A stretch of DNA of 62,900 nucleotides, filler included, from Pelomyxa schiedti (lineage: Eukaryota; Protista; Evosea), in assembly GCA_020536535.1 (NCBI GenBank). It is 5 parts of 5 records of this genome, joined end to end, with 100 filler letters (N's around TTAATTAATTAA, not from the genome) between each part and the next. Parts side by side here need not be neighbours in the genome. Positions count along the whole stretch, not along the records: positions 1 to 29,703 come from JAHLWZ010001009.1; 4 more parts are not named here. One strand, 5' to 3'. Every line of letters starts with the position of its first letter. The stretch's first letter is position 1. This document shows, one piece after another, positions 1 to 62,900 of this stretch. The notes under the pieces were generated by a model. The model worked only from the letters and a program-made list of their open reading frames with translations, did no database searches and was not told the origin of the DNA. Both the position numbers and the translations under genes were made by a program.

Positions 1-120
1 CAAACAAACAAACAAACAAACAAACAAACAAACAAACAAACAAACAAACAAACAAACAAACAAACAAACAAACAAACAAACAAACAAACAAACAAACAAA
101 CAAACAAACAAACAAACAAA
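1..120. repeat. (CAAA)n microsatellite, probably inside an intron of the following gene
   Basis: Perfect CAAA tetranucleotide run from base 1 to 120. Confidence 0.97.
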
Positions 121-194
121 CTAAATCCAGCAGCCACCCCACCCACCCCAACCAACCTCCTTCTAATTTGGCACAATCCCCCACACAACCACAG

Positions 195-544
195 CCGAAA
201 TCGAAGATATGGTTATCGCCAGCGACTGCGTCTGCGGCACGCACACGATCTGCGTGGACCCCTCCGGGCTGATCCGGCCCTGCACCACGTCGGCCGTGGT
301 CGGCGGCACCATGGACGCCCCGGGCGCCGCGCTGGTCTCGCACCACTTCGCGGAGTTCACCTCCGCGGTCACCGCGCGGCCCAGGCCCAGCAAGTGCGCC
401 ACGTGCAAGCACAGGGACAGGTGCAGCGTCGGGTGCCCGGCCTCGTGGGTGGGGAACAGCCAGGGGGTTATATATGACCACATGATGACTATGGAGTGCG
501 CGGAGGCTGAGAAGGGTGTGGTTATATCCAGGGATGACAGTTGA
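195..544 (+). CDS. Last exon of a radical SAM protein: SPASM (auxiliary Fe-S cluster) domain, 5' part outside the window
   Basis: Translation DCVCG-x-VDPSGLIRPC...KCATCKHRDRCSVGCP matches the SPASM CxxG...GxxxPC...CxxCx5Cx3C pattern. It is preceded by a CTAAT branch-like site and a CAG acceptor at 192-194. Confidence 0.8.
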
Positions 545-755
545 GAGCGGAGTGGGTGGTAGAAGAACGAACAAATGCAAGAAGAAGCCAAAAAAAAAAA
601 AATTGTTTCTTACTTTTCCCCCTTCTGTGTTTTGCATTATGTACCTAGGGTGCATTGCCAAGAGGTGACTGGTACCGGACACATTTTTAAACATACAAAT
701 CTCAGTCATGGAGGTGAGGCCATCAAAGTCCAGTCTGGGTGGTATTAAAACAGGT

Positions 756-2950
756 TCAGTAATGGCTGTGCATCCTACCTTGCAGGTCGTCATTTGAGCT
801 GCTATTCGATGCATGGTGACAGGGCAAATGGAGCTGTACCAGCCGCTTCACTGACAATGGTTTCTTGCTATAGCCATATGTGGCTACTACTTGGGATATG
901 GATGACAACATGCTCATTTTAACCGCGCCGTTTCTGGGGTGCATTGGCATCGTTCCGCATAACTGTGTATGGCGCCGTTGCAAAGCTAGACGTGTCAAGA
1001 CATCAAAAGCTTCTGTGATATTGGTTCTGGTTTTGGCACTGGTCTGCATTGGGTCTGTACATATTGGCTAGGTGAAGAAAGAACCTCAATTAATGGGTAG
1101 TTCCAACTTCTGGCTTGTGCCAGACCCTCTTCTCGCGGGACTTTCCTTTCGGCTTCAAGATCACACTTACAACCAATGAGAACCACGGGGTAGCCTTCTT
1201 TAATTCGGTTAATATGCTGGATGAAAGTCCAGGTACACTCAAATGAGTAGTGATCAGCTATTGAATAACTTGCAAGTTGTTATTTGAATCAAGGTGAAAA
1301 AGATTGTACCAGAGTGCAAATACTTCACCACTACGTATGTACCTGTATGGGGGTCTCTTGCTTTAGGAATATATAGGAGGAAGTCCATACGATTCTAACA
1401 ATGAATAAAATCTTTCTTCAATAAGAATACACAATTACAATCTAGCACAACTTACCCAGTATGTCCAGCTTTTGATTTGGAGGGCTTAGTAAATAAAAAC
1501 CAACCTCAATAGTTACCTGTATCTAGAATTTCAAGCCCCACTGGGATGGTGTCCACGGTGTGTACATGCCGCCAGGACTGTAGAAGTAAGGGTTTTTTCA
1601 GTTGTTACATTACTATTGAGACACACATCCTCAATGGTTGGATCATAATCCGGAATAAAGAGATTCTTTTGGTTTGTTTTTTTTTTTTTTTTTTTTTTTT
1701 GCATGGAGAGTATTACCTTAACAAACTGGAGGACAAGATTAGATTTGCCTGTGCCATCAGAACCCAGACATATTATGCGCACTGGCTCTTCTGCACTTAA
1801 CTGTAATACTGGGATCTGTTGGGATTTGGCTATCTCTTGTAATGCATACTCTCCCATTGCATTGTCAAGGAAGTTCAGATGTTTTGGTCTTCCTCCCTTT
1901 AATATTGCTTCTGATAACGCTAATCCACCACTCTCGCTAAATAAGCAATTTCTAACTAATAGAGTATCTAGAGGTGGAAGGCCAACGGATGCGCGTTCCA
2001 CCATAGCCCGGGCGATGTGCGATATACCAATGTCGCCTATGGGATTGCCATCAAGGTGTAACTCCACTAAGGACTTGTTCATGGCCAACGCTGAAGCTAT
2101 AAGCTTCGCACCGTCAGAGTTGATGTTGCACCTGCATAATTTCAATTTTTCTAATGTGTGGCTGACAGCAATGTGAGGTGCAAGTTCCTCAATTGACGAA
2201 GATGGAATATCGGCCCTGCATATGTCAAGAACTGACAAGTGCTGCAAATGTGGAGCGAGTCCGTGCGCACTCTTTCTGGATAAGCTGCCACTGACATGAA
2301 TTGACATTTCTCCCTTGAAATGACCGCATGCATTCTCCATCCCAACAGCAAATTTGGTGTCAATGTATCCTTGAAATATCACATTGTTGAGCACAGGGAA
2401 GCGACAGTGGCATCTATCAGAACCAATTGTGCAGTGATTGCAGTTCTCACATCTTGGTGTGGAGGGCCCACCATGATCTGAGCAAAGTTGGCAAGTTGAA
2501 TCAGCCGACGGAGCTACGGGTTTCCCAACTTTGGCCAAGAGTGAGAACAGCAATTGAGTTGAATGTTGATTGAACTTTAAGTGCTCGTATGATGATACTG
2601 GCAAATAGAATTTTCGACCGCTGGAGAGCAGGCCCCTAACAAAATCCACAGGCTGAGATCCCTCACAGCACCCAAAATACATTCCCAGGGACTCAGAGCT
2701 ATCATTATCGTTATACTTGTCATTTTTTTCCCGTACTTATCATCGACACGGTAACACGCCAAAAAAAAAAAAAAAAGAGGGTTCATCACAAGAGTCACCT
2801 TGTGCGATCGCGGATAACAAGTTTAGTAGCCCTGCAGTCGACCTGCAGAGCCTCGTGGGCCAACAACGCCGCCATCGCGTGCACGCATTCGGGATCTGTA
2901 TCCACTTCTGGGGCTCTACCCTGCCTCATCAACATGCTCACCGCCTCCAT
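756..2950 (-). CDS. Leucine-rich-repeat (RNase-inhibitor type) protein fused to a C-terminal Ras-family GTPase, multi-exon
   Basis: LRRs such as LEKLKLCRCNINSDGAKLIASAL and LVELHLDGNPIGDIG. Ras motifs GSDGTGKS, YDPTIED, ILDT, GCKCDL and TSAK lie across spliced exons. Confidence 0.8.
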
Positions 2951-2998
2951 GGTTCTATCTTGTTTTACGGTTTCGTTTCCAACGAAAAAGTCTTTGTT

Positions 2999-4438
2999 TT
3001 AAAAATTTTCATTTACAGTACGTTGTGATGTCTGGATCACTGAGGGGTACTCTGGTGTTGTGACATGGTTTCCTAAACCATGCACGGCAAGCTTCTTAGC
3101 GGCCAAAGCCCAGGAAAGAGCGAATTTGTAACCATATCCTGTCGGTGTGTGAGGGTGGGGATTCTGGGTACTGAGGACATACTGGGTAAATTTCTGTTTC
3201 CATATCTCCCAGGTTAACTTGGAGTGATAACTATGCTTGACCCGCAGTTTAAGAAAGTGGTAGTATGGAAAGAGGAATAATGGTGACCTGCGGGCATTTC
3301 GCGAGTTTAGTGGGGGTTTGCCAAGTGATGATAAACCTTAGTGCCACTGTGCCAAACTGGCACAATTCATAGGTAGCCACGACTTGGAGAAGCGGTCCAG
3401 AGCTCGAAATGATTTGGTAGAGCAAACTTCCGGAGATTGGTATTGGTAAGAATGAGAGTAATACCGTTCTGTTCGCGATTGTGACTGCCTGTTCTGAATA
3501 ATTCCGTGAATCAGATTGGCCATGTGAAGTACAGAGTACACAGTAAGAGGGAAAATAGCCACTTTTCAAATCTCGTTAGTGCAGATTTTATTGGGAAAAA
3601 GCCTACTTTTACTGATTGGTGCAGCTTGGAATAGTAGTGAGTACATCAGATAATGAGTATTGTCACTCCTTGCAAGGTCCGGAAGGATTCCCAGGAAATA
3701 GGCCTTGGAGAACAGAATGGGCTTTGTTTTGTGGCTAGTCAGTCAAAATCCCGAAAGCAACATAGCCAGATAGCACGCACATCGCAATCAACTAACCTTT
3801 GGAAGACTTGAACAAAGAGACAAAAAGTAAGAGCAAGCAGCCGCCAGCAGGACCATCCTGAACCACAATCTTCGGCTGCTCACAACACACACTACTGAGA
3901 ACACCAGAACGAGTGCGTGACATGCCATCCACCACACTTCCATCCCAAAAAGCTTCGATATTGCTGATGTGCCGCGTGCCTGAGGCCGAGACCGAGGCTG
4001 TGACCTCGGGACCTCGTCCCACGTTTCAGGCCGTGATGACGATGAGGATGCCGATGAATGTGGTACTGAATTTTGGGGAGATGGCTCTTCTTTGTATGAT
4101 GGGTTCTGTGTTGTGTTGTATTTTGCGTGTGGTTAGATAATGTTATAATTGCTACAACAACAAAGAAGCAGGTCGTACCACGGTCTCTTTGTAAAACCTA
4201 ATTTATGGGAAGAAAATACTTGCGTAAGAAATGCAGTGCAAGGGTGCAAGGTGGGGAAAAACAAAACAAAACAAAACAAAACGAAACAAAACGAAACGAA
4301 ACAAAACAAAACAAAACAAAAAAAACCGCACCGGGTCCTGAGACGGTCCATTGTGGCCGATGATGAGGAGGGTGAGACTTCAAATCGGTTCAGAAACGTG
4401 TGCCACCGGGGGTCTCTGTCAAAGTCATAGCCATCCAT
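2999..4438 (-). CDS. TMEM33/Pom33 (UPF0121)-like ER membrane protein, multi-exon
   Basis: N-terminal YDFDRDPRW...R-FYK resembles plant/protist TMEM33 homologues; hydrophobic middle exons; C-terminal ITWQ...LRVKHSYHSKLTW. Confidence 0.6.
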
Positions 4439-5045
4439 TGTTTGATCGAATAAAGTGACCTTTCCACTAATGGCCAGTCACTCTGTGTCAGCTCTTCCAC
4501 TTGCTGGTGTTACTGGTTTAAGGTAGGTAGGCCATGGATAACCCGGAGGGTCTCCAGAATGAAAAAAACCTGCATGACTGGGAGGTCCGGCCACCCCTCA
4601 GATAGCAGTGAAATCTCCGAGGAAAACTGCATGTTGTAATTGCATTAGTCCGCACCATTAACGAATGCTGGAAATCGCCTTCTCATCAGTCTTCTGCCAC
4701 CCGGGTTAAAGGAACCGGGGTTTGATCAATTTGAAGAAACAAAACAACACAACAATCTGGGGCGCCACAACCGCTGTGGCCCCTTCCCATCGACCCGTCG
4801 AGCCGTCGTCGTTTCCTTCCGTTTCGTGATAGCCACCCATAATACTACTGTTGCCGAAGGACTCGGAGCGGAAGTTTGTCATTGGCTACCTGTGGTGTCT
4901 GCGCCTATTGCGTGTTGTCTTTTGTCTGTCAACGGGACCCGAAGAGATCGAAGTGTCGGTTGAATCGGCGTTGGGGTTTTTGAATCGCCAATCGTTTTGA
5001 TTGAGGCACCGATTTTGAACACTTATTCTTGGTGATTTTGGGACT

Positions 5046-5629
5046 ATGGGTTGTGGTGCAACTACTGCTACTCATGTGAGCAACAGTTTGTACAATTTGC
5101 AGAGGCAAAACATTGCCCAAGTATGTACTTTGCTATCGCTTTTGTGAAGTAATAATCGAATTCATGAATGTAGAGAGGAGCAGGCTCTGAGCTGGAGAGG
5201 GCTATCGAGGCACATGCCCAGCTGCTTCAGCAGTTGGAAACTCATGTGCGACTTGCCAAGGAAGGCTCTGTCCCTCTAAGTAAGGACTCTATTCGAGTTT
5301 ACCTCTATCTAATTTTGTACTATCACCAACCAGCCTGGGATGATTTTCGCCTTAAATCCAGTGATGATGCTGCCTGCCCTATGGGTCACTGGTTGGGACA
5401 CTCTAGAGGATACTGGTCAACGTGGGACAAGATGGAAGAGCTCCACAACAAGTTTCATACTGGCATTGTAAAGGTTTTCCAACTTTTTTATTGGCCTTCA
5501 AATTAACAAAAGGCTAAGGTAATGGATGTCGCGCAATCGAGTCCCAACCGCGGCAGAGACCTTTTACAAATGGGAGACTTGATGGATACAAGCCAAGAGT
5601 TATTGGTTCTTCTTAAGAAGTGCCGATGA
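5046..5629 (+). CDS. Stand-alone CZB (chemoreceptor zinc-binding)-like domain protein with N-terminal MGC acylation motif; 4 exons, about 143 aa
   Basis: Removing introns 5121-5173, 5280-5333 and 5468-5512 gives MGCGA...AIEAHAQ...DDAACPMGHWL...LHNKFH...GDLMDTSQELL, i.e. the His / CxxGxW / HxxxH ligand pattern. Confidence 0.72.
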
Positions 5630-5946
5630 GTTACCCACAATTTTCGAGAGGTTGCAGAGATTGTAGGGTGTGCATGAAAGCTTTTTTTTTTTGTTACCAA
5701 CATTTTCACAGTAATATCGGGAAAAGCTCTGTACTTGTATGTGGGGTGTTGTGGGACAAAGTGCGAATCCAAGTATCTTTGGGTCACCAGTTTTTTTTAA
5801 AGAATCAAAAAATTTTCTTCTGATTACATCCATTGCCTACCCGCCAACTAAGGGTGCTCAACTCAACAAGGAAAACGAACAAGGGAGGAATGTATCGTAA
5901 AACCAAACTTTTTTTTTTACTTTGGTTGACTGCTGTGGGAGAAGTT

Positions 5947-7160
5947 TTATGTAGCTATGGTTTGTAATAAACAGTGGAATGCTTCCTGAACATTCATTCC
6001 TGTTGCGGCACTTGAAGGGAAATACTTTCTGTGATGTCATTGAATGGCGGGAGCGTTTGGACAATGTATTGATTGGGACACACGTTATACCCTGTGATTC
6101 AATCCAGTCCTCTATCTGATTTTCTGGTACGGGATGAGCAGCAATGTCTTCCTGCCTGGAATCAGAATGACACATGTGCAAAACAAAAAACTAGCCTTGT
6201 TACCCACGAGAACGATGGGCACCCTCAAGTCCAGACCGTTAGCCTTTGCTTCACTCAGCCACAGAATCAGTGAATCAAATGATGACTGACTTCCAAGGTC
6301 GAAAACGAGAAGGATCTTAATGTGGTATCATTGATGTGAGCTGTGAAATTGTATCACGCCACTAAAGTACAGATGGGATAGGTGAGGTTACAGCTTGGGC
6401 ATCAGGATAGAATTCATTCCTCACATCAAAGTATTTTGACTGCCCTGAGAGGTCAAAGAAATTTACAGTCATGGTTCGTTCAACTCCATGCGGAGTATTC
6501 CCACAAAGATCGACCGATTTCACACCAAAGTCAATCCCTATAGTCGGCACATAATCCTCAACAAACTAAGAGGTAAATTGGATGGAATTTGAGACCCCGC
6601 CACGTTCATAGAATTGGGAGTACAGAGATAGAGATAGATATAGATATAAGAAATGGCAGCAAGGCAATCACCACGTCGTCACAGAACCTTCTCAGTAAGC
6701 AGGTCTTGCCAGTGCCAGGGTCGCCCAACGTGAGCACGTCGACCCCACCTCCACCCCCATCCCAATCTCCATCTCCATCTCCATCTCCTCGTGCTGATGA
6801 TGACCTAACATTCGCAGCGTCGCTGGGACACCCGTGGGGCAGCAATCGCCCCGCGGCCGCGACGACGTCGTCCCAGCGAGGGCGCTGCGGGGGAACCAGG
6901 TTGGGTGTCGCGGGTGCGGATTCTGTTGCAGTTGCTTTGCGTCCGGGCGCGGTTTGTGGTGTACGAGTCGTCGTCGGTTTTGTTGTGGTTACGGGTGCGA
7001 CGGCAGGTGGTGATTTCCGGTGGGTGGTAGATGTGGTGATTTTGTGGGTGTTGCTGGAGAAGGTGGCAGAATGTGACAGAGGGAGATCGACGCGGGCGGG
7101 CCTAAGTGCGCGCGTTCGTGTTTGTGATTGTGGGATTTGTCCCTCCGTTGTGCGGCTCAT
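5947..7160 (-). CDS. RJL-family (RabJ-like) small GTPase with low-complexity N-terminal extension
   Basis: GDPGTGKT, PTIGIDFGVK, the RJL-type FFDLSGQSKYFDVRNEFY segment, VGNK and SAATG; no C-terminal prenylation cysteines. Confidence 0.8.
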
Positions 7161-7367
7161 GCGTCGCTTGTCCGTTTTCAGGGGAAAAGGATGGTTTCCT
7201 CGAAGCTGGGTCCTTCCTGGGGACTTTGGGCGAGATTCTTTACACGGTTCATTGACTGCAGCATAGACAACTCAGAGAGGGGTCTCTCAGTAAAACTGAA
7301 GGGGAGTGGAGTCCGCAAGGGCTTTGTAGATTTCCGCATTTCTAATCAAATAGTGACTCGTCACGCA

Positions 7368-8707
7368 ATGTCGACGGAGGAAGCAGAAGGTGGCAACGAG
7401 CAGAGTATTTTCGAAGTAGGGCACCAGTGTGATTTTTGGTGATTGGTTACCGGTTACTGAAATCCCCTTTTTTTTTTTTTTTTTTTTTTTTTAACAGACA
7501 CCGACTGAAACCGAGGCGGCTGCTGCAACAACCGACTTGCCTTTTCAACGTGAGTCCTACAGTAGTATCATAGAATGCTTTTTTTTTTTATGTGAACCTT
7601 AGCTGCTCAATTTACCTCAACTGAACTGCATTTGGAAGACGTTAAAATTGTTAGTGATGGTTTCAATGGAGGTTTTAATGGTACCACTTTACTTAAAGTT
7701 CAATTGATTCAAAGCTGAAGCTAACACTTTTCTAGCTCCCCCTGCTCCAAAGATGGTCGAAGAAGAGCCACAAGGTTGGCATCGCTTCTACAAGATTTCG
7801 TTTTATCAGCCATACTTTAACATGAACACACAAGATGTACCCACAATCTGTTTTCTAAGCTTTCTCAACACCAACAGATTCTTTTCCGATGTTACTCTGG
7901 CCTTCAACCCTTCGGAAAGAATTTCTTTGATAGAATATCTCCTTATCCTGACTTGTGTGCTCTTTCCTTTTTTTGAACAGATCAAGTTAACCTTTATGTT
8001 CAGTTATGGACCGTTTTGGGTGGCTACAACTCTTATTGTATCACTGGTTGCATGTAGCAGTATCTCTAGTCGTGCTGAGCACTGGCACCTGGGATGCCCA
8101 ACGGAGTGGGCGTTTGACTTTGCTAAAGTACATCAACACTGTAATAAATACTACAGCATTCAATGAGACTGAAAGGCCTAAATACATTCTCCTAGGTGAG
8201 CGTTGCATCTTGGTTTATTTATCCCTACTTGTCTCTATGTAGCTTAGGCCTATATATTTCCCAACGCTACTATAATGTTGGCCTATCATTGCCTGAGCTG
8301 ATGTGTCTTTACGGTTATTCACTCACTGGATATATACCAGCCGCAGTATGTTTAACTAGTACCACGTATTCAATTCACCACAATGCTAGCTTGCAAGTAT
8401 TTTACCATTCTCTTGGTTGCAGTGGATGGTCTTTATCCTTGGAGCGTGTGTGGCTACAGTTTCCCTTGTTTGGAGTTTGTTCCCGTCTATCAGGTTTCGC
8501 CCGTTCTCCTTTGTCAAGCCTTTTACCAACATTACCAAGTAAACTTGAGTGGAAGAAAGCTCTGCTCCTTTTACTCATTCCCGGCGCACTACAGTTCCTG
8601 ATTGGTTTGTTTTTCAAGGTGAATCCTTTCCTATTCTCGTGAGTGGTTCTCATCCTTTTTTTCAGGCGTATTTCTTTGGAAAAACAACATGCCCACAACT
8701 CAGTTAG
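7368..8707 (+). CDS. Yip1-domain protein (YIPF1/2-like), multi-exon
   Basis: FYQPYFN, PDL-YGPFWVATT and CLYGYSL motifs; several TM segments. Confidence 0.85.
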
Positions 8708-8864
8708 TGCCCCAAAATTTTGTGAAAAAAAACTACTCTCCACCCAAGTTGGAACGGTGGAGGAAAAGTCTTTGGACTGCTTTTGTTGTCATTTTTATTT
8801 GGCAGTGCCGGCAACAAGCCAACCCAGCAGGAATGACACTGAAAAAGTGCACTTGGACACTGAG

Positions 8865-11800
8865 ATGACTTTTCGACTTGTGCGATCGGAAGAGGAAAAC
8901 GAAAGGTAAACAAAATTTTGTTTCGTTTCGTTTCGAAACTGAAGGGGGAAAAAAATTACATTGATGAAGTGGTTCAATGTTGCGGTGCTTGACGACCAGA
9001 AAGTCATTTCGGTGCCACAAGAGCCATTGCTCTTGATGACTGCCGTAGATGACGAGATCTTGATCCTCGCTACAAAGACTCCTGGTGTGTCCCTGTTGAG
9101 TTGGGGGGAAACAAAAAAAAAAACCTCACAAACAGGGTCACTGTGCCCCTGTTGTCAAACAAACAATCTCTTGTTTTTGGCTTCACTAATGCTTTTTTTT
9201 TTTTTGTTTTTTTTTTTCCCTCCTTGCCTTCTTCAACACTCAAAAAAGATAAAAAGAAGACAGTGATCAATGGGTTTTTGGTAACAGGTGGAGAACCAAC
9301 TCTTAAAGTTGCATTTGAGTTGGTGGACAGGTCACTCCGTGCTGTGGTACACCTGCCTCAGCCTGACTGGTATAATGTGCCATGTTTTCTACTTTCGGAG
9401 TTGATCACTGTGCCAGTATAATTACTATAGAGAAGGCCAACCCAGAGTCCGAGATAAATGTGGTTAGGCTTTACTTCAACTGGAGAGCTGCTCACCATGC
9501 AGTCAACTCCTGTACTTCACCTTCTAATGCTATTGTGATGCTTGCATATCCTCTTACAGTCTGATTTTATGCAGCTCCCCGTGTAGTAGAGCTTCCCCTT
9601 CACAGTTCAGCAACTACTATTGCAGTTTGCACCTCCAGTTGTCGTTTAGCCGTTGGTAATTCCTGACTCAACCTTTCAATGTGGTCCCCTCATTGTATCC
9701 TTTAAAGCAACGGAGGAAGACATTAGTATCTGGGCAGCTCCTAATGATAACTCTGAATCCGTCAATGCTTTACCTCTAGAAAGGATTGTTCAAGTTACAC
9801 ATGAAAAGAAATTTTTTGTGCTCTTACTCTCCTTACAAAAACCAGATAGATTGCCCGCTAGTCACAAGTCTAGCATTATTTGAATCATATCTAGGTTCTT
9901 TTTCCTTTTTTCCATTGTATAGTTTAATTTGCTTCTCAGGTTTTAGTTTTGGTGAAGAAATCGTTATTGTTTCCCTCCAGATAATACAAAACACAAGCCC
10001 GCAAGGTATAATTTTTATTACTTATTTATGTCATGAAACAGTCCAAGGAGCCCCACCCTCTTGTACGGACCATCTTGACACAATCTTGAGCCCAACCCGG
10101 GTCAAGCCTGTTACTGTTTGTTTCCTTCTTCATTTTTTCCCCCACTTAGACCTTGGAAGCAAGAGGATGTGTTCACTCCACAAGAGGACGAATATATTGC
10201 CGAACTAAAGTTTGATTCGCATGGAAAGTACGATCCCCAGTCACATGTTTCAACGTATGGCATTGTCATTGATTCCTTTGAGTCACTTCACCAAGATTAT
10301 CAGTCTGGAAAACTCCTAACAATCAATTTGAAATCCTTGGACCAAAACCAAATATTGGTTATATTTTGCATTTCGATTCTTCACAGTAACTGCAAATTGC
10401 ATGTACTTTCATTACTAAGCTTCGTGTAGCCACACCCTGAATTCCATTCAGACTATGTTGCATTCACGCTATGAGTCCCCTATTCATACAATCCAATTTT
10501 TGCCTGAGTACTCAGAGATTCAGGTTTTTTCTCCTTTCTTTAGTGATGGCCTTAGACTCTCATGGTAGGACACAGGAAAAGCAACAAAACATACTGCAGC
10601 GGACTCTATCACACCACTTGTACACATAAGTAGTATGCGCTGTGTGGTGTGTACTGGATACACAGCTCGTCTTTATGATGTACAACATCCCACTGTTATG
10701 TGTAGCTACGAGTTCCCGGAGGAAACGATTCATTGTTACACCGACCAATCCTTTATGTATTCAATAACTGAAGAAAGTACGAAATGCAGTTCTGCTACCC
10801 CTCATATTAATTGACGTCAGAGCTTCAGTTCTGTACTTTACGAACATCAACTGGAAAGGCCGTTTACGGTGCACATCCACCATGCATGATCTCTATGAAA
10901 CCATTTCCTCGTGCCAAAAAAATTATTGTTATCAGTGACCATCTCATCCTGTTGACTTACTCGTATGGCTTTACTTGTAAAAGATCGCAAATAATGTAAT
11001 CCACAAACAATCTTAATTGTAAAAAGGAGCACCGAACCGGAAACGCCACAAAAGAGAACATTTGGTCGCCAAAAATCAGCCCCATTAGCACCTGTATGCC
11101 ATTTATATTTTATTAGTAAGTCAAACAGTTTTTAAACTTCTACCAGCCACAGGTCAACTGGGGAATCTACTTATTGAGTGCTAAAAATACTGCCAGTCTG
11201 TACGAGGATATTATTCAGCTGGCCAATCGACATAAGTGTGGGGCTCTCTCTCTGGTTCAACAGCCTCAACCTCAGCAACTGCCATCACAGCACACACACG
11301 CAACAGCAACAACTACAACACATTCCGATGAAGCTTCTGTTGGGGCGGAGTATTTCTGGCTCATTCTGGAGGGTCACTTTCTTCTTCAAACAAAACTCAT
11401 GCGATTACATACTCAGCTGCACAAAGGTGCTTGTTGTTCCAGTAGCCTCTTCTTTTAATCTCCATAGTTTTGGTTTCAAGGAAAATAGATCTTGCAGCCA
11501 AACTTGCACTGCAGCACGAAATAAAAATTTACCAAGGACAGCTTCGTAAGTCCTCTGGCATCCTCGGCGATGTATGCACACTTTCTTTCACTTTTAATTT
11601 GCCTAAAAACTCTCAGTATTATTTCGATGTTGCCAAAAACTATTTTCAAGCAGCGCAGTGTTACAGTACAAGTGAACGGAAATTAGCAGACATTGTGTGC
11701 AAATTCTGCCAGACCCCAGAAGCAGGCTCCACCCTTACAGCTCGCAACTTTCATAGAGGAGATGTACAAGCAGCTTTGGTCCAGTATTTGGACTCCATAT

Positions 11801-13881
11801 TGCTTGATCCGAAGGTATTATTAAACGTGTAGTACGGCTACCAACAGAGATAGATGTCTGATACCGAAGAAGATGAAACAACAAGTAATTATATTCTTCA
11901 ACACTATGCCCGCTATGCACCACACAGGCTATCAACAATTGTATTGGATTCTTGGTTGTCCACTTGCTCCCAAGTTGCTTCCCACTCGTTCGGCGTCCTC
12001 CTCACACTACCTAGCATTCAGCACTACTTCTGCTTCAGCATATTGGAACCACTGGAAATACCTCACTGTCTCGAAGTCAGGCCCCGCGCACACAACCTCC
12101 CACTTCCACTCCATCAGGGACAATGTCTCTGCCTCCCTCTTTAAATGAACTATCACCCAAGGACTACTTTGCTAAGTCACTCTTGCATCTTGATGTTAAT
12201 CAGCTAGAGGAAGCACAATTTTGCATGACGTGCATCGATCCTGACAATCTCATTACATTTTGTGAGGACAACGCAGCACTCCTTGGTTCCCCAAATCCTG
12301 ACGCGCAAGGTTCTCACAAGACTACTTTGCAAATCTGATTCTTTGCAGAATTTGTGCAACCCCCACTACCACGTCTTCTGCGGCTTGTTGCTCCCTATGT
12401 ACTCTTAGAGTTGGCTGTCAAGTAAGTCTCTTCAGTTATTTCTACTCCTTAATTTATCCTTTTAGGCTTGGTCCTGACAAGATAACATATATGTCCCTTA
12501 TGAAGAATGATGACCGCATAACGAGACAATGGACAAAATCTACTCGCAGACAGACAATGCCCCTCGAATCTCTTCCATCATTGCCCTTGGACTACCAGGA
12601 AGATTGGTGCGTGAGCTCCTTTATTTCCTCTTACTCACTTTTACAGTTTTCTTCTTATGTGTTACTTTGAAGCGTTCCTTAAGGAATTAATACCCAACAC
12701 CAATGTTCCACGCGACAAAGCCGAAATATCCGTCAAACTTGGTTCTCTATATCTACACCATGTTAACAGCAATCACAAGGCACAATGCCCCTTGCCGTTA
12801 GAAACAATCAAATCTGTTTCAGATCAAGTGAACCAGGGCACCTTTTTCAAGTGTGCTTTGAAATCCTTAAGTTGTCATCAAGCACTCAGTTAAAATAAGG
12901 AAGTGGCTCAACTTTCATCACACAACATTTATGGAGAGACCAGTGTGGCTCCAAGTGCTACCTCCATTCGAAGATCCTGCCTATGTTCCTTTTGCAGAGC
13001 ATGCGTTAAATTACGACTATTTTTATGTTGCTAAATTGCAGGTCTAAACAAAGATAACTGAAAGAAATACTTCCCTGACATTATTTAGGGTCTTGTTATT
13101 TCTGGTCACATATTGGATTCAGCATGGCTCTGTTTGCCTCTCTTGGCGCAACTGCAAGATACAGCTGGTCAGTTGGAACCTTTTGTTCTGAACTATCTTG
13201 TTGCTCTATACTACTTACTTATGCCTCTTTCATCCAAGTAACTTTCACTCCAAATCTTCGTCGAAACTCAAATGAATAAGATACACTCCTGTCGAGTCAA
13301 TTTCCGCAATGGTTTATACATTCCCAGGGATTTCTCTCGAATTTGGACAGCAGTTTTGCAAACAAGTGGATTGAACTTTCTTAGCCGTATAACAGACTAA
13401 ATTTGGTTCACAACAGGACGAACATTGGAAGGTACTGCTGAACACTCTCATCAGTATTATTTCAGACACCAAACCACCAAAACTTCCCCCGTTTTATGCC
13501 CCACCCACGCCAAGCCCCCACCTTGCAATGTCACCAAAGCTGCCGATTCTACAGGCCTCAACATCACCCACCACCAACACCCAAAGCGCCGCAGAAACCA
13601 AGACACCCACACACTATTCCCACGACAAGACCAACGTGCACAATGTCTACAGCAAGATATTAGAATTCCTTGCTGCAACAATGGACACTGCCACATTTGT
13701 AACTATGCTACCCCCAAGTATGTCCCTCCCATTTCTGCAAGCAGACAACAACCCTAACTCTATTCTGGTAGATGGCAATTTGGCCTACTTCCTGCCTTAC
13801 ATTGAAGTTGCATTCCAGAAAAAAGCAGCCTCCAGACTCACCCAACAAATGCACCAACAACTCACAAACAACACACCCTAA
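8865..13881 (+). CDS. HPS3: BLOC-2 subunit HPS3-like protein, many exons
   Basis: N-terminal Q-x-V-x4-EP, D-x-IITIEK...RLYFNWR and VVELPL segments, plus C-terminal FVTMLP-DGNLAYFLPY, match recalled HPS3 conserved blocks. Confidence 0.7.
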
Positions 13882-14137
13882 CTGCCCAAGCCCATAATCC
13901 TCCATCACATCAACCCAACGTCCACTATTACCTCATCACACGCCTAGAACGACCCTGGCACCCAGATTCCCCCACGTTTCCTCAATTTTACCAATTAACC
14001 CGAATTTTTTTCCTCCCATCAATTACGAATTGAAAAGAGAGGAAGAAGAAAAAAAAACCCCACAAGAAGAAAAAAAAGGAAAACAAGATCGGGGGCCGCG
14101 ACAGATAAATACCGCTGTAGTACGACAACACACGTTG

Positions 14138-14693
<556 letters not shown>

Positions 14694-14831
14694 ATGAGTG
14701 TTTAAGTTGAAAGAAATACTTGTATTTACCAGTTTTTTTAATGCCTTTTTGTTTTAAATCCCGCACTTGACTTTTTGGTAAAATGCGTTGTAGTTTTTAG
14801 GGTGTTGTTGCCAGGTTTAGTTTCATTTTGC

Positions 14832-16668
14832 CTATTCAGCCAAGTCTTCAGGTTGGTTTCTGCCAACAGAACCATCATCCCCACCTCTTCTTCCCCTTGC
14901 TCTGCCCCTGCCTCGGCCCCTACCCCTCCCGTCCCCTCTCCCTCTTCCTCTGCCTCTCCATTCGCTGCCCTCATCGTTATCTCCCCCTCCTCCCCCTCCC
15001 CTTCCCCCTCTCCCTCTGCCTCCTCCTCCTCCTCGCCCTCCCCTGCCTCTGTACTGGCCCCCTCCTCTGCCTCTCCACCCCCCGCTCTCCTCGCCGCCTG
15101 CCGCGGGAGTGTCCGTGGCAGTGCCGCCTCCGCAGCAAGCTAATCCCCGCATGAATCGCTCAGCGTTGTTGGCCGGCCCCGTGCCGCCCCTGGCTCCCCA
15201 GCCCCCCCCTCGCCCTCTCATCACCTGCGCCACCGGGCTCTCTGCCTCCCCTCGTATGACCCTGCGCCAGTCGAACGCCTCCGTGTTGGCGTAGGCGGCG
15301 GCAGTGGAGTTCTCCTGGTCGCCCTCGGCTCCCCTGGCCCCGTAGTTGTAGCTGCCCCACCCGCGGTCGACTCCGCGGGTCATGCGGCGCCTCCCGATGT
15401 ATATCTTGGTGGGTATCTTGCCTCTTGTGGCGGCCTGTGCAGCGGAAGTAGCCGGCTTGAGAGGCCTGGAGAGTTCACGTGGCTTTGGCTTCTGTGGGCA
15501 CAGCATCTTTGTGTGGCCTGCTGCGCCGCACTGGCTACACACTGTGGCAGAATGCCCTAGGCAATGTTAAGGGGCACGAATTCTGTGGAAATAGAAAGTT
15601 CAAGGTATACCATCTCCAATCAGTGGCTTCGGGCAGTTATCTCTGTTGTGATCCTTCTCTCCACAGTTCCAACAGGTCAAATCAGAGGAAATATATGGTT
15701 TCTTTTTGGTAATCTCTACAATGAGGTTCCTGAATCCAAAAGTTTTTCTGTTGTAGAGATAGATGATGTTCTTGGCTGCATGCAAGCTGCCCAACTCAAT
15801 AAACGCAAACCTTTGTCACATTAACCGCTGTGGAAAATGAAAGCGTGGGTTTGGGTTTGCACACCCTCTATTTGTACCAGGTTTGTCCATAGATGGAAGC
15901 ACCCGAATGTTTAAAACTTTTGGTACATCATGGAAACGTTTCTTTAAGTCGTCTGCCGTATACTCTGGCGGAATATTCTTGACTATGACAGTTGTTGGAA
16001 TATCAGGTTCAGCTTCCGGCGGACCTCTCTTCTTTCCAGCAAGAGTCTAACATGACACGTTAGAACAAGTTAAGATGGAATTAAATATGATTCTAGATTT
16101 AATAGCACAAACTCTTGTACAATTGCCCTACCTCGTCATTGGAATCTTCACTATCCTCCCCCCCCTGTGCGTTGGACTCATCTTCCTCTTTCTCTTTATC
16201 CTTATCATCATTAGTTGTGCCGGTTGTGCCGGGTTTCTCAGATTCCTCCTGGTGGTCTCGTCCTTCACCCTGTGTCTCCGATGCGGACTTGGTAGTGGGT
16301 TTGGTCTTGGACTTTGCATCTCTCTCGCGCTCGTTCACCTTGTCATTAGGCCCAGTCAAGGAAGCTGCTGCTGCTGCTGCTGCTTGTGATAATGACTCAG
16401 GGATTGGAGGGGCAGGGGATGGTGATGTCGCCGGCATGCTTCCGCAAGGGATGAAGTCCGCGCCATCAGAAAATAGAACGAAATTGGAGGCCATAGCGGC
16501 AATCTCCTGCAGCTGGCGTGTGGCCTTGTCCATGTTCCTCGCGATGTCCGCTCCATCACCAACGTCGACGCCCCTGCTGCCGCCGCTACCAATTGCGCCA
16601 CGACTGCTACTCGTGGGGGGTGGTAGATTTTCGTTGTTGGCAGCTGCGACGTCACTAGAACCGGGCAC
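14832..16668 (-). CDS. RNA-binding protein: RRM, two CCHC zinc knuckles and an RGG-rich tail (start uncertain)
   Basis: RNP2-like VIVKNIP, RNP1-like GFAFIEL, CWNCGEKDHNRDNC, CSQCGAAGHTKMLC, RGG repeats. Confidence 0.8.
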
Positions 16669-17081
16669 ACACCCGACCCTGACTGTGGTCCGAGTGAGAA
16701 ACGATAAGAAAAACTAAAGGAGGATGCGTGCACACTCTTTTTTGAGGCACGGCCCAAGTGCATCGTTCGCCCCGACGTCGGTCGTTCTTAATTTATCTGT
16801 TAATTATTTGTTCCCTTTCAGAAATGATGAGATGCGGGTGACCCTGGGTCTCAGCCCCGTACGAGGGAAAAAAAAAGTGTTTTTACTGCGTAGCTGCACG
16901 GTAGCTATCCTAAACTTGTGTGGTGTTGTGGGATTTGAGGGCACGCCATCCCCTGCAGCTTAACCACGTTGCCTTTAATTTTGTAAGTAGAGAAAAAGGG
17001 TGGTGGTTGCATTACTGTCTTTCGGGTTACACCTCTTTCGACAGGTATTTCCGCGTATTCCCAAGTTTCAGCTTCAGCGAT

Positions 17082-17592
17082 AGTAATTAATCGTTGGCTG
17101 AACTACTTACTGGGTTTGATCTTCTGAACTTGCCCCCGATTTTGCTCCAGTAGTAGGTAGTTGTTGTTGGTATGAATCCCGCTTCTCCTCCCAAGAGTAT
17201 TCCCTCACCAGTAAACACCACACTTCACACTCCAACTCCCGCACTTGCACTTTGGCAACCCACTTGCTTGCTTACTTGCATGCTTTGCTGCCCGGCCAAA
17301 TATACTAGTTGGATTTTGGCTTTTGAAAGGGAATCGCCCTCACAATCACCCTCACTGAGTGAGGGTGGTGCTGAGCACAAGAGGCTCATTCCCCATTTTA
17401 TCCCCCGCTGGGATTGAGTGCTCTGGAAACGGCCTAGATATCAAGCAAAGTGAGAGTAATTAATAGTTGGCTGAACTACTTACTGGGTTTGATCTTCTGA
17501 ACTTGCCCCCGATTTTGCTCCAGTAGTAGGTAGTTGTTGTTGGTATGAATCCCGCTTCTCTTCCCAAGAGTATTCCCTCACCAGTAAACACC
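17082..17592. repeat. Two near-identical 138-bp direct repeats (17082-17219 and 17455-17592) with a 235-bp spacer
   Basis: Direct comparison shows identity except for about 2 substitutions. Confidence 0.9.
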
Positions 17593-17887
17593 GAGTATGC
17601 TGGACTCTGACGACAACGCACTCCCCACAACAATGTAAGATCTGACGCATGTGTCGCCTACGCTGCGCTGTCGGTTTATTTGGTTTTATTGAATAAAATT
17701 AAGGAGTAAAATCATAATTTGAGGTAAAAAGCGCAAAAAAAGTTTCCCTTTTATTGGGACTTCCCAGAGTATTGGACTGAGGAACCAACCTGGACCCGGC
17801 TGGTCCTGGAGACTCCCAATTACGGATAGCACAGTAACTGGTCGTGGTTGACTTTAATACAACTCAAAGTCATAAGCAAATTTGCTG

Positions 17888-18622
17888 TTAGGTGGCTTGT
17901 GCTGTGTATATTTTTTTACCGTAGGAGAAGGGAAGATATCTGTGCCTAATCATGTGTTTTATCTGATTCTTAAGTGTCATGGTTCTATTAGAGGAATATA
18001 AGAACAAGAAAGCTGGGAGTTCTACATACGCAAGTGATAGAAAATACATAAGAAGTGCTGGCCAAAAAACGGGTATGTCAAAGATTGGGAAGTAGGTGCA
18101 ACCAAATGCAATATATATGGAAAATGTTGCATTGCTCCTTGTTGTAGGTTTGAGAGTGATTTGGAATTTGACTGAAAAAATACCAAAACTTAATCTCAGG
18201 TATTTGACGCTGGTATGGTCGAAATTCGTCGTCTACAGTAATGCTCCGCGGCCCACCATCTGCAGAGTCAGGGTCCACTTGTGGAGACAAAAAGCCAATG
18301 AAGAGGTTAAGTAGGTATATACCTGTAGCAAGAGGAAATATGAGGTCAATTGGTGTTGGCAACGCATTTTTCTAATTACTATTGGAATACCCAGCACATA
18401 AGTGACAACATAGAAGCCCTGCAAAACCAACACCACCCTTATCAAGTACAACACAGCCAGAAAGGCAGTCACAAGCCACCTCAGGCCCAAATGCGGCGTC
18501 ACAGCATCAACTATCTTCTGAGCCCTCGCCGTCACGGTGTATCTCACTCTATACACAAACCCCCATGCGGGTTGTTCATCAGTCTCCTGTGAGTCACTCT
18601 GGGGACTCACTTCCGCTGCCAT
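17888..18622 (-). CDS. RER1: ER retrieval protein RER1
   Basis: [56 protein letters not shown]. Confidence 0.95.
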
Positions 18623-18940
18623 GTGTGCCCGTGATGAGCGTGAGAATCAATATTTTCAGTCAAATGCTGGACGGTCCCCCCTCGGTTTTTGATCAGTACC
18701 TGCATTCCCACACCACCCCCATCGACCAAGCTGGCAGTTCTGAGCACTGTCTCATTTCTAGTCAAAAACATCTAGGTGGCCTCCTGCCTGGTGAAGTCCC
18801 TTGGGCAACAGTGAACGCAACAACACCCAGAAAGATAGAATCACAATGCAATATCGTGAATCAAATAATAATGGTATCATTGGATAAGCTTTTGTTACAT
18901 TGCTATTGGTTCTTGCGTGGGTATATACAGCCTTACAAGG

Positions 18941-19303
18941 TCAAAGTTCTTGAGCCTCGTACGTATCCGAGTCAAAATATCGCCCTCGGGTTTGTGGAAC
19001 TTGGGGTGCAGGGTCTGGGGGTTCGAGAACTGGCCGTCCAGTGGTCGGGCAAGCAGGCGCAACAGGGCGGAAGAGGTCCGTCTCCCGGCTGCCGATTGGG
19101 GTAATCAGGATCGGAAGGGCCGTGTCATTGCGCCGTTGGCAGCGGCAGCCGTACTTGGCCAGGTCCGCGGTGGGGCAGTACGTCTCATGACAAACCGAGC
19201 ACCACGTGGTACCGCCCCCTGTCGCAGTGGTGAAAGGGGGGGCCGGCGATGGCGACGAGGGTTCTGGTTTGCCCGTCGGTTCCTTGGTGGCAGTTGAGCC
19301 CAT
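18941..19303 (-). CDS. Small hypothetical Pro/Cys-rich protein, possible N-myristoylation (MGSTATK)
   Basis: GC-rich ORF between RER1 and thioredoxin; no recognised domain. Confidence 0.3.
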   Translation of the reverse strand: MGSTATKEPTGKPEPSSPSPAPPFTTATGGGTTWCSVCHETYCPTADLAKYGCRCQRRNDTALPILITPIGSRETDLFRPVAPACPTTGRPVLEPPDPAPQVPQTRGRYFDSDTYEAQEL

Positions 19304-19431
19304 CGTTTGCGTTTGATGATAAAAACTTAACAAATTGGGCTGGGCACCCCCCCGAGGTTGTCAAACTGTTGACACCTGTTTGTACGAAAAAAAAGCCGCT
19401 TTTCAAAGAAATTCACATCGGGTGGCCGAGG

Positions 19432-20422
19432 ATGCTGAGTGCGGCCTCCTCTTCCGTGGTACAACAACAGTGTTTGCTAGCCTCGCCGTTGCACACAACC
19501 ATCGGCTGCAGGCGCACTGCCCCCTGCAGTGTGGGCCAGGACAACGCGGCTCGCGGCCGCGTCGCTTTGTACCACTCCTCCCCTACGGCGCTGCCTCGCA
19601 GGTTCGGGACCCGTGACCTGGACCTGTGGCCCACAGAGGCACTCGTTGTTGGGTGCCTCCCTCCGGTGCACGTGCCTCGGCCCCAGTCGCGAGGCGCCCA
19701 CTTGCACACGCAACCCCAGGCACAGGCACCAGAGACCAAGGTGGACCCCATGTCTGGGCCCCAGAATTTGAAGGAGTGTGTTGGAGAGGCACAGTTCAAG
19801 GAGCTAGTCATGGACAAGTGTGCCTTTGGGTTTTTTTTTTTTTTTAATTTTTTCCCCCTTTTTGCGGGTGTTGTGTGTGTTGCGGTTTATTTGTTTGGGA
19901 ATTAATTTCGAATAACATTGTTTTCCTAAATGCCTTTTCAAGCATGGAGAACCCTGTTGTTGTTGATTTTTATGAGGTACACACTATCACTGGAACTATC
20001 TATCTTCTTTAACTTTTTTTTTTTTTCTTGCTTGTGCCTACAATAGGTTTGGTGCGGCCCATGTCGAAGTATATGTCTTTCTCACTGATCCCACAACTCA
20101 ATTGAATCAGAGATGGGCTTGCATATTGAACAGTTAGCAAATGAGAACCCTTCTGTCAGTTTTGTCAAAGTTCAACTGAAACTTAACAAAGTGGGTTCAC
20201 TTTACTCAGAAGTTTCCCTAATTCCATAAAGGAGCTGACCAAAAAATACCAGCTAAGTTCCATTCCAACATTGTTTTTCATTTCAAGAGGACAAATCGTT
20301 GCGGTCCGCTTCTATGCCTTTCATCTAATTCCTGACCTCCGTTACAGAAAATGATTGGAGCCGATATGAACGAACTACAAACACAATTCCAAATTTTACT
20401 GCAACACCACCAAGGAGCCTAA
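19432..20422 (+). CDS. Thioredoxin (WCGPC) with possible N-terminal extension of about 105 aa (alternative start at 19750)
   Basis: Spliced exons give PVVVDFYE-VWCGPC...FVKV...SIPTLFF...GA. Confidence 0.9.
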
Positions 20423-20478
20423 AGAAAAAAAGAAAAATTTCAAAACAAAAAAGTCTTTTGACTTCAACAGGTTTTTCT

Positions 20479-23400
20479 TTAGTCTCTCCTTTCCACAAGA
20501 AGGTAACTTAGAGCTTTGAGAATGGTCCCATCACTCATTGGACACAACAGTACCCCAGATAACTCCTGTGCCAAAAGTGCTTGAAACTTAGTGAGACTTC
20601 CACCAGGGAGTCCATGTTGACATTGTGGGAGAAATGGTTCCAATGGGGCATGGTCTCGGAGAACACATGGTGATATAGCCCGGAACCAGTTTTCATGGTC
20701 AAGCCACTTGATTCCTCCATTTGTGTTTGATTCCACGAATTTTGCGGCAACTTCTATTAGGTGTGAGAATGATACATTGGAGAACCGGAGGTCAATAATG
20801 ATTCCTCCAGCTCTTGACTCGAGCTCTTTTGGGTTTCTTAATGCACACTTGGAGATGATGTCTGCACATGCATCCACTGGAATCATGGTTATGCCGTATT
20901 CCACCTGCGGTGATGAGACCTGGGAACTTCGCGTTGAGTGATTGGGAAGTGCGGATTCGGGGAAGAGTCTGTAAGTGACAATTGAGTGCAATAACCTCCA
21001 CAGTGTATCCCGGGAGTTGCATTTTCCAGTTGTGCTGTTTGGTCCTAAGAGTGGTGACCTGTATATAAATACTTGGAGAGCAGGAAATTCAGTTTTGGCT
21101 CTCTGAAGTAACGAGTCTGAAACCCATTTACTTTGGGCATAACCAGAACCTTGTTCCTCGCTAGTGCCAATAGCGTATACAGCCGCGGATGAGACATAGT
21201 GCAGCGTCTTGGTGGGGTATGTGCAAACACACAATTCCACTATTTGCAACAATCCTCCAACATTGGAAGTGTACAAATCGCGCAATGGGAGGAGATGGTT
21301 GACACATGCCGCAGTGTGTATGACCACATCTACCTCACGTTGTAGTAATTCATATTCTTGCTCTTTTAGGCCAAGGTTCTTCTTCCTAATATCACCAAGA
21401 AGAAATTTCACTTGTTCATTCCCAGAACAGGGAACTCTTTTTGTCAGGCAGTAAATAGTAGCAGAAGGGAAAGCTTTAAGAACCGAGGGTATAAGCTGTG
21501 AACCAAGGAACCCCTGTGCCCCAGTAATAAGTACACCTTTTCTTTGGGGTTCTGTACTGGAGGAAGCCAGATTCTTGTTCAACTGAAGGCGGGCTTTTAG
21601 AGTTGACCACTCTTTCTCCAAGGTAGCTTTAAAGTCATCGGCCAGTTTTGGTGCTGTTTCCATACTCCCGCATCTAAGTCGGTGATTTAGCTCAGTAATG
21701 GAAGATGTTGTGAGATCGTCAAAAGAGATATCAATAGATAAAGCCCTCAACTCAGTTAAAAGCCTCACAGCAGAAAAGGAGCTTCCTCCGGCTTCCAGTA
21801 GGGTAAGATCTTGTGCTCCCGTTTCGCACCCTTTGAATGCAGTGTGCAGTACTTGATCGAGGTAAAGAGAGCGTATGATTTGCTGGTATTTTTGGTAAAT
21901 ATATCGCCGATTCAATTTTCCTGCAGGAGTGAGGCACTGATTTTCAGCAGTCCATTGCGCATCATGCGCTTCAATGTGGAATGCACAAGGTACTTCACAA
22001 TTCCTGAGCCCGAGAATATTGAGCTGCTTACTCAAATAATCTACTGTCACGTTCTGATTCCAGTTAGTGAGATAAAATAAATTACCGAAAATGTCAAACC
22101 ATTTGACTACGTGAAGAAGGAACAATGATCGCAACGGTTCTTGGCTTTGAAGAGTCGGCATAAGCTACAGCTTGGTGAACGCCATCAATTGTCAGAATCC
22201 CTTGTTCAATGTGCTCTAAAGCCACGAACTCACCACCACTCAGTTTCACAACGTTGTTCTTTCTATCAATAACGCGAACACAACCAGGGGAGTATATCTC
22301 GCCAATATCGCCTGTATGGAACCATCCATCACTATCAAATACAATTCTCTCTTGAGATAGGTAACGCTTGCACCGTGCCTCAGAGATTTGAATCAAAATC
22401 TCCCCTTGAGGTGGATTTCCATTTGCAAAGTATTCTTTGAATACAAATTATTTTGAAAGAAAAGATTATGAGGCAATACCAAGTTCCGGAATCGATATTA
22501 GCTTCACTGGTGTTGTTAATCTTCCATTCAAAGCTATTGATCCAGCTTCAGTTGTTCCATATCCCTCATTCACAGGAATTTTCAGAACTTTTCTCAGGAA
22601 TCTCAACAAGTTATCCGTTACAGGCGCAGAGGAAACTTTCACACTGCATACTCTCCCTCCAAGAGCACGGTTACGGATCTGCTTGCGGGCTGCCACTTTT
22701 CCTTCAGCTTTATCCCCCACATAAGACTGTTTCAACGAGCGATACAACTCATGAATTGTATGACACAGCAGAGGCACGGCAACAAGGGTGGTAGGACGAA
22801 CGATTGCGGTCGTATCAAGGACTGAAGGAGCGTGCGGTGTAAATACTATCCTTCCACCATTAAATAGCGATGTGTACAAGTCGGTCCTTCCAGCTATATG
22901 GCACAAAGGGAGGTATCCATGAAGAACGCACAATTTCAAAGGAAGTGATAATTTGAGGTGCTCAAGCCATGCAGAGTCATCAAAAATAGCACCTCTCGGT
23001 GTTCCAGTGCTGCCACTTGTGTAGACAACTGTCAATGTATCCACAGGTTTTGCTGGCTTTGGGTGGAAAGGCATCATTCTTAAGTGCACTGGAATTTCCT
23101 GCAGAGAATTAAGTAATTCAAAGTGACACAAGGAAAACACCTCACATAACTGGTCAAGCAAAGTGATCGTATGTGTTGAAGGTGCAGAGAATTTTGGAGG
23201 TGCATTGCAGAGCACTACGCGAACGCCCATTGGTATCAATCCTGATAACTATCTTCATGTCAATGGAAGAAGGGATCAGAGAAAGTGAGAACCTTCTCCA
23301 ATAATGTAGCCTCGAGAAATAATACACTCAAATTCGCCCCACATCTCATGAGGGCTTGGAATTCATCAACTGAAAGTGTTGGGGAAATGGGGACAGATAC

Positions 23401-24280
23401 ATATGACTGGAAAATGCAGGCAAAGTCTATGGCTGCCCATAACCCAGAATTATGCAAGCATATACCAACAAATTGGCCACGCTGCATCCCTGCGTGTGCC
23501 AAGCCGAGAGAAATATCAACAGAAAGTGAATGTATGGCACCATATGTTTGCCAGTTGATCGAAACTGAATTTGGAGGTATTTCCCCGACAAAGTATCGTT
23601 GTTTGTAATGTGTCAAACATTCATGCACTACTTCGGCACAACTCTTCTTGGCAGAAATTTCAGATTTAATAGCCCAGCGAGGTAATTCCTGGGGGTAGAA
23701 GAAGTCTACACCTCCTTGTGATAACATGTTATATTTTTGTTGTGAGCGTGTAGGTACCATGTCTGTGGCTGCCTTTGCCACTGGAATAGCACTGAGAGCA
23801 CACACAGTACTCAAAGCAGTCACCACAGGAGTATTTACGGAATTCACCAAAGAAGCTTGCAGAACACTGCATGCATTCCCCAGGTTCTCTAAAGTTTTCG
23901 ATCCTTTCGGGATGCTTTTTCTTCATCCTCATTTGTAGCCTGGAATTCTCCTTCTCGGCCGGAGTTGGCTCCAACTCTATAGGAATCACTTTCGTCAGTT
24001 ACAACACAACGGGTATGAGCCCGGCACCTACTGAGATGAGGAGGGCTTGGCATCTCAACATGCGAATGAGGATCATTTTTCTCAGGAACAGAAGCTGACA
24101 ATAACTTGGGGCCAACATCCCCACGACCGGTGGAGAACACAATTCCACTCCTTTTCATCCTACGAACCAACATTTCCAACTTTTCTTCTGCAAATTTTGT
24201 TGGAACAAAGCTTGTTGGGACGACAACAACAAAAGAAAGCAGCACACAATTTACCTGTGGTCAAGGGTCTCGACCACCAT
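20479..24280 (-). CDS. Carboxylic-acid-reductase-like NRPS-like enzyme (adenylation, thiolation, thioester reductase) with an N-terminal ZZ-type zinc finger; start uncertain
   Basis: A domain YTSGSTGTPRG, GYGTTEAG, FHTGDI, DRKNNVVKLSGGEFV; T domain GGSSFSA; R domain ITGAQGFLG and GYAQSKW; ZZ-like CxxC...CxxCxxxxxCxxC...HxH joined in frame by a GT-AG intron. Confidence 0.85.
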
Positions 24281-24395
24281 TTCACGTAAACGATGACCGT
24301 GAATATTGCCGTTGCTACGGTAATCAGCACCAAAACCCACATTGTTTTTCTTTCAGAAAAATTGTTTTTTTCATGGACGAGCAAGAGATTCGGCC

Positions 24396-50860: not shown

Positions 50861-53251
50861 ATACATCAACGGCGTGTTTTTTGGCCAAAAAACAAAACCC
50901 CTACATATCTTCGTCCCCGGATCCCGAGATTTTGTTTTTGGGTGAGTACAACGGCATTGCTGTTGGGAATGGTGCTGATGGGCACCGACTCGCAAGTTGC
51001 AGAGGAGGAGAGGCTGACGCCGATGTGCATGCAGGCCCCGTCTTGGAACAGTTTTAAAAATAGTGCTGAACGAATCTGTTATTAATAACAGCCCTTAAAA
51101 TCACTCAGTGATTGAGTGAGTGAGCTGTGTTGCTTGGGCTTCGGATTGCGGCACTACTCGAGGGTTGTGGGGTGCTGTGGGGCCAGTAAGTGTTTGGGGC
51201 AAAGTGGGCCTGTTACTTGGCACTCTCTATTGAGAAATCACTAAAGCGGAGAATTGTTTGTAATGTACAGGATGCATAACTCGTGTCATGGTTTCCGTCG
51301 GGTGAAGTAAAGAGAGAGAACATGTGATCCGGGCTGCTGAATCGTCCTCTCATTGAAAGCTCTAAGTGCGTTAAAGACCAGCAAGTAAATTCTGGTAATA
51401 AGTTAGCTTTGAGGAATGAGATGCACATAGGAGGACAACTGTAGTACGTGAAATCACTACTGCAACCATAAAGGTCACAGAGGAAGCTGTTATGAATCAA
51501 GATCCAACATAGAGGCAAGGTTTCACAAAAAAACCGGAAAACCTTTAAGGTCCTGTGTTGACAAAGAAAGCTAATTTCTCACCTGTGTTTGTCAAACGAG
51601 TTGCATAGAGCTGGGAATGCATTCCTTTGGAAGGGACTGTTTTTTTGTTTTGAGTAACTGTAATAGACGGGCAAATATGAAGCAACCCTCCACTTACGTA
51701 CAAATGACTTCCACTGACACGCATACACTCCTCTCTGAGTGGTTCACTCGATGTACTTAGTTGAACCAAGCATCAACACGCCAAGTTGCAGATGGGATGG
51801 TGGGAGATGGGTACCACATTCCCTGAGGGGGAGTAAATGGTAGCACACAATTGAGAAGGGCTGAGGTTATTGTTTATGAGGTTGTGGTTATTGGAACAAT
51901 AATTTGATGGCTTCGAAGCTTCGGTTGTTTGTTTTTGATGCACCAACGGCCTGTTGCTGTACCACAGTGTCCTCTTGTGGCTGCGGATACCCCTTTACTC
52001 CCTGGTAATCAAATGACACTTGTAGGCAGGAAATCTGTGTGGAAACTGTGAAAACACGCCCACCAACGGCCTACCATCAAAAATACAAACCAGTGTCTCC
52101 CACTGCAACGCTCACAAGCAAGAGTCGAACAGCCCCCGACCAGCCCGGACACTCCCGCGAGGCTTGACTTAGTGGTGCTCGCTGTTCTGTTTGTTTTATG
52201 TCGTTGTGGGGATCTTACACTCTCACCCCTCACCCACCCACCCACCCACCCCGCGTGCATGGCGTGCCACAAGATCCACATCCGGGGAAATTGAATTAGT
52301 TGTGACACATTGCTTACAATGCACCTCGATTTGCCTGCGTGGTTGTCAACATTCACAGCCCCAACTCCGTTGCGTCAATCCTCAGTCCCCTGCACGCCGA
52401 CACGCGTCGCCTACTCCACAATTCTGCCCGCAAACGAAAAAAATGATTGCAGATTGCAGGTACAGATCTCTCAGGAGGATGTGATTTGACCCTTAGGGAC
52501 CGAGCACCCAATGCTGGGGCAGCGCCCACAATGCGCAGTTGTTGTCCACGTGACGTTGTTGCATGTATCTAGGAACAGCCAAGTCCTGTGATTTCTGCTA
52601 TCCAAAAGGCTATCCTATTTCTAAGGGCAATTGCGAATGTGTCACCTTCTGAAAGGCAATCGACATAAAATGTACATCAATCCAAAACATAAAAAACATA
52701 AAAACCACTACCGACGCACCAGCTGGATTATCGCAATTATGAACAACTAGTCGGACTGGAAACCACAGACACAACACCACCTACGTGCAACTGAATCCCT
52801 CCCCCAAACATGCGGCTTTCGTACGATCAGTAAAGAGGGTACAACGCCGTTTTCCTCTTTAAAACATAAATTGTTGCACTACGTTATTTAAACTACTCCC
52901 CACGCCAGTAGATTTTATTAATTCTTATCATGTTACAAGGGGGTCACTTACAGTGCATCATGAAGTTCGTTTCGTACCGTACTACTACGAGAAAAGGGAA
53001 GAGCCAAGGCCAAGGTTTGTGGCCCCAAATTCCATTATTTTCATTGTTCTGAAGCCAATCCCAGAAAATGAATGCAAGCAAGATCGGCTACTAATGGATG
53101 GCTACAGTGCACTACGAGTGTCATACTTACCCCCCAAATACTCTCTGCAAAAAAGGTGTCCAAGGTATATCAGTACACTTTTTCTCCTCCCCAAAAGCCA
53201 GTAAACATGGCTCCTCTCAAATCGGCCAGTAAACATGGCCCACATTTCACA

Positions 53252-53351
53252 NNNNNNNNNNNNNNNNNNNNNNNNNNNNNNNNNNNNNNNNNNNNTTAAT
53301 TAATTAANNNNNNNNNNNNNNNNNNNNNNNNNNNNNNNNNNNNNNNNNNNN
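53252..53351. other. Artificial assembly spacer
   Basis: N-TTAATTAATTAA-N. Confidence 0.95.
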
Positions 53352-53363
53352 ACAAATCAAACG

Positions 53364-54562
53364 ATGGCAGAGGGCAACCGACAACCACAGCAAAGACGAC
53401 CAAGGCCGTTTGCGTCGCAGTGCACACTTGCGGCACCAGAGCACATCCTTCGGGCATGCGACCAACTCGTGGTGTTGCTCTTGGGGCTCGTGGCGCCGCG
53501 ATGCGCGGCGCGCAGCGCGGCCGCCACCCTCACGCATCCCATAATCATACACGAGATCGGCGCCAGGTATGTCATGCACGTGGACAGGAGGATTGCCATC
53601 GGTGGGCGGGGTCTTGTTGTGGTCGGCGAGGACGATGAGGAGGAGACGCCAGGGTGGCGTGGCTCCTGGCTCGACGTGGTGTTCGTGGGAATTTCACTGA
53701 CGCTGGGTGTTGTGGAAAGATGGGCGCGCGGGAGAGTCGATGATGACGCGTACTGTTTTGCACCACTGCGTGGGTTCAAAGGCTGGGTGGGGAAGGGACG
53801 TTTAGTGGTGCAGCGGCGGGGAGCAGGGGATGCATGGGCACTCCTCAACTTTGAAACAATGAGGGTTGAGCTTGATGCCTTGGGAGGGAGAGAGACTTAC
53901 TGGAGTGGCGGAAAATGGGTGGTGTCGCTTTCGAGAGGTAAGCCCATGATCATCTTTCCTAAGAGCGGACTTGGCTCTGAAGCTTGCCCTGCAACTCTCC
54001 TGCACAAGGTAGAGGTTCCGACAGTGGTTGATTCAGTGACATTTTTTGATGGAGATGATGTGGCTGCATTGTCGGCGATGTACAATGTGCAGTGCGTCAG
54101 ACACGGACCTACCTCACCAGCCGGCTGGTTCTCACTAACTCATTCTATACTGGCGGCTACATTTCTGCCCTTTATCAGTCAAAGCAGCACGGGCTGATTG
54201 CGCAAGTCATGCACTTATGGTGGTCATCTAACCAACCTCCCCTGAATTCCTTCTCTTTTGTGTCACTTCAGTCACACAAGGTGTTGTACAGGTCTCAGCC
54301 AGGACAAATCTACAAGCTGGATAACACTCACTTTGCTGAAATTGGTACGAACTATGAGACACTGAGTGTTTACTCAATTGATGACTTTGATCACCCTGTG
54401 CGTGTCTTTCTGGCGCCTGCTCGTTTCAGCTGTGAGAATGGGTTCATTTTAATCGAGGAGACATCACACATTGACCTTGTTGATGCCGTCACTGGCAAGT
54501 GGCTATTACGCCAACCGACGGTGCCCACAACGAGGAGGGAATTAAGGATCCAAACATCATGA
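53364..54562 (+). CDS. Hypothetical protein, beta-rich, probably from a lineage-expanded family
   Basis: Two overlapping ORFs joinable by an intron near 54085-54120; N-terminal ACDQLVVLL...PRCAARSAA motif. Confidence 0.55.
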
Positions 54563-54796
54563 GACCATCCATCCCTGTTTGTTGATCGGCAACAACGTGA
54601 CACTGTATCTCTTTGACCAAAAAAAAAAAAAAATACAATAGAGTGCAAGTGATTACAAAATTTTTGCTGTTGTGGAGGGTAAGCCCCAAGAGTTTAATTT
54701 TATTTATTTACTTGCTGAGGCTTGGCAGTGGGAGTTTTTGGTTTGTATGGATTATGATTGTTTTCTTGGTGGCGGTGCACTTGTTGTGAAAGAGTT

Positions 54797-56196
54797 TCAG
54801 TCTTCTTGCAGCCTTTCAAGAAGACCACCACAGTGAGAACATTGGACAATGCAGTCAAGCACATCACAGTATTCATCTTCTTCACAAGAGCAACCTGCAA
54901 GTCTGCACAAGCGTTTCATCTTCCTATTTTTTGGGATGTGCAATATTATTAGATTAAGTTTTGTATGTATTGGTAGGCTTACTGGGGCTTCTCTATTGTC
55001 CAGTCACAGTGAGCCTCTTTAGTTGCCAGCAGAACCCATGGGTGTGGTGGGTTGCTGCCCAGCTCCTCAACAGGTTCAGGTGGTATTTGCGTTTCACTTC
55101 TAATGACACAGCACCAAACAGAGAGGGAACCCTCTACTCCCTCCACATCACCATTTACATTTGCAAATCCAACACTGTACACAAACACTTTCTCTTTGTA
55201 AGTGATGGAGTAGAACCATGCAACTCCTGAATATTTCTCATCACACCTCTCAGTCTCTGAGAATGGGTCGCAACCATTCTCCTGATTTCTATCTTTGGAT
55301 GAAAAGGAATGCGTTATCAGATTCACTCTTTGCCCGAAGGCTGTTCCTCTGGCCTTCTCTTCACGTGTTGGTGTAGAAGAAGCCACCTTGAACTGCCAGC
55401 GTGTGTAAGAAGCCCAAGATTCCACAAAATGGAGGGCAGCTACAGTGAGGTTGAGCTGTGTACTCCCCACAGCCGTATTCCTACATCTAGACTCAGCCAG
55501 TGCGATTGGGTTAGCAAAATTCCTCATTGCAGCCCGTAACCCGAACATGAAGTCGACCCTCTCACAAGCAGCCAGGCAAGTACGGGAGCACAGGGCAAAC
55601 CTCGATAGAGACGCCGCGACGCCACGGTAATTATATCTGGGTTTTTCCTCCTCCTCCTCCTCATCCTCGTCCTCCTCGTCCTCCTCCTCCTCCTCCTCAT
55701 CCTCGCTGGTATCATCTGCCACCACAATTGGTTCATCCCTCTTGCCAGAGCCGCGGGTGGCGCGACCGGTGGTCGCTCCAGAGGCGCGCCGTGCCAGTGG
55801 TTCTGACACCGCCGCGGCCGCCGCCCGAGCCATCTGTGCCGTGTAGACTCTCGGCGGAAACACGGGTGGCCACACTAGCATCGCCGCTATCAATTCCAGC
55901 ACCTTTCGAGGCACCACAACATCTAATCCGCGAGGAGCCCCGCCGTCGCCACGTACTGTTTGTTTTTGTTGATGTTGTTGCGATGGTGGTGGTGTGGGCG
56001 GGGGCGGCGGCGGCGGTGGCGGTGGCGGTGTTGCTCCTGGAGGGACGGAGACAAGCTTTGTTGTGGTGGTGGACGATAATACATCCTCACCTGTGACACC
56101 CATGTTGCCATCCTCTGCGTGCCTGGCACGCTTGGTAGGCAGCACCCTTTCGGGAGGTGCATCATCATCGGTGCCCTTCTGTTCCTGTTGTTGCAT
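54797..56196 (-). CDS. Hypothetical protein with poly-Pro and acidic tracts, possible F-box-like segment
   Basis: Long ORF; VVPRKVLELIAAML...LSRFALCSR; short Cys-rich last exon. Confidence 0.5.
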
Positions 56197-56236
56197 GTTG
56201 ATGTTGAGGGAAGTGCATAACTTTGGATTTTTTATT

Positions 56237-59200
56237 TTATTCACTGGTGAGGATTGATCGTGCATCATAGGCAGAGAGCCTTGTGCCCTTATCTGGGTCC
56301 ATCATTCCAGTGAGCACTTTTTTTAAGCTTTGTGCCTGTTGTGATGACAACAAAGTGGCTGGGAACAAATTGAGGAGTGTTTCAGTGTTGAACTCACTCA
56401 TGTTAGAGAATGTGTTGCTCCCAATGAATCTGGAAGAAGGCAAAAGCAAAGCATCATAAAATGTGAGTGCCAGGGCAAATGAATCACACTTGGAGTAGGA
56501 GAACACTGCACTACTACCTTTGGTGATTCGCTTCAAAAATATGGAAAGCTCTGGTGGGAGAGTCCCACAGTTTCCCCAGTACTGTGATGTGTATGAAATT
56601 GTAAGCTCCAGGTTGGGACAGTGTTGGGCTTCACCAAAGTCGATCAAGGTCAGTTTGCCACTCATTGGATCCACAAGAATGTTGTCTTCTTTAATATCCC
56701 TAAACGCAGGTTACTACAATTAGAGGAAGTGGTTTACCGGTGAACAATAAAACACGATTCAATGTGGTGAATGGCCTTAAGTCCTTGGATGAAAGTATCT
56801 TTCACAGCATTGATTTCACATAAGGATGAAAAGAATGAAGACAAAGTGACGCCAGCATGAGGCATGAGTATGGCTAAAGATTTATTTTTGCTCAAGGATC
56901 GATACACATCTTGGTCTTCTGGTATTTTTGTAACAAACTGTTCTGGGAGGCTATTTTGTTGTTAAACATGGGTCATTAAGGTTAAGTAACCTTGGGATAA
57001 CCAAAGCACCAAGAGGGTGAATAATGTTTGGGTGGTCAGGTATTAAAGACAAAGTCACACACTCGGCCATGTATTTCTGCCTCAATAAAGTGTGTCGCGG
57101 TGTGTTTTCCCAGTTAAAAACAACTTTCATCACTAAATCCAATAGTTTTGAAGCTCCAGAGTTGAGATACTTAACCTTGTAGGCTACAGCATTAGAGCCA
57201 GATCCTAAAAATTGGTCCACTTGAAACTCAGAGACTTCTGCGGAAATAAGTGACGTCATTGTATTGACAATCTCCTAAAATGTGTCTGCAAAAGTTGGAA
57301 ATATAAAATTACTTTATATCTTGTTACAGTGATGTGCTCTTCAGAAAAAGCTTCTTGGAGATCATTCAACTGAGACAACAACTAAAAAATAGATAAATCA
57401 CATTGTAATTCTTCTTGGTACCTTCTGGTTTTTTGTTTCTAATACTGTTGTTTTTTCACATTCCTCTCTTAAAAGATGTTGTAATCTTTGAACCTTTTCT
57501 TTGTTATTCTTTGGTCAGAGAAATCTAAGTCACACCTCTTCTCTGTCTCTCTCCATTTTATGAATACAGTCCTGTTGAGGCAGTGCGTCATTGTTCTTGT
57601 GGTTTGTAAGGTTTGTCTTTCCATAGGGATACCTTTTTAGAGTTGAGATACTGTTCTCCAATCCTTGCCAATAACTGAGTCTTCTCATACTGTAGCTGGT
57701 CTGGAAATTTTTGGAGTACAACAGTTGGTGCAATGAATCTAGATGACTGCAGGAATGCAATGAGTTTTTTTCTAGTTTCTCCAAGAAGCCCAAGTTCGGT
57801 TCCAGCTGTCTGCAATATCAAATAAGTTTGTGATACAGATGTCAAGACACTAAAATTCGGACAGTGTGAAATTATGTCAATGTATTGAACAACAAGCTCA
57901 TTGTGTATATCAGGATCCTCTGAGCCTTGACTGATGAGAAACTCCAGGTAGGGGGCAATTAATTTGATGGAAACAGGGGAAAGCTCCTTGCACCTAAGGT
58001 GGGCAAGAACCTCTGTAGCTGGGAGTTGGTCATCAGTTGCTCTCTCTCCTTGGGTGAATATTGTGAGTGCAGCCAGTGGATCAAGCAAGAGCACTCGAGT
58101 TGAGAAATTAAGAATCAGATCAAGGTATTTTGCACCTAGACACTTTTGGGGGTCAGTTAAGCTCTGAAACAAGTGGTACCTTCAAATAGTCAATGGTTTG
58201 TTCTACTGCAATGGTCTCCTTTGAAAATCGTCCCCTGGCACAAAGGAGGTTCAAAGCCTTAGTATGGAGTTCTCTGGTTTGCTTGCTTTTATAAAGCCTC
58301 ACCAGCATAAGGAGACATGTCTCATTCTTGTTAATATCGGCTGCACTCAACAAGAAAAGTTCACATTCTTCCAAGTGACAGTTGTTGGGGCCAGATAGAA
58401 GGTCTCCTAGTTGCTTGAAGTCACTCACATTGCAACATGTTTTCAGGAGTGTAGTATCTACGATTGTGGGTAGGTGAGTGCAATTGTGGTAGCGAACTTC
58501 TATTGGGTTTTGTGTAGGGCATGCTTTATTCTCTTGTGGATTTGGGAAGGAATGAGCACAGGCAGTCCTTGTCGATGCCAAGAATCCCTAATTTTCATCA
58601 GTGTTCAATAATTGGGAATTTGGTTGACTTACACACAAAGCCTTCTGAGCACAGAACCGTGCCTCCCCCAGAGGCTCATGCAGATCAAAAGCAGTGTTGT
58701 ACTTCACTGTTCCACATAGACCGCAAGGAAGCAGGTTGGTATAGAGCCCAATAACATCAATGACAGGAATGTGCAGCTCCAAGAACTTTCTCATTGCTTC
58801 TTCATAGTGACCCTTCTCAAAAAGTGAGAATGCTTGCTGAGTAGTCACACTCTCAATCATCCTTAGCCGAAGTGGGTAATCTCCAGGGAGTGCCTCACAC
58901 AACGCCAAGGCGGCACCACATTCATGGGCTGAGCATAACTGATCAACAGTTTGCGAAAGAGGAACTGGAGTCAGTTGGTATATCACTCCACCATTTGTAG
59001 CAACGTAGATGATGGACTTCCCAGCTTTTGGAGGAAACAAGTCACTTTGAGGTAAAGCTTTGCAGCAAATGGCTTTGGCTTGGCAGATTGGCAGTAGTTG
59101 GTAAGGATTAGCAGAGAGCCAAGTTTTGACTTCCAGAAACTTATTGGCCAGGGAAATAACATAAGGATAAGCAACAACAACTGCAAGTGGGGGTGCAGCC

Positions 59201-59986
59201 CAGGTTAGTAGTGCAGGAGAACTGCTTTGTCTTCGTTCTAAATCAAAAGTGGTACCCTTGTTACCGATAACAAGGAGAAGACGATTATCTGGAATTGGTG
59301 CCACTGATGATGCCTTAGATATTTCGGTTATTTCCCATGTGGTCATATTCACAAGAAAATATTCTTTGTTGGAGCCAAAACATATTCCGTTGTTCCACCA
59401 TATGAGAGAGCTTGGAGCCTCAAATGCATGCGGAAAGTCACGGAACTCAGAGAAATCAGAGCCAGTCCATACAAAAAGGATAATATTCCTCTTCAAACCG
59501 GCCAGTAGCACCAATCCACTTGTGGTGGTGAATTGTACCTTGATTGTTGAGCAGCCCTTAGTTTTAGGTACCACTGACTTTTTTTTTTTTGTTGTTTTAG
59601 AAGGAAAACTGGAGGAGTAAAACGTATACATTGAGACTAAAAGTAGTGCTCGATGCATCACCATCTGTACTTTCAACAGGCAAATTGTGGACATATACTT
59701 GATCAGAAAGACTGACCAAGATGCCATACTCCTCAACGACTGATAGTTGCACCAATGTGCCTTTCTGAAAGAAGTCGGACCACATCACCAACGACAAGTT
59801 GTCGTTTCCGCCTCCAGGGCGCACAGAATATACGAACAGAGAACTGTCCGCCGTGCCCACCAACAGTTTGTCGGTTCCCCAGCTCTCGATGCACTTAATC
59901 TTGGTAGGTAACAGCTTGTTGGCACAAGTAAGTGGCACAACGTCGAACGCGTCCAGCACCCCGACGCTGTCTCGTGCGACGAACAT
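56237..59986 (-). CDS. Vps39/Vam6-like N-terminal half (CNH beta-propeller plus helical repeats) fused through a coiled coil to a protein kinase
   Basis: KIKCIESWGTDKLLVGT, WAAPP..YPY, VDTTLLK, YLEFLI...HNELVVQY; kinase LGSGSN, HRDIKEDN, DFG, PPE; phase-0 introns link the regions. Confidence 0.72.
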
Positions 59987-59991
59987 GAGAC

Positions 59992-60091
59992 NNNNNNNNN
60001 NNNNNNNNNNNNNNNNNNNNNNNNNNNNNNNNNNNTTAATTAATTAANNNNNNNNNNNNNNNNNNNNNNNNNNNNNNNNNNNNNNNNNNNN
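59992..60091. other. Artificial assembly spacer
   Basis: N-TTAATTAATTAA-N. Confidence 0.95.
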
Positions 60092-60879
60092 GAAGTAATG
60101 AGGCAACTGAAGAGGGCACTGGACCCGGCCACGGCTCATTTGGTCACAGACTGGTTTGACGTGTATTCTTCCTTATGCCCGATTAATATCCCACCTTGGT
60201 CTTGCTTGTTGTTTGTTGTTCCGTACATTTAACATATCGACTCTCGTTGTACCCTCAGTGTTGGTTCCTAACACATCAGAGATTTCGCATAAATTGGACT
60301 TGCATTCCTCTTCTTGCTCAAGTTTGCAAATGTCCAATGTCCAGTGGACGACAACGGGAACTATCCTACGTTTTATTGCGCCACATACCACTGGAGGCAA
60401 GGCTTTATATACAATGTGCAATCATTGGAGCGGTTACAGTTGAACGAAAACCTGAAGTGCATGGGGCAGCTGCTGAGGTTTCTTAAGATGGTAGTCAAAA
60501 CGAAATTGAAAATGAGGCAAAGGTTGTTGCGTGTATTCTAGGACAAGTGCACCCTAGTGAATGGCCAGAGCTACTGCAACTCCTGAAAGAGCTTATGCAG
60601 AGCTCGGATGTCAATCACCAGAAGGTTGGAAGAAGTTCTTTTCTCTTCGTTTATTATTAATCCTTCCTGGCAGTCCTTCTTTAGGATACTGTACTTGCAA
60701 CTGGATATCATTCTGGCTCAAGAGCTATTCACGGAACAATTTCTTTTCGAAGTGATAACTGCTCATATTTTAAATGAACAAAGTGATCCCATGGTAAGAT
60801 GTACACTTCAAGCTCTGGTGTATATGCTCCGACAAGAAAGCAAATGTCCTTTCTAAATAAAAATAGATCTCTGCTTCCA

Positions 60880-61760
60880 CTATTTACAACGGAAGTGCCA
60901 CACCGGCCAAGGAAGTAACAGATGAAACGTTGAATGGCGAAAGTCCTCCAATGGTGAGAGCACCCTATTACCAGGATTAATTTCAAATACAGTTTGCTGC
61001 TGCTGTCTTGGACCAGATGGCTGCCTCACTTCCAACTGTGAAGGTGTACACAAGTGTCATGACTGTTGTGCCTTCCCTTGTGGTCAATTGCAACCCATGG
61101 CTACGCAAGGCTGCAATGACCTCACTTGCAGTTTAGTATTACTTTTTCCCATACTGCACATCTATTTCTTTTCTTACTCCTGCAGGCCATTGCCGAACAT
61201 TGCTCCGAGTCGATAAGGGAGGATTTGTCAACAGTTGTTCCCACTGTGGTTAGACTCCTTAATGACCCATGTGTCCCAGTACGGCTGGGAGCACTGCTGG
61301 TTGTTCGTGAATACTCAGGTCTTCACACCTATTTTTTTTCCCCTTTCCAGTTTCAAAACAAACCCCAAACTTCATTTTACCAGACTATGTATGGCCAGAT
61401 TTCATGGCGTACCATAGCCAAATCCTACCCCCCCTATCTGAGAACATCCGCAGCAATGAGTGGTGTTTACAAAGAGAAGCAATCATTACCCTTAAATTCT
61501 TCACACAACACCTTGGTGTGATTTTTCCTAGAAAATGTAAATGTGCTTGGCCATGCGTTTTACCTTTTTTAGAGTCTCAAATCAACCTATACCTGTCTGA
61601 TATGATGCAACTACTTGGCAGGATGCTATTTTCAGACCTGTCTGACTGTGCTGTGGACACCATTGCTGCTGCTGCAGAGGCAGCAGGACAAGTCATAGCC
61701 GATGCTCAATCCAGCAGGACATTCTTCCTTATTTTCCTGAAGTTACTCCAATACTTATGA
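60880..61760 (+). CDS. HEAT-repeat protein fragment, importin-4/karyopherin-beta-like (partial)
   Basis: AVLDQMAASLP, RKAAMTSL-AIAEHCSE, LNDPCVPVRLGAL, YHSQILP, YLSDMMQLL. Confidence 0.6.
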
Positions 61761-61764
61761 ATAT

Positions 61765-61864
61765 NNNNNNNNNNNNNNNNNNNNNNNNNNNNNNNNNNNN
61801 NNNNNNNNTTAATTAATTAANNNNNNNNNNNNNNNNNNNNNNNNNNNNNNNNNNNNNNNNNNNN
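61765..61864. other. Artificial assembly spacer
   Basis: N-TTAATTAATTAA-N. Confidence 0.95.
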
Positions 61865-61986
61865 CTCTGCGGAGGTGTGCCGCAGTGTTGTTGATGATGC
61901 TGGTGTAGAGTTTGTCCCACCAGAAGGCCTTTGGGGTTCTACAGGCCCAATTGGGGGGTTCAAACTCCTTGTCATCCAGCACAGAT

Positions 61987-62110
61987 GAGGCTGTTGACGA
62001 ATGAACATGTGAGTTCTGTTGGTGCTCCTGTTGACTCCCAGCATACAGGAGGCTGTTGACAAATGAACATGTGAGTTCTGTTGGTGCTCCTGTTGACTCC
62101 CAGCATACAG
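61987..62110. repeat. Two tandem copies of a 62-bp unit
   Basis: GAGGCTGTTGAC...CCCAGCATACAG starts at 61987 and 62049. Confidence 0.9.
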
Positions 62111-62140
62111 GAGTAAACACATACCTGTCTGAGCACCTGA

Positions 62141-62900
62141 AAAATTCTTCGAAAAAAAAAAATTTGAAGTCAGACTTTTTGAGTTTCGGGCAATGGGTGT
62201 ACAGCACTGTTCCACCTGTTGTTATCGACGTGCCATTCATGTCAAAGTGTTTCCTTAAATGCAGACTGCACTGGACGATGCGTTTTACTTTGATTGAAGA
62301 TCAGGGGACCCCACGACACGGTTGTGATTCAACAATTCCTGCATTTAGTCATTTGTTTGGAGAGGTGTGGCACAATCGTGGAACATTTGGTGCACATGAA
62401 CTGCCTGGGTCATTGGTAATTCACTGACACAGTTCATATCGTGCTTTGTTGCTCTCTGATGGTAAAAATCGATGGTCAACTTTTTCCCTGTTTTTTCTGA
62501 CTTAGTTTTTTTTTTCCAGAAGAAAAATTCTTCAAAAAAAAAAAATTTGAAGTCAGATTTTTCGAGTTTGTGACAATGGGTGTACAGCACTGTTCCACCT
62601 GTTGTTATCGACGTGCCATTCATGTCAAAGTGTTTCTTTAAATGCAGACTGCACTGGACAATGCGTTTTACTTTGATTGAAGAGCAGGGGACCCCACGAC
62701 ACGGTGGTGATTCAACAATTCCTGCATTTAGTCATCTGTTTGGAGAGGTGTGGCACAATCGTGGAACATTCAATGCAGGTGAACTGCCTGGGTCATTGGT
62801 AATTCGTCGACGCAGTTCATATTGTGCTTTGTCGCTCTCTGATGGTAAAAATCGATCATCAACTTTTTCCCCCTTTTTTTTGACTTAGTTTTTTTTTTCC
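62141..62900. repeat. Two diverged tandem copies of a unit of about 380 bp
   Basis: AAAATTCTTC...TTTGAAGTCAG...GACTTAGTTTTTTTTTCC recurs at about 62141 and 62524. Confidence 0.9.

Follow-up and report, generated by a model that had tools for sequence, protein, structure and literature searches.

CZB domains are built around a zinc-thiolate site of three histidines and one cysteine (3His/1Cys). They are known from 21 bacterial phyla and have been regarded as essentially all bacterial, with no credible eukaryotic member known so far; the single eukaryotic match in the most thorough survey of the family was dismissed as contamination (PMC8262984). In two bacterial proteins, DgcZ and TlpD, the domain has been described to relax when zinc is lost or the cysteine is oxidized (PMC8262984). 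Our full-text literature search found no paper in which CZB is connected with Archamoebae, with protists or with eukaryotic gene transfer, and none that reports a genuine eukaryotic CZB domain.

In DgcZ (YdeH) of Escherichia coli (PDB 3T9O and 4H54), a cytosolic protein, CZB is fused to a GGDEF output domain. TlpD of Helicobacter pylori, a sensor of HOCl and zinc, carries CZB at the C-terminus of a soluble chemoreceptor that signals via CheA and CheW. A "CZB-only" subgroup forms part of cluster III (Perkins et al. 2021). Here, we analyzed Pelo_15370, a gene of the amoeba Pelomyxa schiedti that lies within a 62,900-nucleotide stretch of DNA (referred to as the window). Its product shares with DgcZ the ligand register and a helical bundle of similar size, but it has no output domain and begins with a predicted acylation signal. 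By family definition, its predicted site has the same zinc-thiolate chemistry as that of TlpD (PMC8262984), a comparison made by literature only, as TlpD was not among the matches of our searches. The amoeba is without a CheA/CheW pathway. The nearest non-eukaryotic relatives, bacterial CZB-only proteins such as the "CZB domain-containing protein" WP_294995590.1 of Sulfuritalea sp. (tandem, 274 residues), likewise have no output domain. In contrast to Pelo_15370, bacterial CZB-only relatives are intron-less, contain two tandem domains and have no Met-Gly-Cys, with an identity of ~25-30%.

The N-terminus of Pelo_15370 has the Gly2, Cys3 and Ser/Thr6 of the SH4-type signal of Lck, Fyn and Gα-i/o. 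SH4 signals sit on a kinase or a G protein, whereas in Pelo_15370 the predicted signal sits on a bacterial-type sensor domain. Judged from sequence, what appears to be new is that CZB, a known domain, occurs in eukaryotes and that it does so in a new architecture, a predicted lipid-anchor signal followed by a stand-alone CZB domain. Such a protein would represent a eukaryotic re-engineering, with a predicted lipid anchor where bacteria have a fused output domain, and it would give the CZB field a minimal, output-free, putatively membrane-tethered version of the sensor.

Gene structure and transcripts of Pelo_15370

The gene sits on a 29.7-kb contig (C1009) of an assembly of 52.4 Mb in 5337 contigs. 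P. schiedti is an anaerobic archamoeba with a genome obtained from single cells, in which 98.4% of introns are GT-AG and genes have 7.4 introns each (PMC8887013). Exon-by-exon translation of the four coding exons (Table 1) yields the 143-residue protein of the initial annotation. This protein is identical to an NCBI entry of the same length, "hypothetical protein Pelo_15370 [Pelomyxa schiedti]" (P0001 in our searches), the sole match of a word search with the stop-free segment 5174-5473. The sequence of P0001 corresponds to the translations of exons 1 to 4 placed one after another, and the split codon encodes Thr61. We used P0001 for all full-length analyses and ran Pfam on the exons one by one.

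Table 1. Coordinates of Pelo_15370, of related loci and of other features. Positions refer to the window unless a contig or locus is named.
Feature	Location	Strand	Description
5'UTR	4800-5045	+	Minimum extent; RNA contigs colinear from 4800/4836 to 5120
Exon 1	5046-5120	+	25 codons; MGCGAT, with Gly2 at 5049-5051, Cys3 at 5052-5054 and Thr6; then variable linker
Intron 1	5121-5173	+	53 nt, GT..AG, phase 0; three RNA runs show joint 5120>5174
Exon 2	5174-5279	+	106 nt; AIEAH, CZB helix α1; first predicted zinc ligand His39, codon 5213-5215
Intron 2	5280-5333	+	54 nt, GT..AG, phase 1, one residue ahead of conserved Trp62; joint 5279>5334
Exon 3	5334-5473	+	CZB core; CPMGHWL with Cys75 at 5375-5377; HNKFH with His98 at 5444-5446 and His102 at 5456-5458
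Intron 3	5474-5518	+	45 nt, GT..AG, phase 0; joint 5473>5519 in three RNA runs
Exon 4, coding part	5519-5629	+	C-terminal bundle helices; stop TGA 5627-5629
3'UTR	5630-5783	+	Minimum extent; RNA contigs run into library adapter at 5739-5783
Intron 4, in 3'UTR	5668-5711	+	44 nt, GT..AG; joint 5667>5712
Fourth paralogue	G000:C833:35277-35624 (L010 ~1489-2082)	-	Upstream MGCTAS; AIELH, CEFGCWL, HVAFH
Possible fragment	G000:C660:31533-31622 (L013)	+	Weak match (E 0.0016) to the α1 part, at contig end
Metagenomic members (ENA ERZ21831265)	L003 3769-4474; L004 3776-4309; L015 9721-10258; L016 7095-7361
NMT exons (PF01233)	G000:C972:26008-26431
CAAA array	1-121		Contig opens with 30 perfect copies
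GC-skewed segment	12000-14000		Strong negative GC skew (-0.24 to -0.35) across 2 kb
Pyrimidine tract	14981-15051		CCTCCC type
AMP-binding/reductase pieces	20479-23850	-	AMP-binding pieces, then an NAD_binding_4 (terminal reductase) ORF
NKAP ORF	26325-28079	+	Single ORF of 585 aa; NKAP C-terminal domain, 163 bits

We compared the gene with RNA contigs from three single-cell RNA-seq runs of one study. The RNA contig of each run aligns to the window as five blocks, and a DNA run is colinear with the window across the gene. The three canonical introns initially proposed, all GT..AG, were confirmed to the nucleotide by the RNA contigs of all three runs; because the RNA joints match the earlier model, its junctions are exactly those used. 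An additional intron in the 3'UTR, 38 nt past the stop, was missing from that model and is removed in three of three runs. An alternative in-frame acceptor for intron 3, at 5512, was ruled out, as transcripts and paralogues both speak for 5519. Intron 2 is in frame and stop-free and thus also reads as an open reading frame. The coding introns are AT-richer than the exons.

The transcripts also settle the N-terminus. One RNA contig reaches ~58 nt further 5' than position 4800, giving a transcribed leader of at least 300 nt, and we found no ATG in the leader (4742-5045). An in-frame TGA is present at 5016-5018, 10 codons 5' of the ATG at 5046, and the 5'UTR has no intron, the RNA contigs being unspliced back to at least 4800. 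Since the first ATG of the transcript is preceded by an in-frame stop and an intron-free leader, the protein begins with Met-Gly-Cys, in agreement with the MGCG start that had been read initially.

Pelo_15370 is a real, expressed and spliced eukaryotic gene, as originally supposed: its introns are spliceosomal, its transcripts are spliced, and its contig also bears NKAP along with further eukaryotic genes. The assembly was made from amplified single cells in polyxenic culture, and the amoeba has bacterial endosymbionts, so an artefact (a bacterial contaminant, a chance open reading frame or a pseudogene) has to be weighed. We regard this as extremely improbable. Four spliceosomal introns are removed in the transcripts of three runs, the ligand residues are conserved, and intact paralogues lie on contigs of up to 167 kb. 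Moreover, the eukaryote-specific genes on the same 29.7-kb contig, which bears NKAP, an LRR gene and an intron-split AMP-binding/reductase gene, exclude bacterial contamination.

The CZB domain, its family and its origin

The Pfam profile for CZB (PF13682) matched P0001 with an E value of 8e-6 over profile positions 27-63 only. For the CZB domain named in the initial annotation, the score of this copy was 26.6 bits, slightly below the gathering cut-off of 29.4 bits. The motif H...CPMGHW...HNKFH, recognized at the outset, is present in exons 2 and 3, and exon 3 alone scored 27.5 bits (E 4e-6), which places the motif far past chance. The precomputed Pfam tag of P0001 in the source database, its only annotation, is PF13682.12. 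Nothing else credible was found by Pfam in the 143 residues, which upheld the view of a stand-alone domain. The Pfam score of Pelo_15370 itself is borderline, and it is the relatives that are decisive: Pelo_16838 reached 39.9 bits over the whole profile, the Mastigamoeba protein 60.3, and the metagenomic members P0005, P0010 and P0011 had 32.4, 32.6 and 31.6 bits, respectively. Pelo_10333 scored 19.4 bits, which is below the cut-off.

Residues H39, C75, H98 and H102 of Pelo_15370 align with H22, C52, H79 and H83 of DgcZ. The family alignment shows no variation at C75, W80, H98 and H102, and H39 (in AIEAH) is present wherever the region is covered; a Trp three residues past the first His is replaced by Leu in Pelo_15370. 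The segment between α1 and the Cys is 6 residues longer than in DgcZ. Perkins et al. (2021) recognize CZB domains by (i) the 3His/1Cys core, (ii) the motif CX(L/F)GXW(Y/L) and (iii-iv) domain coverage with a sound alignment. Ligands, coverage and alignment are all found in Pelo_15370, with one conservative deviation in the motif (C-P-M-G-H-W-L), in which Met replaces Leu/Phe and the remainder fits. The motif is exact in Pelo_16838 (CEFGKWL), in the paralogue on contig C833 (CEFGCWL), in the metagenomic loci L003 and L015 and in Mastigamoeba, and Pelo_10333 departs from it (CPMSRWI).

Profile searches gave the same assignment. A profile made from eukaryotic members only had the DgcZ CZB domain (3T9O) as its best match in the PDB (E 1.4e-4, chain residues 12-92), with the four ligands in register, and hhalign aligned it to bacterial CZB with a probability of 99.05% (E 2.1e-18, 112 columns). 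With bacterial CZB-only proteins, the 99% hhalign match covers the whole domain, including the C-terminal helix past the Pfam core, and the exon 4 product aligns with these proteins to the C-terminus. All 30 of the 30 nearest ESM-Atlas clusters are bacterial CZB proteins of 118-175 residues. A single-sequence phmmer search of the PDB with P0001 returned chance matches only (Alba and coronavirus nsp1, E > 0.01). The full 3His/1Cys set aligned to DgcZ and the hhalign result bear out the CZB identity first suggested. We conclude from these alignments that the Pelo_15370 product is a complete stand-alone CZB domain (residues ~31-143) with a predicted 3His/1Cys site at H39/C75/H98/H102.

The AF2 model of P0001 is an all-helical bundle (pLDDT 87, pTM 0.75). 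The pLDDT exceeds 90 from residue 31, and the N-terminal 30 residues are of low confidence, giving a layout of MGCGAT signal, ~25-residue low-confidence linker and CZB four-helix-bundle domain. Comparison of the model with 3T9O_B yielded an rmsd of 2.7 over 110 of 120 residues and a Z of 10.6, a value usual among helical bundles. In the VIA structure comparison, four-helix bundles of chemoreceptors and NarQ (Z 11-12.5) outranked the CZB domain of DgcZ. Therefore, the fold alone cannot assign the family. Foldseek against the PDB gave no match at E ≤ 0.001 (E 0.34), with PsbQ and other bundles ranking alongside DgcZ, and an ESM-Atlas shape search did not separate CZB from other four-helix bundles.

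An exhaustive phmmer search with P0001 over 1.84 billion cluster representatives returned 13 proteins. We rejected four of them (P0004, P0006, P0007 and P0009) as spurious: they are long, of repeat or low-complexity type, and have no Pfam CZB match or align in the linker only. The true relatives are Pelo_10333, which is the closest paralogue (51% identical), Pelo_16838, one protein of Mastigamoeba balamuthi, three metagenomic proteins and bacterial tandem CZB proteins. Bacterial CZB-only proteins, from Sulfuritalea sp. and one other, were the first non-eukaryotic true matches (E 3e-6). A word-index profile search found no further family members.

We then scanned the P. schiedti genome with the family profile. 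The scan found the window gene, Pelo_16838 on contig C1199, Pelo_10333 on C794 and a fourth locus on C833, so that P. schiedti has at least four CZB paralogues; the splicing of the other three was deduced from sequence only. In the C833 paralogue, what looks like an intron separates the Cys motif from the HxxxH helix, at a position where the other copies have none. We found no database protein that matches it, and it may therefore be unannotated or mis-modelled. A further match, on contig C660, may represent a fifth, truncated copy.

The metagenomic members belong to an AT-rich eukaryote (ERZ21831265) with at least three MGC-CZB loci plus a haplotype copy and with introns of 33-44 nt. Their contigs are 19-144 kb long and also encode eIF2-beta, SRP54, DAGAT, cyclin and SNAP. 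Prokaryote-style gene calls in this assembly fragment the genes and miss the first exons of the CZB genes. A search with the cyclin neighbour returned only its own haplotype, and the SRP54 exon is 55-63% identical to that of Pelomyxa, a value that is not diagnostic.

The M. balamuthi protein (EP00727_P006315, here P0012; 254 residues) likewise comes from an archamoeba and has all four ligands of the CZB site. Unlike Pelo_15370, it has two tandem CZB repeats and starts with MGIQ. Its repeats are near-identical to each other, which suggests that they arose very recently by internal duplication or as an artefact of assembly or gene model, independently of the bacterial tandem arrangement.

Intron positions bear on the age of the gene. 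Intron 1 (phase 0, 13-14 residues before the first His) has the same position in the window gene, Pelo_10333, L004 and L015, and intron 2, of phase 1 and one residue ahead of the conserved Trp, is common to three Pelomyxa paralogues, L004 and L015. Exon 2 of the window gene and that of L015 are each 106 nt long. Intron 3 is common only to the window gene and Pelo_10333; Pelo_16838 is without it and reads through. Because intron positions are common to both organisms, these introns predate the split of the two organisms, or the gene passed between them. On this evidence, Pelomyxa did not acquire its CZB gene recently. The eukaryotic CZB family also cannot be contamination, given its introns, its spliced transcripts, its paralogues and the intron positions common across species.

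The initial annotation had inferred lateral acquisition from bacteria. The patchy distribution is in line with it: across the 1.84 billion representatives, eukaryotic members came from three sources only (P. schiedti, M. balamuthi and the one metagenomic eukaryote), against a huge bacterial family. In a small maximum-likelihood tree, the Pelomyxa paralogues group together (80/87), one branch splits the eukaryotic from the bacterial rows (88/93), and the Mastigamoeba member is on a very long branch. The tree holds only two bacterial proteins (four domains), the sole ones close enough to align; it is therefore silent on the donor and, beyond the split itself, carries no information on nesting.

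The same split, together with the intron positions common to two eukaryotes, which amount to inheritance or transfer at the eukaryotic level, speaks for an alternative, in which an ancient eukaryotic gene or passage from one eukaryote to another takes the place of acquisition from bacteria by the Pelomyxa lineage. We consider this very improbable, as a gene of that age would have needed very many losses to leave three eukaryotic sources in an exhaustive search, and the 21 bacterial phyla with CZB stand against no credible eukaryotic member previously (PMC8262984). The distribution fits a lateral bacterial origin of the eukaryotic CZB genes. A single transfer may have brought a bacterial CZB-only gene into an ancestor of these amoebae, where it would have gained introns, acquired the lipid signal and been duplicated. 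Bacterial genes are not rare in Archamoebae. Since these amoebae are known to hold many of them, the surprise is limited, and the CZB gene would be a clean case of the domestication of a laterally acquired bacterial sensor.

Predicted lipid-anchor signal and proposed function

Lck, Fyn and Gα-i have as their signal Met-Gly-Cys followed by Ser/Thr at position 6. Ser/Thr at this position is the classical preference of NMT, and Pro6 is unfavourable. We read the upstream exons where gene callers had missed them and compared the N-termini of the family. In Pelomyxa, two genes start with MGCGAT, one with MGCGAP and one with MGCTAS; in the metagenomic eukaryote, two start with MGCGAS and one with MGCAAS. 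The lipid-type MGC motif highlighted in the initial annotation is thus kept in all seven Pelomyxa and metagenomic genes, in the form M-G-C-x-A-[S/T/P]. The 15-60 residues that follow are unalignable among family members, which indicates that the motif itself is under selection. The P. schiedti genome contains exons for NMT (Table 1) and at least 12 loci for DHHC enzymes (PF01529). Src-family kinases require Met-Gly-Cys for palmitoylation-dependent targeting to membrane domains, and the motif is also sufficient for it (PMC2200018). These data suggest that MGCGAT is a Src/Gα-type signal, with predicted myristoylation of Gly2 and palmitoylation of Cys3, that would target the protein to a membrane.

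Alternatively, the protein could be soluble and non-acylated, with Met-Gly-Cys kept as a metal or redox thiol, for N-terminal stability or as translation context. Such a reading would accommodate Pro6 in Pelo_10333 and the Mastigamoeba member, which is without Cys3. We consider it improbable nonetheless, given a motif that persists in 7/7 genes next to an unalignable linker, Ser/Thr at position 6 in 6/7, and the NMT and DHHC genes of the amoeba.

We propose that the Pelo_15370 product, probably of lateral origin and domesticated long ago, is probably a zinc-thiolate switch that is tethered to a membrane, responds to zinc or an oxidant and acts in trans. In this model, Gly2 would be N-myristoylated by the NMT of the amoeba and Cys3 S-palmitoylated by a DHHC enzyme, and the dual acylation would tether CZB to the cytosolic face of a membrane via the flexible linker. 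The domain would bind one Zn2+ at the zinc-thiolate site, in the manner of DgcZ and TlpD. If zinc were lost or Cys75 oxidized, the bundle, and probably also a dimer, would loosen, and this would alter binding to a separate membrane partner. Because no output domain is fused to CZB, the signal would have to go to a separate partner.

The lack of an output domain, together with the lack of a conserved partner gene, could also mean that the zinc is only structural, or that the protein is a buffer or chaperone, that is, a membrane-tethered zinc store, handler or scaffold without signalling. The extremely high zinc affinity of bacterial CZB domains would suit a store or a structural site (PMC8262984), and the existence of four paralogues is suggestive of a role in dosage or bulk. 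However, the CZB site is regulatory in every characterized case (DgcZ and TlpD; PMC8262984), one site per 143 residues makes a poor buffer, and conservation reaches the α3 motif around the Cys, the region that moves on oxidation. A purely structural or storage role is therefore unlikely in our view, though less so than a soluble protein, and we favor the membrane-tethered switch.

P. schiedti is a free-living strict anaerobe, so zinc or O2-derived oxidants are likelier signals than HOCl. As the natural signal of the Pelomyxa CZB domain, HOCl is doubtful, and zinc or oxidants of the O2/peroxide type are more plausible. The protein is thus a candidate zinc/oxidant sensor in strict anaerobes, in which oxygen-avoidance signalling is almost unknown. 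More tentatively, the whole group may be a eukaryote-specific family of lipid-anchored CZB proteins: a bacterial zinc-thiolate sensor domain, captured by an ancestor of anaerobic amoebae, could have gained a myristoyl/palmitoyl anchor and introns, multiplied, and become a membrane-tethered, trans-acting switch that reports zinc status or the intrusion of oxidant (oxygen) to a eukaryotic partner. If true, this would be a signalling architecture without a described counterpart in either domain of life.

Other features of the window

Several further features were observed on the contig of Pelo_15370 (Table 1). The AMP-binding and NAD_binding_4 pieces look like an intron-split gene of the carboxylic-acid/aminoadipate-reductase type, possibly a further bacterial- or fungal-type candidate. 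The NKAP open reading frame is a eukaryote-specific marker for the contig, and its upstream part is GC-rich (58-61%) and repeat-bearing, with a strong A-over-T skew. In addition to the skewed segment and the pyrimidine tract, the contig has the CAAA array at its start, possibly a microsatellite or else a repeat from a chromosome end.
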